From the NCBI GenBank assembly GCA_041650895.1, contig JBAZKF010000001.1:17685-81684 (forward strand): a stretch of 64,000 nt of DNA. Reading direction: 5' to 3'. This stretch comes from Patescibacteria group bacterium. Its GTDB lineage: Bacteria > Patescibacteriota > Patescibacteriia > 2-01-FULL-39-33. The notes beneath the pieces were generated by a model. That model saw only the letters and a list, made by a program, of their open reading frames with translations, was not told the DNA's origin and searched no databases. Positions 1 through 64,000 of the stretch are shown here, in pieces (position 1 is the first letter of the stretch; the number at the start of each line of letters is the position of its first letter). The translations under genes and the position numbers were made by a program.

Positions 1-18
1 GTAGAGTTAGATAAGTAT

Positions 19-270
19 ATGACCGGATCCAACGTAACTCTGCCCGATGGTTCATTGGTCAAAATAGACCCCAAGGCATTGAAAGTCAAAACTAAAGAAG
101 CTCTGGCCGCTGCCAGTACGGTTTATGTTATTTCGCACGGTAAACGTTTGCCTATTATTTCCGGCGCAGTATTCAAACAGATGGGCTACAACAGTAAGAG
201 TATTAAGGTTGTTTCCGAAGCGACTCTCAATACTCATGATTTAGGTCCTCTCATCACCGGACAACAGTAA
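19..270 (+). CDS. hypothetical protein; ORF is open back to window start, so it may be the 3' part of a longer gene
   Basis: 83-aa ORF; no stop between base 1 and the first ATG in this frame; no recognisable motif. Confidence 0.3.
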   Translation: MTGSNVTLPDGSLVKIDPKALKVKTKEALAAASTVYVISHGKRLPIISGAVFKQMGYNSKSIKVVSEATLNTHDLGPLITGQQ

Positions 271-280
271 TTACAAACAT

Positions 281-1072
281 ATGTCACTCATATTTGCAGC
301 TATTACGCCGCATCCGCCGATTTTGATACCGGCTATTGGCAAAGACAACATCAAACAGATTGATAAAACCAAATTGGCCATGGAAAAATTGGAGGAAGAA
401 TTGTATTCGGCCAAACCGGACATTATCATGATTATTTCACCTCATGGCGAAATGAGCGCGGATTCTTTTACGGTGAATTTAAGCGACAGTTATGAGGTTA
501 ATTTTGAGTCGTTCGGCGATTTTACCACTAAACTTAAATTGAAGGGGGAAACCGTCTTGATGACTATGGGTAAAGAAAAGATTGCCGCTAAATCACCATT
601 AAATATCATTTCTGAGTCAATACTTGATCATGGCGCCGGTGTTCCCCTATTTTATTTGATGCGTCACCTGCCGCAGGTGCCGATTATTCCGCTGTCGTTT
701 TCTATGTTAGATAATCAGGCTCATGTGGAGTTTGGCAAGAGTTTGAAAGAGCTTATTTTGAGCACCGATAAGCGCGTGGCCGTTATTGCTTCCGGCGATT
801 TATCGCACTGTTTGACTAAGAATGCCCCCGTCCCCTATAATCCGGCCGGTAAGGATTTCGATCAGACATTAATTGAGTTGGTTAAGAAATGCGATACACA
901 AGGCATAACCAATCTTGATCGTAAACTGGTTAATGACGCAGCCGAATGCGGTTTACGTTCCATCCTGATATTATCCGGTATCTTAAGCGATATGAAGTGT
1001 CAGCCCGAGGTCTTGAGCTATGAAGGGCCGTTCGGCGTCGGTTATCTGGTAGTAGAAATAAAATTGGATTAA
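281..1072 (+). CDS. MEMO1-family protein (AmmeMemoRadiSam system protein B-like, LigB/class III extradiol dioxygenase fold)
   Basis: 263 aa; N-terminal ITPHPPILIP and SGDLSHC His motifs typical of the Memo/LigB fold. Confidence 0.6.
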   Translation: MSLIFAAITPHPPILIPAIGKDNIKQIDKTKLAMEKLEEELYSAKPDIIMIISPHGEMSADSFTVNLSDSYEVNFESFGDFTTKLKLKGETVLMTMGKEKIAAKSPLNIISESILDHGAGVPLFYLMRHLPQVPIIPLSFSMLDNQAHVEFGKSLKELILSTDKRVAVIASGDLSHCLTKNAPVPYNPAGKDFDQTLIELVKKCDTQGITNLDRKLVNDAAECGLRSILILSGILSDMKCQPEVLSYEGPFGVGYLVVEIKLD

Positions 1073-1084
1073 AATTTTTATAAA

Positions 1085-1118
1085 ATCACTCCGGCGGAAT
1101 GCTCGGAGTGATTTTTTA
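1085..1118. terminator. bidirectional intrinsic terminator between convergent genes
   Basis: perfect 9-bp stem ATCACTCCG/CGGAGTGAT with an A-run before and a T-run after. Confidence 0.5.
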
Positions 1119-1123
1119 TTGTG

Positions 1124-1399
1124 TTATTTTTTTGCATTAGTCGGGTTATCTATTAGTTTGAAAAAATACCGCCATTTCGCTCCGCTTCGGCAAAGCTCCT
1201 TAGTTTCATTGAGTGCTCGTTCTACTGGTTCCTTGGGGTTGTCGCGGCAAACTTTAAAGACCGAGCTTTTTTTGAAAGCCGGTACGCCTAACTCTTGAAT
1301 GATTTGTAAAGCTAAGTCTTGCCATTGGTAAGCGGGAGCTTTCCTAATTTGTCTTTTTTGCAAGAGCAAGCCTATTTTCTGCGGTTGAGTTTTGAACAT
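1124..1399 (-). CDS. hypothetical small basic protein
   Basis: 91-aa ORF convergent with the upstream gene; no motif recognised. Confidence 0.4.
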   Translation of the reverse strand: MFKTQPQKIGLLLQKRQIRKAPAYQWQDLALQIIQELGVPAFKKSSVFKVCRDNPKEPVERALNETKELCRSGAKWRYFFKLIDNPTNAKK

Positions 1400-1448
1400 A
1401 TTATCATTTTATCAAGTAAGATTAAGTTAGTAAAGTTTGATTTTTTTC

Positions 1449-1476
1449 TTGAAACATGTTATAATTTTTTTATAAT
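1449..1476 (+). promoter_or_regulatory. sigma70-like promoter for def-fmt
   Basis: TTGAAA-N16-TATAAT lying 9 nt upstream of the def ATG (short or no leader). Confidence 0.4.
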
Positions 1477-1484
1477 TTAAAATA

Positions 1485-1946
1485 ATGTTAAAAATACTGA
1501 CCATACCCCATCCCCTACTAAGGAAAAAGGCTCTGACGATTAAAAACCCCTTAGATAAGGAAATACAGAAGCTTATTCCTCAGATGGTAGAAATTATGCT
1601 GGCTAAAGATGGAGTCGGCTTAGCCGCGCCCCAGATCGGCCAGGGCATCAGATTAATAACCGTCCGCCATAAGGATGGTAATTTAGTCATGCTTAATCCT
1701 CAAATTATCAAAAAGTCAATGATTAAAGAGTGGGACGAAGAGGGCTGTTTGTCGGTGCCTAATATTTATGGCGATGTCAGGCGTTGCAAAAAGATCACAG
1801 TCAAGTTTGTTGATAGTACCGGTAAATCAAGGAAGCTAACCGGCGAGGGGTTATTAGCCCGTGTTGTCCAACATGAGGTTGATCATTTAGACGGGGTGTT
1901 GTTTATTGATAAGGCTAAGAACTTAAGAAAATTGGAAACAGTATAA
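1485..1946 (+). CDS. def: peptide deformylase
   Basis: GVGLAAPQIG, EGCLS and HEVDHLDG metal-binding motifs. Confidence 0.9.
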   Translation: MLKILTIPHPLLRKKALTIKNPLDKEIQKLIPQMVEIMLAKDGVGLAAPQIGQGIRLITVRHKDGNLVMLNPQIIKKSMIKEWDEEGCLSVPNIYGDVRRCKKITVKFVDSTGKSRKLTGEGLLARVVQHEVDHLDGVLFIDKAKNLRKLETV

Positions 1947-1951
1947 ATAAA

Positions 1952-2896
1952 ATGAAACCACTTAAGATAATTTTCGTTGGTACGCCGGAATTCGCTGTTC
2001 CCTACTTGCGCGGCTTGTTGGCTGATGCCGATTTTGAGGTTATCGGTGTGATCACTCAGCCGGATCGTCCTAGTGGGCGCAAGCAAGAATTTACTTCTCC
2101 ACCGGTCAAGTTTTTGGCGGTGGAAAAAAAACTAAATATTTGGCAGCCGGAAAGATTAAGGGGTAATCAAGAATTATTGGAAGAAATTAAGAAAATAGAT
2201 TTTGATTATTTGGTAGTCACGGCTTACGGCTTGATTATTCCCGCAGAATTTTTGGCTTTGGCTAAGTCCGGCAATATTAATGTCCATCCGTCCCTATTGC
2301 CTAAATACCGGGGCGCTTCCCCTATTCAGAGTGCCATACTTAATGGCGAGACCGAGACCGGTGTGACTATTATGTTAATGGACGAGAAAATGGATCATGG
2401 AGCGATTTTAACGCAAAAAAGTATTATTTTAACTGGTGAAGAAACTAATGAGTCATTGCATTTTCAGTTAGCCGAGTTGGGCGTGCCCTTATTGGTTGAA
2501 ACCATTAAGGATTTTACCGCCGGAAAGATTAAGCCACAGAAGCAGGATCATGAGATGGCGACATTTTGCACTACAATCGATAAGGAACAGGCGCAGATTG
2601 ATTGGAATAAGACGGCTGAAGAAATAAAAAGGAAAATTTATGCTTTTTATCCTTGGCCGGTGGCGTGGACGACTTTAGGCGGTTTGCGACTTAAAATTTT
2701 TCCGCCGGTCGCGATTATTGCCAACGTTATGGGCAGTTCTGAGCCGGGGCAAATCAAAGTTGACGGCGGTTTGGCTGTTTGTTGTGGCGAGAGGTGGCTG
2801 GAATTAAAACAATTACAGTTGGCAGGTAAAAAGGCTATGTCTGCATCGGATTTTGTCAGGGGTTATGCCGGCTTGGCTGGCCAAGTATTGAAATAA
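1952..2896 (+). CDS. fmt: methionyl-tRNA formyltransferase
   Basis: KIIFVGTPEFAVP N-terminus, NVHPSLLPKYRGASPIQ formyltransferase core; 6 nt after def. Confidence 0.9.
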   Translation: MKPLKIIFVGTPEFAVPYLRGLLADADFEVIGVITQPDRPSGRKQEFTSPPVKFLAVEKKLNIWQPERLRGNQELLEEIKKIDFDYLVVTAYGLIIPAEFLALAKSGNINVHPSLLPKYRGASPIQSAILNGETETGVTIMLMDEKMDHGAILTQKSIILTGEETNESLHFQLAELGVPLLVETIKDFTAGKIKPQKQDHEMATFCTTIDKEQAQIDWNKTAEEIKRKIYAFYPWPVAWTTLGGLRLKIFPPVAIIANVMGSSEPGQIKVDGGLAVCCGERWLELKQLQLAGKKAMSASDFVRGYAGLAGQVLK

Positions 2897-2919
2897 ATAT
2901 TGAAATAAAGTGGTAAAAT

Positions 2920-4230
2920 TTAGGAACGTCCTTGCGGGCGTTTTTTTGTTTGTCTGGTTATTAAATAAATACACAGTAAAGCGGTTAAATCCATGAATAA
3001 TTCTTCCCGTTGGAAGTAGTTGGTATAAATGGACATAATACAGACGAAAGAAAAATAGGCGAATAACATGGTGGTCAGCGGATTAGGCCGGCGCCAGGCA
3101 AAAGCGTAAATCACTCCCAATAGCACGCCCCAGCCCAGTCCGGCTAAAGCAATCCCCCACCAACCGAAGTCCAGAAAGTATGCAAACAAGAAAGTAGCAG
3201 TAATCCACCAGGGTAAAAATATTGCCGGCCAATCAATGGGCGCGGAAAATTGTGGCCAGTGAAAAATTTTTAAAGCTGAATTAAAAACCGCTAACTCGGT
3301 TCGGCCGAGATAATATTGTCCCGCATAGAGTTCCATTCCCCTGTCCAGCGCCTGCAGATTGAAAGACGGGATTAAATAGATCGGCGTTAAGAATTGCAAG
3401 TAAGGCGGTAAGCTGACTTGGGAAATGGTTGTCAGATAAGAAAAAGGATTATACTCTCCGGTATAGTTGTAATCGCGATAAGTGATGAATTGCCGAAAAG
3501 CCGGAATGGCAATGGAAACGCTTAAGATTACTACTCCAGCTAAAACAGTGCTAACTAAGAATTTTTTGAATTTAATGGTCTCCAGGTTAATAATAAGATA
3601 ACCGAAATAGCACAAGAGTACAGTAATTACGATGATTAGGCGGGAGGCATACAAGGATAAGGTGATGAAACCGATAATAATCGTCAGCCAATAAAAAATT
3701 TTCTTTCCGCGAGTCAGACGTTGTTTGTCTAAGATTAATTCCAAGAAAGACAGCGGAATAAATAAACGGGGTAAAAGAGATAGCCACTCAAAAACACCGA
3801 AGATTTCTTTGTTAATGATAAAGCGCATTTTGTCGGGAATGGAAGATAGGATGGGCAGAGTGCCGAAGCGGCTGAAGATGTAAATATTAGCCGCAATACT
3901 GGCCAAAACCATCAGGCCGATTACCCAAGTTATTAGGCGATTATCCATTCGTGGTCTTTTTTCTGTAGTCGCCAGCTTTTTGGCAGTTAAATGCTTGGCT
4001 AAATAATATGCCGCAATAAAGAGCGGGAAAAACAGGCTTAATGCCAGCCATAAGCGCCAGGTCAAAGGCCGCTCCAGCGGACTTAAATGCAACTGGCTGA
4101 CGGCCAGAGCGGCAGACCAGAGAGATAATAAAAGTTTGGCCGGAGAGAATCTTTCCCGGCCAAAAAAATAAAACCAGCCGAAGATAATTGCGGCTAGAAT
4201 AAAAATAAAAAATAGAAACCAAGACAGCAT
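2920..4230 (-). CDS. polytopic membrane protein, possibly O-antigen ligase/polymerase-like
   Basis: 436 aa with many predicted TM helices; directly downstream of a GT2 gene. Confidence 0.45.
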   Translation of the reverse strand: MLSWFLFFIFILAAIIFGWFYFFGRERFSPAKLLLSLWSAALAVSQLHLSPLERPLTWRLWLALSLFFPLFIAAYYLAKHLTAKKLATTEKRPRMDNRLITWVIGLMVLASIAANIYIFSRFGTLPILSSIPDKMRFIINKEIFGVFEWLSLLPRLFIPLSFLELILDKQRLTRGKKIFYWLTIIIGFITLSLYASRLIIVITVLLCYFGYLIINLETIKFKKFLVSTVLAGVVILSVSIAIPAFRQFITYRDYNYTGEYNPFSYLTTISQVSLPPYLQFLTPIYLIPSFNLQALDRGMELYAGQYYLGRTELAVFNSALKIFHWPQFSAPIDWPAIFLPWWITATFLFAYFLDFGWWGIALAGLGWGVLLGVIYAFAWRRPNPLTTMLFAYFSFVCIMSIYTNYFQREELFMDLTALLCIYLITRQTKKRPQGRS

Positions 4231-4239
4231 AAAAAATAA

Positions 4240-5019
4240 TTAGCTCAAGCTGTTTTTTATAAAATATAGCAAGGCTGACTTAAAGAAACGCCATTGATTA
4301 GTTACGACTTTTTGTTGCCCAAAGCTTTTTCCGCCGTAGTGGACGATTTTTGTTTCCGGCGTATAGATTATTTTGTAACCGGCTCGGCTGACGCGTCGGC
4401 AGAAGTCAACCTCCTCAAACCAGACAAAAAATCTTTCATCCAATAACCCGACTTTATCCAGAACTATGCGCGGAATGAGCATAAAAGCGCCCATCACCTG
4501 TTCTACTGCTTGTTCTTTCGTGTAATCGAAATCTTCAGCCAAGTAATGGCCGATTGATTTTAAATGAGGGAAGAGCTTAGGCAGTTTTAGGAGCATAAGG
4601 ATTACCGGCCAAAGAGTCGGCAAACGCCTGACTGAGGGTTGTAAACGGCCATCGGGATAAACCATTTGCACACCCAGAACTCCGCAGGTTGAATGACGTT
4701 TAGCGGCCGCCAATGATTTGCTTAAGGTGTCGGGAAATATTTCGGTGTCAGGATTAAGCAATAGAACATACTCCCCCGCCGCTTGCTTAATGGCCAGATT
4801 GTTGGCCCTAGCAAAGCCAAGATTCCTGTCACTGGCGATTAAGTGTGATTGGGGGAATCTTTTATTAACCATTTCCGTCGTGCCATCGCTGGAAGCGTTG
4901 TCCACGACAAAAACTTCCACAGTCAAGTCGCCTTGATTCCGGTAAATTGAGTCAAGGCATTTCTCCAATAGGTCTTTAACTTTATAGGAGACAATGATGA
5001 TGGAGAGTTGCGGTTTCAT
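4240..5019 (-). CDS. family 2 glycosyltransferase (alternative TTG start at 5061)
   Basis: MKPQLSIIIVSYK...VVDNASSDGT GT-A fold motifs; ATG at 5019 preceded by TGGTATAAT. Confidence 0.75.
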   Translation of the reverse strand: MKPQLSIIIVSYKVKDLLEKCLDSIYRNQGDLTVEVFVVDNASSDGTTEMVNKRFPQSHLIASDRNLGFARANNLAIKQAAGEYVLLLNPDTEIFPDTLSKSLAAAKRHSTCGVLGVQMVYPDGRLQPSVRRLPTLWPVILMLLKLPKLFPHLKSIGHYLAEDFDYTKEQAVEQVMGAFMLIPRIVLDKVGLLDERFFVWFEEVDFCRRVSRAGYKIIYTPETKIVHYGGKSFGQQKVVTNQWRFFKSALLYFIKNSLS

Positions 5020-5100
5020 AACTGTTACAATTATACCATGCTCTGGCGTCAGAGCAAACAAAACGCCGCCCTCTTTGCGGGAGAGCGGCGGCGGAAAAAA

Positions 5101-5406
5101 TTAAATTTTTTCAATTATGATCTCGGTGAAACACTGGCGATGGCCGAATTTCTTGCGGTATCTTGTTTTTCTTTTGTATTTAATGCCGGTAACCTTGTCG
5201 GCGCGTCCTTGGCCGATTATTTTGGCCAGGACTTTGCCAGCCAAAGTCGGTTCGCCCATCTCAACTTTTTCGCCATCGGCGACAAGCAGAGTTTCCAGTT
5301 CAATTTTGGAGCCGTCGGCGTCAACCAACTTTTCCACTTTAATCTTATCGTTTTCTTTAACCAGGTATTGTTTCCCACCGGTCTTGATAACAGCGATTTT
5401 TGCCAT
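5101..5406 (-). CDS. rplU: 50S ribosomal protein L21
   Basis: MAKIAVIKTGGKQYLVKENDKIKVEKL matches the L21 family. Confidence 0.9.
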   Translation of the reverse strand: MAKIAVIKTGGKQYLVKENDKIKVEKLVDADGSKIELETLLVADGEKVEMGEPTLAGKVLAKIIGQGRADKVTGIKYKRKTRYRKKFGHRQCFTEIIIEKI

Positions 5407-5482
5407 ATTTGTTTGTTTTGGTATTTACTTAACTATTTTAGCTCAATTGGCGTCTTTTGTCAAGGCGGTTATTCAGGGGTAT

Positions 5483-5523
5483 AAAAAAAACTCTTTCCGG
5501 CTTAATTGAGCCAAAAAGAGTTT
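5483..5523 (-). terminator. intrinsic terminator after the radical SAM operon
   Basis: AAACTCTTT...AAAGAGTTT stem with a nested GGCT/AGCC hairpin, followed on the minus strand by an 8-T run. Confidence 0.45.
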
Positions 5524-5533
5524 GCCTAATGTC

Positions 5534-6724
5534 CTAAATCACTTTTAATTTTACATCTGATCGTACCGTATCTTTATAGAGTACGCCATATTTGCCCCAC
5601 AAGTATTCATCAATAATCCTACAGGATTCCAGGTAGTGGCTATCCCACTCTCTAATTTTTTTAGCGCTGAATTCTTTCGGATCCTTGCCCTCCCTTAAGG
5701 CCTTGGCCTTGAGTCGGGCGACAGTCGGTCCGTAGGACTTTATCGGGCCAATATGGACGCGCAAAGCGAAGTTATCAATGTGTTTTTCAATCATTTCCAG
5801 CCAACCTTTTAAGGTGGCCGGATTTGGGTTATACATCTGCGGATAAATATCCAACCCCGCTTCAACTAGCGTGCGCAGGCAGAAGACTTGATCGGAAATG
5901 GTGGCATTGGCTTGGACGTTATCATGAAGATTGGCGTTGTCGGTGCCCTTAATGGCAGCCAAAACTTTAACCGGAAAAACTGCCAGGTGGCGGTAATAAT
6001 CAATCGGCCATAAATGGGGTGTGGAAAGATTGGTGTCCACTTGCCCGACAATATCTTCTCCTCGTTCTTCAATTCGGCGCCAGAGTTTAATGATCCAATC
6101 CAGCGCTACAGTCGGCTCACCGCCGGAAACGCGCAGGACCTTAATATTCAAATCAATTCCGGTTTGTTCCCTATAGATTTCCCGTACTTTGTCTCTGGCT
6201 ATTAGAAAGCTGTCAATAACATCGTCAGCATCAACCAGCCATTTCTTTCTGGTTTCCTGTAGGCCGTCATTGAGTTCATTATCCACGAAGCAGTATAAAC
6301 ATCCGCCGTCACAGGTTCCGGAATGGAAATTACAGCCGGCCACTTGCAGAATGAATGGCGCGTTATAATCCAGGGCGCGGGACAGCTCATAACCGGCTAC
6401 ATGTTTATACCATAGGGCAAAATCAAATTCCTGACGTTTGAGGTATTCCTCGACTTCACCTGGTGACATTCTACTGAGATCAACAAAATTCTTGCCGTAA
6501 GCTTTAGCCGCCAAGGGATCAACATCTTTGGCATTGAATTTAAAACGAAAAACCTTTCGCCCGTCTTTGTTAGGCATTAATTCTATAACCTTGCTGGTGT
6601 CTTTGCCCTGCAAGGTAGCGGAAAAATCAGCCACTAACAGCCGGCCGCCAGGCGTGATTAGTGTCTGGCGTAAGGCTTGAGCACGGTCTAAAGGACTTTG
6701 GACATACGATGGATTTTTAGGCAT
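5534..6724 (-). CDS. radical SAM enzyme of unknown function (AdoMet radical core with ~130-aa N-terminal extension)
   Basis: CDGGCLYC (CxxxCxxC) preceded by GCN, glycine-rich VSGGEPT SAM motif; AAGGAG Shine-Dalgarno; start overlaps the upstream ORF by 8 nt. Confidence 0.75.
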   Translation of the reverse strand: MPKNPSYVQSPLDRAQALRQTLITPGGRLLVADFSATLQGKDTSKVIELMPNKDGRKVFRFKFNAKDVDPLAAKAYGKNFVDLSRMSPGEVEEYLKRQEFDFALWYKHVAGYELSRALDYNAPFILQVAGCNFHSGTCDGGCLYCFVDNELNDGLQETRKKWLVDADDVIDSFLIARDKVREIYREQTGIDLNIKVLRVSGGEPTVALDWIIKLWRRIEERGEDIVGQVDTNLSTPHLWPIDYYRHLAVFPVKVLAAIKGTDNANLHDNVQANATISDQVFCLRTLVEAGLDIYPQMYNPNPATLKGWLEMIEKHIDNFALRVHIGPIKSYGPTVARLKAKALREGKDPKEFSAKKIREWDSHYLESCRIIDEYLWGKYGVLYKDTVRSDVKLKVI

Positions 6725-7181
6725 AATGCTTTTCTCCTTTCTTCAGCAGTTTTACGAGTTCATTGGTTAGTGCCTGTATTTTTTGGCATTTTTCCGGTGT
6801 TAGCGTTTCTAGAACCTGTTGTCCTTGATAATGCAATTTTTTTAAGAAAATGTATTCCGACTTGTTCTGCGTGTTAATTTCAGTAATTAAATCGGCCATT
6901 TCCATACACCATAAAGCAGTCCCTATTGAATCCTCGTACCAATCGCCATTGCATCCCGAGTAGTGGTAGAACCGGCAATTTTGGAAAAAATCAGCAAAGC
7001 GTTTCTGACTGCTTAATTCTTTCAGTACATTGCATATCCTGCCTATACGACTGTCAATTATTGCCTCGCAATCGCTCAGGCGGCTGATTAGTTTTGGTCC
7101 GGATAAATGGAAAACCACGATCAGTAGATCCAGTATGTCAAGTTTTTTAGCCGGTGTCTTGTTGCGCGTTTTTGTTGGCAT
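6717..7181 (-). CDS. Cys-rich hypothetical protein translationally coupled to the radical SAM gene
   Basis: 154 aa with 8 Cys (e.g. YHYSGCNGDW, WCMEM); stop overlaps the radical SAM start. Confidence 0.5.
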   Translation of the reverse strand: MPTKTRNKTPAKKLDILDLLIVVFHLSGPKLISRLSDCEAIIDSRIGRICNVLKELSSQKRFADFFQNCRFYHYSGCNGDWYEDSIGTALWCMEMADLITEINTQNKSEYIFLKKLHYQGQQVLETLTPEKCQKIQALTNELVKLLKKGEKHYA

Positions 7182-7273
7182 ATCTGTTGCCTCCCTCGGT
7201 TGTCGCTGGTTTATTAAGTTTTAATGTTCGGTTGAGTTATCTTACTATATTGAGGCCAAATGTCAAATAAATT

Positions 7274-7304
7274 AAAAATATCCCCGCAGATCATGTCTGC
7301 GAGG
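7274..7304 (-). terminator. intrinsic terminator after secF
   Basis: CGCAGA-TCATG-TCTGCG hairpin with flanking A/T runs. Confidence 0.4.
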
Positions 7305-7319
7305 ATGTTATTATGTCGA

Positions 7320-8225
7320 TTATTTTTTTAATTTTTTGTCCCAGATATTCCAGTCTACCAATAGACAGGAAGCAATAAAGATTGAGGAGTAAGTGCCGAT
7401 AAGAATACCAACCAGAAGCGCCAGAGTAAAGTTTTTGGTGCTGGCTCCGCCGAACAGGTAGAGGCAGAATAAAACCAATAATACTGTTAAGGAAGTGTTA
7501 ATGGAACGCGTTACGGTTTGGTTGATTGAATCATTAACTACCTCATCAAATTTTCCGGTATAAAATCTGCCTAAATTTTCTCTGGTGCGGTCAAACACCA
7601 CAATAGTATCATGAACGGAAAAACCCATAATAGTCAGTAGCGCGGTAATAAACAGGCCATCAACTTCTATGCCGACAAAATGTCCCAGGACGGCAAATAA
7701 ACCGACGACAATGGTAATATCATGAATCAAAGCTAAAATCGCCGTGATGCCGTATTTCCAGGACTCTACCGGTTTGGACACCTTACGAAAAGCGAAAGCA
7801 ATGTAAAGGATAATACATAAAGAAGCCACGGCGATGGCCATCCAGGCTTTTTTTTGCAGTTCTTGCCCGATTACCGGGCCGATTGATTCAAATCTTAATT
7901 CTTGGGTTTGGCCGGGGAACTTTTCGTCAATTGACTGCAAAACTTGCTGATGTTGATCTTCATTAACATTTTGAAATTTCAAGATGACATTTTTGTCTCC
8001 TGACGGTTGAATGATTACTTCGCCCAAGTCAAGATGATTAGTCGCTTCTTGGATTTCCGCATTTTGCGGCCGGTTGTCGGCAAAAGATAATTCTAAGAGC
8101 GAGCCGCCGGTAAAGTCTAGACCTGGTTTCAATCCCCAGGCGATGATGGCTAAAACGGAAGCGACAAATAAAACGCCTGATGCCAAGTAGTAATATTTTC
8201 GATTCTTGATGATTTGTAGTTTCAT
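7320..8225 (-). CDS. secF: protein translocase subunit SecF
   Basis: 301 aa, 6-TM SecF topology; directly downstream of secD. Confidence 0.85.
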   Translation of the reverse strand: MKLQIIKNRKYYYLASGVLFVASVLAIIAWGLKPGLDFTGGSLLELSFADNRPQNAEIQEATNHLDLGEVIIQPSGDKNVILKFQNVNEDQHQQVLQSIDEKFPGQTQELRFESIGPVIGQELQKKAWMAIAVASLCIILYIAFAFRKVSKPVESWKYGITAILALIHDITIVVGLFAVLGHFVGIEVDGLFITALLTIMGFSVHDTIVVFDRTRENLGRFYTGKFDEVVNDSINQTVTRSINTSLTVLLVLFCLYLFGGASTKNFTLALLVGILIGTYSSIFIASCLLVDWNIWDKKLKK

Positions 8226-8252
8226 ATGTTCTTTGTAAATGAGAATCGTTGA

Positions 8253-10124
8253 TTAAATTTTTTTCTTGACTCCATATAGCCACTTGTTTTGAGCCCATTT
8301 CCATTTAGCGGTCAAGAGCAGGAATTGCCGGCTGATGACAATAGCCGAGAACATGGAAACAGCGATACCCAGGGCCAGAGTAAAAGCAAAGCCGCGGATG
8401 ATACTGGAGCCGAACCAGAATAGAATAGCGCAAGTAATCAAGGAAGAGAAATTGGAATCGCGGATAGAAGTCCAGGCACGGCCAAAACCCTCATCAATCG
8501 CCTTCATTAAGTCTTTACCGGTGCGTAGCTCTTCTTTTAGGCGTTCAAAAATTAAAACGTTGGCATCCACGGCCATACCGATAGACAAAATGAAACCAGT
8601 GATACCGGCCAAAGTCATGGTTACATGAACGATTTTAAACAAAGCTAAGGAGATGGCGGTATAAATTACCAAAGCGACAACCGATAGTAAGCCGGGTAAG
8701 CGATAAAAGCCGATCATAAATAAAGCCACGGCCAGCAAGCCGATAAAACCGGCGAATAGGCTCTTTTGCACCGCTGCTTGACCTAGAGTGGCTCCGACAG
8801 TGGTTTGGGAAACTAATTTAATCGGCACAGGCAAGGCTCCGGCATTTAAGCGTTGGGCTAATTTTTTAGCTTCGTCTTGGGTAAAATTGCCTTGGATTAC
8901 GGCTTGGCCGCCTAAAATCGGTTCATTGACTTTAGGGATGGAAATCGCCGTACCGTCCAAGAAGATAGCGACCGGTTTGCCTACGTTTCTAGTGGTGATA
9001 TCAGCAAACAACTGTGCTCCCTCATTGTCAAATTCTAAAGATACCTGTGGCACTAAAGCGGTTTGATCATACTCTACGGAAGCTTTTTTTAGATTTTTTC
9101 CCGAAAGTTTGGTGTTAATCCATTCTGGTTCTTGGGCTATGCCTAAGTCAGTCGAGGTCTTGGTTTTTAGTAAAATATGGCGGACACTAACCGTACGGTT
9201 ATCCCCTGTCCCCTGATCCCCTTCCAATTTAATAATGTGATAACCAAAGGTAGTTTTGACCAAATCGGTATAAACCTCGCCAACTTTTAATTTATTGAAA
9301 GCAACATCGTCAAATTCAGTAACGAATTGTCCCTTTTTAACGCCTTCATATAACCCACCACTGTCTTTACTGCCGGGATCTTCGCTGTATTGTTTGGCTA
9401 AAGCGGAAAAATCACCGCCATTTTTTATCTGTTGTAAAACATCTACGGCTTGCTTACGCACTGTCAGATTCATGTCATCCAATTGTTTTTGTTGTTCCGG
9501 AGTCAATTGTTGCGCTTGCGGATTCTCTTCTTTGAATTCCAAAAGCGGCGTTTCGCCGATTATTTTGATGGCGGAATTAATGTCATAAACTCCGGCCAAC
9601 TCCACGCTGATGCGTGGATTATCGCCGGACATGGATGTTTGGACGACCGGTTCGGAAACACCTAAGGTATTGACACGTCGTTCAATTACATCTTTGACCC
9701 CGGCTAAAGCGTCGTTTTTGCCAGCTAGAGAGATTTGAGATAAATCGGCGTCATAAGTCAGTTGAGCACCGCCTAGAAGATCAAGGCCTAAACGGAAGGG
9801 CAGGCCGTAAGATGATAATTCGATTTGTTTGATATTGCGCCAAACCAACCGACTGCTATTATCGGAAACGTTTTTTTCCATTTTGGGAAAAACATTCAGA
9901 TTGGAGACGACGGGAATAGCTGATAGTCCGGCGTCTATCGTGTCGGCTGCTTTATTTTTGAAGCCAATAATATCAATATAGGCGGTAATCAAAAATAAAA
10001 CGGCAATACCAAAAAGCACCCAGCGGAGTCGGCCTCTTTGACCGGGTTTTAGCAGTTTTTCGAAGAAATTTTGCGGCATGTGTTTCTGTGGATAAGAGTT
10101 AAAATGATGGATAAATCTTAACAA
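8253..10124 (-). CDS. secD: protein translocase subunit SecD with an inserted parvulin-type PPIase domain
   Basis: GLDLLGG SecD motif and C-terminal 6-TM bundle; periplasmic region contains SALAKQYSEDPGSKDSGGLYEGV...FGYHIIKLE parvulin signature. Confidence 0.85.
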   Translation of the reverse strand: MLRFIHHFNSYPQKHMPQNFFEKLLKPGQRGRLRWVLFGIAVLFLITAYIDIIGFKNKAADTIDAGLSAIPVVSNLNVFPKMEKNVSDNSSRLVWRNIKQIELSSYGLPFRLGLDLLGGAQLTYDADLSQISLAGKNDALAGVKDVIERRVNTLGVSEPVVQTSMSGDNPRISVELAGVYDINSAIKIIGETPLLEFKEENPQAQQLTPEQQKQLDDMNLTVRKQAVDVLQQIKNGGDFSALAKQYSEDPGSKDSGGLYEGVKKGQFVTEFDDVAFNKLKVGEVYTDLVKTTFGYHIIKLEGDQGTGDNRTVSVRHILLKTKTSTDLGIAQEPEWINTKLSGKNLKKASVEYDQTALVPQVSLEFDNEGAQLFADITTRNVGKPVAIFLDGTAISIPKVNEPILGGQAVIQGNFTQDEAKKLAQRLNAGALPVPIKLVSQTTVGATLGQAAVQKSLFAGFIGLLAVALFMIGFYRLPGLLSVVALVIYTAISLALFKIVHVTMTLAGITGFILSIGMAVDANVLIFERLKEELRTGKDLMKAIDEGFGRAWTSIRDSNFSSLITCAILFWFGSSIIRGFAFTLALGIAVSMFSAIVISRQFLLLTAKWKWAQNKWLYGVKKKI

Positions 10125-10196
10125 AATTGAGAAAAAAAGGCAAGAACAGGTTAGAGACTCGCCTTTTAAGCTATTGTATATTCAACTGGTTGCCGA

Positions 10197-11195
10197 TTAA
10201 ATGGCCATAGCCATTTCCACTAAACGATTGGAGTAACCCCATTCGTTATCATACCAAGCCAGAATTTTGACTAGATTGCCGTCAACAACTCGGGTATACT
10301 TTAAATCCACAATGGCTGATTCGGTGGTGCCGATAATATCGGAAGAAACTAACTCGTCATCGCCGTCGGCAATAGCCAGAATGTTTTTGTATAGAGGGTG
10401 TGAAGACATTTTGCGGAAAGTATCATTAATCTCTTCAATGGTAACGTTTTTTTTGAGGACGGCTGTGATATCTGATAGCGAACCGCAGATAACCGGTACA
10501 CGGATGGAAATGCCGTCAAATTTGTCCTTGAGTGTCGGGATAACTAAGGTTGTCGCTTTGGCAGCGCCGGTAGATGAAGGCGCCATATTGGCAGCGCCGG
10601 CTCGGCCGCGCCTTAAATCCTTGGCATCAGGTCCATCAACTAGGCGTTGGCTGGCAGTATAGGCATGGACTGTAGTCATAATTGATTTAATGACACCAAA
10701 CTTTGATTCCAAAATTTGCATCACTGGAGCAATACAGTTAGTAGTGCAGGAAGCATTGGAGATTATTTTGTCTTGGCCGATCTTTTTTTTCGTTAATTCG
10801 GTGCCGAATACCAGAGTCGTTACTTCATCCTTGGCCGGCGCGGACAGGATGACTTTTTTGGCTCCGGCTAAGGTGTGTTTTTTTAGGTCTTCAGCTTTTT
10901 CAAAGACACCGGTGCATTCCAAGACTGCGTCAACCTTGTATTTTTTCCAAGGTAGTCTAGCTGGATCTTTCTCAGCAAAAACCGGTATTTTTTTACCGTC
11001 GACAATAATATTTTGCTTGTCGTAGGTGACTTTTTTACCGTACCGGCCGTAAACCGTATCATGCTTGAGCATGTAAGCTAAAGTTCGGGTATCGGTCAGA
11101 TCGTTGATGGCGACAATTTGCACCCCTCTCTTTTCCAGAGCTATTTTAAAGGCACAGCGGCCGATACGGCCAAAGCCGTTAATGGCTATTCTCAT
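10197..11195 (-). CDS. gap: glyceraldehyde-3-phosphate dehydrogenase
   Basis: MRIAINGFGRIGR NAD-binding motif and ASCTTNCIAP catalytic Cys motif. Confidence 0.9.
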   Translation of the reverse strand: MRIAINGFGRIGRCAFKIALEKRGVQIVAINDLTDTRTLAYMLKHDTVYGRYGKKVTYDKQNIIVDGKKIPVFAEKDPARLPWKKYKVDAVLECTGVFEKAEDLKKHTLAGAKKVILSAPAKDEVTTLVFGTELTKKKIGQDKIISNASCTTNCIAPVMQILESKFGVIKSIMTTVHAYTASQRLVDGPDAKDLRRGRAGAANMAPSSTGAAKATTLVIPTLKDKFDGISIRVPVICGSLSDITAVLKKNVTIEEINDTFRKMSSHPLYKNILAIADGDDELVSSDIIGTTESAIVDLKYTRVVDGNLVKILAWYDNEWGYSNRLVEMAMAI

Positions 11196-11347
11196 AGATT
11201 TGTATTAGTTAGCTTGATTTGTTGGTATTATAGCATAAAAATAAGAAATCAGGAAAATAATAGGCCGAGGAGATTATGGCGGAAGAAACAAAAAAAACCG
11301 CCAAGCGCATAGAGCGCGAGGCGGTGGTAAGGTGCGTGCATTCTCAG

Positions 11348-11560
11348 CTATTCATCGGGCGGTTTTATTTCTGATTCTAATCTTTGCAGTTCTTGCTGTA
11401 ATTGCTGGATTATTAGCTGATCTTTGTTAATCAGGCTTTTTAGACGTTGACGGAATCTCAGCGTAATCGGTTCATTCAATAGTTCTTCCCATTGACGATT
11501 AGCTAAAGTTAATTGCGCCAGCGTTTTTCTTATTTGTTTGATGCGGCGCTTGACACACAT
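11348..11560 (-). CDS. hypothetical coiled-coil protein
   Basis: 70-aa ORF rich in Q/L/E heptads. Confidence 0.3.
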   Translation of the reverse strand: MCVKRRIKQIRKTLAQLTLANRQWEELLNEPITLRFRQRLKSLINKDQLIIQQLQQELQRLESEIKPPDE

Positions 11561-11575
11561 ACCAGTCCCCCTGTC

Positions 11576-11824
11576 TTAGGCGGACGGTTCAGTGGCCGAG
11601 GCGTTATTGCCGTCGCGTAGCAGTTTTCGTGTTTCGATTAACACTCGATAGCATAAATCTAAACTAGTCTCATAGGTTATTTTTACTCCCGGTTTTATTA
11701 CCATCGGTAGAGCGACGGAACAGGTTCCGGGAAATTCTTTCGACATTTCATCCATTAACCCAATTATCTGTCGGATTTTTTTCTTTATTTGTTTTTGTTT
11801 CGGTGATTTGGGAACGGTACCCAT
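11576..11824 (-). CDS. hypothetical protein
   Basis: 82-aa ORF 15 nt upstream of the previous one. Confidence 0.35.
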   Translation of the reverse strand: MGTVPKSPKQKQIKKKIRQIIGLMDEMSKEFPGTCSVALPMVIKPGVKITYETSLDLCYRVLIETRKLLRDGNNASATEPSA

Positions 11825-12011
11825 GACGCTTTCTCCTTTTTGGTTGCCGACATTGAATTAATCTATGGTTTTAAAAGCCAAACTTTGTTATTTTGTTGTA
11901 ATGTCCTTATTGGTGCCGACCTGAATGGAATGAAAAATTTAGTTTAATCTTAAATTTTTCACTTTATCCAGATCAACAATGGAAAGCGGAAGCCAGTTAT
12001 GATGGCGCAGG

Positions 12012-12815
12012 TTAATCCTTAGTTATTGGAATTTCTACAACTACTGCTTTATTTTGATCTCGTTCCTTATCCAGCTCCACATCAACGCTACAACGCAGGA
12101 CGTGCCAGCCGACGACTACGCCGCGGCCGTGTTTGGTTTTAACTTTAGTGCCTAAGGCCGGTAACTTTGCTATCAGATCTTGATAGTAGGATTCTTCGTA
12201 AGCCAGACAGCATTTGAGGCGGCCACAAATGCCGGACAAGCGTTCGGCTCCGCGATGCACTATTTGCTGGTCTTCGGCGAAATCTGAAGACACGTTGCCG
12301 AGTTTTTTCAGATGACCGCGACAACATTGTCCAAGTCCGCAAGAGCCGACATCGCCCACCAACTTGGCTTCATCTCTGACGCCGATTTGTTGTAAACGTA
12401 TTACGCGATTAAAAGTTCGGCTTAATTCTTTGACTAGTTCACGGAAATCAATACGGCCGTCAGCGATGAATGCAAAAGATAATCTTTGGCCGTCAATAGA
12501 AAAATGAGCATCAACGATTTTCATTTCCAGCCCGTAGCGTTTAACCGCCTCTCGGCAATCCCGAATCACTTCGTTTTTATTTTGGCGGTTTTTTTCCAAC
12601 GCTTCCCAATCGTCGGCCTTGGCTAATCGCTCAACGTTATTGGCGATGGCTTTAGCCTCTTCCTCTCCCGCTTCTTTGAGTTCTGTGATCTTTCCCGCTT
12701 CTTCGCCATATTCGGTATTGATAACGGCAAAATCACCGATAGACAAAGTCAGGCCGCCAGTATTGGCGGCACTGAGCTTTTCCCATTGGTTTATTTCAAC
12801 TGTGGCGATGATCAT
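12012..12815 (-). CDS. ricT: PSP1 C-terminal domain protein RicT (YaaT-like)
   Basis: DGRIDFRELVKELSRTFNRVIRLQQIGVRDEAK plus CGLGQCC...GICGRLKCCLAYE Cys motifs, matching YaaT. Confidence 0.8.
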   Translation of the reverse strand: MIIATVEINQWEKLSAANTGGLTLSIGDFAVINTEYGEEAGKITELKEAGEEEAKAIANNVERLAKADDWEALEKNRQNKNEVIRDCREAVKRYGLEMKIVDAHFSIDGQRLSFAFIADGRIDFRELVKELSRTFNRVIRLQQIGVRDEAKLVGDVGSCGLGQCCRGHLKKLGNVSSDFAEDQQIVHRGAERLSGICGRLKCCLAYEESYYQDLIAKLPALGTKVKTKHGRGVVVGWHVLRCSVDVELDKERDQNKAVVVEIPITKD

Positions 12816-12833
12816 ATTTACTGATAGGCGGTA

Positions 12834-13622
12834 TTAACAGCTGGACGTGCCTTCCAAAATGTATTTGGCCCAGTTGGATATTTTGGCTTCACCCAGAAGA
12901 TCTTTGATTTTTTTGCTGTCGTCCTTAATGAAGATTTGATTAAGCAGGCAGTTTTCTTCGTAAAATTTATTGAGTTTGCCTTCAATAATCTTATCCCAGA
13001 TTTGTTCCGGTTTGTTTTCGCTTTTGAGCTGTTCGCGATAGATTTCTTTTTCTTTTTCAATTACGGCAGCATCAACGGCAGACGGTTCCAGCCAGCGCGG
13101 GCTCATAGCCACTATTTGCATGGCAATGTCATTAGCTAATGTTTCATTGCCACCGGTTAAAACGCAGATGCCGGCCACTTTGAGGTTGGCATGGATATAG
13201 CGCCCCACGACTTCGCCTTCATAAATCCCGAAACCGGAAAGTTGCATATTCTCCCCTACTTTCATCACTAATTCCTTAAGCTGATTTTCTGCCCAAATTT
13301 TAAATTCCTCGGGTTGAGAAACTAAAAGTTTATCCGCAAAGGATTGAACGGTATTGCGGAAATCTTCCGTACGCGATACGAAATCCGTTTCGCAAGCCAA
13401 GCCCACGATAGCGGTTTTCTTGCTGTCGCCGGAAACGGCGATAACGCCTTCTTTGACAGCGCGGTCGGCTTTTTTGGCGGCCTTGATTTCGCCTTTCTTG
13501 CGCATGATTTCGACTGCTTGATCCAGATTGCCCCTCGCTTCTTCTAAGGCAGTTTTGCAATCGCTTAAACCGGCGCCGGTTTTTTCGCGCAGTTGGGAAA
13601 TGAGCTTAACATCAATGGACAT
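12834..13622 (-). CDS. tsf: elongation factor Ts
   Basis: MSIDVKLISQLREKTGAGLSDCKTALEEARGNLDQAVEIMRKKG UBA-like N-terminus. Confidence 0.9.
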   Translation of the reverse strand: MSIDVKLISQLREKTGAGLSDCKTALEEARGNLDQAVEIMRKKGEIKAAKKADRAVKEGVIAVSGDSKKTAIVGLACETDFVSRTEDFRNTVQSFADKLLVSQPEEFKIWAENQLKELVMKVGENMQLSGFGIYEGEVVGRYIHANLKVAGICVLTGGNETLANDIAMQIVAMSPRWLEPSAVDAAVIEKEKEIYREQLKSENKPEQIWDKIIEGKLNKFYEENCLLNQIFIKDDSKKIKDLLGEAKISNWAKYILEGTSSC

Positions 13623-13708
13623 ATGATAGAAAATTAAAATTTTATAAAGTCAAAGCCATAAGATCAATAATGATTTTGTTCATTACTTTACAGGCTTTGG
13701 ATTACGGA

Positions 13709-14410
13709 TTATACTGTTTCCTTTTTTTGTTTCACCTTGCCAAAATTAATGGCCTCGGCGATAACGCGAGTGATCAGATCAACTGAGTTAAGGGCGTCAT
13801 CGTTGGCCGGAATGGGATAGGTGAATAAATCAGGATTGATGTTAGTGTCGCACGGCCCGATAATCGGAATTTTTCTTTTTTTTGCTTCTAAAACGGCGGT
13901 TTTTTCCCGTTTGGCATCAAGAACAAAGACGGCGTCGGGCAAACGATTCAAGCTTTCCAGTCCACCGACCATCTTATCTAAGCGTTCAATCTCTTTACTG
14001 ATCATTACTTGCTCTTTTTTGGTGTATTTTGCCAAGGCGCCGGAATCACGTTGTTCTTTCAATGAGCGGTATTTTTTTATCAGTTTTCCGACATTGACGA
14101 AATTAGTGAATAGTCCGCCGACCCAGCGTTCTTTAATGTAAGGCATGCCGGCCTGTTTGGCATACTTTTCAATCAACGGTTTGGCTTGGCTTTTGGTGCC
14201 AACAAAAAGAATATTGCCGCCGTTAGCGCCGATTTTCTCGGCAAACTCGGCTGCCTCTTTAAGTTTGGCCAGAGTTTGTTCCAAATCAATGATATGGACC
14301 CCGTTGCGTTCGGCAAAGATGAATGGTTTCATCTTGGGATGCCAGCGGCCTTTTTGATGGCCGAAGTGGACTCCTGCCTGGAGGAGTTCCATTAATGTTG
14401 GTAAATTCAT
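13709..14410 (-). CDS. rpsB: 30S ribosomal protein S2
   Basis: GVHFGHQKGRWHPKMKPFIF and VLFVGTK motifs; rpsB-tsf order. Confidence 0.9.
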   Translation of the reverse strand: MNLPTLMELLQAGVHFGHQKGRWHPKMKPFIFAERNGVHIIDLEQTLAKLKEAAEFAEKIGANGGNILFVGTKSQAKPLIEKYAKQAGMPYIKERWVGGLFTNFVNVGKLIKKYRSLKEQRDSGALAKYTKKEQVMISKEIERLDKMVGGLESLNRLPDAVFVLDAKREKTAVLEAKKRKIPIIGPCDTNINPDLFTYPIPANDDALNSVDLITRVIAEAINFGKVKQKKETV

Positions 14411-14584
14411 AGTTTTCCTTTCTTTCTTTGCAGTCCCTAATCCGCGGGTTGGCCGCAGATTGGCCCGATTTTAGTTGATTTTATATTACGGGCAAGGATT
14501 GATTCGGGGCTGCTGTTTATTAATAAAATGTATTAAAAGATTATCATAAATCAACGGATAAGTCAAATCTTGATCTGCTGGAAA

Positions 14585-14609
14585 TAAAAACCACCCCCGG
14601 AGGGAGTGG
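14585..14609 (-). terminator. intrinsic terminator
   Basis: GC-rich hairpin CCACCCCCGGAGGGAGTGG followed on the minus strand by TTTTTATTT. Confidence 0.4.
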
Positions 14610-14641
14610 TGTAAAATGAGCTATTTTGGCTTTAGCCGTCG

Positions 14642-15958
14642 TTACTTTTTCGGCCAGGACCTGTCAGCCGGCCATTCGGCGATGGAAACAGTATCAATCT
14701 TAGCGCCAGTTTCAGTCAAGTAAAGTTGAGTATTTGAGGTAATGGCGTCAATGATATACCCTCTGTATCGCGCCGATTCTTCGGATATATTGGTCATAAT
14801 ACTACCGGCGCTGTCTATTGCCGGATCGGCGAGATTTGACCATACCGTCTCTACCGGCAGACATTCTGCCAATACCTGCATTGCCTCATTTTCGACAATG
14901 CCGGTAATATACTCTTCAAGAGCTTCTTGATGGCCGAAGGCTTGGAGATTTTTCAGATAACTCTCATCACTGAGCAGAGTGTAGCCAACGGTTAATCGTA
15001 GTTTATTTTTCCCGATTTGGGGTACTTCAACTGCGATGCCGTTTCTGGCGGCGGCTATGCCCGGAGCGTATTTCTTGGTAAATAGATTTATCCATGATCC
15101 GTTATAAACTAACAGTTTATCATTATTATTGGTGGCAAAACGGGCGCAGAATTCTCCATTAGATCGATTAACAAGAACAACCGGGTTGAGCCGATTGGCT
15201 AAAGTGTAAGTCGGGACCTTAAACACCATAAAGGCGGATATAATAAGGGCCGTAATAAAAAATGTCTTAATCGATTTTCTTCTAATACCTGCTTCCTCTA
15301 TTGCTAAACTCAATAACATCGCCGGGAATAAGACCGTAAGAATGATGAATAGTAAACTAAGAGTAGTATCTGCCAGAAAAATATTGAACAATATGCACAG
15401 GTAGATTGTCAGGCCGATAACGGCAATAATTGTGACTATGGGGATTATCAATTCTATAATAAAATCCATGACGTCCGGACCGAATTCATTCCACCAGTTC
15501 TTTGTTCCTTTGGTTGCTTGGGTAAAGCCATAAAATAGCCAGCCTAGAATCAGACCGAATGGACTGATGGTTCTCTTTAACATTCGCACTGCCTTATTGG
15601 GCGGTTTTAGCAAGGCTTTGGCTTGCGACAGACTGACAATTCGATTGGACGTCAATGAAGCGATCAATCTCCTGTATTGCGAGTTCAAAGAAGGTAAGAG
15701 TTCGGGTTGCCATTCCATTCCCGTGGCTAAATGAAATAATGTTAGACCTAATTGATGGAAGGCTTCGCGTACATCCTTGACCGAATTTGTCTGGCCGTAA
15801 CCAACTTTATTATTATGGTTGATGAAAATATTTCCTGGTTCGTACCTTACTAATTCTTTTCCTTCTTTCAGACGCTCTTCCATATCTTCCAGCAGTCCCG
15901 ACGCAATAGTATACAGCAGGTCATCGTTTAACTTGACTTCGAAACTTTTCTTCCTCAT
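14642..15958 (-). CDS. membrane protein with N-terminal kinase C-lobe-like (pseudokinase) remnant; paralog of the downstream gene
   Basis: GNIFINHNNKVGYG and LGLTLFHLATG resemble kinase subdomains VIb/IX; 2 TM helices; C-terminal extracytoplasmic domain; AAGGAG before the ATG at 15958 (ORF track begins at 16063). Confidence 0.55.
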   Translation of the reverse strand: MRKKSFEVKLNDDLLYTIASGLLEDMEERLKEGKELVRYEPGNIFINHNNKVGYGQTNSVKDVREAFHQLGLTLFHLATGMEWQPELLPSLNSQYRRLIASLTSNRIVSLSQAKALLKPPNKAVRMLKRTISPFGLILGWLFYGFTQATKGTKNWWNEFGPDVMDFIIELIIPIVTIIAVIGLTIYLCILFNIFLADTTLSLLFIILTVLFPAMLLSLAIEEAGIRRKSIKTFFITALIISAFMVFKVPTYTLANRLNPVVLVNRSNGEFCARFATNNNDKLLVYNGSWINLFTKKYAPGIAAARNGIAVEVPQIGKNKLRLTVGYTLLSDESYLKNLQAFGHQEALEEYITGIVENEAMQVLAECLPVETVWSNLADPAIDSAGSIMTNISEESARYRGYIIDAITSNTQLYLTETGAKIDTVSIAEWPADRSWPKK

Positions 15959-16137
15959 CGTGCCGTTCTCCTTCATGGTTATGGCAACAATTGTTCCGGT
16001 TAAAGTTTGAGACCAAAATTGTAAGGTGCTTGTTATCCATATAACAATACGGTAACTTAGCATAATACCACAAAAATGTCAAATAACATAAATAAAAAAG
16101 CCGCTTTCCAGAGAAAAGCGGCGCTGAATGAACTGTA

Positions 16138-17697
16138 TTATTTGGCTTCCTGCTCGGCCATGACTTTGGCCGGCGGGTTGCACGGTGAAGCGGATGAATC
16201 GGCCTGCGTTTGTTTTGCGGCCATCTCTCCTGGCCCCCTTGGCTCCTTGATCTCAAGATAATTGTATTGATCCTGGAATTGTTCGCGCAGTTGGTTTTGG
16301 ATATTATCCATAATTCCCCGGCGTTTATTGTTTATTGCTTTTTGCCGGCGCGACAGGAGTTCGTTTCTGACTAAATTAACAGTGACATCGCGTATGACTT
16401 GGTAATCAACTTCTGACAGTGTGCCGTCCGCGCCTTTGGCTTCTACGGTTATGCCGCTAAGTTCTTGATCAATTACCTCAAGCGGTTTAACGGCGCCGCT
16501 TTCGGTTATGGCCTTTTTAGCCGCGGTTTGGCCGGCGTTAATAAGCTCTTGTTCCAGATCGGCTTGCGTCTGCTTATTTTTCATCATCCGCTTCCAGTCG
16601 CTTTCAAATGTCGCCTGGTCTGTTATGGCATACTTGATCCAGAAGCAGAACTTTTCTCCGTTTTTATCATTGTCCAGCGGCACCTCAACTGGGATGCCCT
16701 CGCGTTGGATGATTATGCCCGGCGCATAGCTTCTGGTGAACAAATTGACATACGCGTTTTCGTAATGCGGGATGTAATGTTTGTCTCCGCTATCGGCGAT
16801 ACGGCCGATTAAATTGCCGTTGGAACGATCAATTACCACTAAGGGAGGACAAAAGCCAGCCGTTGGAGTCTCAAAGACTTCATAAATTGAAAGCGAGGTG
16901 ATTAAGATCAAAAAGACAAAAAATCCCCTGGAGATGCAGTCATCCTCTGTCATGTTGGTAAGCATAGCGCACATTAAGGATACTGTGGCTCCTAGTATAA
17001 AGGAGGCAACTATAATTAGAAGGCCACAAAACCAAGCCAGACTAAAGCTGAAATAAGCAATATTGACAACAGCCAAGCAAATAAATGAAGCAACAGCAAT
17101 AACAATCAGCGTTATGTAGATAATAAGCGAAAACTTACGCTTTATAAGTTTCAATAATTTCAATAGTTTGGTTGCCGTTTTTTTTGTTTGCGGATAAACA
17201 TCGCCGGCCTTAGTCATTAGCCATTTGAAAGTCAAAACCACCCCCTGGCCAGCTAAAGCAATCAGCCAAAGCATAGCCATTATTATCGGCTTCAAAGCGC
17301 CATTGGCGAGACGTTTTATAGCCGGCGGCGGTTTGAGCATGGCTTCCACTTGGGGCAAGCTGGCCGCCGATTGCGATAACAGCAACCTAAGGAGGGGCCA
17401 CATTTTTGATTTGAACGGCTCATAAACAAAACCGCCTTCATTATAAGATGATCGGCCGGTGGCTAAGTGGTAAAGGGTAACACCTAAGGCGTAGAGCCCG
17501 TCACAAACATTGTTGGCCGTTTTGATTTTAGCCGATTGCTCACAGCGGACCCGACCCTTGTTGTCAATAAAAATATCTCGCGGGTCGTAGATGATATAAG
17601 TGCCATTTTCCGCCTGCTCCTGGAATTGCTGGAAGATGAAGCGAGCGACTTTGCCCAAGTCATCATCAAGCATTAACCGATTCGATACTTTTTGCAT
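16138..17697 (-). CDS. membrane protein with kinase C-lobe-like remnant (tandem paralog)
   Basis: YDPRDIFIDNKGRV, LGVTLYHLATG; shares the C-terminal motif NLFTxxYAPGI...G(I)xVEVP with the 14642 gene. Confidence 0.55.
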   Translation of the reverse strand: MQKVSNRLMLDDDLGKVARFIFQQFQEQAENGTYIIYDPRDIFIDNKGRVRCEQSAKIKTANNVCDGLYALGVTLYHLATGRSSYNEGGFVYEPFKSKMWPLLRLLLSQSAASLPQVEAMLKPPPAIKRLANGALKPIIMAMLWLIALAGQGVVLTFKWLMTKAGDVYPQTKKTATKLLKLLKLIKRKFSLIIYITLIVIAVASFICLAVVNIAYFSFSLAWFCGLLIIVASFILGATVSLMCAMLTNMTEDDCISRGFFVFLILITSLSIYEVFETPTAGFCPPLVVIDRSNGNLIGRIADSGDKHYIPHYENAYVNLFTRSYAPGIIIQREGIPVEVPLDNDKNGEKFCFWIKYAITDQATFESDWKRMMKNKQTQADLEQELINAGQTAAKKAITESGAVKPLEVIDQELSGITVEAKGADGTLSEVDYQVIRDVTVNLVRNELLSRRQKAINNKRRGIMDNIQNQLREQFQDQYNYLEIKEPRGPGEMAAKQTQADSSASPCNPPAKVMAEQEAK

Positions 17698-17824
17698 GAT
17701 TTCTCCTTTGGCTGTTCGGCCGGTTGTTTGTCTATAGACTTAATATCTTTTTAAATTTTAAGGTGCCAATCCGACTATGCCGGAATAGAGAATCTTAGCA
17801 TATTTTAGATAAAATGTCAATCTA

Positions 17825-17853
17825 TTGACATTTTGGCTAAAATCAGATATAAT
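17825..17853 (+). promoter_or_regulatory. consensus sigma70 promoter for rpmE, with -35 inside a 24-bp palindrome
   Basis: TTGACA-N17-TATAAT; palindrome AAATGTCAA-tcta-TTGACATTT at 17811-17834. Confidence 0.45.
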
Positions 17854-17886
17854 TAGCCATATTATCAATTAACGTATTAAGCGTTT

Positions 17887-18189
17887 ATGAAAAAAGAAGT
17901 CCACCCTCAGTATTATCCTCAAGCCAAGGTCATCTGCGCCTGCGGCAATGTTTTTGGTGTCGGGTCCACCCAAGAAGAGATTCATGTTGAAATCTGCTCT
18001 GCTTGCCATCCGTTTTATACCGGTAAACAGAAGTTATTGGATACGGCGCGCCGTGTTGACAAGTTCGTCAAGCGCGTTGAAGCTAAGGCTGTTAAAGTCG
18101 GCGGCAAGAAGGTTAAGAAAGAAAAACAAAAAGCCATCAAAGCCGCTAAGAAAGCCGACCAAGAAGGAGTCAAAATCATCAAAAAATAA
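17887..18189 (+). CDS. rpmE: 50S ribosomal protein L31 (Zn-ribbon form) with Lys-rich C-terminal extension
   Basis: [14 protein letters not shown]...[10 protein letters not shown] four-Cys ribbon; about 35 extra K/A-rich residues. Confidence 0.85.
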
Positions 18190-18265
18190 CTGCGATAGAT
18201 AAAAGGATCCCCAGCGCCTTAGCGGTGGCGGATTCTTTTTATTTAAGGTATAATGTAAGAGAAAT

Positions 18266-19336
18266 ATGCAAGATAAATTGCAACAATTGCAAATCAGGTT
18301 TGAGGAATTAGAACGTCTACTGCAGCTAGACGCCGTGATTAACGATCCTGCCAAAATCAAAGAAGTGTCGCAGGAGTATGATGATTTGAAAGAAATTATC
18401 GCCGCCAAGAAGCAATTGGATAAAACCAATGCGGAGTTGGCGGGAGTGGAAAAGATGTTTTTGGATAATAAAGATGACCAGGAATTATACAAGATATCAC
18501 TGGAAGAGAAAACTGATTTAACACGCCAAAAAGAAGAAACAGAAAAATTAATCAAATCGTTATTAATTCCCAAAGACCCGGCTGATAAGAAGAATGTTAT
18601 TGTGGAGATTCGCGCCGGCGCCGGTGGCGATGAAGCGGCGCTGTTTGCGGCCGAGTTGTTCCGTCTTTATAACCGCTATGCGGAAAAACATAATTGGAAA
18701 ACCAAGCTGATTTCTGACAGTCGTATTGGCATTGGCGGATTCAAGGAAGTGATTTTTGAAATCGCCGGCAATGGCGTTTACGGCCGGTTGAAATTTGAAA
18801 GCGGTGTGCATCGTGTCCAGCGCGTACCGGAAACCGAGAAAAAGGGTCGCGTCCATACTTCCACCGTTACTGTCGTTGTGTTGCCGGAGGTGGAGGAAAT
18901 GGATATGAGAATTGAATCCAAAGACATCCGCATCGACACTTTTTGCGCCGGCGGTCATGGCGGCCAGTCGGTCAATACCACCTACTCGGCCGTACGCATC
19001 ACCCATCTGCCTACCGGACTGGCTGTGTCTTGCCAGGACGAACGCAGCCAGTTGCAGAATCGTGAGAAAGCCATGTTAGTACTGCGCTCCCGCTTGTATG
19101 ATCTGAAACGCCAAGAAGAAGAAGCCAAACTTTCGGCGACTCGCAAATCGCAAATCGGTACCGGCGATCGGAGTGAAAAAATCCGCACTTACAATTTCCC
19201 TCAGGATCGCATTACTGATCATCGCATCAATGAGAATTTTTCCAATATTCCCGGAGTTATGGATGGCGATTTAGACAGGATTTTGGATCGTCTTAAAGAA
19301 TATTATGACGCCCAAGCCATTAGCGGGCAGGAATAA
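18266..19336 (+). CDS. prfA: peptide chain release factor 1
   Basis: GGQ motif [20 protein letters not shown]; RF1-type tripeptide region reads PET. Confidence 0.9.
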
Positions 19337-19342
19337 TCAAGA

Positions 19343-19378
19343 AATAAAATAAAAAGCGTTCCTTTTAGGGAACGCTTT
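19343..19378. terminator. intrinsic terminator (10-bp stem) between convergent genes
   Basis: AAAGCGTTCC-loop-GGAACGCTTT with A/T-rich flanks. Confidence 0.5.
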
Positions 19379-19396
19379 GTTAGTCAAAGTGCTTAC

Positions 19397-20002
19397 TTAA
19401 TAACGACTGTTAGGGCTGTCGGGCAGATTTTTATGCGGACGGAGTTGAATGGCATCATCCAATTTGAAGCGTTTACGTGTAGATTGATAATGAGCCTGTA
19501 AGAGTAGCGGTTGTTTGCCTTCCAATTGATTACCCCAACGCAGTTTACAGAGCCCGATGAGATACTCGGCATGGCCGTTCTGAAACGCCGGTGACTCATG
19601 GATGGCGCGAATCGGACGCCATTCATCATCCGTTAAGATTAAAATACTATTTTTGTAAGGCGAGACGCGGAAGAGACGGGTAAGATAATCAATTTTGCTG
19701 GTGTAATGCATGAGCGAGAATAGCCACATCCAATATTGGTGCAGTTCGTTATCTTGAATCGGTTCGCCGTTTAGGCGGCAGGTCATAGCTATTGCCGGTG
19801 GCAATTTGAATTCTTTAATAAGAAGTGAGCGCGGTATTTTGGCGTAATTCATGCTGGCAAGGCATAGGGTTACCATTATATCTTTATTCGGCCGTTGGCC
19901 GGTTGCTTTGGCCTCCCAGAATTGAACTACGGCCTTCAGGTAATTATCAATAATTTGTCTGTATTCTTCCAAAGCGTCGCTACAGCCACAAGACATGTTC
20001 AA
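19397..20002 (-). CDS. hypothetical protein inserted between prfA and prmC
   Basis: 201-aa ORF, Cys/Trp-rich; no recognisable domain. Confidence 0.45.
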   Translation of the reverse strand: MNMSCGCSDALEEYRQIIDNYLKAVVQFWEAKATGQRPNKDIMVTLCLASMNYAKIPRSLLIKEFKLPPAIAMTCRLNGEPIQDNELHQYWMWLFSLMHYTSKIDYLTRLFRVSPYKNSILILTDDEWRPIRAIHESPAFQNGHAEYLIGLCKLRWGNQLEGKQPLLLQAHYQSTRKRFKLDDAIQLRPHKNLPDSPNSRY

Positions 20003-20073
20003 GTCCTCCTTCGTTTATTGTTTTTGTTAAGGTTCTATTTAGTAAATAATATATTATCATCTTTGTTTCCATT

Positions 20074-20931
20074 ATGTCAATAGCTGAAATATTGCAGCCA
20101 GCTGTCAAAAAATTAAAAAATCGGAATATCATTTCGGCTGAACTGGACGCAGAATTGCTTCTGGCTTCTGTTTTAGCTCGGTCGCGCGAGTTTGTTTTGG
20201 CTCATCCGGAATTTAAGCTGACTGCCAAGCAATTGGGCAGGTTTAAAAGTCTGCTGGAACGTCGGATTAATTATGAACCGATAGCCTATATTCTGGGGAG
20301 TAAAGAGTTTTTTGGCTTGGAACTCAAGGTTAACAGAAACGTCCTAATCCCCCGCCCAGAAACTGAAACCGTGGTGGAAATGGCGCTTGATTATTGTCGC
20401 CGTTTAAAAATTAAGAAGCCGTGGTTGATTGATGTCGGCACTGGTTCTGGTGCCATTGCTTTAGCCCTGAAAAAAACCTTGCCTCAAGCGGAAGTTTTGG
20501 CTGTAGATAATTCAACACCGGCTGTGGCTTTAGCTAAACAGAATGCCAAACATCATGAATTGGAGATAAAGTTTATAAAAAGCGACTTACTTAGTCGGGT
20601 TAGTGATACTGAGCTAAAAGGTTCAGTAATTGTCGCCAATCTGCCTTATTTGAGTCCGATAACGATTAAACGGTATGCTCCGGCCTTAAAACGACAGTTA
20701 GCTTATGAGCCCAAAGTTGCTCTTTATGCCGGCCGTTACGGCACTGACGCTTATGACAATCTATTCCGGCAGTTGGTTTCTCGTCCGGTTCGGCCACGGG
20801 CCGTGTTTTGCGAAATCGGGCCATGCCATTGGCGAGAATATTACCGAGTGGCTAAGAAATATTTTCCTCTGCAGAAGCTGGAAATCAAGCCTGATCTGGC
20901 TGGCAAGAAAAGGTGTTTGATTATCTATTAG
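20074..20931 (+). CDS. prmC: release factor glutamine N5-methyltransferase
   Basis: LIDVGTGSGAIALAL SAM-binding motif and VIVANLPY (NPPY-type) motif. Confidence 0.85.
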   Translation: MSIAEILQPAVKKLKNRNIISAELDAELLLASVLARSREFVLAHPEFKLTAKQLGRFKSLLERRINYEPIAYILGSKEFFGLELKVNRNVLIPRPETETVVEMALDYCRRLKIKKPWLIDVGTGSGAIALALKKTLPQAEVLAVDNSTPAVALAKQNAKHHELEIKFIKSDLLSRVSDTELKGSVIVANLPYLSPITIKRYAPALKRQLAYEPKVALYAGRYGTDAYDNLFRQLVSRPVRPRAVFCEIGPCHWREYYRVAKKYFPLQKLEIKPDLAGKKRCLIIY

Positions 20932-20941
20932 TAGTTAGTAT

Positions 20942-20975
20942 AAAAAAACAACCCGCTTGCGCAGGTTGTTTTTAA
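20942..20975. terminator. bidirectional intrinsic terminator
   Basis: AACAACC...GGTTGTT stem flanked by an A7 run and a T5 run. Confidence 0.45.
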
Positions 20976-20982
20976 TTTCAAA

Positions 20983-21657
20983 CTATTTTTTATCCTTGTC
21001 TTCATTAGCGGTTGCAGTTTCGCCTTCGGCAGGAACAGTTTCGCCTTCGGCAGGAACAGTTTCGCCTTCGGCAGGAACAGCCGGAGTTTCTTCCACTTCA
21101 ACTTTCGGTCGAGCCACATTAGCTATAGCATCGTCAGGATGATGATGTAGAACTTCCAGGGTTGCCGGGATTTTTAGGTCGGCTAAGGTGATGACATCGT
21201 CAAAAGTATTCAAAGGTGTGATATCAACTACGATTTCATGGATCAAATCAGTCGGTAAACAGTGCACTTCCAATTCGGAAACATTATGCACTAATACTCC
21301 GGCGTCTTCCTTAACGGCGCGGGATTCGCCGGTGAATGTTAGAGGAATGGTGGCGTGCATCTTTTCTTTCATATTGATCTGATGCAAGTCGGCATGGGTA
21401 ATGCGTCCTTTGACCGGTTCAAATTGGACTTCGGAAATAATCGTTTTGATCGGCGCTCCGCCGTCAATACTTAAGTCAATAATGGTGCTCTCGCCAGCTT
21501 CTTTCAATACCTTTTCAAATTCAATATAATTGAATTCTAGATTCTGATTGGTTTGGCCGTGGCCGTAGATTACCGCCGGGACAGAGCCTTGGGCTCTTAG
21601 TGCTTGGACTTTTTTGCCCAATTCTTTACGGGTTTTAGCTTTTAGATTCAATGTCAT
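20983..21657 (-). CDS. rplY: 50S ribosomal protein L25/general stress protein Ctc with C-terminal PAEGETV repeats
   Basis: MTLNLKAKTRKELGKKVQALRAQGSVPAVIYGHGQTNQNLEF L25 N-terminus. Confidence 0.85.
   Translation of the reverse strand: MTLNLKAKTRKELGKKVQALRAQGSVPAVIYGHGQTNQNLEFNYIEFEKVLKEAGESTIIDLSIDGGAPIKTIISEVQFEPVKGRITHADLHQINMKEKMHATIPLTFTGESRAVKEDAGVLVHNVSELEVHCLPTDLIHEIVVDITPLNTFDDVITLADLKIPATLEVLHHHPDDAIANVARPKVEVEETPAVPAEGETVPAEGETVPAEGETATANEDKDKK
21015..21077. repeat. 3 x 21-bp perfect tandem repeat inside the rplY coding region
   Basis: CAGTTTCGCCTTCGGCAGGAA x3, encoding (V)PAEGET x3. Confidence 0.8.
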
Positions 21658-21763
21658 ATATGGATGTTAATTCGTAATAACCAGGTTACTTTAGCATTAA
21701 ATTATTTTTTTGTCAAATTAGCGTTACCTGCTTGCAGTATGGCGAATAACTAGCTTTAAAATA

Positions 21764-21797
21764 AGAAAAAAAGCCCCATTAATTGGGGCTTCGTTTG
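21764..21797 (-). terminator. intrinsic terminator after the rSAM/SPASM operon
   Basis: AGCCCCA-TTAAT-TGGGGCT perfect hairpin; 7-T run on the minus strand. Confidence 0.55.
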
Positions 21798-21816
21798 GTT
21801 TAATTAAAGGTGCTGA

Positions 21817-22425
21817 TTATTCGGCGGGAACGGAAGGTTCGGTGTTAGTGTTCTTTTTAGTAAAGGCGCCGTATTTAATCATTGCTGTCCCTGAACCGCC
21901 GGGCCAGTCAGAGAAAGCTCCATAAAAAGTCATTATGCCGTCCGGCGTACTGGGCGGGAAAAATGGTCGCCTCCTCAGTTGCCGGGGAAGGGGCGAGCTT
22001 TCCGGAGGTAGTTCCGGGATGGGGGGTAAATTATTGTTTTGGTCTAGCTGTTCAATTAGCACTTGTTCCGCCGTCTTGAAAACAATTTCTTGTTTCTCGT
22101 GATCATAATCAGCAAACAAGCGGTTAAAGGCAAAAACAATTTGCAAATCATCATTAAGCAGGACGCCGTAGTCGCAAATAGTTTCTTCGGCACCAAAAAT
22201 TCTAATGGCTAAATTGATCATCCCGGTTTCTTGGGGATAAGTGGCCATAAATTCTTCAGCTAATTTGGTTTGGCCTCGCATGACAATTAAATAATAATCT
22301 CGCGTCATTTCTTCCATAGAGTCTTGGGGATTCTGCCGATTCGGTAACTTTACTTCGACTTGATGACGCTGTAGGTCAAGCCGTAAAAAATTAAGGGCAC
22401 CGTCGCCAGTTTTTGGGTTGCTCAT
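21817..22425 (-). CDS. hypothetical protein with Pro-rich linker and C-terminal YGAF repeats; co-transcribed with the rSAM/SPASM gene
   Basis: 202 aa from an ATG with GGAGAG Shine-Dalgarno (ORF track begins at 22515, overlapping upstream); C-terminus FYGAFSDWPGGSGTAMIKYGAFTKK. Confidence 0.55.
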   Translation of the reverse strand: MSNPKTGDGALNFLRLDLQRHQVEVKLPNRQNPQDSMEEMTRDYYLIVMRGQTKLAEEFMATYPQETGMINLAIRIFGAEETICDYGVLLNDDLQIVFAFNRLFADYDHEKQEIVFKTAEQVLIEQLDQNNNLPPIPELPPESSPLPRQLRRRPFFPPSTPDGIMTFYGAFSDWPGGSGTAMIKYGAFTKKNTNTEPSVPAE

Positions 22426-22462
22426 CTTTTCTCTCCTTCTCGATTGTTGATTGACGTTTAAA

Positions 22463-23482
22463 TTAGTTAGATAAGCTATGCATGCAACAGAATGGCGCTC
22501 GTCCGAACTTATCAAAATGAGCTAAGGCCATGGATTTGCACCCGCCTTGGCACCAGGAGTATTCCTGGCAGTTTTGGCAAATTCCCGCCGCTTGGCAAAT
22601 TTTATCATCTCGAAAAAATCTCATAACTTCGCTGTCTTGTTGCCAGATCTCCCGCAATGTTTTTTGCCGTATGTTACCGAGAATAAAGCGTTCGTCCATT
22701 AGTGATAAACAAGGTAATACGTTGCCACAGGCATCAATGCCGACGGTCTGTTTGCCGGCAGTGCAGCCGGGCCAGTCAGAGCCGCGCAAGATGTTGCAAT
22801 CGTAGTTGAAGCAATCAGCCGCTCTAATATCCAAACGATGATCGTAGTTCCGTCGCAACCACGCCAAGGTGAGGCAAACATGGCGAAAGATTCTTTCATT
22901 AATCATTAGTTTGCTGTTACCCTTGGCTCGATCTATCGGTGAGATCAACTGGACTTGCCAGCCGGAAGCCCCGACTTGATATAATGTATTAGCCAAGTTG
23001 TGTAGCATCATATAGTTTAGGCGGTTGACAGTAGTAATGGCGGTAACTGGCAGGCCGATAGAGTTAGCTGTGGCGATGGCGTTTAGCGCTCTGCGCCAAG
23101 ACTGGCAGTTGCCACGGATATAATTATGCACAGTCGCATCGCCGTCAATGGAAACGCCGATGGTGTAGGCCCCGGAATCTTTAAGACGTTTAGCCAAATC
23201 ATCGGTCATAGTCAGACCGTTGGTGATTAAGGCGAAGCCAAGCTGTTTTTCCTTTAAGCCATCAAGCAGTTGCGGAAAATCATCTTTAATAGTCGTTTCA
23301 CCGCCGGATAAAGCCAACTGTTTTAATCCTAGTTCTCGCAGTTGATCAAAAACTCCCAGCCATTCATCGGCTGTCAGCTCATTAGCTTTAAGGGCTTTTA
23401 CGCAACCGGAGCCACAGTGCCTGCAATTGAGGTTGCAGCTTGCGGTCGTTTCTATCACTGCGTTAGTAATCTTATCAAACAA
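22463..23482 (-). CDS. radical SAM/SPASM-domain maturase-like enzyme
   Basis: CNLNCRHC (CxxxCxxC), ALSGGE; C-terminal Cys cluster CQNCQEYSWCQGGC...FCC typical of SPASM; TTG start with AAGGAGG Shine-Dalgarno. Confidence 0.8.
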   Translation of the reverse strand: MFDKITNAVIETTASCNLNCRHCGSGCVKALKANELTADEWLGVFDQLRELGLKQLALSGGETTIKDDFPQLLDGLKEKQLGFALITNGLTMTDDLAKRLKDSGAYTIGVSIDGDATVHNYIRGNCQSWRRALNAIATANSIGLPVTAITTVNRLNYMMLHNLANTLYQVGASGWQVQLISPIDRAKGNSKLMINERIFRHVCLTLAWLRRNYDHRLDIRAADCFNYDCNILRGSDWPGCTAGKQTVGIDACGNVLPCLSLMDERFILGNIRQKTLREIWQQDSEVMRFFRDDKICQAAGICQNCQEYSWCQGGCKSMALAHFDKFGRAPFCCMHSLSN

Positions 23483-23582
23483 TACATTATCCTCCTTTCT
23501 ATTTTTTGTTGAATTGCCTGGTTATACTGTTAGGTTGTAAGGATCTTTTGATGTTTCATCTTATTCCTAAAAGCAAAAGTTG

Positions 23583-24692
23583 TCAAGTGGTGCGATGGCC
23601 ATATCTGGCGATGGATAAATTGATGCCGATAAGTATCATCATGGTCAGCAAAAAACTGCCACCGTAAGAAACTAACGGTAAAGAAATTCCGGTTACCGGC
23701 AATAAGCCGACGCACATACCGATATTAATGAAGACATGGGAAAACACCAGGGCGGCGGTCAGCAGGGCAATAAACATGCCCAAGTCATCGGGCGCGCGCG
23801 TGGCAATGCGATATAAGCGAAAAAAGAACAAACTGAATAATCCTAAGACTAGGCAGACGCCGACAAAGCCGATTTCTTCAGCGACGACGGAAAAAATAAA
23901 ATCTGTCTGGCTTTCCGGAATAAACTTAAGCTGGCTTTGGCTGCCGAAGCCTAATCCTCGACCCATCAGTTTTCCGGCGCCGACGGCAATGATGGACTGG
24001 CGCACATTGTATCCCCTGCCTTGCGGATCCAGTGACGGGTTAATAAAAGTGAAGATGCGGGCTTGCTGATAATCTTGAAAAACAAAAAACCAGGCAAAGA
24101 GCAATGAGGCTGTAATTAAACCGAAGATTAAAAAGATTTGCCAGCGTTTTTGGACGATTAATATGAATGCCGCTAGCCAGATAAAAAACAGTACCATGGC
24201 TGATCCGAAGTCCGGCTGTAAGGCGACTAAGCATAACGGTACGGCTACGATAGCTCCCAAGAATATCAAATGCCAGAATTTGTATAAGGTGCGGCTGTAG
24301 CGACTGCAAATGTCAGCCAGAACGATAATTAAGAATATTTTGGTCAGTTCTACCGGTTGGAAACTCATAAAGCCAAAATCAAACCAACCGCGAGCCCCGT
24401 TGACCACCTGACCCAAAGGAGTTAAAACCAAAATCAATAGCACAATGGATACGGCATAACCGATCCAGCCGACATAGCGGAAAACCCGGTAATCCAGAAA
24501 AGAGATCGCGCCGGCTGCGCTCAGGGAAATAAACAACCAGAGGATTTGTTTGCGGAAATTATCAAATTCGCCCAAACCGCGGCCCAAGGCAACACTATAA
24601 ATGGCGGCTAAGCCGAAAAGCATTAAAAAAATCGAGCTAGCCAAAAGCCACCAATCGATTTTTTTGAATAAATTTGTAATTAAAGTTTGCAT
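23583..24692 (-). CDS. ftsW: SEDS-family peptidoglycan glycosyltransferase FtsW/RodA
   Basis: 10-TM protein with the conserved ...LPVTGISLPLVSYGGS C-terminal motif; ends with TGA. Confidence 0.8.
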   Translation of the reverse strand: MQTLITNLFKKIDWWLLASSIFLMLFGLAAIYSVALGRGLGEFDNFRKQILWLFISLSAAGAISFLDYRVFRYVGWIGYAVSIVLLILVLTPLGQVVNGARGWFDFGFMSFQPVELTKIFLIIVLADICSRYSRTLYKFWHLIFLGAIVAVPLCLVALQPDFGSAMVLFFIWLAAFILIVQKRWQIFLIFGLITASLLFAWFFVFQDYQQARIFTFINPSLDPQGRGYNVRQSIIAVGAGKLMGRGLGFGSQSQLKFIPESQTDFIFSVVAEEIGFVGVCLVLGLFSLFFFRLYRIATRAPDDLGMFIALLTAALVFSHVFINIGMCVGLLPVTGISLPLVSYGGSFLLTMMILIGINLSIARYGHRTT

Positions 24693-24766
24693 GTTTACTT
24701 ATTTTATCAAATACGGCGAATATGAAAAAAAATGGCGTAATATTTTTGTGTAATATCCGTAGTTGA

Positions 24767-26005
24767 TTATTCGTGTCTTAAGGCCGCAATGGGATTCATA
24801 TTGGCCGCATGGCGCGCGGGATAGTAGCCGAAAATCAGGCCAACAGCGCCACAGAAGCCGAAAGCGATAATAATGGATTGCGGCGGTAAAATGAATTGCC
24901 AACTATAACCCAATAGTCCGGCGGCAAAACTGATAAAATAGGCAAAACTGATGCCGACAATTATGCCCAAAGCCCCGCCTATCAAAGTGATTATAATCGC
25001 TTCATAAAGAAATTGCCAGAGGATTTGGGCTTTCTTGGCTCCGACGGCTTTACGCAGGCCGATTTCAAAGGTGCGTTCGGAAACCGACACGTACATAATG
25101 TTCATAATGCCCACGCCGCCGACCAGCAATGAAATGCCGGCAATGGCGATTAGAAGCAAAGTGATGCCATCAAAAATAGTATTAATCATATCCCGAGCCT
25201 CGGTCATAGTGGTTACGGAAAAGTCATCGTATTGGGCATCATCTATTTCATGACGGGTACGTAATAGGTAGATAATATCATCAGCCGTTTGGTCCTCTTT
25301 GGAAGTGTCAGTAATATTAGTAGTAACGGTTTGGATATAATCAATGCCCATGATGATTTTTTGCAAAGTTTTTACCGGCACATAAGCTAATTGGTCAAAA
25401 TCAAAACCGAAAGTGGCTCCAGCCTCATCCATTACGCCGACAACGCGAAATTTATTTTTGCCGATTTTTATTTCTTGCCCCAATGGTTCTTGATTGCCGA
25501 ACAATTTAGCTGATAGTTTACTGCCTAAAACCACTACGCGCGCCAATTCATTATCCTCATCTAAAGTGAAAAACCGGCCGGTTTTGACTTTAGTCTTACC
25601 CATCTCCACATAAGCCGGCAAAGTGCCCATCAGGTTGACTGATTTTTGTTGATCCTGAAATGATATCACTTCCTGATCCATAATCATCACATAGTAGTTT
25701 TCAATATTGGGCAGTTTGCCGATAGCTTCAGCGTCTTCCATAGTCATAGTGGTTACGGCTACACCCTGCGCCATGCTGGTGGCATTTTGAGCGGAGTTTT
25801 TGCCCGTGGTCGGCACTTTGACTTCTATTTGGATTATTTTTGAACCAAATGCTTCCAGTTGGCCGAGAATTTCTCCCTTGAGTCCTTCCCCTGCCGACAT
25901 GACGATAATCACCGCGGCAATGCCGATAATAATGCCGATCACCGTTAAAACGGTACGGGTTTTGTTATTTTGCAATGATTTTAAAGCAATGTTAAGCGAT
26001 TGCAT
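24767..26005 (-). CDS. ABC transporter permease, FtsX/MacB family
   Basis: N-terminal TM, large periplasmic MacB-like domain, C-terminal FtsX 3-TM bundle. Confidence 0.75.
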   Translation of the reverse strand: MQSLNIALKSLQNNKTRTVLTVIGIIIGIAAVIIVMSAGEGLKGEILGQLEAFGSKIIQIEVKVPTTGKNSAQNATSMAQGVAVTTMTMEDAEAIGKLPNIENYYVMIMDQEVISFQDQQKSVNLMGTLPAYVEMGKTKVKTGRFFTLDEDNELARVVVLGSKLSAKLFGNQEPLGQEIKIGKNKFRVVGVMDEAGATFGFDFDQLAYVPVKTLQKIIMGIDYIQTVTTNITDTSKEDQTADDIIYLLRTRHEIDDAQYDDFSVTTMTEARDMINTIFDGITLLLIAIAGISLLVGGVGIMNIMYVSVSERTFEIGLRKAVGAKKAQILWQFLYEAIIITLIGGALGIIVGISFAYFISFAAGLLGYSWQFILPPQSIIIAFGFCGAVGLIFGYYPARHAANMNPIAALRHE

Positions 26006-26020
26006 ATTGCGGTATGTGAT

Positions 26021-29000
26021 TTAAGCGCGGAAATCGCAGATGCCGTTGTAGTCGCACCATTTACAGGTGTTTTCCGACGGTTGAGGCGGGAATTTTCCGC
26101 GTTTTATTTTAGTTACGGTATCAATTATTTTTTCTTTCATTTTTTCCAGTTCTTTGGCCGTGCCCAAAAATGATAATTCCGAATTGTTATCAAAGTAATA
26201 ATAGGCTAATTCTTTGACTGGTTGTCGTAGTATCTGTTCGGCGGCCAATTGATAAATTAATAATTGATCTTTGTCGTCCGTTTCCAGCTTTTTTTTGGGA
26301 CTGCCGGTTTTGTAGTCAATCAGCCGCAATCCGCCGTTAACTTCATCGATGCGGTCAATGGCGCCACGCACCGACACCTCCGGTGCCAGCTTGACAGTGA
26401 AGCCTTTTTCCAGTTCCAGAGCCAGGGTCGGCGTTTGTTGCCAATGGCCAAAAAAATTTTTCAGGCAGTCCAGGCCGTGATCATGGTATTTGCGTTTGGT
26501 CAGCACATCAGGATACCATTCATCCACAAATGACATTTCATAGAGATCTTTGACTTCGTCCCAGGATATCTCCAGCGATTCGCCGGTTTCGCCAAATAGA
26601 TTTTTTTGTTTGGCCTCGGCCTTGGTGCGCGCCAGAATGAAGAATTTCTGCATGGTTGAATGCATGGTCTTGCCGAAAGAAAAAACTGGTTTGCCTTTTA
26701 TGGGCAAGCGCAGGATGTGGGCGAAGCGGTATTGGTAAGGGCAAGATTCAAATGATTTCAGCTGGGTGAAGGAGATGGTGGGCAGAAGTGGTTTATTGCC
26801 GGATGGCAAAGACTCGTCTACGGCCTTGGATTTGACCGTAGACAGTAAGTCGGAACCGGATACGGCCAGCGTTGTTGCGGCCAAGGCAAAACCATCTTCA
26901 TTTAGCTCCAGCAAGAAGCGGGAAAGTTTCTTGGTTCTGGCGCCACCGTAGTCTTCGGCTGAGGAAAAGTATAACCCCTGCTTAGCCCGCGTCATAGCGA
27001 CATAAAACAGCCGTCGCTCTTCTTGCAGATGCGCGTCGCCTTCGGGCAAGATTTCCTTAGTCAGGGCCGTAGGTAATTCCAGCCGGTCGTTTCTACTGCC
27101 CGAGGGGAATTTTCTGTCAACCAAGTTGGCGATAAAAACATATTTAAACTCCAATCCTTTGGCCGAGTGAACAGTCATAATTCTGACTGAATCGGGACTG
27201 AGGTCTTCCAAATTTGGTGCCAAAGCTCCTTCCTCCCCCGCTTCCAGTTCCAGTTCCATTAGAGCGCGGAAATTGTTCAAACTATGATCCAGATTATCTT
27301 TTTCAAACATCTGCATTTTGCGATAAAACTGGTTAAGGTAATTGAGCTCTTGGCGGTTCTCCAAGTTATCCTTGGCGGTTAACCGTTTGAGATAGCCTGT
27401 TGCTTCCAGAAACTCCTGGCACAGTTCTGTCGGCCTGGCGCCGGCTTGGGCGCGGGCGGTTTGCGCTTCAATCAACCCTGCGATCTTAAGCAGTTTTTTT
27501 CTGCCTTCTTCGGATAGCCCGGATAGCAAGGAATTCTGTTTGGCGGCTTCAAATAGCGACCAGGCGTGCTTCCCCGCCTGATAATTGAGCGTGCCGAAAT
27601 CAGTCAGGTTGATTTGCCAGGCCGGCAAGCTTAAAACGCGGAACATGGCGATGTTTTCGCGGTAATCATCCAGCACCTTGAACCAGTTCATGATGTCCAA
27701 GATGATTTTTTTGCCGTAAAGCCCGCGTGAGGCCATGAAAATATAAGGGATATTGGCTGATTCCAAGAGATAACAAAAGTTGTCCGCTGAAGCGTTGGCG
27801 CGCACCAGAATGGCAAAGTCCGACCACTTGGTTTCCTTATTGGAATTATACAATTCAATTATTTTATCTACTACCGCTTTGGCCTCATCAGCAATGGTTT
27901 GACCATGAAGATGATTGATTTCTCCGACGCCCGCTAAATGAGTGGCGAGTTTTTTTGATAATTTTTTCTGTCCTTTGGATAGTTTTGCTTCCAGACGATC
28001 GGGGTTGTTCCGTTGGATGAAGTTATAAGACAAGTCCAAGATATTCTGGCAGGAACGGTAATTGTCGGTCAGCAATATTTCTTTGGCGCCGGGAAAATCA
28101 TCTTTGAACTGCAAAATATTGGATACTGATGCGCCGCGGAATTTGTAGATTGATTGGTCATCGTCGCCGACCACTGTTAAATTGTTTTTGGGTTCGGCTA
28201 AGAGCTTGACCAGCTCGTATTGCGCCCAGTTGGTGTCTTGGAATTCATCCACTAGAATATATTTGAATTGCGAACGGTATTTATATAATACTGTTTTCCT
28301 GGTTTTGAATAGTTTAAGGGTGTAATTAATCAGATCGCCGAAATCCAAGGCGTTGTTTTCCAGTAGCAGTTGCTGGTAGGTGTGGTAAGCATCGGCGATC
28401 TCCAGTTGTTTGGCGATTTCTTCCGTTTTCAGCGCAGCGATTTCTGTCGGCGACAAGTCTTCTTGCCCCCCTTCTTTGATTATTGATTTAAGAAAATCAG
28501 CCGAGTCGCAATTTAATTTTAAATTTTCCGCATATTCCAAATAAGCGTCGGCGGAGATTTCTTCATCCTTGGCGCGAGAAAATAACTTTAGCAAATCATG
28601 AATGAATTTGGTGGGATTGCCTAAGGGACGATAATGCTTAAGATTGAAACGATCCAGATTCTGGCGCACCAAAAGCCATTGCTCGGTCTGGGTGAGCAAG
28701 CGGAAGTCAGCCGGCAAACCGATTTCCAGGCCGTATTCTTTGAGAATGCGTTCGCAGAAAGCGTGGAAGGTAGAAATCCATAAGTCGTTATAGCCTAAAG
28801 GCAGAAGTTGATCCACACGTTCTTCCATTTCGGACGCGGCTTTTTCGGTAAAGGTCAGAGCCAAAATTTCCTCTGCGTGGATATTTTTTTCCATTATCAA
28901 GTAAGCGATTTTCCTGGTGATAACCGTGGTCTTGCCCGTACCCGCCCCGGCGATAATTAAAAGGGGCCCGCTGTCATGTAAAACAGCGTCTTTTTGGCTG

Positions 29001-29029
29001 GAATTCAGGTCGGCTAATTGATTATTCAT
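26021..29029 (-). CDS. UvrD/PcrA-type helicase fused to a C-terminal Cas4/AddB-like PD-(D/E)XK Fe-S nuclease
   Basis: Walker A AGAGTGKTTV, UvrD motifs; C-terminal CPYQYRF...DYKTG...CKWCDYNGIC four-Cys nuclease signature. Confidence 0.8.
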   Translation of the reverse strand: MNNQLADLNSSQKDAVLHDSGPLLIIAGAGTGKTTVITRKIAYLIMEKNIHAEEILALTFTEKAASEMEERVDQLLPLGYNDLWISTFHAFCERILKEYGLEIGLPADFRLLTQTEQWLLVRQNLDRFNLKHYRPLGNPTKFIHDLLKLFSRAKDEEISADAYLEYAENLKLNCDSADFLKSIIKEGGQEDLSPTEIAALKTEEIAKQLEIADAYHTYQQLLLENNALDFGDLINYTLKLFKTRKTVLYKYRSQFKYILVDEFQDTNWAQYELVKLLAEPKNNLTVVGDDDQSIYKFRGASVSNILQFKDDFPGAKEILLTDNYRSCQNILDLSYNFIQRNNPDRLEAKLSKGQKKLSKKLATHLAGVGEINHLHGQTIADEAKAVVDKIIELYNSNKETKWSDFAILVRANASADNFCYLLESANIPYIFMASRGLYGKKIILDIMNWFKVLDDYRENIAMFRVLSLPAWQINLTDFGTLNYQAGKHAWSLFEAAKQNSLLSGLSEEGRKKLLKIAGLIEAQTARAQAGARPTELCQEFLEATGYLKRLTAKDNLENRQELNYLNQFYRKMQMFEKDNLDHSLNNFRALMELELEAGEEGALAPNLEDLSPDSVRIMTVHSAKGLEFKYVFIANLVDRKFPSGSRNDRLELPTALTKEILPEGDAHLQEERRLFYVAMTRAKQGLYFSSAEDYGGARTKKLSRFLLELNEDGFALAATTLAVSGSDLLSTVKSKAVDESLPSGNKPLLPTISFTQLKSFESCPYQYRFAHILRLPIKGKPVFSFGKTMHSTMQKFFILARTKAEAKQKNLFGETGESLEISWDEVKDLYEMSFVDEWYPDVLTKRKYHDHGLDCLKNFFGHWQQTPTLALELEKGFTVKLAPEVSVRGAIDRIDEVNGGLRLIDYKTGSPKKKLETDDKDQLLIYQLAAEQILRQPVKELAYYYFDNNSELSFLGTAKELEKMKEKIIDTVTKIKRGKFPPQPSENTCKWCDYNGICDFRA

Positions 29030-29161
29030 GGATATACTTTAACATATTTTACTTGTCTTACCAAGGTCTTAACTCTTAATATTTTAAGTGATAAAATATT
29101 GTTATTAATTAATTTGGCGTTGTAACAGTAGATTAACAGAAGCAAAGGAAAGGATTAGAAA

Positions 29162-29431
29162 ATGGCGGAGAACATCGGAATCAAGCGAAAAAGCGGACAG
29201 GTCAAAGATGGAAAATGGTTAGTGTTGACAGAAAGTACTGGTGAGCCGGGCGTGGGTTTTCGGCATAGTTGTGGCGCGGAAATTATGGCGCAACAAGTCG
29301 CTCGTCCCATTTGGGATGGGCCATTTCCCCTTTCTGGCAGTGGCCGGTGCAGTTATGAGAAAGTTCCTTATTGTCCACAATGCGAAGAGATACCAAACTA
29401 TCATGGCGCACCGATAACTCCTCGGAGTTAA
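29162..29431 (+). CDS. small Cys4 zinc-ribbon-like protein
   Basis: 89 aa, AAGGAAAGGA Shine-Dalgarno, HSCGAE...CPQCEE; followed by a strong terminator. Confidence 0.4.
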   Translation: MAENIGIKRKSGQVKDGKWLVLTESTGEPGVGFRHSCGAEIMAQQVARPIWDGPFPLSGSGRCSYEKVPYCPQCEEIPNYHGAPITPRS

Positions 29432-29457
29432 TTTTTCTAAATAAAGTACCAACTATG

Positions 29458-29487
29458 AACGGGATGACACTATCATCCCGTTTTTTT
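29458..29487 (+). terminator. intrinsic terminator
   Basis: ACGGGATGA-CACTA-TCATCCCGT followed by TTTTTTT. Confidence 0.6.
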
Positions 29488-29569
29488 ATTTGATATGTCG
29501 TAGATATTTGAATTAGTACGCGTTAGTTTTTTTATTTGAGTTAAGACAAAACAAAAATCACGTCCATAG

Positions 29570-29640
29570 CTCGGGGACAGGGGCTCGAACCCCGATTAAC
29601 GGCTTCAAAGGCCGCTGTCCTACCATTAGACGATCCCCGA
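29570..29640 (-). tRNA. tRNA-Gln (anticodon UUG)
   Basis: cloverleaf folded by hand: U1-A72 acceptor, D-arm GTCT/GGAC, anticodon loop CUUUGAA, T-loop TTCGAGC; 71 nt, no encoded CCA. Confidence 0.8.
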
Positions 29641-29712
29641 GTTATAGACGCGATTTTTCATTAACGCCTTATCTGGTTTTAATTATTTGCTTCGGGGCAA
29701 AGCCCCTGTCCA
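29623..29712. repeat. 90-bp direct repeat copy A (tRNA-Gln leader plus first 18 nt of the tRNA)
   Basis: one mismatch versus copy B; contains hairpin GGGGC-AAA-GCCCC. Confidence 0.8.
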
Positions 29713-29806
29713 GGGTTGGCGTCCAATCTGCCACTGGCAGATTGTCCGACGCTCGACTGCGTCTACCGATTGGTCTCGCTTCCAACCAGTCGCAGATTAC
29801 TGCGAC

Positions 29807-29896
29807 CCATTAGACGACCCCCGAGTTATAGACGCGATTTTTCATTAACGCCTTATCTGGTTTTAATTATTTGCTTCGGGGCAAAGCCCCTGTCCA
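29807..29896. repeat. 90-bp direct repeat copy B, heading a 94-nt structured non-tRNA insert
   Basis: same leader plus TCGGGGGTCGTCTAATGG, then perfect hairpins GTCGCAG-TAAT-CTGCGAC and CAATCTGC-CAGTG-GCAGATTG instead of a tRNA body. Confidence 0.8.
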
Positions 29897-29903
29897 AAAT
29901 GTT

Positions 29904-30026
29904 TTACTTATTGTAAGGCCGGCCAGTCACTTTGGTTTCAAACTTCTTTTTTTTGGCGCTTTTTTTATCTTCCAGTTTAACTAAGCGAGGCACTTTGATT
30001 TTCGGATCTCTTTTTCTTTTTGCCAT
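29904..30026 (-). CDS. possible 40-aa highly basic peptide
   Basis: MAKRKRDPKIKVPRLVKLEDKKSAKKKKFETKVTGRPYNK; no clear Shine-Dalgarno. Confidence 0.2.
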   Translation of the reverse strand: MAKRKRDPKIKVPRLVKLEDKKSAKKKKFETKVTGRPYNK

Positions 30027-30179
30027 ATGATTTTATTATTCTGAGACAAAATGGGATAATCTCGGATTGTGGAGATTATTGATTTTGCTTTTATTTTAAT
30101 TTTAACCTGTATTTGATTCTAACAAATTTATTGCCATTTGGCAAGATTTTGCCAAAAAAAAGAGCCCCCGTAACTCTAG

Positions 30180-31010
30180 TCTCACACCCATGAAACATTA
30201 CTATTTATTGGTGTGTGGCCGGTTGGCGGGGGGTATAAAGGAAGGTGCTATTTCGAGTAGTGGCGGGGATCGGGGCGCCCTTCTGGCATCTCGGCCGAGT
30301 CCGGAAACGGCTCCACGTGCATGCCCAATGCATGCGACAATTCTTGAGCCGTGACATGCGAGAGCTCCGCTAAACACCGCGCAGATGCCTATTTTACTAT
30401 CTCATTATGGCAGCGCGCGATTGACAGGTGCGGACCTTATTTCACAGAATCTCCGGATAGTTCGGGCCACATCTCGCGCCCCGATCCCCAAATTTTAGCC
30501 GGTGGTGATTATTCCTGAGGGGCCCGGCTTTGCCCCTAAGTACATCGTTTTCTCTTTGGCACGGGGTTTCACTCCGTTTTTTGGTGGCCGATTTCGTTAG
30601 GCCTTTTTCTGGGCCGGCTTAACGCACCGCTTTCACTAATGGTCGGTGCGCCTAACCATCTGGCAACATGGTCGGGATACTCCCAAATCGGGTAGTCCCC
30701 TGCTATATTTTTATTCAAGTTGCCAGTTCGTTAGCCTAGGTAACTACACGAATCCTACGGGATAGCGACTCATTATGAGCCCTCCAGTAATTTTGGCCGA
30801 CGTTGGCCACGCGCCATTCTAACTGTCCGGATGGTCGCCAAAGGCGAGCCCCGGAAAAAAACGATACTACTGCTGACTGTTAAGGAGCTTAGTGAGACGA
30901 GACGGAAGCGGCCCTTTGGGCCTAGGAATGGAACGATAATGGTTGGTTCCTCCACTTTCCGTCTCGTCTCACCTTGAGCTTCAATCATATCACATCGTGA
31001 ATATTTTGTC
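30180..31010. other. ~0.8-kb GC-rich, ORF-free segment with several perfect long-range inverted repeats (candidate large structured ncRNA or gene-less mobile-element relic)
   Basis: about 60% GC versus an AT-rich genome; stems GGGGATCGGGGCGC/GCGCCCCGATCCCC (14 bp, about 200 nt apart), GTGAGACGAGACGGAAAG/CTTTCCGTCTCGTCTCAC (18 bp), CTGGCAAC/GTTGCCAG, CGCACCG/CGGTGCG; dense stops in all frames. Confidence 0.4.
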
Positions 31011-31190
31011 AATAGCTTTATCCACAGGTTAACTATAAACAATTAAAATTTAATCTAAATTTAGCTAAAATAAATTAGATTAATTTATGATTAAAATACC
31101 GATAATCCGTTATGGGCGGACTTATCACAGTAAATGTAAGTTCAATGACAGGCTTGCTCCAATAGCGTCTATCAGTTAGAATGAAGTTAT

Positions 31191-31787
31191 ATGTCCGAAT
31201 CAAATATCAAAATTCTTATTGAAAAGTTTGCCAGATTTCCCTCAATTGGCCCAAAAACAGCCGAGAGGATGGTGTATTATCTGTTAAAACAAGCGCCGGA
31301 AAGGATGGATGAGTTGGCTTTGGCCATTTCTCAACTCAGAAATAGCGTTACCACCTGCAGTATTTGCTTCAATTTTAGCGAATCCAATCCTTGTCCGATC
31401 TGCGCCGATTCCAGGCGCGATCGTCGGGTCATTTGTATCGTGGCCAAACCGCAAGACATTTCGGCCATAGAGAAAACCGGTTCATACAATGGCGTTTATC
31501 ATGTCCTGGGTGGTAACATTAATCCGTTGGAGAACATCATGCCCGAGAACCTGCGGCTCAAGGAACTTTTAGCCAGGATTAAAGATAACGAGGTGTGCGA
31601 GTTGATTTTAGCTTTAAATCCTGATATGATCGGTGGGACCACTTCTATTTATCTGTCTAAATTGTTAAAGCAGTTCTCCCATGTGACAGTAACGCGTTTG
31701 GCGCGCGGTCTGCCCATGGGCGCCGATTTAGAGTATGCTGATGAAGTAACATTAGAAAGCGCTATCTCCGGCCGCAGGGAAGTATAA
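31191..31787 (+). CDS. recR: recombination protein RecR
   Basis: HhH N-terminus FPSIGPKTAERM, C4 zinc finger CSICFNFSESNPCPIC, Toprim domain. Confidence 0.9.
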   Translation: MSESNIKILIEKFARFPSIGPKTAERMVYYLLKQAPERMDELALAISQLRNSVTTCSICFNFSESNPCPICADSRRDRRVICIVAKPQDISAIEKTGSYNGVYHVLGGNINPLENIMPENLRLKELLARIKDNEVCELILALNPDMIGGTTSIYLSKLLKQFSHVTVTRLARGLPMGADLEYADEVTLESAISGRREV

Positions 31788-31804
31788 ATTAAAAAACAAC
31801 CGGT

Positions 31805-32284
31805 TTAAACCGGTTGTTTTTTAATCGCGTCTTTTTTTTCGTAATGTTCTTTTTCCGCTTCAGAAAACATTTTTGCCCCGCGTTTGAATTCATCAATTAG
31901 TATGTCAATAAAATCATTGAATATTTGGCAATGCTTCTGATCGGTTTGCAGTTTTCTGTCTCTTAAACTTAAGATTATGTCGCTGTTTCTTCTTTGCGCA
32001 AATTCCAAAACATTAGTCATAGCTGAATTAATCCGACGGATAAGATCTCTTTTTTCCTCATCGGGCAGATTTTCATTTTCTAACATACCCAGTAGTTCTT
32101 CATAGATTTCATAAAAATGACCAATGGCGGTTTTTCGGGCAATTTCTATATCCTCATCGTTGATGTAAGAGTTGCGTTCTTTTGCCTGAGAAACCCAATC
32201 GGTGAAGAATTCCTCTTTCCCCCATTTGGTGTCGGGCATGATATCTTCCACTAAAGAAATTTCTTTTCCTTCAAAAATAGCCAT
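31805..32284 (-). CDS. hypothetical protein
   Basis: 159-aa acidic ORF upstream of rluB on the same strand. Confidence 0.45.
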   Translation of the reverse strand: MAIFEGKEISLVEDIMPDTKWGKEEFFTDWVSQAKERNSYINDEDIEIARKTAIGHFYEIYEELLGMLENENLPDEEKRDLIRRINSAMTNVLEFAQRRNSDIILSLRDRKLQTDQKHCQIFNDFIDILIDEFKRGAKMFSEAEKEHYEKKDAIKKQPV

Positions 32285-32288
32285 AAAT

Positions 32289-32972
32289 TTATGATAAAAA
32301 AGCTTTTTGAGGCGTTATTATTTGATATTCCCCTTCTTTTAATCCTCCCAATTTCAGTTTGCCTATTCTAATTCTTTTTAAATCCTTCACTTCGTAACCC
32401 AGTTGTTCGGCCATGCGGCGGATTTGGCGATTGACGCCTTCTTTCAGAATCAAAGTTACTTGGTTGCCTCGCTGTTTTACGATTTTTATCGGTTGGAGTT
32501 TTTTGCCGTCCAAAATCAATCCCCGCTCTATTTTTTGTGCGTCGGTTTTATTCAGAGGCCGATCCAGCTCAACTTTGTATTCTTTTTCGTGGCCGAACTT
32601 GGCTTGGGTCAAGCGATAGGCGAAATCGCCGTCATTGGTTAGGATAATCAGCCCGCGCGAATCTTTGTCCAGCCGTCCGACCGGATAGATGCGTTGCTTG
32701 ATTTTAACTAAATCCAATACCGACTTGCCTTGCGAACCGGTGGAAGAAGTGATATATCCCATGGGCTTGTTAAGCGCCAGATAGATTTTCTTCGTTTCTG
32801 CCGCCAGTTTCTTGCCGGCTAACTCCACTGTGTCATTGTTTTCATCAATTGCCAAGCCCAAATCCTTGACGCTTTGGCCGTTGACTTTCACCTTGCCGGC
32901 CTTAATCAGCTCATCGGCTTTCCGTCGCGAGCACACGCCAGCTTGAGCAATGTATTTGTTTAAACGAATCAT
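32289..32972 (-). CDS. pseudouridine synthase, RsuA/RluB family
   Basis: S4 domain N-terminus MIRLNKYIAQAGVCSRRKADELI and catalytic VGRLDKDSRGLI motif. Confidence 0.85.
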   Translation of the reverse strand: MIRLNKYIAQAGVCSRRKADELIKAGKVKVNGQSVKDLGLAIDENNDTVELAGKKLAAETKKIYLALNKPMGYITSSTGSQGKSVLDLVKIKQRIYPVGRLDKDSRGLIILTNDGDFAYRLTQAKFGHEKEYKVELDRPLNKTDAQKIERGLILDGKKLQPIKIVKQRGNQVTLILKEGVNRQIRRMAEQLGYEVKDLKRIRIGKLKLGGLKEGEYQIITPQKAFLS

Positions 32973-33006
32973 AATTTTTCGTCATTGTGAACGGAGTCAG
33001 TCCCTT

Positions 33007-33093
33007 GTCATTTCGACCGGATCGAAGCGGAGTGGAGAAATCGCTTGCATTTAATTAATAACCAAGGGATTTCTCGACTACGCTCGAAATGAC
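33007..33093 (-). promoter_or_regulatory. ~87-nt imperfect long hairpin in the rluB leader / GT2 3'UTR
   Basis: GTCATTTCGA...GAGAAATC // GATTTCTC...TCGAAATGAC nested inverted repeats. Confidence 0.35.
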
Positions 33094-33130
33094 ACTGTGG
33101 TCGCATTTTAGAATACGAAAATAAAATAAA

Positions 33131-33814
33131 TTAAATTCCATGTTTTTCTTGCACAATCTTTTTCCACTTCTCATAATTTTCTTTAGCCGGCAACTTCAGC
33201 CAAGGCAACTTGTACACAAACGATGGCAGCCATTGGCTCATGGTTCCGCCGGTCGTGACTTTAAACAATACTTCGGGAATAAAGACGCCCTTGCCGCCTC
33301 TTTCGGCCAGAGTTAAAAACAGATCCCAGTCTTGGAATTTTTTTAAGGTCGCATCAAAGCCGGGAAGTTTTTCCCGCCTAATTAAAGAGCAAGTATGAAT
33401 ATATGGCTGCTGTTTTAATTTTTCCGCATCAAACGGCCAGAGTTTGAATTTTTTCCAGCCCCAAAGGAATTGGCTGTAAGCAAAGCTGGCTTCGGATATG
33501 GTCTTAAGCGCCAAATGCATTTTTTCTAAGGCCTGGGGCTTAAGAACGATATCAGCGTCAACAAAAATCACTTCCTTACCGGAAGATTGGCTGAAACCGT
33601 AGTTACGCGCCGCCGGAGCGCCTTTGTTTTCTTGGTTCAAGATGGTTAAACGATGACTGCAAGTGGTTAAAGCTAAAAGCAAATCATCGGTGGATCCGTC
33701 GTTGACTATAATAATCTCGTAATCCTTAAAGGTTTGGTTAAAGATGCTGTCTAAGCAGGCGGTGATGGTCTTGCTGGCGTTATATGCCGGGATGATGATG
33801 GATATTTGCGGCAT
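33131..33814 (-). CDS. family 2 glycosyltransferase
   Basis: MPQISIIIPAYNASKTITACLDSI...VNDGSTDD GT-A motifs. Confidence 0.8.
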   Translation of the reverse strand: MPQISIIIPAYNASKTITACLDSIFNQTFKDYEIIIVNDGSTDDLLLALTTCSHRLTILNQENKGAPAARNYGFSQSSGKEVIFVDADIVLKPQALEKMHLALKTISEASFAYSQFLWGWKKFKLWPFDAEKLKQQPYIHTCSLIRREKLPGFDATLKKFQDWDLFLTLAERGGKGVFIPEVLFKVTTGGTMSQWLPSFVYKLPWLKLPAKENYEKWKKIVQEKHGI

Positions 33815-33817
33815 AGC

Positions 33818-34933
33818 TTAATTATCAATTGTATTTTTGATTTTTTCAATTTGTTTGCTCCAATCAAACTCTCGCGCTCTTTTTTGTCCGGCCTCTGTCA
33901 GGCGTCGCCACAATTCCCGATCGGTGGCGATTTTAATTATCGCCTCTTTTATCTCTCTAGTGATCTGCGGGTCAACTAGAATGCCGGTCACCCCGCCTAT
34001 TACCGCCTCCTTGGAACCGCCGAATTTTGACGCGATGACGGCGGTTTTGGTCGCTGCGGCTTCCAGATAACCAATACCGAAGCCCTCGGGTTTTAATGAT
34101 GCTGTAACATAAATATGAGCTAATTGCAAGTAAAAAGCTTTAGCCTCAGGAATATTAGTCACTTCTCCGGCGAAGATTACATTGTATTTCAATCCTAATT
34201 GTTGAGCTAAGTTTTTTAATTTTTCTTCTTGCGAACCGCCGCCGACGATAATATATTTGAGTTCCGGCACGACAGATAACAGTTCTGGCATTATTTTAAT
34301 AATTGCTTCAATGTTTTTTTCCGGCTCCAGCCGGCACATGGACAGCATAATAGTGTCATTGTCATCCAGCCCCAACAGCTTTTTCTTACCGGCAAAATCT
34401 TCGTCCGGCTTATTGAGTGCTTCATAGTTGATGCCCGGATAAATTACTGTTACCTTCTGTTTGTTGCCGATTAATTTACTTATTTCCTCGCCCAGATATT
34501 CGCTATTGGCGATAAATTTGCGACATAAGGGGCTGTTATAGACTTGTTTCAGCATCCTTTTTTGCCACCAATTGTTGCCTATTTGGGTAATGTCCGTGCC
34601 ATGGGTAAAGACATAAAATGGCAGTTTAAATTTGCCGGCTAAAGAATTATAAGGGTGGAAATGGCCAAAAATTAACCGTTCTATTTTTTCTGTTTGGATG
34701 ATACCGCTAATGTCTTTGGCCAGCGGCCGCCAGCGTGGCGGGATTTTGCCACTAAAAAAATCAGTGCGGTAAATGTGGTAAGGTTGAGTTTGATCAAATT
34801 CTTTCTCCCCCGCTTGAGCTTGCGCCAGGACGCAAATCTCGGCCGGCGCCAAACGCGACAGCAGGTTAAGGTAATAATTTTGCACTCCCCCGGCTTGTGG
34901 CGGGAAAAAGTTGGTAATTAGCAGTTTTTTCAT
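33818..34933 (-). CDS. family 4 (GT-B) glycosyltransferase
   Basis: EGFGIGYLEAAATKTAVIAS retaining GT4 motif. Confidence 0.8.
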   Translation of the reverse strand: MKKLLITNFFPPQAGGVQNYYLNLLSRLAPAEICVLAQAQAGEKEFDQTQPYHIYRTDFFSGKIPPRWRPLAKDISGIIQTEKIERLIFGHFHPYNSLAGKFKLPFYVFTHGTDITQIGNNWWQKRMLKQVYNSPLCRKFIANSEYLGEEISKLIGNKQKVTVIYPGINYEALNKPDEDFAGKKKLLGLDDNDTIMLSMCRLEPEKNIEAIIKIMPELLSVVPELKYIIVGGGSQEEKLKNLAQQLGLKYNVIFAGEVTNIPEAKAFYLQLAHIYVTASLKPEGFGIGYLEAAATKTAVIASKFGGSKEAVIGGVTGILVDPQITREIKEAIIKIATDRELWRRLTEAGQKRAREFDWSKQIEKIKNTIDN

Positions 34934-36516
34934 AATTCGCTTTTCCCTTTAAAATCCCTCACTAAGTCTTTAAACGAGCCCAAACGGAACAAGCCCAAGG
35001 CGTAGGCCGCGGCAAAATAAGTCATACCGCCAACGGCAATTGCCACAATAAAATGTGTTCGTTCCTTAAGCAACCAGACCGCTAAATACATTATAAGGCA
35101 GGCTAGAAGAATTTTTGAGGCCGACCAAAGCAGGAATTTCCAGTCATAATCAATCACTTGGCCGACAACAATAGTACCCAAGCCGAATAATAAAGCATAG
35201 CTGGCAATATTGGCTATGGCCGATCCGTTATAACCCCAGATAGGAATCAGGATTAGATTGGCGATGAAAGAAAAGCCGGCCACTATTCCCAGATGCCAAG
35301 TGTTTCTGGCTTGGCGATCGCAGGCATTGAGCATGGCGCCGACGGGAAAACACAAGAAGACGAAAACCAATGACAGCATTAGGATATCCAGGGGTAAAAC
35401 AGAAGCCGTATAATGGTTGCCAAAAACCGGACCAATTACCTTGTCAGCGATGGAAATTACGCCAATAGATATGGGTAAAGAAAAAAACATCAGCCAATAC
35501 ATGGATTTGACAAAAAGTTTGGATAATTTTTCCTTGCTGTGGGCGAAGTAATTGGCGAATGCCGGGTAGATTGAAGCGGAAAAAGCCAGGGCGATGAATT
35601 GCAGAGCAAAGGCCACCTTAAAAGCCACGGAATAGATGCCCACGGCGTAATCTCCGGCCAGCTTTGATAGCAAGACAATATCAATGGCTGAAAAAATACG
35701 ATTAAAAATTCCAGCTAAGGCAAAAGGAATGGAAATAAGCACTAATTGCCTGATTGTCAGCCAGTCAAAAGAAAAAATTATCGGCACACTATATTTGTGG
35801 CGTAAATTAATTGTGGACCATAAAAAATTGATCAGACTGCCTAAAACATAAACAGCCATTACCCAGGTCAGCGGCGCGCCACAGAACAATAATCCTCCGC
35901 CAATAATTAAAACCGTTAGTTGATTAATGATAACTCCCAAACTTTCATACATGAGATCCTGGTGTCCGCGCAGAGTGCCATAGACGCTTAATGAAAGTGA
36001 ATCTAACAGCATGACAAAACCGGAAATATACACTAGCGACTTAGTGAGCGGTGGATAACCCAGAATATTAACCAGAATCACAATAATCAAATAAACCAAG
36101 GCCGAAGCTACGAGTTTATAACCGAGGATATTGGCGAGGTATTTGGCGGAATGTTCGCGATTCTTGGCCACTTCGCGGATCAGTACTTGGGTCAGTCCTA
36201 AATCCAAGAACATGGCAAAAATGGAGGTAAAGCTCAAAGCAAAAGTAAATCTTCCTTGATCGGCCACGCCGATGGAACGCGCTAAGATAATGAAATATAA
36301 AAACGACAGCGCCTTTTGGACAGCCAGTGATGCGCTGTAAAAAAAAGTATTTTTGGCTAAACTTCTGTTGGACATAATGGCAATCAGACGATAAGTCAGG
36401 AGTATTAAAACATATGAATTATACCATAAAAATAAGCAAAAAATAAAGCCCGCTAAAGATAGTGGTAGCGGGCGGGAAAGGTGCAAAATGTTGCGATTAT
36501 GATTCTGCCGGCGCAT
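34930..36516 (-). CDS. polysaccharide biosynthesis flippase, MOP/Wzx family (start uncertain; alternative ATG at 36375)
   Basis: 12-14 TM protein; SLAKNTFFYSASLAVQKALSFL is a Wzx-like N-terminus. Confidence 0.6.
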   Translation of the reverse strand: MRRQNHNRNILHLSRPLPLSLAGFIFCLFLWYNSYVLILLTYRLIAIMSNRSLAKNTFFYSASLAVQKALSFLYFIILARSIGVADQGRFTFALSFTSIFAMFLDLGLTQVLIREVAKNREHSAKYLANILGYKLVASALVYLIIVILVNILGYPPLTKSLVYISGFVMLLDSLSLSVYGTLRGHQDLMYESLGVIINQLTVLIIGGGLLFCGAPLTWVMAVYVLGSLINFLWSTINLRHKYSVPIIFSFDWLTIRQLVLISIPFALAGIFNRIFSAIDIVLLSKLAGDYAVGIYSVAFKVAFALQFIALAFSASIYPAFANYFAHSKEKLSKLFVKSMYWLMFFSLPISIGVISIADKVIGPVFGNHYTASVLPLDILMLSLVFVFLCFPVGAMLNACDRQARNTWHLGIVAGFSFIANLILIPIWGYNGSAIANIASYALLFGLGTIVVGQVIDYDWKFLLWSASKILLACLIMYLAVWLLKERTHFIVAIAVGGMTYFAAAYALGLFRLGSFKDLVRDFKGKSEL

Positions 36517-36829
36517 TAGTCATAGCGTCATAGAATTTCCAATCAATACCGGACAGTAAGATGGAGGTAGAAGAGTTGCCGCAGATTAGGGCAAAAATCG
36601 GAAAGAGCCGCGGGAGTTCCTTGGGGCAGTGCTTAAGGCAATTGGAATAGAGCTCCGATATGATCTGTTGCAAACAACCGACGCAGATTTTAGTATCTTT
36701 GTCAACCAATTGCGCTCGTTTGACCATTAAAGCGGACATTAATTCTTGTAGAATCATTTGTCGTTCATGTGGTTTAGCGGATTGTTTTGCCGCCTTGACC
36801 AGTAATTCGTAGATTCTTTCTTCAGTCAT
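36497..36829 (-). CDS. hypothetical protein
   Basis: 110-aa ORF with CVGC/CLKHC pairs. Confidence 0.4.
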   Translation of the reverse strand: MTEERIYELLVKAAKQSAKPHERQMILQELMSALMVKRAQLVDKDTKICVGCLQQIISELYSNCLKHCPKELPRLFPIFALICGNSSTSILLSGIDWKFYDAMTNAPAES

Positions 36830-36960
36830 GGCGGGTACCTCCTAAGGTTAACAACCTGGCTTAACTTTAGCAGATCTAAACCTTAGTGGCAATTAAGTTA
36901 TCCCCCAAGATAAAAAGCGTCCGCAATGGACGCTTGTAATTAAAGTTCTCTTATTAGCGA

Positions 36961-37989
36961 TTAAGGCGCCAAGTTGATATCAAGGCCGTGCTCCGGATAG
37001 AGATATTGAAAGTTCAATCCGGCAGTCGGGATCCAAAAGCCGTCGTCGCTGATAATTCTATCCACTTCAACTCCCAGTCTTTCCTTTAGCAATTCGTCTA
37101 TGCCAGGCATTAACGATCCTTCGCCGGTTAGCCAGATTTGGCAGATTTTTCGGCTGTCACGCAAACCGTTGAAGTAGGCTATGGATCTGGAGATTTCTGA
37201 AACCAGATTACTCAATATTTTTTGGACGGCTGGTCCTGTACAACGCAAGGGAATCAAGCCCATTTTACCTTTTTCTGCCTCAGGATATGCTATCCCCAGC
37301 TCCTGGCTTAGGGCCGAAGTGATATCGGCGCCACCCAAACTGATTGAACGGAATAAGGGCGAACAGTGACCGCTTTGTGCATAAGGTTTTCCCAGGCATA
37401 AAACTTCGGTATGTTGGCAGCCAACATCAACAACAGCAAGGCCTGGTTGGATAAGTCCGTAACGATTCAGCCAATTGTAGGTAGCGATGGAGTTAACTCC
37501 CAGAAAATTGACCCTGTAGCCGGCGTCGTTTACCATTTTTATCTTTTGGAGAGCTACATCTCTCTTGACGGCGACGATAAGCACTTCATATCCGCCGTCA
37601 TCGTCCCGATCGAGGATATCAAAATCATAAATGATTTGATCAAGACTAAACGGAATTTGCTGCAGAAGTTCAAATTCAACAAATAGTCTTAACTTTGAGT
37701 TGGCCGCCAGAGCCGGAGAAAGATGGCGTACGCGGCTGAAAACCGCCGTACTAGGCAAAAGTGTGGCCACCCTTTTCCGTCTGTCAATGCCGCCAAAAAC
37801 AGTGTTTAATGCCTCGGCTGTTGCCCTATTTTGTTCTTCTTTATCCGCGGGGTTTTCAATGGTTATGCTACTGGAACGGTTATTCCACCCCTGACGCATT
37901 AAACGCACTGTTCCAGCACCGACATCAAGAAATAATTCACTCTGTCGATTAGCTCTTTTCTTTTTGAATTGTTTTTCCGTCTGACTCAT
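36961..37989 (-). CDS. pilM: type IV pilus assembly ATPase-fold protein PilM (actin/FtsA-like)
   Basis: ELFLDVGAGTVRLM N-terminal phosphate loop and LGGADITSALSQELGIAYPEAEKGK PilM signature. Confidence 0.6.
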   Translation of the reverse strand: MSQTEKQFKKKRANRQSELFLDVGAGTVRLMRQGWNNRSSSITIENPADKEEQNRATAEALNTVFGGIDRRKRVATLLPSTAVFSRVRHLSPALAANSKLRLFVEFELLQQIPFSLDQIIYDFDILDRDDDGGYEVLIVAVKRDVALQKIKMVNDAGYRVNFLGVNSIATYNWLNRYGLIQPGLAVVDVGCQHTEVLCLGKPYAQSGHCSPLFRSISLGGADITSALSQELGIAYPEAEKGKMGLIPLRCTGPAVQKILSNLVSEISRSIAYFNGLRDSRKICQIWLTGEGSLMPGIDELLKERLGVEVDRIISDDGFWIPTAGLNFQYLYPEHGLDINLAP

Positions 37990-38140
37990 GTCGCGTCCCT
38001 TTCTTTGGTTGGTGAGCCTATTAAGATTGTTAATGTACTTTTCTCACTATTTGATCCGTTTGTATTATAGCACTATTAATTAATTTGTCAATAGCGAGTG
38101 GCGGGGGTTTTAATCAGCCGATAAAAATAGATTTTCAAAT

Positions 38141-38176
38141 AAAAAACCGCATAATATTGAATTACGCGGTTTTTTA
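38141..38176. terminator. bidirectional intrinsic terminator after rpsI
   Basis: AAAAAACCGC-loop-GCGGTTTTTT. Confidence 0.5.
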
Positions 38177-38195
38177 TTATAACATTTAAGATATT

Positions 38196-38636
38196 TTAGC
38201 GTTTAGACCACTGCGGAGCGCGACGGGCGCGTTTCAAGCCAGGTTTTTTTCTTTCTTTGACTCTGGGATCGCGAGTCATTAATCCCTCGGCTTTCATAGC
38301 CGGTCGCAATTCCGGATTGAGTTGTTCCAATGCTCGGGCAATGCCGTGGCGGGAAGCCGCAGCTTGGCCATTTTTACCGCCGCCGGCTACATGGATGGAA
38401 ACAGTGGTATTCTTATCGTGGCCGGTCAGAACTAACGGCTTTAAGACGACATCTTGCAGGTCTTTGGTGGGAAAATAAACCTTATAATCAAGATTATTGA
38501 CTATGATTTCTCCTTTGCCCTTCAGATACAGGCGGACATTGGCGGAGGATGTTTTTCGGCCACCTCGGCCATAAAAAAACTTGCCTTCCGGCTTAACAAT
38601 CTCGACTTCTTTAATTTCTTTCTTTTTGGTAACCAT
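38196..38636 (-). CDS. rpsI: 30S ribosomal protein S9
   Basis: C-terminal GGGKNGQAAASRHGIARAL...RDPRVKERKKPGLKRARRAPQWSKR. Confidence 0.9.
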   Translation of the reverse strand: MVTKKKEIKEVEIVKPEGKFFYGRGGRKTSSANVRLYLKGKGEIIVNNLDYKVYFPTKDLQDVVLKPLVLTGHDKNTTVSIHVAGGGKNGQAAASRHGIARALEQLNPELRPAMKAEGLMTRDPRVKERKKPGLKRARRAPQWSKR

Positions 38637-38657
38637 AATATATTATTGCCAAAACAA

Positions 38658-39017
38658 TTAGTTAGTGGTTTTTAACCGCTTAATCATCTGATCGCGCAGT
38701 TTATTCTTGGGTAACATACCCCAAACGGCTCGTCTGAGGACTTCGCCGGCATTCTCTTTCATAACCACGCTGGCTTTTTTGATTCTTAATCCGCCGGGGT
38801 GGGTGGTATGCCATTTGTATTCTTTTTGATCCATTTTCTTTCCGGTTAACTTCAGTTTGGAACAATTAGCAACTTCAACGAAGTCGCCGGCATCAATATT
38901 CGGAACAAAGGTGGCTTTGTTTTTACCGCGTAAGATAATGGCGATGCGCGTGGCTAAGCGCCCGACCGGTTGGTCAGTGGCATCAAGCTGATGGGTTTTT
39001 CTTTCTATTTCCTTCAT
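38658..39017 (-). CDS. rplM: 50S ribosomal protein L13
   Basis: QPVGRLATRIAIILRGK, HPGGL, GMLPKN L13 motifs; start trimmed to the ATG at 39017 to avoid overlap with rplQ. Confidence 0.85.
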   Translation of the reverse strand: MKEIERKTHQLDATDQPVGRLATRIAIILRGKNKATFVPNIDAGDFVEVANCSKLKLTGKKMDQKEYKWHTTHPGGLRIKKASVVMKENAGEVLRRAVWGMLPKNKLRDQMIKRLKTTN

Positions 39018-39030
39018 AAAATAAGTTAAA

Positions 39031-39381
39031 TTAGACGAATTCAATAATAGCCACTTCCGCTCCGTCATTGACGCGCGGAGCCAATTTGACGATTCTGGTG
39101 TAGCCGCCTTTGCGGTCTTTATACTTCGGGCCCAAAACCTCAAACAACTTTTTGACCGCACCCTGAGTGTAAAGCACTCTTAAGGCCTCACGGCGATTGT
39201 GCAGGGTGTCGTTCTTGGCCAAGGTGATTAGTTTTTCCACTTTGGGGCGGGTTACTTGGGCTTTGGCTTTAGTGGTTTTGATTTTTTCATATACCACAAG
39301 AGAGGTAGCCAAGCTGCGTAACAATGCTTCTCTTGGCGCCTTTTCACGACCTAGTACTTTTCCTTTTCTGTTATGTCTCAT
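39031..39381 (-). CDS. rplQ: 50S ribosomal protein L17
   Basis: MRHNRKGKVLGREKAPREALLRSLATSL L17 N-terminus. Confidence 0.9.
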   Translation of the reverse strand: MRHNRKGKVLGREKAPREALLRSLATSLVVYEKIKTTKAKAQVTRPKVEKLITLAKNDTLHNRREALRVLYTQGAVKKLFEVLGPKYKDRKGGYTRIVKLAPRVNDGAEVAIIEFV

Positions 39382-39493
39382 AATATATTGGTCATAAAGT
39401 CTAATGGCCTATAAAGTCTAAAGTTTGTCAGGCCGGTTATATTTCTCCGGCTGTTAGTTTTACGGACTTTACGGATACTTGACTTTGTTCTGT

Positions 39494-40372
39494 TTATTCT
39501 TCGATTTTTTTGGGTCGGCCGCGCTTCTTGGGTTTAGGTTCTTCCCCGGTTTCTTCGCCGATTTTTTCTTCGGTCTCCTCAACGACTCCGGTGTTTTCTT
39601 CCAAAATCTCCTCCGCTTTTTCTTCAGCGGCGATTTCCGGCAGAATGATCGGCGCCTCAATATCAATTTCTTCCATTTCTCTGGCTCCGCCTTCCATAAT
39701 CCAGCTGAATTGATTGGTTAGGATTTCAGCCGCTTTTTTTACGGCGTCTTCCGGAGAGATGGTGCCGTCAGTTTCAATAGTCAAAATTAGTTTGTCATAA
39801 TCGGTGCGTTGGCCGACGCGAGTCGCCTCTACTTCTAAACCGACATTAATAACCGGAGTAAAAATAGAATCAGTCAAAATCGTGCCGATTTCTCCCTTGC
39901 CCTTACTCTGATCCTCTACTGGAACATAACCAATGCCTTTAGCTACGGTTAATTCCATTTCTATTTCGGCGTTTTCCGCGCTTAGCGAGGTAATGACGGC
40001 GTCTTTATTGACCACCTCAGCATCAATTGATTGCTGGATGTCGGCGCCGGTAACTTTCTTTTTTCCCTCGGCCTTAAGCTGCAGGGTAACCGGTTCATCG
40101 GAGTAGACTTTGAATCTCAGGGTTTTTAGGTTAAGAATGATCTCCAGGACATCCTCCGGTACATTTTCCATGGCCGAAAATTCGTGTTTGACACCCTTGA
40201 TTTTAACAGCGGTAACAGCGCCACCCGGTAAAGATGACAGGATGATTCGTCTTAGGGCATTGCCCAAAGTCAGACCGTAACCGGGAAAGCAGGGCTCGAT
40301 TACAATTTGAGCCGATTTGCCCGGAACTGATTCTTCAACGATGAATTTTTTAGGCAAAGGAATGTGTTTCAT
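39494..40372 (-). CDS. rpoA: DNA-directed RNA polymerase alpha subunit, N-terminal domain only, with acidic/AT-hook-like tail
   Basis: alpha-NTD dimerisation motifs (LGNALRRILLSSLPG); 292 aa; C-terminus is E-rich then KPKKRGRPKK and lacks the HhH alpha-CTD. Confidence 0.85.
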   Translation of the reverse strand: MKHIPLPKKFIVEESVPGKSAQIVIEPCFPGYGLTLGNALRRIILSSLPGGAVTAVKIKGVKHEFSAMENVPEDVLEIILNLKTLRFKVYSDEPVTLQLKAEGKKKVTGADIQQSIDAEVVNKDAVITSLSAENAEIEMELTVAKGIGYVPVEDQSKGKGEIGTILTDSIFTPVINVGLEVEATRVGQRTDYDKLILTIETDGTISPEDAVKKAAEILTNQFSWIMEGGAREMEEIDIEAPIILPEIAAEEKAEEILEENTGVVEETEEKIGEETGEEPKPKKRGRPKKIEE

Positions 40373-40443
40373 AATATTTCCTCCTTGGCTGCCGGAGCTT
40401 TAGCGCAGACAGCTCGTTAACTTAAAAGTAATTAAATTATTTA

Positions 40444-41082
40444 TTATTTGCTGTAGTACTCGACGATGGTTCGCCAGTCAATATTGACTGCAATATCTCC
40501 CAATTTAGGCTGGCTGGTAATCTTGCCTTCAATTTTTTCCGAGTCAATAGTCAGCCAAGCGGGGATATTAGTCAGTTTGCTTAATTTTTGTTTAATTTCT
40601 TTGTAGCCGGAGCTCTTTAAGATTTTGTCGGATAGAGTAATGATATCGCCGACTTTCATTTGATAAGAAGGGATATTGACTTTTTTGTTATTAACTCTGA
40701 CATTGCCGTGGCTGACTAATTGGCGGGCGGCGCGTCGGGAAGTGGCAAAGCCCAGGCGATAAACCGTATTGTCCAAGCGTCCTTCCAGAAATCTGAAGAG
40801 CCATTCGCCGGTGTTGCCGACTTTGCTTAATGATTTTTTGAAGTAAATCAAGAACTGCGCTTCATAAATTCCATACATGCGCTTAGCTTTCTGTTTTTCC
40901 ATCAATTGTTTGCCGAAATTGGTTTTTTTACCAACACGTTGCAATGGGCCGTGCATGCCGGGCGGAAAATTACGTTTCACCATGGGGCATTTGGCGGAAT
41001 TGCATTTTTCGCCTTTCAAAAATAATTTTTCACCGGCGCGGCGGCAAGATTTGCATTGGAGATTTCTAGTGAAGTTAGACAT
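40444..41082 (-). CDS. rpsD: 30S ribosomal protein S4
   Basis: CKSCRRAGEKLFLKGEKCNSAKC zinc ribbon, S4 RNA-binding domain; start at MSNFTRNL. Confidence 0.85.
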   Translation of the reverse strand: MSNFTRNLQCKSCRRAGEKLFLKGEKCNSAKCPMVKRNFPPGMHGPLQRVGKKTNFGKQLMEKQKAKRMYGIYEAQFLIYFKKSLSKVGNTGEWLFRFLEGRLDNTVYRLGFATSRRAARQLVSHGNVRVNNKKVNIPSYQMKVGDIITLSDKILKSSGYKEIKQKLSKLTNIPAWLTIDSEKIEGKITSQPKLGDIAVNIDWRTIVEYYSK

Positions 41083-41120
41083 AAGAGGATAAGAAATAAA
41101 GAAATAGGTATAAGATAAAA

Positions 41121-41597
41121 TTAAACGCGGCGAGGTCTGGGCGCGCGACAACCGTTATGAGGAATCGGAGTAATGTCTTTAATAGTGGAAACAATAAAGC
41201 CGTTAGCGTTAATGGCGCGAACTGCTGATTCGCGACCGCCGCCAATACCGCGAACAAATACCGAGACTTCTCTTAAGCCGTATTTTTTAACTTTTTCCGC
41301 AGCTGTTCTGACGATGATCGTCGCGGCGTAAGGAGTGGCCTTTTTAGGTCCTTTAAAACCGCATTGGCCGGCTGAACACCAGGACAACACATTGCCGTTT
41401 TGATCGGTAAAAGTGACAATAGTATTATTGTAGGTGGACTTAACATAAGCCCGGCCGCTGGATACCTGGCGGGCGGCTACGGTTTTTTTGACTTTCTTTT
41501 TCGACTTGTCGGCCGGTTTAGCGGCTACGGTGTCAGCGTTGGCTTCCACTGGAGCAGTCATAACGGTCGGTTCGTTTGTCAACAATTCTTCAGACAT
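41121..41597 (-). CDS. rpsK: 30S ribosomal protein S11 (with ~35-aa N-terminal extension)
   Basis: GRAYVKSTYNNTIVTFTDQNGNVLSWCSAG...PHNGCRAPRPRR. Confidence 0.85.
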   Translation of the reverse strand: MSEELLTNEPTVMTAPVEANADTVAAKPADKSKKKVKKTVAARQVSSGRAYVKSTYNNTIVTFTDQNGNVLSWCSAGQCGFKGPKKATPYAATIIVRTAAEKVKKYGLREVSVFVRGIGGGRESAVRAINANGFIVSTIKDITPIPHNGCRAPRPRRV

Positions 41598-41627
41598 AAT
41601 TATATTGGTATTTGGCTATTATATTGA

Positions 41628-42023
41628 TTAAGTTTTTTGGCTGGTATCTTTTCTGCCAGAACCCATGGTCTTTCGGACATTGCCTCGCACAGTGCGATTG
41701 TTGGTTTTGGTGCGTTGGCCGCGAGCCGGCAATCCTTTCATGTGGCGGATTCCTCGGTAGGCTTTGATTTCTTTCAAGCGTTTGATATTGCTCATGACTT
41801 CACGACGCAAATCGCCTTCAATACTAAAGCCGCCTTTTTCTACGGCTGTTCTTAAGGCGATTACTTGTTCTTCAGTCAAATCGTTAACTCTGGTGTCAGG
41901 ACTGATTTTGATGCTGGCCAGGATTTTGCTGGCGCGCGGTTTACCTACGCCAAAAATATAAGTTAAAGCGATTTCTACTCTTTTATTATTGGGGATGGTA
42001 ACTCCTGCGATTCTAACTGCCAT
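41628..42023 (-). CDS. rpsM: 30S ribosomal protein S13
   Basis: [27 protein letters not shown]. Confidence 0.9.
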
Positions 42024-42068
42024 AATATTTTAGTTTATAAAGTTTATAAAGTCTGCTTGACTTGATTA

Positions 42069-42182
42069 TTACCCTTGGCGTTGCTTATGCTTGGGATTTT
42101 TACAAATAACAACCAGGCGCTTCTTGCGTCTGATAACTTGGCAATCCTTGCAGATTTTTTTAACTGAAGCTCTAACTTTCAT
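42069..42182 (-). CDS. rpmJ: 50S ribosomal protein L36
   Basis: 37 aa [37 protein letters not shown]; not in the ORF track (shorter than 60 aa). Confidence 0.8.
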
Positions 42183-42277
42183 AAAGATAAAAATTGAGAA
42201 ATAAGAAATTAAGGTAGGCAAAACTCACTCTTGGCTTTTAGCCATTAGCTGTATGCTGTATGCCATAAGCTACTGAA

Positions 42278-42517
42278 TTAATAACGATAAGTAATGCGTC
42301 CGCGAGTCAGATCATAAGGCGTCATTTGGATTTTGACTTTATCGCCGGGTAACAGGCGGATGTTAAACATTCGCATTTTGCCGGACAAATGAGCCAAGAT
42401 TTCATGGCCGTTCATTAACTTAACGCGGAAATTGGCTGACGGCAATGATTCCGTCACCTCGCCATCTAACTCCAAGAAATCCTTAGAGTCGGCGGCATTT
42501 TCTGGTTGTTGTGACAT
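42278..42517 (-). CDS. infA: translation initiation factor IF-1
   Basis: [22 protein letters not shown]...[13 protein letters not shown]; start at MSQQ. Confidence 0.85.
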
Positions 42518-42706
42518 TGTAAGGTTATTCTTTAATAACAAATTACTTTAATGATCCTTGTTTTAGCCTTTGATTGGTTAAAACAGTGAATAAAGCTAAA
42601 TTTTTTTCAGATAAAACAAAAACTCACGGCTCCCCTCTTTGCATCCAAAATCTGTCATACTTTTAAGGAAATTAAGCCAAATTTTGTCTTTTTCAAATCT
42701 GAGATA

Positions 42707-42734
42707 ATTATAGCAGATTGAGTATATTTGTCAA
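42707..42734 (-). promoter_or_regulatory. consensus sigma70 promoter for the infA-rpmJ-rpsM... operon
   Basis: on the minus strand, TTGACA-N16-TATAAT directly after an upstream terminator hairpin. Confidence 0.45.
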
Positions 42735-42812
42735 TACTTGCCGAATTTAATTTAATTTTATAGTAATTTCGGCTTATTGTCAAGAAAAACCCGCCGCCAA
42801 ATGGCAAACGGG

Positions 42813-43010
42813 TTAGGGTTTTGTCTTACCAGCCCCATTTTGCTCATTTAGCTTTCTTTTCAGGCCTTTGTTTTCTCGACGCAAACGTTCGTTATCATTA
42901 ATGATTTGCATCATGCCGTAAAGCAGGAAGCCAAAAAGCGCTAATACTAAAGTAAAAACGAAATAGTGTTGGCAAAATATTAAAAGAACTAAATAAGCTG
43001 ATTCTTTCAT
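42813..43010 (-). CDS. small membrane protein
   Basis: 65 aa, one TM helix; followed by a hairpin plus T-run terminator at about 42785-42812. Confidence 0.35.
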   Translation of the reverse strand: MKESAYLVLLIFCQHYFVFTLVLALFGFLLYGMMQIINDNERLRRENKGLKRKLNEQNGAGKTKP

Positions 43011-43084
43011 TATCCCCTCCTTTCACGATTATTGTTCCGCCGGGATGTCTATTTAGACAACGGCGGGTATTAGGATTTTTACAA

Positions 43085-44863
43085 TTAATCAAGAATTGCC
43101 TTGATGCGCCTGATGCCGGATGAAGATGCTTCCTCTTTGACAATTTTAAAATGTCCGATTTCTCCGGTATTTTTAGCGTGTGGTCCGCCACAGATTTCTT
43201 TGGAAAAGCATTGTTCAAAGGTGGCATCGCCGCCAATGCTGTAAACTTTGACGCGGTCGCCGTATTTGCTGTCAAAAATTCCCATGGCTTCACATTTGCG
43301 GGCTTTTTCAATGGACAACTCTTCACTGACAACGGGTAGATTCTTTTTTATTTGCTCATTGACTAGATTTTCTATTTGTTCCAGTTGTTCAGGCGTAACT
43401 TTTTCCGGATGCGAAAAATCAAACCGAATGCGTTCGGCGGTGATATTGGAACCGCGTTGAAAAACATGATCACCCAAGATTCGGCGCATGGCCGCCAGCA
43501 TTAAGTGGGTGGCAGTGTGCATACGCGCCGATAATTCGGAGTTGTCAGCCAGGCCACCCTTGAATTTTTTTTCCGCTCCTTGGCGCGAGGTCTGCTGATG
43601 TTTGGCAAATTCTCTTTGGTACTCTTCTTCGTCGATTGTTAATCCTTTCTCTTTGGCTAATTCCCGCGTCATCTCAATCGGAAAACCGTAAGTAGAAAAG
43701 AGCTGGAAAGCGTCTGTGCCGGAGATTTTTTTGTTTTCTATTTTTAACTTATCAAATTTTTTTAAGCCGTTCTCTAAAGTAGTATTGAACTTTTCTTCTT
43801 CTTTATTGAGCTCATCAATGATTTGATCGCGCTTCTCTCGCAGTTCCTTGTAGAAACCGCCTTGCAGTTCAATCACTGCTTCGGCTACTTGGTAAGTGAA
43901 GGGAGAGTTGACGCCCAGTTCGACTCCAAACCGAATGGCTCGGCGCAATAAACGACGTAAGACATAACCTTGCTCTACATTAGACGGAACTACGCCGTCA
44001 GCCAAAAGAAAGGTGGCGGCGCGCAAATGGTCGGCGATAATTCTGACCGGTTTTAATTCTTCCGGTCCTAATTCAGCAGGCAAGAGGCCGCATAAGGCGC
44101 AGACCTGGGCGACAATACTATAAAGCGGGTCAATGTCATAAGCACTGGATTTGCCGTCCAAAGTGGCCACGGTGCGTTCCACACCCATGCCGGTGTCCAC
44201 GTTTTTCTGTGTCAGCTCGTCATATTTGCCGTCGGCTGTCTTGTTATAAACCATGAATACGTTATTCCAGATTTCCACCCAGTGTTTGTCGCTCGGATCA
44301 AATTCCGCCGGTGCCGGCTCTTCGCCGGACCAATAAAACATTTCCGTATCCGGGCCACATGGGCCGGTCTGGCCGGCCGGGCCCCACCAATTGTCGGCTT
44401 TGGGCAGGTAAGCGATGCGCGCCGGTTGAACCCCCAGTTCCTGCCAGAGAGCGAATGATTCTCTGTCTTGTGGCGCATCATCATCACCGGCAAAACAAGT
44501 AAAAGCCAGTTTGTCCAAAGAAATTCCTAATTCCTTGGTTAAAAAATTAAAACTTAAAGTGATAGCCTCTTTTTTGCCATAATCGCCCAATGACCAATTG
44601 CCCAACATTTCAAATAAGGTCAGATGCCAAGCATCGCCGACATCGTCAATATCGCCGGTACGAATGCATTTTTGGACATTGACTAACCGTTTGCCGCAGG
44701 GATGTTTTTCACCTAATAAGTATGGTACTAAGGGGTGCATGCCGGCAGTAGTGAATAGGGCGGTTGGATCATTCTCCGGCACTAACGGCGCGCCGGGAAT
44801 AATGGCGTGGCCGTTCTTTTCAAAATACTCAAGAAATTTTGTTTTGAGATCTTTGGCAGTCAT
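43085..44863 (-). CDS. alaS: alanine--tRNA ligase, short form (catalytic plus editing domains, no C-Ala domain)
   Basis: FTTAGMHPLVPY class II motifs; editing-domain HxxxH (HTATH) and CGGPH; only 592 aa. Confidence 0.85.
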   Translation of the reverse strand: MTAKDLKTKFLEYFEKNGHAIIPGAPLVPENDPTALFTTAGMHPLVPYLLGEKHPCGKRLVNVQKCIRTGDIDDVGDAWHLTLFEMLGNWSLGDYGKKEAITLSFNFLTKELGISLDKLAFTCFAGDDDAPQDRESFALWQELGVQPARIAYLPKADNWWGPAGQTGPCGPDTEMFYWSGEEPAPAEFDPSDKHWVEIWNNVFMVYNKTADGKYDELTQKNVDTGMGVERTVATLDGKSSAYDIDPLYSIVAQVCALCGLLPAELGPEELKPVRIIADHLRAATFLLADGVVPSNVEQGYVLRRLLRRAIRFGVELGVNSPFTYQVAEAVIELQGGFYKELREKRDQIIDELNKEEEKFNTTLENGLKKFDKLKIENKKISGTDAFQLFSTYGFPIEMTRELAKEKGLTIDEEEYQREFAKHQQTSRQGAEKKFKGGLADNSELSARMHTATHLMLAAMRRILGDHVFQRGSNITAERIRFDFSHPEKVTPEQLEQIENLVNEQIKKNLPVVSEELSIEKARKCEAMGIFDSKYGDRVKVYSIGGDATFEQCFSKEICGGPHAKNTGEIGHFKIVKEEASSSGIRRIKAILD

Positions 44864-45094
44864 AGTTCGATGCGTGGCTTATGGCGTATAGTTAATGACC
44901 AAAACCTTGATTAATTTAGTTTATTGGAAGTCCTTTAAATACTCCGTCCGCTTGGCGGCGGGATCAACTTCATATATGAAATGATAACAAAATCAGCTGA
45001 TTTTGGCAAATTTAAACTAATTAAAATGTGGTTGAATAAATTGCGTAAAATGAAAACGCCCGGCGGATGTATACCGCGCGGGCGTTAAAGTGCG

Positions 45095-45880
45095 TTATAC
45101 AGTCGGTTTAGTCGGCTCCGGGGTGGCCAGTCCCCTCTTGATGAGCTTCGTTGCTTCCTCAGTATTCAGTGACCCGAAAAAAGCATAATTCATCTCCTTT
45201 AAAATTACCAAGCTTAGTATTTCTGTTCCAGCCAGGTAATCGAATTGCTCACGGACGCGACTTGATAAGTCCCCGATATTAACAGAGGTAAAAACCTTGC
45301 TGTGGTCGCTGCAACGAAAACATCTCTTTATCGCATTGCTTAATCGACCGCGATATTTTTCATCAAGCAGATGTTTCGATATTCCTTGTGCGTTATTCAC
45401 TAAGTGAACAAGAATGTCGTCCAGGCCATCATTAAAATCCTGGGGTATTCGACGGTCCCATGATCCTGCCAATTCCAATAAAGATAAAATAAGACCAAGC
45501 TTGAATTCATCACTGCAGTAAAAATAATTCTGGCATAGGGCCTCCATCCACTTCTTAATCGTAAGGCCGTTTATGTTGTTTTGACTATCTAAAACATGTT
45601 TAGTCACTATGTTGATAATACGGCAGGTATCGTCTATCCCATGGTCACATGATTTTATTGTGCCATCAATACTTCTGACGATTTTCTTAAAATCTAGTTT
45701 ACCGCCATGAAGGAGTATTATTATTTTCGATACCTCGCCATCTATCGCTTGGAGTCCCTTACATAGGACTTTCACCAGACAACCCAATGCTTCCGGAGTT
45801 GCCATTCCTAAACAATCGATCAGGTTCAGGGTTGGGTCTGTGCCGGCAACCGCCGTTGATTGCGAATCTTCATTAGCCAT
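45095..45880 (-). CDS. hypothetical protein
   Basis: 261-aa ORF, Cys-containing, no motif recognised. Confidence 0.45.
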   Translation of the reverse strand: MANEDSQSTAVAGTDPTLNLIDCLGMATPEALGCLVKVLCKGLQAIDGEVSKIIILLHGGKLDFKKIVRSIDGTIKSCDHGIDDTCRIINIVTKHVLDSQNNINGLTIKKWMEALCQNYFYCSDEFKLGLILSLLELAGSWDRRIPQDFNDGLDDILVHLVNNAQGISKHLLDEKYRGRLSNAIKRCFRCSDHSKVFTSVNIGDLSSRVREQFDYLAGTEILSLVILKEMNYAFFGSLNTEEATKLIKRGLATPEPTKPTV

Positions 45881-46102
45881 GATGCGTTCCTTCCTGGCCT
45901 ATCGGCCATCTTCTTCTTTCAAAGAACATTCTCCCTCTCAGGAGATGAATACGGAACATCCGTATATCTGATCTATGATAGCATAATTTTATAGATAAGT
46001 CAAGTTGCTGTTTGAAGATTAAATAATTTTATCTAATTTTAAATAAAAAGCACCGATTAATCGGTGCTAAAAAGTGCTGTTAACATTGACCATAGGCGGT
46101 CG

Positions 46103-46621
46103 TCAGAATTTGTCAATTAATTCTTCAACTCTTTTATGATCCAGTTCTTTTTGTCGGTTTTTGGCCTCGGCCACCTCTGTTTCTGTGGCCGGATAAAAGT
46201 CGTAGCTGGCCTGGCACCATCCTCCTGTTTCAGCTAATTGGAGACAGAGAGAGTTCAAATAGCGTAAATAATAACTCGGCCATTTACCTGTTAATCGCAC
46301 TAAATCAAATCCGGTCGGGTCCAGTGGTTTTTTTGCTTGTTCATCATTATGGGTAGTCTGGAAATAATATTCCCCCGCTTTAATGTCTTTCACCGGCAAG
46401 CGCAATCGTGATTTTTCCTCTTTGGCCAGGCGTTTTAAGGCTGCTTGATATTTCTTATAGCCGGGAAAATAATCCCTGACTTTTTGGACTGCCCCGCTAA
46501 CGCTGTTGCAGGTTTGTTCCATTACTGTGTCGCAATCTTTGCAACCGAACCAGTTTAAACCGCTATGGCGGTATAATTTAGGCAGGAGATCCATTGGCTT
46601 GCCGCATTTCGGACAGAGCAT
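46103..46621 (-). CDS. hypothetical protein with N-terminal zinc ribbon
   Basis: MLCPKCGKPM...GCKDCD. Confidence 0.45.
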   Translation of the reverse strand: MLCPKCGKPMDLLPKLYRHSGLNWFGCKDCDTVMEQTCNSVSGAVQKVRDYFPGYKKYQAALKRLAKEEKSRLRLPVKDIKAGEYYFQTTHNDEQAKKPLDPTGFDLVRLTGKWPSYYLRYLNSLCLQLAETGGWCQASYDFYPATETEVAEAKNRQKELDHKRVEELIDKF

Positions 46622-46651
46622 GATTCTTTCCTCCCTTGTCTTGTTGTTGTT

Positions 46652-47398
46652 TTATGCAAGTGCTTGAGCTATAACTGTTTCCAATTTTTTTCTCAATTCA
46701 TTAAAATCAAAATTCTCATATTCCGCGGGTAGAATCGGCGGCAGGAATTCAAAAGTTATGATCCCCGGTCTGACCATTAAGCTGCCGCGCCTCCATGACT
46801 GATAGGCACCTCTGATTACGCAAGGAATGATAACGGGCTGGGCATTTTTTGCCAAATGAAAAGCGCCTTTTTTAAACTCTTGCAACCGGCCGGTTTTGCT
46901 TCTCTCGCCTTCCGGAAAGACCGCTAGTGATTCGCCGGCATTGATCGCCTTTTCTATTTTTTTCATAGAGGCGATTGCTTGTTTGCGATCTTTATTGTCT
47001 ACGGGAATAATGCCGTGGGCCTTCATCATCCAGCCCCAAATCGGCAATCGGAAGTATTTGGCGGCACCGACGCCGGTGATTCTTTCCGGCATGGCGTATG
47101 CCACCAAAAAGGCGTCCAGAAAAGATTGATGATTAATCAGATACAGATATGGTCCGTCGGCCGAGTTCGGTATTTGTCCCTTGAACTCCACTCGTTGGCC
47201 GAGAATTTTCAGGCAAAGCCAGCCACAGGGTCGAATCCAGAAGTGCCATAAGAATTCCCGTGGCAGAAACAGTAGCCAGACAATATAAAGGATACAGCAA
47301 ATGGCTGCAGAACAGCAGAAAATCGGAAGGAGAATTAACGACCTTAAGGCGACAAGAAGCCAAGCGATTAACTCGCCGATTTGTTTCAATAAGCGCAT
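46652..47398 (-). CDS. plsC: 1-acyl-sn-glycerol-3-phosphate acyltransferase
   Basis: NHQSFLD (HxxxxD) and FPEGERS acyltransferase motifs. Confidence 0.8.
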   Translation of the reverse strand: MRLLKQIGELIAWLLVALRSLILLPIFCCSAAICCILYIVWLLFLPREFLWHFWIRPCGWLCLKILGQRVEFKGQIPNSADGPYLYLINHQSFLDAFLVAYAMPERITGVGAAKYFRLPIWGWMMKAHGIIPVDNKDRKQAIASMKKIEKAINAGESLAVFPEGERSKTGRLQEFKKGAFHLAKNAQPVIIPCVIRGAYQSWRRGSLMVRPGIITFEFLPPILPAEYENFDFNELRKKLETVIAQALA

Positions 47399-47475
47399 TA
47401 GTCATCTCCTTTTGTTTTTATTTTTCAAAGGACTTGGTGTTGACGCAATATACCATAAATAATCCCGTTAGTCAA

Positions 47476-48570
47476 TCATTCTATAACACCTCCGCCGAGC
47501 AATTGATTATTGTCGTAAAAAACGATTGATTGTCCGGGGGTGGCGGCGCGAGGAGACTGGACGAATTCCGCCAGATAGCGCCGACCGATTTTTTTGACTC
47601 GGCATTTTTCCGGCCGGACATGATAGCGGATCTGCGCTTCGCAGGATAAGGGTAGCTGGATTTTTCCCGTCAGCCAGTTGGCGGACTTAAAAAATACCCG
47701 TCGATTATACAGTTTATCGCTATCGAATTTTTTTGACACTACTAACTTGTTTTTTTTGCGGTTAAAGCCGATGACATACCAAGGCCCGCCCGATAAGCCG
47801 ATGCCACTGCGTTGGCCCAGGGTATAAAGGGATAGTCCTTGATGCTTGCCGACAGCCTCGCCTTTTTCATTAATAATTTCTCCTTCTTTCAGTCCCAAAT
47901 ATTTTTTTAGGAATCTCGTGTGGCTTTGGCCGACAAAACAGATTTCTTGGCTATCGGGTTTGGCGTGCACGGCCAATTTGAATTTTTTGGCTAATCCCCT
48001 AACCTGGTCCTTGGTGTAACCGGCTAAGGGGAACAAGAGATGTTTTAATTGTTCTTGCTTTAGGTTGTATAAAAAATATGTTTGATCTTTGTTTTTATCT
48101 TTGGGGCGGTATAAATCAAATTGGCGTATGGCTCCTGTTTTTAGATTTTTAACTTGCGGTTTGAGCCGCACATAATGTCCCGTGGCGACATAATCCGCAT
48201 CAAAAACTGTCCGCGCATAATCCAGTAGTAATTTGAACTTGATGAACTTATTGCAAGCTACGCAGGGGTTGGGCGTCCGGCCGGCTTTGTATTCGGCCAA
48301 GAATTCGTCAACAATTATTTTTTTGAACTCTTTGCCGAAGTTGACTTTATGGATCGGGATATCCAGTAGGTGCGCCACCTCTTTGGCCTCATTCCAGGCC
48401 GCCAAACTGCAACAGCGATTCTCGCCATACTTCTCTCCGCTGGGAAACCAAAATTGCATAAAAACGCCCATGACATTATAGCCTTGGTTTTTTAATAGTG
48501 CCGCAACTACCGAGGAATCCACTCCGCCGGACATGGCCACTACGACTTTTTTGTCTTGATTTTTTTTCAT
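47476..48570 (-). CDS. mnmA: tRNA 2-thiouridine(34) synthase MnmA
   Basis: PP-loop VVVAMSGGVDSSV, catalytic Cys, C-terminal barrel. Confidence 0.9.
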   Translation of the reverse strand: MKKNQDKKVVVAMSGGVDSSVVAALLKNQGYNVMGVFMQFWFPSGEKYGENRCCSLAAWNEAKEVAHLLDIPIHKVNFGKEFKKIIVDEFLAEYKAGRTPNPCVACNKFIKFKLLLDYARTVFDADYVATGHYVRLKPQVKNLKTGAIRQFDLYRPKDKNKDQTYFLYNLKQEQLKHLLFPLAGYTKDQVRGLAKKFKLAVHAKPDSQEICFVGQSHTRFLKKYLGLKEGEIINEKGEAVGKHQGLSLYTLGQRSGIGLSGGPWYVIGFNRKKNKLVVSKKFDSDKLYNRRVFFKSANWLTGKIQLPLSCEAQIRYHVRPEKCRVKKIGRRYLAEFVQSPRAATPGQSIVFYDNNQLLGGGVIE

Positions 48571-48680
48571 ACTTCAATCATAGCCGATATTTTTCAGAAA
48601 AACAAACAAGGGAGGGAAGATTATTTTTATAGACCCGATGTTTACTGAGATTGTTATCAGACTGCTTAAAAATTATCAAT

Positions 48681-48706
48681 AAAAAATGCCGGAATGGATT
48701 TCCGGC
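48681..48706 (-). terminator. intrinsic terminator
   Basis: GCCGGAA-TGGAT-TTCCGGC perfect hairpin; T6 on the minus strand. Confidence 0.5.
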
Positions 48707-48748
48707 GTGGTGCTTGAATGGTCAGATTTTAAAAGCGTAATTTTTTAC

Positions 48749-49480
48749 CTAACAGCCTTTGCTTTTCGGCTGGTTGAATTTAGCAAAGCTGGACAGTAAA
48801 ATTCGTTCAAAATATCCCTTGCAGAAATTGTACAAGTTTTCATATAACCTGACCACGAATTCTCGCAGGATCGTATGTGGCATTGATAGCGGCCACCAAA
48901 CCCACCAGAAGAGCAGCTTCTCCTTGTATTTTTCGAGACTGGGTTTGTTATCGACGCTATATGTATCGCAAGAGTTATCCCATTCTCGCAATAGATCATC
49001 GGGGATTTGGGCTCCCTTAATATTTTTATGGTTAAGGAACCATTCAAGGTGCTTGCCATATTTTTCCGCCAAAGAAATACTCAGCAACTTTAATTTGATG
49101 CTTGCATAAACCAGGCCGATCACGATGTAGCCGACAATAATGCCGACGATAACCCAGGGATTGGCGTAGGCGTATTTAAATAGCATCATAAAGGGATTAA
49201 AGGCGCCAACAAGCCACATAATAACCAGGCCGACCGCAATCAAAATTATGGGCGTTCGCCATTCGTCATCAGTGCAGTAGCATATAAGGATAACCAGCCA
49301 GACGGAACAATAAATCCAGAAGCCCAGTCCGCCGAATACGAAAAGATTGAATATGGTCCAACTGCTCAACCCCGCGAAGAACGATGAAGCTGGGACACTA
49401 TCGGCCTGACTGACCACGCAACCAGACATAGCTATTGCACCCAGTGAGAATAACAGAGTCAACAACAACGCCTTTTTCAT
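48749..49480 (-). CDS. hypothetical membrane protein
   Basis: 243 aa, N-terminal signal/TM and 3-4 TM helices. Confidence 0.5.
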   Translation of the reverse strand: MKKALLLTLLFSLGAIAMSGCVVSQADSVPASSFFAGLSSWTIFNLFVFGGLGFWIYCSVWLVILICYCTDDEWRTPIILIAVGLVIMWLVGAFNPFMMLFKYAYANPWVIVGIIVGYIVIGLVYASIKLKLLSISLAEKYGKHLEWFLNHKNIKGAQIPDDLLREWDNSCDTYSVDNKPSLEKYKEKLLFWWVWWPLSMPHTILREFVVRLYENLYNFCKGYFERILLSSFAKFNQPKSKGC

Positions 49481-49751
49481 TTGTCCGTCTCCCTTGCCTT
49501 GTTTGTTCCTTTATTTTTTTATCAAACAAATTGATTATTAAAGAGCGTCGATCGTCATTAATTAATTGTCTAGCGCATCCCTTCCTCCTTTGGTTGTCTC
49601 AACTTTATCTGGAATGATAATTAAGCTTAGCAAAGATGTCGCATATTGTCAATATATAGCGAATAACTGACAGTATTCCAACAAAAGTCGGCAATTTTAA
49701 AGATTTTATTTAAAAAACAATGATTTTTGGTATTTGGGATATTTGGATTTT

Positions 49752-50984
49752 TTAGGCGGCGTTGTCGCCGGCGACATAGCCGGTGGTCCAGCAGATTTGT
49801 AAATTGAAACCGCCCGTCGGTCCGTCTAAATCCAAGATTTCTCCGGCTAAATATAAGTTAGCAATGATTTTTGAACGCATGGTTTTAGGGTCGATTTCAT
49901 TGATTTTGACTCCGCCCTTGGTGATTATGGCTCTGTCATACCCTTCTAATCTATTAATGGCGGCCTTAAGTCCCTTGAATGATGAAACCAATGATTTTCT
50001 TTCTGCGCGAGTAACAACGTTGGCTTGCTTGTCAGGATCGATTCCGGCTGACTTTAAGGCAACATCAATCAGTTTGGTTGGCGCCAAAACGGTTAGAGAA
50101 TTTTTTATGGTTTTATTTTTTTGTGCTTGCCATAATTCCCTAAGATTAGTATCAATTTGGCTCTCGGTTTTCGATGGAAAAAAGTCCACAATGATGGCGG
50201 TGTCGGAGCTTAGCCTGTCAGTAATCAGTCGGCTTAGGTTAATCGCGGCCGGACCGCTGATGCCGTTAGCGGTAAAGATGATATCGCCGTTTTCTTGAGC
50301 TATTAAGCGGTTGTTTTGTTTGACTGTTAACTTGATTTTTTTAAAGCTTACGCCCTCTAATGATTTATTGGTCCTTTCTTGCAAGACGATCGGAGTTAAG
50401 GCTGGCCGCGGCTCAATGATTGTGTGTCCTAATTTTTGCAACCAAGCATAGGCTTCGCCGGTTGAGCCGGTCAAGGGGTAAGATTTGCCCCCGGTTGCCA
50501 ACAGATAGTTTTTAGCTGTTATTTCTTCGCCCTTGGCTAAAATAATTTTTTGGATTTTATTATTTTGAGCAACGATTTTTTTTACGGCTGAGTCGGTTTT
50601 TATTTTTATCTGATATTTTTTTAAGTCAGCAAGCAGGGCTTTTAGGATGTCTCGCGCCTGATCGCTTTGAGGCAGGACCCGATTATTGTCCTCTACTTTC
50701 GTTTTGACTCCCCTGGCGGCAAAAAAAGCGATTGCATCTGCGGCGTCAAATTGGCTGAAGCCGGATAGTAAAAATTTGCCATTATTGCCGTAGCAATCAG
50801 CCAGTATTCTATGGTTGTCAATTTTATTGGTTAGGTTGCAACGGCCATTGCCGCTAAGCAGCAATTTTATTCCCGGTTGGCGGTTTTTTTCAATTATAAT
50901 CACTTTAGCGCCGAGTTCCCCGGCGCGATTGGCGGCCATTAGTCCGGCTGGTCCGGCACCGATTATCGCTAAATCATAAATCAT
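49752..50984 (-). CDS. HI0933-like FAD-dependent oxidoreductase
   Basis: MIYDLAIIGAGPAGLMAA Rossmann FAD motif, GNGRCNLTN, C-terminal GGFNLQ motif. Confidence 0.8.
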   Translation of the reverse strand: MIYDLAIIGAGPAGLMAANRAGELGAKVIIIEKNRQPGIKLLLSGNGRCNLTNKIDNHRILADCYGNNGKFLLSGFSQFDAADAIAFFAARGVKTKVEDNNRVLPQSDQARDILKALLADLKKYQIKIKTDSAVKKIVAQNNKIQKIILAKGEEITAKNYLLATGGKSYPLTGSTGEAYAWLQKLGHTIIEPRPALTPIVLQERTNKSLEGVSFKKIKLTVKQNNRLIAQENGDIIFTANGISGPAAINLSRLITDRLSSDTAIIVDFFPSKTESQIDTNLRELWQAQKNKTIKNSLTVLAPTKLIDVALKSAGIDPDKQANVVTRAERKSLVSSFKGLKAAINRLEGYDRAIITKGGVKINEIDPKTMRSKIIANLYLAGEILDLDGPTGGFNLQICWTTGYVAGDNAA

Positions 50985-51059
50985 ATTGATAATTATATCA
51001 TGGTTTATGTTATTTATATATTGTTTATTTAATAGTGAAATAAAAACCACTGAAATTAA

Positions 51060-51452
51060 TCAGCGGTGTTTAATTAGTAGCTTAGGAATAAACAATTGGC
51101 AAGCTTCTGCTAGAAGCCGGCGATGGCAATGTTCGCATGTTTCTTCAATACACAGCAAAGTCACGTCATTTTTTATCGCCAAACAAGCCAAGTAATTTAT
51201 TAATGAACATTTTGGTTCTTGTTTGATCTCGTTAAGATATCTTGTTTCAAACTCCGCCCAAGAAATGCCTCTCTTGCAGTAATCACCGATGAGTTTAGGC
51301 GACGGACCCAGAATAGGCATATGAATATCAAATTTTTGTATCCGCGCATCAGGAGTGATGCCGTCTGAAAGTGTATGCCGGCTCATAATTGATATCCGTA
51401 TTCCGTCTTGGGGCTCAGGACTTTCCAGAATGCATTTGGTGAATAAAGCCAT
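51060..51452 (-). CDS. DUF488-family protein
   Basis: 131 aa from an ATG with AAGAAAGGA Shine-Dalgarno; C-terminal CEHCHRRLL typical of DUF488. Confidence 0.55.
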   Translation of the reverse strand: MALFTKCILESPEPQDGIRISIMSRHTLSDGITPDARIQKFDIHMPILGPSPKLIGDYCKRGISWAEFETRYLNEIKQEPKCSLINYLACLAIKNDVTLLCIEETCEHCHRRLLAEACQLFIPKLLIKHR

Positions 51453-51552
51453 TATGGATTCCTTTCTTAGGTACGAACGAACTATATGAAGTGTTAGCTT
51501 ACAATTTTTAATTGTTTCCGTCAATACTAATACTTATTTGCTTAGAATATCC

Positions 51553-52209
51553 CTATTTAACTCCTTTCCATTCATTGAAAAATTCCTGCAAAAATTGTTC
51601 CATATATTTGTGCCTTTTAGCGGCCATTTTCTTGCCCGTAACCGTGTTCATATTATCTTTTAGTTTCAATAATTTGCTATAGAAATGATGAATGGTGGAT
51701 ATATCCTCTTTATTTTCATCAAAGTATTTGCGTTTAAACGATTTTTCCGGAACCCACATATTTAAAGATTGAGCGCCTCCGTATGCAAATGTCCGACCAA
51801 TTCCAATAGCTCCCATAGCATCTAAGTTATCGGCATCCTGAATAATCAAGGTTTCAATGTCCGAGACGGTTTTGCCTCTTTTAGAAAAATTATATTCCTC
51901 GTGGTATTCAATACAATGCAGTATTTTATTTTTTTGTTCAGAAGTCAATTTTGTCTCATTAATAATTTTATTGATTTTTGGCAATGAATTTTTTGGCGAG
52001 CAAAAATTGCCAGTCTCGTTTCCTATGATTCTGTGGATGTCGTGCAAAAACGCTCCAACGGCAATAACTGTCCTATCCCCCCCTTCCTTCTTTTGCAAAT
52101 AATTAGCGATGTTCAGAACCCTTTTCAAATGGTAAATATCGTGCCCACTACTTTCATTAGAAAATAATGATTTTATTTTTTTTTCAATTTTACTAATAAT
52201 CATTTCCAT
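51553..52209 (-). CDS. HD-domain phosphohydrolase
   Basis: H..HDIYHLKR ... HDIHR HD motifs. Confidence 0.75.
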   Translation of the reverse strand: MEMIISKIEKKIKSLFSNESSGHDIYHLKRVLNIANYLQKKEGGDRTVIAVGAFLHDIHRIIGNETGNFCSPKNSLPKINKIINETKLTSEQKNKILHCIEYHEEYNFSKRGKTVSDIETLIIQDADNLDAMGAIGIGRTFAYGGAQSLNMWVPEKSFKRKYFDENKEDISTIHHFYSKLLKLKDNMNTVTGKKMAAKRHKYMEQFLQEFFNEWKGVK

Positions 52210-52266
52210 AAGTATTTTTTATTCATAACATAATGTTACCAAAACATCATAAAAAAATCCAATGTT

Positions 52267-52315
52267 CACATCTCGGTATCAAAAATATCCCTAAGGGGGT
52301 GTTTTGTCGCATCTG
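52267..52315 (-). promoter_or_regulatory. conserved ~50-nt upstream element, copy 1 (terminator hairpin plus promoter region), upstream of the HD gene
   Basis: about 85% identical to 56112-56164; minus-strand sense CAGATGCGACAAAA-hairpin-TATTTTTGATACCGAGATGTGAAC. Confidence 0.5.
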
Positions 52316-52326
52316 CGGGACAGGGA
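52313..52326. repeat. 14-nt direct repeat of the tRNA-Gln(CUG) 3' end (putative distal att site of the island)
   Basis: CTGCGGGACAGGGA identical to 61635-61648. Confidence 0.55.
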
Positions 52327-52489
52327 TTTACGCGCTCGGTTGTCGCCAAAAAGCGACAACCCCACTTGTCCTGAGTAGCCGTCAATCGCTCCCAGGGTCG
52401 CGATTGCCGTCGCTCAATTATCCGTCTCGGCTTCTGCCTCGACTTATATCTCGCTCGCTACCTGTTCGAATCACTCACATAGACAAATA

Positions 52490-52520
52490 AAAATACAGCT
52501 AATTAAGCTGTATTTTTATT
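52490..52520. terminator. bidirectional intrinsic terminator
   Basis: ATACAGC-TAATTAA-GCTGTAT perfect hairpin flanked by an A-run and a T-run. Confidence 0.55.
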
Positions 52521-52629
52521 TGCTGACTGACTCGGTCTAGAACCGATCCATATCAAGTATTATAAGGGTTTTCGGAATTATTTTCAGAGGCAATTTTAGG
52601 CGTCTCGGTCGGGTATAAATATGTTATGA

Positions 52630-52781
52630 AATGCGACAAATGCGACAGTACTTTGATACTATTTTAAATATAGAATTTTGGACAAAAAAATGAGACAAAT
52701 GAGACACTAAAACAGGATTTTCAAAAAGAAACACAAAAGTGTAATTTGTGTCTAATTTTAGATTAAAATTTGATGAGACAG
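52630..52781. repeat. iteron-like short direct repeats in a non-coding AT-rich stretch
   Basis: AATGCGACA x2 (tandem), AATGAGACA x2 (tandem) plus a third TGATGAGACAG; hairpin ACACAAA...TTTGTGT. Confidence 0.5.
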
Positions 52782-52871
52782 TAAAAAATTGACTGCCTCA
52801 TTTTCAATAAATAAAAACCGCCACCCAAGGATAAACCCTGAGTGGCGTGATGTGTGCAATTGCCGCGTTGC

Positions 52872-53243
52872 TTAGCGACTGATTGGCAGGAATCCCAGCG
52901 ATCCCCAATGATCGCGTTCGAGGGAGCGATCAAACGTCAATCCGTCGGAGCCGAAGTGGCCAATAGAAACGCGATCGTAGTTTCCGCCATAAGAGACTGT
53001 CGGCGTTGCAGGCGGAATCAAATCGGGTTGATTGAAATGAGCGCTGAGCAGCTCGTCGAGCGTGGCCAGCCGATAACCCCACCACTTGGAAAGGATGGAG
53101 ATTCGTCTGAAATTCGCGCCGCGCGCCGCTTGGAAGAAGGCCAATTCGCCTGCACCTTGCGGGCGGTAAGCCTTTTGCCGCAGCACTTTGCCGCGCAAAT
53201 AGGCCACGATAACCCACAAATAATCCAGAATAGTCTGTTTCAT
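52872..53243 (-). CDS. hypothetical protein
   Basis: 123 aa; AGGAGAG Shine-Dalgarno 7 nt before the ATG; lies in a locally GC-rich patch with overlapping alternative ORFs. Confidence 0.5.
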   Translation of the reverse strand: MKQTILDYLWVIVAYLRGKVLRQKAYRPQGAGELAFFQAARGANFRRISILSKWWGYRLATLDELLSAHFNQPDLIPPATPTVSYGGNYDRVSIGHFGSDGLTFDRSLERDHWGSLGFLPISR

Positions 53244-53257
53244 GTCGTATCTCTCCT

Positions 53258-53779
53258 TTATTGGATTTCGTTGATGGCTTTAGTGAGCGAATCGCTGTCT
53301 TTTGCGTAGCTGACGCGTTGCGCCGTTTCAAAAAGTTTGAATATACCATCACAGAAGTTTCCGCGATGAGTATTCTGATAGAGGGCAATCATCTTTTGGA
53401 TAACGATCATGAGCGCCCGCGCCTTCTTGGAATCTTTCGATTCATCCAAGATATGGTCAGTTCTGAGCTCTTCCTCGAATCTCATCTCGCCCTTGCGAGT
53501 ATCGGAGAGATAGTATATGGATACTCTGACGTTTTCATTCTTGTAATCCTTCGGTTCGACGACGATTCCCTCGATTTCCCAAATCGTTGCGGTCGGATGC
53601 CGCCTTCTGGCGGAAACAATCTTGACGGTAATATCATACGCGTCATGGGTGTGGATATAGTCGGGCGTATGAAATTCTACTGTCCGCTCACCCAGCTCAG
53701 TATCGAAAAGGGCAAGCATGAGATCGAGTTTTGATGGACCGCCGTCCACCAGGTGTGTTTCTTCTTTTCTTTGTGTCAT
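53258..53779 (-). CDS. hypothetical protein
   Basis: 173 aa; AAGGAG Shine-Dalgarno before the ATG. Confidence 0.5.
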   Translation of the reverse strand: MTQRKEETHLVDGGPSKLDLMLALFDTELGERTVEFHTPDYIHTHDAYDITVKIVSARRRHPTATIWEIEGIVVEPKDYKNENVRVSIYYLSDTRKGEMRFEEELRTDHILDESKDSKKARALMIVIQKMIALYQNTHRGNFCDGIFKLFETAQRVSYAKDSDSLTKAINEIQ

Positions 53780-54036
53780 ACGACACTCCTTTCAATGTGC
53801 TGCTGCGCATTAGCCGAGGAACGCGCACAACCTCCTTATTCCCCGCCATTCAAGCAAGGAAACGACTTAGCCATACAGCTAAGAATTACTATATATTAGC
53901 ATATAGACATTATTTTGTCAAGTATTTTATCCACAATTAATCGAAATATTATGTATATTTACCTAAAATTAAACAAAAAAATGCCAGTAATTATTGGCAT
54001 TTTTATCGCAAATATTAATAATTCTATCTTTTCTTA

Positions 54037-54342
54037 CTATTTCTGCTTTTCCTGGTATTCTAACACTTTTTCCATCGGAGAAAGGCCGCCCAAAGCCATA
54101 TGAGGGAAGTAATTCCAAGCGTCAGTTATTGTTTCTAAAATATTACTTAATTCCGAGACATCACCGCCCCGGTCGAACCTAGCAATAATCGTCGACATAT
54201 CATCATTATCTTCTTCTTGATAAATGGCATCAAGAATATCTTCCAGTGCAAAGTCGCTCTCGGTTTCTGCAAGCAAATCAATAATGTCTTGTTGGATTGC
54301 TTCGCCTTCAGATAGGATTTGTTGTTGGGAAAGGGGTTGCAT
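54037..54342 (-). CDS. hypothetical acidic protein
   Basis: 101 aa, D/E-rich. Confidence 0.4.
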   Translation of the reverse strand: MQPLSQQQILSEGEAIQQDIIDLLAETESDFALEDILDAIYQEEDNDDMSTIIARFDRGGDVSELSNILETITDAWNYFPHMALGGLSPMEKVLEYQEKQK

Positions 54343-54603
54343 AATGATTTATTATAAAATATATACCACTTGAAAATGAAAAAGATTTTACGCCTGAAGA
54401 TTTTGCTTGGTATAATATGACAATAATAATTGCTGATAATAAAAAACATGACATCTCAAATGATGAGTTGAAGAACAGAGTCAAAGATTTCCTTTTATTT
54501 GCAATAAGATAATATTGAATACTAAAAATACCACGGCAAAACCGTGGTATTTTTGAAGCTAAATAATTGAGGGGACTCAGTCATTTGAATTAGCGTGTAT
54601 TGG

Positions 54604-54750
54604 CTGGAGGTTTTTAATAAAATCCGAACCGAATTTCAGAAAAGCTTGCCCTGAGCGAAGTCGAATGGGTCATAATCGGTCGGGCGGAACCTGCCTGCCG
54701 GCAAACAGGCGAAACATTTGGACGACTGAGGCGGAATTGCAATTTCCAAT
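54604..54750 (+). repeat. ~150-bp island repeat element R1
   Basis: about 90 nt near-identical to R2 (AAATCCGAACCGAATTTCAGAAAAGCTTGCCCTGAGCGAAGTCGAATGGGTCATAA...), shared 3' end GAAACATYTGGACGRCTGAGGCGRAATTGCAATTTCCAAT containing palindrome GAAATTGCAATTTC. Confidence 0.75.
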
Positions 54751-54775
54751 CTTTTAGTGATATTAATAATAGAAT

Positions 54776-55525
54776 CTAGAAATGTTCATTCGGTTTTTCT
54801 CTCAATTCATTCTTAATCCCATATTCGGGATGCTTCTTTATCCAGTCTGAAATGTCAGTCCATTTAAGGCCATGAAAACCAAATTGACCATTCCATTTGG
54901 CACCGTATTCTTTATTTTTTTCAAAACTGAATTTGTGCGCTAATTTAACTGGAGCGAATTTTATGCCTAAGTTTTCTAAATATTTACGTTTAATGACAGA
55001 AATAATCCAATCTTCATTTTCCGCATATTTGTGGCTTGGTGAATCTTCAATATTAATACTTGGATCATTTTGCAATATTTCTAGCAGTTTCTTGCTTCGC
55101 AGACTAAAACCGCCATTGCCAACAACCAACTTATCTTTTACCCATAATGGTGCACCAATATAATCGTATTTCAAATATTCATCATCCCAAGCAGTGGAAT
55201 TCAAAATAAAACCGTCATATTGAATAATCAAAACAAAATCAGTCTTTATATAATTATTCAACTCCTTGAGAATGAATTGCGAGTATTTTTTAATCGATTC
55301 TACGGGGTTGATTTTGATGACATTTTTATTATCGGAAGAAATTGATGATAATAATTTAATATCGGCAAATTCAAAATCTTTGCAACAAATTTCTGCGGCT
55401 TTTATAAGTCGATCAATATCAACACAGTCAAGACCAAACAGTGTTACATTTTTTAGTTTTTTCATTTCTATGGATTGATAAAATGTTTTTGAGTTCTGAA
55501 AATTGTAATTAGCTAACACTGACAC
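54776..55525 (-). CDS. hypothetical protein (GTG start at 55525; alternative ATG at 55465 giving MKKLKNVTLFGLDC...)
   Basis: 249-aa ORF in cassette between R1 and R2. Confidence 0.5.
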   Translation of the reverse strand: MSVLANYNFQNSKTFYQSIEMKKLKNVTLFGLDCVDIDRLIKAAEICCKDFEFADIKLLSSISSDNKNVIKINPVESIKKYSQFILKELNNYIKTDFVLIIQYDGFILNSTAWDDEYLKYDYIGAPLWVKDKLVVGNGGFSLRSKKLLEILQNDPSINIEDSPSHKYAENEDWIISVIKRKYLENLGIKFAPVKLAHKFSFEKNKEYGAKWNGQFGFHGLKWTDISDWIKKHPEYGIKNELREKPNEHF

Positions 55526-55588
55526 GGTCTCATAATAGTTATCTAAAAAATTATTGCCCCATCACGCCACTCACTATAGCTTTTGTAA

Positions 55589-56065
55589 TCATTTTTTAAT
55601 TGAATGCTTATCGGAAAATTTAGGGTTTGCAATGAATTCAGAAGTATCCGTATTGATAAATCCGATGATGTTTTCTGGAGAAATAACATTACTATCTTCC
55701 GTTTTAGAAAAAATATGTTCACTTGATGCCTTGATTGATCTTTCACGTGCTGAATATCCTCCAAAATCAGAAGAGTCGAATCCTTTGGGTACTGCAATTA
55801 GAATAATAATTGTTCTGCCACCATAATCCCAACCATCTAACTTGTGTAGCAAAGAATCTTGATTTTCTGGAATTCTACAGGCGATATCATGTATGGCGTT
55901 CCATTTGGTTCGAAGTCCTTTTTCAAGAATACTATCAGCTATTTCTCGATTTGAAACTCCATGACCCCAAATATCAACTGATTGTTGATATGTTTCCAAT
56001 GTTTTTAACAAATGGGTGTGTCGACTTTCAGAAGATTTTTTTTCAAACTTGTTCATAAATCTCAA
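55589..56065 (-). CDS. hypothetical protein
   Basis: 158-aa ORF preceded by upstream-element copy 2. Confidence 0.5.
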   Translation of the reverse strand: MRFMNKFEKKSSESRHTHLLKTLETYQQSVDIWGHGVSNREIADSILEKGLRTKWNAIHDIACRIPENQDSLLHKLDGWDYGGRTIIILIAVPKGFDSSDFGGYSARERSIKASSEHIFSKTEDSNVISPENIIGFINTDTSEFIANPKFSDKHSIKK

Positions 56066-56111
56066 GTTTATTTTACTATCTTGTTGTTAAAATATCAAAC
56101 AGTTCTAACGT

Positions 56112-56164
56112 CCACATTTCGGTATACAAAAATACCCCTAAAATAGGGGCATTTTGTCGCATCT
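56112..56164 (-). promoter_or_regulatory. conserved upstream element copy 2
   Basis: CACATTTCGGTATACAAAAATACCCCTAAAATAGGGGCATTTTGTCGCATCTG; hairpin CCCCTAAAATAGGGG. Confidence 0.5.
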
Positions 56165-56318
56165 GGAGGTCTTTAATCAAATCCGAACCGAATTTCAGAA
56201 AAGCTTGCCCTGAGCGAAGTCGAATGGGTCATAACCGGTCGGGCGGAATTCCCCCCCAAACCCCTCCTTCCGCCCGACCGAAACATCTGGACGGCTGAGG
56301 CGAAATTGCAATTTCCAA
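56162..56318 (+). repeat. ~150-bp island repeat element R2
   Basis: contains a perfect 12-bp hairpin GGTCGGGCGGAA-(TTCCCCCCCAAACCCCTCC loop region)-TTCCGCCCGACC. Confidence 0.75.
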
Positions 56319-56338
56319 TTTTTCTTTGGCGGCATTAA

Positions 56339-56773
56339 TTATATAATTTTATCAACCCACAGAACAGTGCCTTCTCTTTTAAATCCATATCTTTCGATAA
56401 ACTTAGAAAATAACTCCTGATCTTCGGCATTCACACAAAGCATAATATAAGTATATCCAAGATCTTTAACTTGCTTCAATCCTTCCTCTGTTAATTTTGC
56501 GGCCACTCCCAATCCGCGAGCGGATGGTGTCACGTAAAGATTTTCCCAAGTAATTTTCTTTGTTGGTATGTGAGCGGAATAAAAAGAAAAGCCAATAATT
56601 TCATTTTTTGTTTTTGCCACTAACAGAACATCACTAGGACTTTGACACCATTTTTTTAATTGTTCTTTACTCCAAAAAATTCCACTAGCACTAGCAAATT
56701 CTTTCTGTAAAGCACCTAGTTTATAAATCTCATCAATGTCCGTAATATTCATTCTAGATATTTGAAAATCCAT
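56339..56773 (-). CDS. GNAT family N-acetyltransferase
   Basis: acetyl-CoA binding motif region ...ARGLGVAAKLTEEGLKQVKDLGY...; 4 nt after the cyclodipeptide synthase gene. Confidence 0.8.
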   Translation of the reverse strand: MDFQISRMNITDIDEIYKLGALQKEFASASGIFWSKEQLKKWCQSPSDVLLVAKTKNEIIGFSFYSAHIPTKKITWENLYVTPSARGLGVAAKLTEEGLKQVKDLGYTYIMLCVNAEDQELFSKFIERYGFKREGTVLWVDKII

Positions 56774-56776
56774 ATA

Positions 56777-57478
56777 TTATTCGATATCGGCTATGCCTGT
56801 TTTATTTATAATTCTTAATTTATTCCTTAAACCATTATACTCATTACTTTTAATAATTTTTACTACTAATTCATCAAATTTACCTAATCCCGGATACAAA
56901 ATAACTGAATACAATTCACCACGATTAATAATCGAAACTCCATTCAAAAATAATGGCAATTCTTGTAGGACATAAAGAGCCACTGACTCGGCTCGATCTT
57001 TTGAAATAGTGCGTCCTCGTATTTTTAGCATTTCGTTAGAAATTTCCATTACCGAATTATAAAAAGCCTTTTGTTCAGAAAATTCCCTCATTAATACCTC
57101 TCGTTGTTTAACAAATTTTGGCGTTAAAGCATCATCATAGTTGGCGATAACAACCTTCTTTTGATCTTTTGCGGGCAATCTTGAGACGATTACTTCGACT
57201 TCTTGTCTTTTCTCATCTTCCATTTCGAAAGCCTTTTTTAATGATTGTGCTCTGCTTAAATTATCAATATACCTTAAATTAGAAACCTGAAGTCTCCCTG
57301 GGATTAAAATTAACAAGGATTTTTTAGTATGTATGAGGCCAAAATCAATAAGTTTTTCAAGATTATTTTTCGTGAACCATTTATTACCAAAACTTAAACC
57401 TATCCAAAGATTATATCTTTTTTTAAAGATATAATCTTTGGGAATTAATAATGTTTCTTTTATTTGAATTATTTCCAT
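56777..57478 (-). CDS. tRNA-dependent cyclodipeptide synthase (CDPS), XYP-type
   Basis: IGLSFGNKWF (catalytic Ser in the G-x-S-x-GN-x-x-F motif, compare AlbC IGISAGNSYF), LYVLQELPLF (AlbC NYVLAEAPLF; Tyr/Glu catalytic pair), SVILYPG (Y-P); about 233 aa as expected. Confidence 0.75.
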   Translation of the reverse strand: MEIIQIKETLLIPKDYIFKKRYNLWIGLSFGNKWFTKNNLEKLIDFGLIHTKKSLLILIPGRLQVSNLRYIDNLSRAQSLKKAFEMEDEKRQEVEVIVSRLPAKDQKKVVIANYDDALTPKFVKQREVLMREFSEQKAFYNSVMEISNEMLKIRGRTISKDRAESVALYVLQELPLFLNGVSIINRGELYSVILYPGLGKFDELVVKIIKSNEYNGLRNKLRIINKTGIADIE

Positions 57479-57514
57479 ATACGATTAATCTTATATGATC
57501 ATACCAAAATTATT

Positions 57515-57739
57515 TTATTCACAATAATAAAATACGCCACCATATTGATTTTTTTCTTGAAAGCTTAGGCTATCATAATCTTCAACACAGCTTCTAAATT
57601 TATCGTATTTATCTTCAGATTCATAATAATTATCTGACCACTCCTCAGCAGTCATACTTTCATATTTACCAATACTACAACCACTTAAAAACAGGAGAAA
57701 TAGTAATGACATAAATACAATGTAATATTTTTTTATCAT
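57515..57739 (-). CDS. small lipoprotein
   Basis: 74 aa; signal peptide with lipobox LSGC; acidic, 4 additional Cys. Confidence 0.5.
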   Translation of the reverse strand: MIKKYYIVFMSLLFLLFLSGCSIGKYESMTAEEWSDNYYESEDKYDKFRSCVEDYDSLSFQEKNQYGGVFYYCE

Positions 57740-57789
57740 AACAAATATACATTTTATTTTAGATTCAAACTAATATTATAAAATTAACT

Positions 57790-59604
57790 TTATTTAATCC
57801 CAGCCACTTTTTTTTCTTCGTCTGTCATTAGATGCGCGGGATTAATAGACTCCCACCAATAATTATTAAGACCTCTTTTTTGTATCGTTGTGATGTATTC
57901 AATTAATTTTAGTCTTACCTCAGTTTCTTGTAAATTCATTAATCCTGCAAGCTGTATACGAATATTTTTATCAAATAGAATTTTTTTTACGAATGGCATA
58001 ATTCTCTCTCCATAATATCTGCCAAAATCAGCCCATAAAGGTTCCCCATTATGCTCGGACAGTACAACAAGTAGGAAATTGGCCTGAAATTGAAAATTTT
58101 CAATTTTTCCATCCATTTTTGGTACTAATTCAATAAGCCAATCTTGATTTTTTAAATATTCCCTAATGTATTCATTCACTTTAGTTGAATGACCAGTCAG
58201 GGCACGAGTATAATGAAAATGATTATCTTCTAAAAAAGACATCGGTGGCTGATCAAAGTAATTTGGATTATCGAACTTAGTTTCAAGTAAAATTTTGAGT
58301 GGCGCATAATTATCTCTGGCTATACAAATAGTAGCTATAATGTATAAGATTTCAACAATTATAACTTCCGGAACCGCAATCAGAGAAATTAGACCGGATT
58401 TATTATTTGTAAGTTCAACTAAAGCTGTCAGATATTCACAGTATATTTTTATCTGATTTTTGTTGCCATATACTGAAATTGTAGCACCTAAATATATATA
58501 CTGATAACTACTCGCTTCCATGCGCGAAATAGCCTCTGGTATGCGATCCACATCCTGACCAATTTCCTGAAAAATTATTTCCCATTCCTTTTTTATTTTA
58601 GTGATTAATTTGTGGCACAATCTCTCAAAATTTAATATATTAATAGTTTCCACACTAGACCCGGAAGAACCAACAACAAAATTAATTGTTTCCTGCAAAA
58701 GTTTGTTTTTTTCATCCATCGTTAAATCAATCACTGGCACAGAAAAAATAGCATTTTGTAATTCTGGCGTTTTTGGTATCTCAATGGTTTCGGGCTTTAA
58801 ATGCAACCTCTTTTTAAACACTGGGAGAGTGAGATTACCCTCTAATTTACCTAACATGGTTGGTGTTTGAGTGTGTTTCCATTTGTCCCTAGCACGAGAG
58901 CTTACACCTTCTGCGATTGGACTAAAAATGTCTGTAGCTGAAAAATATTCACTAGGACGATTTTTTTGGAGTTCATCAAGTACATAATATGTAAATAAAC
59001 CATTTTTAAGTTCAGGATCTTCGATTGAAAGTTCATCATCTTTACTGGCAGTAAAAATCATACTACCATTACCAATTACTGTATTTGAAAATGATTTAAT
59101 ATTTTTAAATCCCTTGGTATTGGGGATTGGGTAATTTTTGGCATTTTTACTTACTGACCCACTAAAACAAGAATCAATAAAAATTAAATTTACTTTTGAT
59201 TTTAGGGATGTGAAAATATTTTTTATATCCTCTACTGATAAACAAGTATTTACAATATCATGAGTTGCATCATACGGCACTAAAAAGCTAAGTCCTGAAT
59301 TAATATTATTAGGATCATCAACTAATGCTCCGTGACCGGAATAGAAAAAGAAGAAAACGTCATCTGACTCGATATTATCCAGTAATTCTTTTCCTAACGC
59401 AGTCTTGATTTCTGAAAGAGTCGCCTCTTCATCAACTAAAAGTTTATTATACCCAATATTGCTAATATTTTGTTGAAATAATGAGAAAAACTCTGTTGCA
59501 TCTTTTTCTGCAAACGCTAGATTTGTAATTTGATTCTTATGCTTAGAAATTCCAATCGCAACAATATGATGTTTCATGAAATTAATTATTTTAGTAATTC
59601 CCAC
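57790..59604 (-). CDS. caspase-like (peptidase C14) domain protein with ~350-aa unknown C-terminal domain
   Basis: HIVAIGISKH...FFFYSGHGA (His) ... LIFIDSCFSG (Cys) dyad; GTG start with GGGAG Shine-Dalgarno, alternative ATG at 59577. Confidence 0.7.
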   Translation of the reverse strand: MGITKIINFMKHHIVAIGISKHKNQITNLAFAEKDATEFFSLFQQNISNIGYNKLLVDEEATLSEIKTALGKELLDNIESDDVFFFFYSGHGALVDDPNNINSGLSFLVPYDATHDIVNTCLSVEDIKNIFTSLKSKVNLIFIDSCFSGSVSKNAKNYPIPNTKGFKNIKSFSNTVIGNGSMIFTASKDDELSIEDPELKNGLFTYYVLDELQKNRPSEYFSATDIFSPIAEGVSSRARDKWKHTQTPTMLGKLEGNLTLPVFKKRLHLKPETIEIPKTPELQNAIFSVPVIDLTMDEKNKLLQETINFVVGSSGSSVETINILNFERLCHKLITKIKKEWEIIFQEIGQDVDRIPEAISRMEASSYQYIYLGATISVYGNKNQIKIYCEYLTALVELTNNKSGLISLIAVPEVIIVEILYIIATICIARDNYAPLKILLETKFDNPNYFDQPPMSFLEDNHFHYTRALTGHSTKVNEYIREYLKNQDWLIELVPKMDGKIENFQFQANFLLVVLSEHNGEPLWADFGRYYGERIMPFVKKILFDKNIRIQLAGLMNLQETEVRLKLIEYITTIQKRGLNNYWWESINPAHLMTDEEKKVAGIK

Positions 59605-59792
59605 GCTTCAACTCCCAAGGCATTGGCTAATTTATATAAATTTTCTAATGTAGGGTTTACCCGGCCACTTTCCACCCGGCAGATATAGGCGCGGTCAATT
59701 CTGCTTGAACGAAAAACGTCGCCTTGAGTTAGGCCTTTTTCCTCTCGTATCCGTTTAAAATTAACGGCAAGTTTTTTGCTTAATTTATGCAT
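59586..59792 (-). CDS. XRE-family helix-turn-helix transcriptional regulator
   Basis: 68 aa; IREEKGLTQGDVFRSSRIDRAYICRVESGRVNPTLENLYKLANAL. Confidence 0.75.
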   Translation of the reverse strand: MHKLSKKLAVNFKRIREEKGLTQGDVFRSSRIDRAYICRVESGRVNPTLENLYKLANALGVEAWELLK

Positions 59793-59951
59793 AGTTATTC
59801 ACAGATATTTTACCAATTATTGTATATCTTAACAATATTGTTGTATAATACAATAGAGAAGTGGGGGTTTGTGTTAAAAAAAAGAAAAAGTTTGATTTTG
59901 TCCAAAATATAGTTCGAGCCGATTTTTTTAATCTGGTTCTTTGGCGGTTTT

Positions 59952-60069
59952 ATTCCGCCTCAGCCGTCCAGATGTTTCGGTCGGGCGGAAGGAGGGGTTT
60001 GGGGGGGGAATTCCGCCTGACCGATCATAATTTTTGTTGAAATTCGGTTCGGATTTGTTCATAAACACC
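59952..60069 (-). repeat. island repeat element R3 (inverted orientation relative to R1/R2)
   Basis: reverse complement shares AAATCCGAACCGAATTTCA and the GG(T)CRGGCGGAATTCCCC...CCTCCTTCCGCCCGACCGAAACATCTGGACGGCTGAGGCGGAAT hairpin region with R2. Confidence 0.7.
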
Positions 60070-60144
60070 CAGCCAGTTTCGCTTTTCATTTTTTAAAACA
60101 GAATTCCAACCGTTTTTTGGCTTAAATTCAAATTTTTTGCCTTG
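60070..60144. repeat. 75-bp perfect inverted repeat, left copy (flanks the recombinase gene)
   Basis: exact reverse complement of 61563-61637, checked base by base. Confidence 0.85.
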
Positions 60145-60206
60145 GTTCCGATTACTATCGGAACGCCAGAATCAAACTTTTTCTTTTTCTTTAATTCAAT
60201 ACAAAT

Positions 60207-61694
60207 ATGAAATACTTTCTTTACGCCCGCAAGTCGACAGACGAAGAGGAGCGTCAAGTCCTTTCAATTGAAGCCCAGCTCGCAGAGCTGAAGGAGTTAG
60301 CCGCCAAAGAAAAATTGGAAATTGCTGACTCGCTCTGCGAGTCTAAAACCGCCAAAGAACCAGGCCGAAAAATTTTCGGCGAAATGCTCGCTCGGATTGA
60401 AAAAGGTGAAGCCGACGGAATTTTAGCGTGGCACCCAGATAGATTGGCCAGAAATAGCGTTGATGGTGGGAAGATTATCTACATGGTGGATATTGGCCAG
60501 ATTAAAACGCTGAAATTCCCGACTTTTTGGTTTGAGAATACTCCGCAAGGTAAATTCATGCTCAATATCGCTTTCGGCCAGAGCAAATACTATATTGATA
60601 ATTTAAGCGAAAATGTTAAGCGCGGATTCAGACAAAAGTTAAGGCGTGGCGAATATCCCAACAAAGCGCCTATTGGCTATCTTAATGACCGCATGGCTAA
60701 AACCGTGCTTATTGATCCTCTGCGCGCCAAGCTGATAATCAAGATGTTTGAGATGTACAGCACGGGAGAATTTTCGCTTAAATTTCTAAAAGATAAGTTT
60801 TGCGATATCGGTCTGACCAGTAAGCGAGGAAAAATCCTGACTGTCGGCATGATTTCTAATATATTGAGCAATCCCTTTTATTGCGGAGTATTCAAGTTTA
60901 ATGGCGAAATATACCAAGGCAAGTACGAGCCGATTATTTCCAAGAAGCTTTTTGATGAAGTTCAGGCGGTAATGCGGGATCGCGGCCGGCCGCTCGGGCA
61001 AGACAAGCACGACTACGCATTTACAGGACTAATGAAATGCAAATGCGGCGCCTGCATTACCGCTGAACGGCAAAAAGGCCATATCTATTATCGCTGTACG
61101 AAAAAGCTCGGAGCCTGCGATGAAAAGTATATCCGCGAAGAAAACTTGCTGGAGCAATTCTATGGCCTTTTTCAAAAAGCTTCTTTGTCTGATGACTGGA
61201 TTGACAAGATGCTCGCCAAACTGGACGAGGAACAGAAAAGCGATATGAAGTCATCTATTGGTCTGATTGATGAGGTTAAAGCGCAAATTGGTGGCCTAGA
61301 GAGCAAGTTAGACAAGTTATTAGATGACCGATTAGAAGGGTTATTGGACAAGGACGACTATTTGCGCAAGAAAGAACAGCTCATCAATCAAAAAATCACT
61401 TTTGAGGACAAAATCCAGTCAATCAGGCAAACAGGAAATAATTGGCTCGAACCGATGAGAGAATTCCTTTTCGCCAATAAACAAACCAAAAAAGTCGCCA
61501 ATGGCGGCGACCTTCTAGAGATTAGAGCATTTATTAAAAAAATCGGCTCGAACTTTATTTTGCAAGGCAAAAAATTTGAATTTAAGCCAAAAAACGGTTG
61601 GAATTCTGTTTTAAAAAATGAAAAGCGAAACTGGCTGCGGGACAGGGACTCGAACCCCGATACCACCCTCCAGAGGGGCGTGTCCTACCATTAG
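60207..61694 (+). CDS. large serine recombinase (resolvase/invertase catalytic domain plus recombinase and zinc-ribbon/coiled-coil domains)
   Basis: N-terminal YARKSTDEEERQVLSIEAQ (catalytic Ser region), RLARN, CxxC...CxxC zinc ribbon; 3' end runs through the right IR and antisense into the tRNA. Confidence 0.85.
   Translation: MKYFLYARKSTDEEERQVLSIEAQLAELKELAAKEKLEIADSLCESKTAKEPGRKIFGEMLARIEKGEADGILAWHPDRLARNSVDGGKIIYMVDIGQIKTLKFPTFWFENTPQGKFMLNIAFGQSKYYIDNLSENVKRGFRQKLRRGEYPNKAPIGYLNDRMAKTVLIDPLRAKLIIKMFEMYSTGEFSLKFLKDKFCDIGLTSKRGKILTVGMISNILSNPFYCGVFKFNGEIYQGKYEPIISKKLFDEVQAVMRDRGRPLGQDKHDYAFTGLMKCKCGACITAERQKGHIYYRCTKKLGACDEKYIREENLLEQFYGLFQKASLSDDWIDKMLAKLDEEQKSDMKSSIGLIDEVKAQIGGLESKLDKLLDDRLEGLLDKDDYLRKKEQLINQKITFEDKIQSIRQTGNNWLEPMREFLFANKQTKKVANGGDLLEIRAFIKKIGSNFILQGKKFEFKPKNGWNSVLKNEKRNWLRDRDSNPDTTLQRGVSYH
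61563..61637. repeat. 75-bp perfect inverted repeat, right copy, abutting the tRNA-Gln 3' end
   Basis: CAAGGCAAAAAATTTGAATTTAAGCCAAAAAACGGTTGGAATTCTGTTTTAAAAAATGAAAAGCGAAACTGGCTG. Confidence 0.85.
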
Positions 61695-61705
61695 ACGATC
61701 CCGCA
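61635..61705 (-). tRNA. tRNA-Gln (anticodon CUG)
   Basis: hand-folded cloverleaf; U1-A72; anticodon loop CUCUGGA; T-loop TTCGAGT; about 80% identical to the tRNA-Gln(UUG) at 29.6 kb. Confidence 0.8.
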
Positions 61706-61761
61706 TTATTTTTTCTATTTAGCAGTATAGCACATAAATCAGGATAAATCAAGGCGTAGTC

Positions 61762-61790
61762 TTGACAAAATTAAACATCTGTGATAAAAT
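61762..61790 (+). promoter_or_regulatory. promoter for rnpB
   Basis: TTGACA-N17-(TG)-TAAAAT, about 10 nt upstream of the predicted RNase P RNA 5' end. Confidence 0.4.
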
Positions 61791-61799
61791 TATAACACT

Positions 61800-62150
61800 G
61801 AGTATGACGGATAGTTACTCTTTGGCCTTAGGCCGAAGAGAGGAAAGTCCGAACACCCTTTTCGGCGCAAGCCGGAATGTCGCGGTAATGGGTAACGCCC
61901 ACCCGGACAGTCGTAAGGCTGGCCGAGGACCAGTTCCACAGAGACAATACTAACGAGATGCGCAAGTATTTCGCGAAAGGTGAAAAGTGTAGCGAAGTAT
62001 TAAGTTGAGAGTGAGATATCTCCTCAAATTAATGCCACCCTACTCAACTCCCAGCGATGGGCAGTTGTGGTAAACTCTACCTGGTGCAACCCCGTTTCGG
62101 GGGCTTGATCATGCCGGTAACGGCAATGACAGACAGATGACTATCGTTTT
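61800..62150 (+). ncRNA. rnpB: RNase P RNA (bacterial type A-like)
   Basis: universally conserved GAGGAAAGTCCG(AAC)... P4 strand, GGTAACGCC, terminal P1 pairing GGATAGT/ACTATC, followed by T-run. Confidence 0.7.
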
Positions 62151-62206
62151 TTACGGCCGCAAGGTTAGTAAAAAATACAGAATTCGGCTTATAGTCATAT
62201 TCAGTT

Positions 62207-62239
62207 AAAAAATACTTCGCTGCTGCGAGGTATTTTTTT
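62207..62239. terminator. bidirectional intrinsic terminator between rnpB and rnhA
   Basis: A6-TACTTCGC-TGCT-GCGAGGTA-T7. Confidence 0.6.
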
Positions 62240-62243
62240 ATAT

Positions 62244-62639
62244 TTATTCGTGTCTATCAATCGCTTCGTTGACTAGTTTGTCCGCTAATTTGTTTTGCTC
62301 GCGATAGATGTGTTTGAAAGTGACTCTTTTGAATTTGGTGCTTAGGTTATAGACTTTAATGAACAGTACTCCCAGATCCTTATCTTTGACTCGGTATTCG
62401 CGATTTAATTGCTTTACCACCAGTTCGGAATCCAAAAGGCATTCAGCCTCGGTTACCCCGTTTTCTAAGGCATGCTCCAGAGCCAAAATTAAAGCGCGAT
62501 ACTCCGCCTGGTTATTGGTGGCTTCGCCGATATAGCGTTTAAGTTCCAGTTGTTTCTCGCCGATTTTTATTACGGCTCCGATACCGGCCGGACCGGGATT
62601 GCCCCGCGCTCCGCCATCAGAATAAATTATTGCTTTCAT
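62244..62639 (-). CDS. rnhA: ribonuclease HI
   Basis: MKAIIYSDGGARGNPGPAGIG ... catalytic DEDD residues. Confidence 0.85.
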   Translation of the reverse strand: MKAIIYSDGGARGNPGPAGIGAVIKIGEKQLELKRYIGEATNNQAEYRALILALEHALENGVTEAECLLDSELVVKQLNREYRVKDKDLGVLFIKVYNLSTKFKRVTFKHIYREQNKLADKLVNEAIDRHE

Positions 62640-62787
62640 ATTGACTTTTTCAGTATAAAGAGTTATGTTTCTATTATTGTTCTTTAATTATAACTTCAAA
62701 TAGCGTAATCAACAACCTGAAAGGAGAAAGCCATGATCGTTAAATCCGATCCGATAAGAATTTTCACACCGCCCATATGAGGCGGTT

Positions 62788-64000
62788 TTATTTTTCACTT
62801 ATTTTTAAATCTTCAATTTTCAATTGCAATTCTTTATTGCCGTTCCATTCATTTACGCCAAGCTCAAAAACTATATCAATCTTGTCCCCCGCTTTGAGTC
62901 GCGCGCACCATTCGCCAAAAGAAAAGCCAATTAACTTGTGTAAGTTGGATAAATCCCCGTTTTGCGACACTAACACCTTAAGATGTTTGCCGTCGACTCC
63001 GACCGTCTGCACTTGCTCCACCGACAAACCGAAAGCGGCAAATAGCGGTTGTTCGTTATCTTCGCCGAACGGTTCAAATTTACTGACTTCCTCTAATAAT
63101 TGCCAATCGATTTGGGATAGTTTTATTTCCGTATCAATCAACAAAGTCGGAGTCAGATCAAGCCCGATTAATTTTCCTTTCGCCAATTGTCGGATTTTCT
63201 CTTTAAATTTTTGAAAATTATCCTCGCCAATAATCGTCAAACCGCAAGCCTGGGGATGTCCGCCATATTTGGCGAGCAAGTCATGGCATTGCTTAAGCGC
63301 CTCGGTAATGTCAAATTCCTCAATGCTTCTTCCAGATGCCAAATACTTGTCGCCTTCTTTGGTGAATACCAGGGCCGGCCGGCGATGCTTGTCAGCCAAA
63401 CGTCCGGCTACCAGCCCGACTACTCCTGCCGCCCAACCCTCGCCTTCAGCGATTAGAATATGTTCTTCTTCGGCGGTTTTAGCTATTTGAATGAAGGCGG
63501 CTTCTAGAATCTTACTGGTGATCTGCTGCCTTTCCTTGTTGTTATTTTCAAGAAATTGCGCCCATTTTTCCGCCTCTTCCTCCGATTCGGCAGTCAATAG
63601 ATTAAATGCCACGGAAGCGTGGCCAACTCGTCCGGCGGCGTTGATTCGCGGTACAATCCGCCAACCTAAGTATTCGGTGTCTAAGCTGTTGTGGCGATTA
63701 TTAACTAATTCCATCATTTTTGCCAAACCCAAGTTGCGGGTCTTCTCCATTACCATCAAGCCGTATTTGACTATAATCCTATTTTCGCCCAGTAGCGGTA
63801 CAATGTCGCCGACCGTAGCGATTGCCGCCAAATCCAACAGCCATTTTTCGTAACCCTCAGGCAATTGAATCGGACTATTATTCTCCTGCTGATATTTAAT
63901 GATGGCCTGTATGAATTTAAAAGCTACGCCAGCGCCGCATAACGGGCTTTCGGGATAACCGCAAGATTTGACCTGAGGGTCAATAATTGCCAACGCCTGA
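62788..64000 (-). CDS. recJ: single-stranded-DNA-specific exonuclease RecJ (C-terminal part; N-terminus lies beyond window end)
   Basis: DHHA1 domain GGGH motif (YGGHPQACG) and RecJ OB-fold region; ORF open at 64000. Confidence 0.8.
   Translation of the reverse strand, partial: QALAIIDPQVKSCGYPESPLCGAGVAFKFIQAIIKYQQENNSPIQLPEGYEKWLLDLAAIATVGDIVPLLGENRIIVKYGLMVMEKTRNLGLAKMMELVNNRHNSLDTEYLGWRIVPRINAAGRVGHASVAFNLLTAESEEEAEKWAQFLENNNKERQQITSKILEAAFIQIAKTAEEEHILIAEGEGWAAGVVGLVAGRLADKHRRPALVFTKEGDKYLASGRSIEEFDITEALKQCHDLLAKYGGHPQACGLTIIGEDNFQKFKEKIRQLAKGKLIGLDLTPTLLIDTEIKLSQIDWQLLEEVSKFEPFGEDNEQPLFAAFGLSVEQVQTVGVDGKHLKVLVSQNGDLSNLHKLIGFSFGEWCARLKAGDKIDIVFELGVNEWNGNKELQLKIEDLKISEK

Follow-up and report, generated by a model that had tools for sequence, protein, structure and literature searches.

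In the 64,000-nt stretch of DNA analysed here (the window), a serine recombinase gene lies between two perfect inverted repeats, and the end of its reading frame runs through one of them into a tRNA gene on the opposite strand. What are these repeats, and why does the element carry them? A repeat search confirmed that 60070–60144 is the exact reverse complement of 61563–61637 (75 nt, 100%, with the arms 1418 nt apart). This pair is the longest inverted repeat found across the whole 64-kb window. A perfect match of 75 nt is not expected to arise by chance in 64 kb. As had been described in the initial annotation, the outer partners of the arms differ (R3, 59953–60069, adjoins the left arm and the tRNA the right arm), and the outer ends share a ...TGGCTG junction, which corresponds to the attachment-site (att) crossover region discussed below. 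The right arm and the tRNA's 3′ end overlap by 6 nt (TGGCTG), CCA included. Codon 453 of the recombinase begins at 61563. Therefore, the last 43 residues and the stop codon are read via the right arm and then via antisense tRNA-Gln(ctg), and the proposal that the C-terminus is encoded by the repeat and the antisense tRNA was correct. In an Rfam scan of 53000–64000, only tRNA and RNase P RNA were detected.

The recombinase (495 aa) contains Resolvase, Recombinase and Zn_ribbon_recom domains. The catalytic resolvase domain (PF00239) matched residues 4–149 with E = 8e-20, and the C-terminal domains PF07508 and PF13408 (zinc ribbon) matched with E = 9e-14 and E = 5e-7, respectively. Among the 33 family members aligned, Y6, R8, K9 and S10 (the catalytic Ser) are invariant, as are C278, C280, C297 and C304 of the zinc ribbon. 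The comparison with solved structures gave a single match, to the catalytic domain (E = 1e-7), and the protein is distant from all of them. Because the catalytic, recombinase and zinc-ribbon domains are all present, we assign the protein to the large serine recombinases (LSRs).

The window was taken from a 314,752-bp contig assembled by MEGAHIT with k = 141. A collapsed repeat is impossible because the 75-nt repeat is shorter than this k-mer. The window layout was also observed in four more contigs from other samples or assemblies (L001, L002, L004 and L087), which likewise contradicts an assembly artefact of the kind that the initial annotation had considered. Moreover, the layout is not restricted to close relatives. 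In about 130 of 166 related loci (recombinases 47–95% identical), the last 45–159 nt of the gene recur inverted upstream, usually perfectly, and this copy is located 23–370 nt upstream of the start codon in nearly all loci with enough upstream sequence. The layout occurs in genome and metagenome contigs, well over a hundred in number and mostly of uncultured Patescibacteria, that were produced by different assemblers; they include a complete genome and contigs of 0.7–1.8 Mb. In L087, the recombinase is 95% identical to that of the window and the cargo is completely different. In five loci with recombinases that are 91–100% identical, the final ~25 nt of the P arm exist in four variants, each mirrored in both arms. 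The arm sequence is particular to each genome, so the two arms undergo concerted evolution. Differences between the arms of a pair are least frequent close to the crossover core (15, 11, 13, 26 and 41 per fifth, from the core to the inner end), and older, displaced members of tandem arrays have less perfect arms. These comparisons indicate that the inverted repeat is old, conserved and kept homogeneous, and is not a fresh event. The perfect arms had been taken as a sign of very recent duplication or inversion. The 100% identity of the window arms would suit a one-off event or an artefact; however, the same architecture at ~130 loci from different assemblers, a repeat shorter than the assembly k-mer and arms that co-vary between genomes make such an origin extremely improbable. 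A phage origin was also considered and is not supported: a scan of a viral collection gave only 11 relatives, five of which, at 34–35% identity, do not have the repeat.

We are highly confident that one attachment-site segment is present twice and that each 75-nt arm is the P arm of one copy, and in the anatomy and att assignments that follow from this (Table 1). It is well supported that the element occupies 56163–61637 and is a small integrative element, inserted by the LSR into the 3′ end of tRNA-Gln(CTG). The same grade applies to three site assignments: attR consists of the right arm (the gene-side P arm), the core TGGCTG and the tRNA; the left arm and R3 together form an intact inverted attP of ~190 nt just upstream of the gene; and attL is R2, a direct copy of the internal P′ arm with a native C-terminal tail. 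Because attP lies inside the 3′ end of its own recombinase gene, integration fuses the gene to the antisense tRNA. Because a whole attP is also present as an inverted copy upstream of the gene, the integrated layout becomes B - core - [P′ e′ cargo x′ y′ f′ p′] - core - [p h X gene Y P] - core - tRNA. This layout consists of two arcs, each of which is bounded by a near-perfect inverted repeat.

Table 1 Features of the window around the recombinase gene (positions are those of the window; nt, nucleotides of the recombinase gene where so stated).
Feature	Position	Strand	Description	Basis or detail
R1	54601–54755	+	Older attL-type site: TGGCTG core and P′ arm, then decayed e′ block	Direct repeat with R2 (86 nt at 97% and 45 nt at 91%); TGGCTG core common to attR; 54739–54755 is a partial inverted copy of gene nt 103–118
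Remnant array member	54601–56162		R1 is its boundary; without recombinase gene	
R2 (attL of tRNA-proximal element)	56163–56307	+	CTG core and P′1 arm, direct; inverted repeat with P′3 arm	56251–56306 is 98% complementary to 59952–60007; translation gives native-type tail LEVFNQIRTEFQKSLP and stop
e′ block	56308–56333	+	Inverted copy of gene nt 94–119 (block E), right after P′1 arm	26 nt, 100% complementary to 60300–60325
Cargo arc	56339–59792	-	GNAT acetyltransferase, cyclodipeptide synthase (CDPS), small lipoprotein-like ORF, Peptidase_C14 (caspase-like), Xre-type HTH	ORFs and precomputed Pfam families of the source contig
x′ block	59874–59900	+	Inverted copy of 5′ leader segment X (-40 to -13 before the start codon); left edge of conserved module	93% complementary to 60167–60194; L087 homology begins here
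y′ block	59903–59932	+	Inverted copy of gene nt 1327–1356 (block Y, codons IKKIGSNFIL)	30 nt, 97%
f′ block	59933–59952	+	Inverted copy of gene nt 138–157 (block F, codons KTAKEP)	20 nt, 100%
R3	59953–60069	-	P′3 arm of internal inverted attP; recombinase frame runs past the core into GVYEQIRTEFQQKL and stop	TCCGAAC 19–23 nt from repeat end; GC-rich hairpin
IR-L	60070–60144	-	P arm and 6-nt core of internal inverted attP	100% reverse complement of 61563–61637
Hairpin h	60145–60164	+	Right after IR-L	GTTCCGAT TACT ATCGGAAC
X	60167–60194	+	Leader segment complementary to x′	
Recombinase gene	60207–61694	+	495 aa	Catalytic S10; zinc-ribbon Cys278/280/297/304
Block E	60300–60325	+	In coding sequence, just 5′ of hairpin A	
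Hairpin A, block F, hairpin B	60327–60380	+	In coding sequence	60327–60343, 60344–60363 and 60364–60380, respectively
Y	61533–61562	+	Complementary to y′; directly 5′ of right arm	Invariant GSN codons GGC TCG AAC
IR-R	61563–61637	+	P arm and core of attR	
tRNA-Gln(CTG)	61632–61705	-	Integration target and B′ half-site	CCA end restored by element

Several observations across the family bear on these assignments. In 82 loci, the gene-side arm ends 2–15 nt (5–7 nt in most) inside a convergent tRNA, and many isotypes are represented. In every locus checked, the frame of the left copy continues into a stop-terminated tail of native type. The P′ arm contains the motif YGARY/CGAAC, which is the same as that in the antisense tRNA T-loop, and the strong motif is confined to the P′ and B′ half-sites. 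Protein-level selection on the conserved "IRT" tail was considered and rejected because the R codon is almost always CGA (33 of 36 loci) and the motif matches the tRNA T-loop. Measured from the repeat end, the CGAAC motif begins at 14 nt on the tRNA side, as compared with 19 nt on the left. This offset of +5, present in 45 of 65 loci, equals the shift of the zinc-ribbon motif between the attP and attB half-sites of serine integrases. The lengths of the P and P′ arms are anticorrelated (r = -0.82) and their sum is 190 ± 6.7 nt (n = 37); since the related loci share phylogeny, this correlation and the counts of loci overstate the number of independent observations.

A direct P′ copy of 85–116 nt was present 0.8–8 kb upstream in ~40 of 61 loci (those with at least 3 kb of upstream sequence), and in most it is 100% identical to the inverted copy. 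In the window, by contrast, the P′ arm of R2 is 80–98% identical to R3. When the direct P′ copy and the attR junction were compared in 32 tabulated loci, they had a core of 0–12 nt in common (3–11 nt in most; often ..TGGnnn) and nothing further left. Window attL and attR have only CTG in common, whereas R1 and attR have TGGCTG. Element sizes across the family are 2.4–10.9 kb. In tandem arrays, the reading frame of an older recombinase gene continues into the P′ arm that belongs to the tRNA-proximal element. Homologs in which the gene runs into a P′-type arm instead of a tRNA were considered as free circles, but this idea was dropped because L064 showed that such arms belong to a younger element next door in the array, as its attL. 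The circle junction is predicted to be ...GCGAAACTGGCTG joined to GAGGTCTTTAATC..., and the junction of the empty site ...TTTGTCGCATCTG joined to CGGGACAGGG... or ...GTGTATTGGCTG joined to CGGGACAGGG.... A search via flanking proteins found no empty site; another sample had the same island, with contigs breaking at the repeats. Among the related loci, there was no excised circle, and in no locus did a repeat span the whole ~190-nt attP.

The element boundaries bear directly on the suggestion of an IS-like transposon with the 75-bp inverted repeats as its termini, inserted between R3 and the tRNA. The unit 60070–61637 does possess perfect terminal inverted repeats and only the recombinase gene, and many family members are minimal (~2.5 kb). 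However, the arms are internal: the true ends of the element are attL and attR, with a short direct repeat of the tRNA 3′ end. Moreover, the left flank is always the cognate P′ arm and never unrelated DNA, and the cores at the two arm ends are inverted and do not form a target-site duplication. We therefore judge this explanation to be very improbable. The related proposal, that the locus is the inversion product of two att sites, is not supported because the left copy is a complete attP rather than a hybrid site.

Do the arms mediate inversion of the gene? In an invertible switch, the arms would recombine through the recombinase or RecA and flip 60145–61562, so that the gene would end by turns in a native C-terminus (into R3) and in the tRNA-antisense tail, or would change promoters; once flipped, it would be downstream of the tRNA promoter. 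The recombinase gene is indeed bracketed by perfect inverted repeats, like hix around hin, and the left copy offers the native-type tail mentioned above. We looked for flipped states, namely a tRNA at the upstream arm or blocks in direct orientation, and found only one candidate, L134. In this locus, a tRNA-Leu adjoins the upstream arm at the corresponding position and the gene is co-directional behind the tRNA, as a switch would predict; however, the P′3 arm and the blocks expected downstream in a flipped copy are missing. Thus, L134 is not a simple flip. In the other 82 tRNA-joined loci, the gene reads into the tRNA. A flipped cargo arc was found in none of 89 loci, although this arc is likewise bounded by perfect repeats. 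The essential absence of flipped forms among the assembled loci argues against a switch. In addition, the tail is conserved as DNA, judging from the CGA codon, and flipping leaves the x′, y′, f′ and e′ blocks unexplained. A switch, which the initial annotation had listed, is thus disfavoured, and we consider it quite improbable.

The x′, y′, f′ and e′ blocks lie next to the att arms and are inverted copies of segments of the recombinase gene or its leader. Inverted blocks at fixed gene coordinates of about -40, 140 and 1340 were found in ~32 (x′), ~38 (f′) and ~43 (y′) of 65 short-repeat loci, and the survey of related loci gave no block matches in direct orientation. The blocks abut closely. 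The gap is 0–3 nt between x′ and y′ (30 of 41 loci), 0–5 nt between y′ and f′ (40 of 41), 0–1 nt between Y and P (34 of 41) and 0–2 nt between P′ and e′ (24 of 35). A direct P′ copy followed by e′ occurs in more than 30 loci and holds in most short-repeat loci. The distance from E to F, which is occupied by hairpin A, is 15–21 nt in 30 of 35 loci. In other loci, the spacer from IR-L to X is either 0–5 nt or 15–25 nt; the longer spacers are mostly hairpin-like by eye, with a different sequence each time. We tried to derive the mosaic from the gene by deletion, by circular permutation or as what is left of a tandem copy, and none of these fits the block order. In the short-repeat subgroup, three helix groups (the att stems, X/E and F/Y) are mutually pseudoknotted, and their simultaneous formation would be topologically and sterically demanding.

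Hairpins A and B were analysed in an alignment of 73 sequences. Of the aligned cells, 94.6% are paired, as compared with 24–45% in slid controls. The hairpins covary: 135 cells are changed on both sides, and none of 500 shuffles was as high. G:U exceeds A:C (24 versus 8), and block F is displayed between the two hairpins. These features raise the possibility of control at the RNA level, in which a leader or small RNA (x′, y′, f′ and left arm) would pair with the recombinase mRNA at the ribosome-binding region, at codons 46–52 and at the 3′ end, and would silence read-through transcripts or tune translation. Consistent with this idea, f′ pairs with F in the minimum-energy fold of 59857–60400, and the start codon follows shortly after X. 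Detailed inspection of three long-repeat loci showed leader blocks nested with their targets, an arrangement that looks like a simple long-range mRNA hairpin. Furthermore, a GC-rich hairpin followed by a T-run on the + strand (~59970–60040), noticed by eye although the terminator scan did not flag it, could end a small RNA composed of x′y′f′. Other observations do not fit. The mismatches of arms and blocks have no wobble bias (39/37/30 in the arms and 18/26/25 in the blocks); therefore, copied DNA repeats fit as well as selected pairing. The P′1:p′3 pair and e′ lie at a distance of kilobases upstream, and the strand concerned is antisense to the cargo genes. No sigma-70-type promoter was predicted on the + strand upstream of the blocks or the gene, and both the outer limit of the repeat, at the crossover, and the half-site of attP type are properties of DNA. 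We consider RNA control to be improbable.

The random mismatch types would equally suit a functionless relic, that is, an ancestral inverted duplication of the gene 3′ end together with scraps of a second copy, kept alike by intrachromosomal gene conversion. The repeat boundaries are fixed within subgroups, as if conversion acts only inside pre-existing homology, and the less perfect arms of displaced array members point in the same direction. However, the blocks, at 20–30 nt, are at or below the usual length for RecA-dependent conversion, yet they track the synonymous changes of the recombinase gene. Gap-free junctions, and hairpins exactly at the junction corners, are not expected of random remnants. 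The layout has been retained, with invariant orientation, across recombinases down to ~47% identity, and the P′ half-site motif is conserved with correct spacing. Therefore, we give the relic explanation about as little weight as RNA control.

The explanation towards which we lean slightly, taken as a whole, is an integrative element that carries an inverted spare attP and uses it as a splint. Its parts differ in strength. The internal inverted attP probably acts as a working att-type site. From the sequence, we infer that the purpose of the layout may be single-strand foldback, a second att site or RNA control; that foldback is what the internal copy is for is a tentative proposal. On a single strand, the internal attP would pair with P of attR and P′ of attL together. 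X:x′, Y:y′, E:e′ and F:f′, with hairpins h and A, would close two stems of ~90 bp each with gap-free junctions. Folding would compact the element, bring together the short direct repeats of 6–11 nt at its ends and recreate a duplex attP. Such a splint might serve mobilisation via a single-stranded stage without a directionality factor. This stage may be replication-coupled looping-out or an ssDNA form, and the strand may be the lagging-strand template or a transferred or taken-up strand. That the whole element folds in this manner, so that a copy leaves or att is presented from ssDNA, is possible and somewhat unlikely. Arm identity may be kept by recombination-dependent homogenisation, which would be most efficient beside the crossover site. 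Serine recombinases require duplex sites and make double-strand breaks. If a single-strand attP in folded form recombined with a duplex attB, the chromosome ends left behind would be capped by hairpins, and so an ssDNA route of integration is not straightforward. Another point against the splint is that the blocks match their targets less well than the long arms match each other, including in loci with 100% identical arms.

A full-text literature search found no description of this layout. Its parts can be compared with known systems. The domain set (Resolvase, Recombinase and zinc ribbon), the catalytic Ser and four Cys, the short core and the hybrid attL and attR after integration resemble those of the large serine integrases (A118/LI, phiC31, Bxb1 and SPbeta), as does the location of the motif: in the published model, a P-type half-site has it 5 bp more distant from the crossover than a B-type half-site does. 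Unlike the integrases compared, attP is located here inside the integrase gene, and a second, inverted attP and complementary blocks are kept in the element. Moreover, the target half-site is the universal tRNA T-loop; hence, many tRNA isotypes are used.

The yeast 2-micron plasmid, in which the FRT sites of Flp lie inside 599-bp inverted repeats, offers another comparison. The predicted circular form of our element would similarly consist of two arcs split by long, perfect, target-bearing inverted repeats, with the recombinase gene carried on one arc. However, the plasmid is an autonomous replicon with a tyrosine recombinase, two equal isomers and an amplification function, whereas ours integrates, has a serine recombinase and gives no sign of isomers. 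In the invertases Hin/hix, Gin/gix, Cin and Pin, inverted repeats also bracket a recombinase gene. Invertases of the Hin/Gin type are small serine recombinases with a C-terminal HTH; they have ~26-bp sites as well as an enhancer, and their segments occur in either orientation side by side. By contrast, our family has a 495-aa LSR and repeats of 45–159 nt, and one orientation is essentially fixed among the assembled loci. Because the repeats lie within coding sequence, inversion would swap the C-terminus, as inversion of the Mu G segment does.

The splint has analogies elsewhere. CTX-phi attP and integron attC are folded single-strand substrates of tyrosine recombinases, which exchange single strands, and the inverted repeats and short direct repeats of Tn10/Tn5 promote RecA-independent precise excision. 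In these cases too, inverted repeats on one strand make a duplex site or join short end repeats; however, they depend on tyrosine recombinases or on pure replication slippage, whereas here the splint would be internal and four dispersed blocks would also pair. We know of no serine recombinase that uses a folded single-strand site, and to our knowledge a splint-type mode of mobilisation is not known for serine recombinases.

There is also a likeness in layout with the Dehalococcoides ssrA islands, which encode a CcrB-like serine integrase, DsiB (McMurdie et al. 2011, PMC3146451). According to the excerpts of that paper used here, the integrase gene always overlaps att at its 3′ end and reads into the target RNA gene or a neighbouring island, the islands form tandem arrays with short direct repeats as limits, and the targeted RNA is tRNA-like, with the site at or close to its T-loop region (PMC3146451). 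These properties have counterparts in our elements. The differences are that those excerpts report no inverted att copy or complementary blocks, that the target is ssrA as compared with tRNAs of many isotypes here, and that integration of the islands involves a module of six genes, one of which encodes a second small recombinase, DsiA (PMC3146451), whereas many of our elements are integrase-alone elements of 2.5–3 kb. In two minimal elements of ~2.5–2.8 kb that we inspected, there was no second recombinase-length ORF, no common second gene was evident among the small ORFs, and no candidate for a directionality factor was evident. The small ORFs in these two elements are membrane-like by eye.

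How integrase-only elements spread and leave without a directionality factor is a question to which this clade may offer a testable answer. The clade is widespread, mostly in Patescibacteria; its members read the universal tRNA T-loop, accept any left-hand target arm, form tandem arrays and surround an inverted spare attP with a self-complementary scaffold. If the splint explanation is true, it would represent a new mobilisation mode for serine-recombinase elements, without a directionality factor. Large serine integrases are valued in genome engineering because they are simple and one-directional, and the T-loop-reading half-site suggests that these integrases may have a very broad host and target range. 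Finally, as a consequence of the att architecture, many metagenomic contigs break just upstream of these recombinase genes, and the architecture itself is a sequence signature by which the boundaries of such elements can be located.

In the repeat search, the longest inverted repeat detected in the window was a pair of 75-nt arms, which are 100% complementary and lie 1418 nt apart. Thus, the exact repeat reported in the initial annotation was confirmed. The ORF between the arms encodes a 495-aa protein with Resolvase, Recombinase and zinc-ribbon domains, which clearly belongs to the large serine recombinase family. The right arm overlaps the 3′ end of tRNA-Gln(CTG) by 6 nt, including CCA. As had been noted from the sequence, the C-terminus of the recombinase is encoded by the repeat and the antisense strand of the tRNA: the last 43 codons and the stop codon are read through the right arm and then through the tRNA. 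The window derives from a 315-kb MEGAHIT contig (k = 141). Because this k exceeds the repeat length, the 75-nt repeat cannot be a collapse artefact, and the suspicion of an assembly artefact was not borne out.

Features of the window, with their positions
Feature	Position (nt)	Description
Tandem repeat	21015-21080	21-nt unit
Second tRNA-Gln	29569-29640	anticodon ttg, minus strand
Direct repeat	29623-29712 and 29807-29896	90 nt, 99% identity
R1	54601	boundary of the apparent remnant of an older array member
R2 (P′1)	56163-56307	attL of the window element
e′	56308-56333	inverted copy of gene nt 94-119, placed after attL
Cargo	56339-59792	GNAT acetyltransferase, cyclodipeptide synthase (CDPS), small lipoprotein-like ORF, ~600-aa Peptidase_C14 (caspase-like), Xre-type HTH
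x′	59874-59900	inverted copy of leader segment -40 to -13
y′	59903-59932	inverted copy of the 30 nt directly 5′ of the right arm
f′	59933-59952	inverted copy of gene nt 138-157
R3	59953-60069	P′ arm segment adjoining the left arm
Left arm	60070-60144	
Recombinase gene	60207-61694	
Right arm	61563-61637	
tRNA-Gln(CTG)	61632-61705	strand opposite to the recombinase ORF; followed by RNase P RNA

Homologs of the recombinase are very numerous (at least about 8,000 scored candidates), and Patescibacteria form the majority of those for which the source gives a name. Most of their C-termini end in ...W-x-x-x-DSNP..., which is the antisense translation of the tRNA T-arm. We examined 80 loci from genomes and 80 from metagenomes and scanned each for copies of the 3′ end of the gene. 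At nearly all loci with sufficient upstream sequence, the terminal 45-159 nt of the gene recur inverted, 23-370 nt before the start codon. Contigs frequently stop 100-300 nt before the gene, which would be expected from assemblies breaking at the repeats. In 82 loci, a convergent tRNA contains the end of the gene-side arm to a depth of a few nucleotides (mostly 5-7), and about half of the repeats at these loci are 100% identical. The tRNA isotypes targeted include Gln, Ser, Asn, Arg, Leu, Val, Phe, Trp, Tyr, Glu, Pro, Lys, Met and Ala. The repeat was absent from all five viral-contig relatives at 34-35% identity. In a set of five loci whose recombinases share 91-100% identity, the terminal ~25 nt of the arm occur in four versions, and in each of the five genomes both arms possess the same version. 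Therefore, the arms evolve in concert. The repeat is a family trait and not a recent accident; the recent duplication suggested initially is contradicted by the spread of the layout across the family and by the co-variation of the arms within each genome. Two family members were present in single genome bins (L040/L047, L049/L061, L045/L063 and L026/L048), and their tRNA partners differ where both were found (e.g. Leu-tag and Arg-gcg; Pro-ggg and Pro-cgg), which suggests spread within the genome.

On the minus strand of the left arm, the reading frame runs past the shared core into a short tail, x-L-x-x-I-R-T-x-F and a stop codon (GVYEQIRTEFQQKL and stop in the window). CGA encodes the R in 33 of 36 loci and, therefore, the conserved entity is a DNA motif, (T/C)CGAAC. 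The universal tRNA T-loop is G53-T-T-C-R-A58, and the motif is its antisense. On the tRNA side, the motif begins 14 nt past the repeat, as against 19 nt on the left side, and this offset of +5 was observed in 45 of 65 loci. In large serine integrases, the outer recognition motif of attP-type half-sites is shifted 5 bp outward as compared with attB-type half-sites. Accordingly, the right arm and the tRNA form attR (P-core-B′), and the left arm together with R3 forms an inverted attP that is complete (P-core-P′). In the P arm there is only a weak motif, ATTTCC, 6-11 nt ahead of TGG. The lengths of the P and P′ arms are anticorrelated (r = -0.82) with a sum of 190 ± 6.7 nt. A single attP segment of ~190 nt has been duplicated as an inverted copy, and the crossover point within it varies.

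In about 40 of the 61 loci with at least 3 kb of upstream sequence, the P′ arm recurs in direct orientation, 0.8-8 kb ahead of the inverted attP. This direct copy is 85-116 nt long and mostly 100% identical to the inverted P′ arm. On its left, only 0-12 nt (3-11 in most) of the 32 tabulated loci are common with the attR junction, often ..TGGnnn, which corresponds to the tRNA CCA end. The direct copy is thus an ordinary attL. The integrated layout is B-core-[P′ ... p′]-core-[p ... P]-core-tRNA, where p and p′ belong to the internal attP. An IS-like unit with terminal inverted repeats, considered initially, is contradicted, since the left flank is a P′ arm and the element ends are attL and attR. 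The elements are 2.4-10.9 kb long, many being ~2.5-3 kb, and in the two smallest inspected no second gene common to both was evident. They are ordinary attL/attR integrative elements, of the same kind as those reported for DsiB, the integrase of Dehalococcoides ssrA islands (PMC3146451). DsiB is a close precedent for gene-att overlap and arrays; in the passages searched, an inverted repeat is not mentioned.

Tandem arrays exist. For example, in locus L064 (8121-8711) only the 3′ part of a truncated older recombinase gene is left, and it runs into attL, the P′ arm of the element next to the tRNA. Newly arriving elements therefore appear to target attR of the previous element and thereby displace older copies from the tRNA. 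Such arrays explain homologs whose gene ends in a P′-type arm and not in a tRNA, and imply that specificity is not required of the left-hand target arm. In the window, 54601-56162 contains a DUF5672 gene and a 158-aa ORF without a recombinase, has att-type P′ arms at both bounds, and looks like a remnant of an older array member at the same tRNA. The cargo set of the window element might constitute a module for defence or for secondary metabolites. A perfect inverted match of 18 nt between the CDPS gene (57254-57271) and recombinase nt 384-401 (60590-60607) is AT-rich and may be due to chance.

The idea that the segment between the arms is an invertible switch is disfavoured by the orientation, which is 82:1 among tRNA-joined loci, and by the lack of flipped cargo arcs (0 of 89). 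In L134 (1-2100), the sole locus with a tRNA on the upstream arm, tRNA-Leu(tag) (191-274, + strand) abuts this arm at the equivalent position, and the recombinase gene lies directly downstream in the same orientation; on the other side, neither a P′3 arm (the type in R3) nor blocks were found. Therefore, the internal core can be a crossover point. Upstream of this tRNA is the C-terminal end of an ORF, read as a putative IS-type transposase. Arm-to-arm mismatches are few near the core and many at the inner end, and close relatives differ most in the core-proximal ~25 nt. Thus, homogenisation works best next to the crossover. When window 60045-60100 was compared with loci L087 and L001 (recombinases 91-95% identical), a stretch of ~45 nt spanning the crossover (~17 nt at the start of P′ and ~25 nt at the end of P) differed at about half of the positions, with ~97-99% identity in the module outside. 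From one element to another the att core region is hypervariable, but both arms of any one element carry it in identical form.

Short inverted blocks accompany the arms. The x′, y′ and f′ blocks are contiguous, to the left of the inverted attP. In the short-repeat subgroup (65 loci), blocks corresponding to positions ~-40, ~140 and ~1340 were found in ~32, ~38 and ~43 loci, none of them in direct orientation, and e′ adjoins the P′ copy in most loci where this copy was detected. As compared with L087 (95% identical recombinase), similarity is wholly lost leftward of x′; the conserved module starts exactly at x′. The segments adjoin one another exactly. The gap between x′ and y′ is 0-3 nt in 30 of 41 loci, that between y′ and f′ is 0-5 nt in 40 of 41, and that between Y and P is 0-1 nt in 34 of 41. 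Between P′ and e′ it is 0-2 nt in 24 of 35 loci, and between E and F, where hairpin A lies, it is 15-21 nt in 30 of 35. The spacer from the left arm to X is 0-5 nt or 15-25 nt, and the latter, judged by reading, is mostly a hairpin (h) of varying sequence. In the gene, F sits between two hairpins (94.6% paired versus 24-45% in slid controls) with strong covariation (135 double changes; G:U 24 versus A:C 8). If the blocks pair on one strand, they would form two junctions without unpaired linkers, J2 (p:P, h, X:x′, y′:Y) and J1 (P′1:p′3, e′:E, hairpin A, F:f′). The long-repeat subgroup (L016, L020, L043 and others; arms 120-159 nt, e.g. L020 9747-10001) has no x′y′f′ mosaic beyond attP. Instead, gene nt ~262-285 and ~355-375 recur as short inverted copies directly before the start codon, and an additional block reproduces a stretch close to the right arm. 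Detailed inspection of three of these loci placed the blocks between the left arm and the start codon, in full nesting with their targets, and the predicted pairing resembles a single long hairpin with interruptions.

RNA leader or antisense control of the recombinase explains part of these features, namely F with the hairpins on either side of it, X, and the nesting seen in the long-repeat subgroup. However, it leaves the P′1:p′3 pair, e′ and the crossover-defined boundary without account. A relic without function, maintained by gene conversion, is hard to reconcile with the junction geometry and with the 20-nt blocks, which follow synonymous changes of the gene. The anatomy, with the attP-type geometry of its internal copy, its junction-compatible layout and its fixed orientation, is solid and widespread. 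As its purpose, we tentatively propose a splint, although we rate it as somewhat less likely than not: the internal attP would pair with both element ends on a single strand and, together with the blocks, would compact the element, recreate a duplex attP and juxtapose the short direct repeats. Precise excision of Tn10 and Tn5 is promoted by inverted repeats, and the splint might aid replication-coupled looping-out or a single-stranded DNA stage. We prefer the splint because it alone covers the repeat, the blocks, their order, the gap-free adjacency, the corner hairpins and the fixed orientation together. However, serine recombinases cleave both strands of duplex DNA, the helix groups of the short-repeat subgroup are mutually pseudoknotted, the mismatch types in arms and blocks have no pairing-specific bias, and no intermediate was seen. 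A full-text literature search found no description of a conserved inverted whole-attP copy beside the gene or of a complementary block set, and we regard these two aspects as new.

Two further repeats are present in the window. The 90-nt direct repeat copies the 5′ part of tRNA-Gln(ttg) and its upstream region, and this region (29569-29896) may be the scar of another tRNA integration or excision. The tandem repeat consists of three perfect head-to-tail copies, in which a 24-nt match, CAGTTTCGCCTTCGGCAGGAACAG, repeats at 21-nt spacing.
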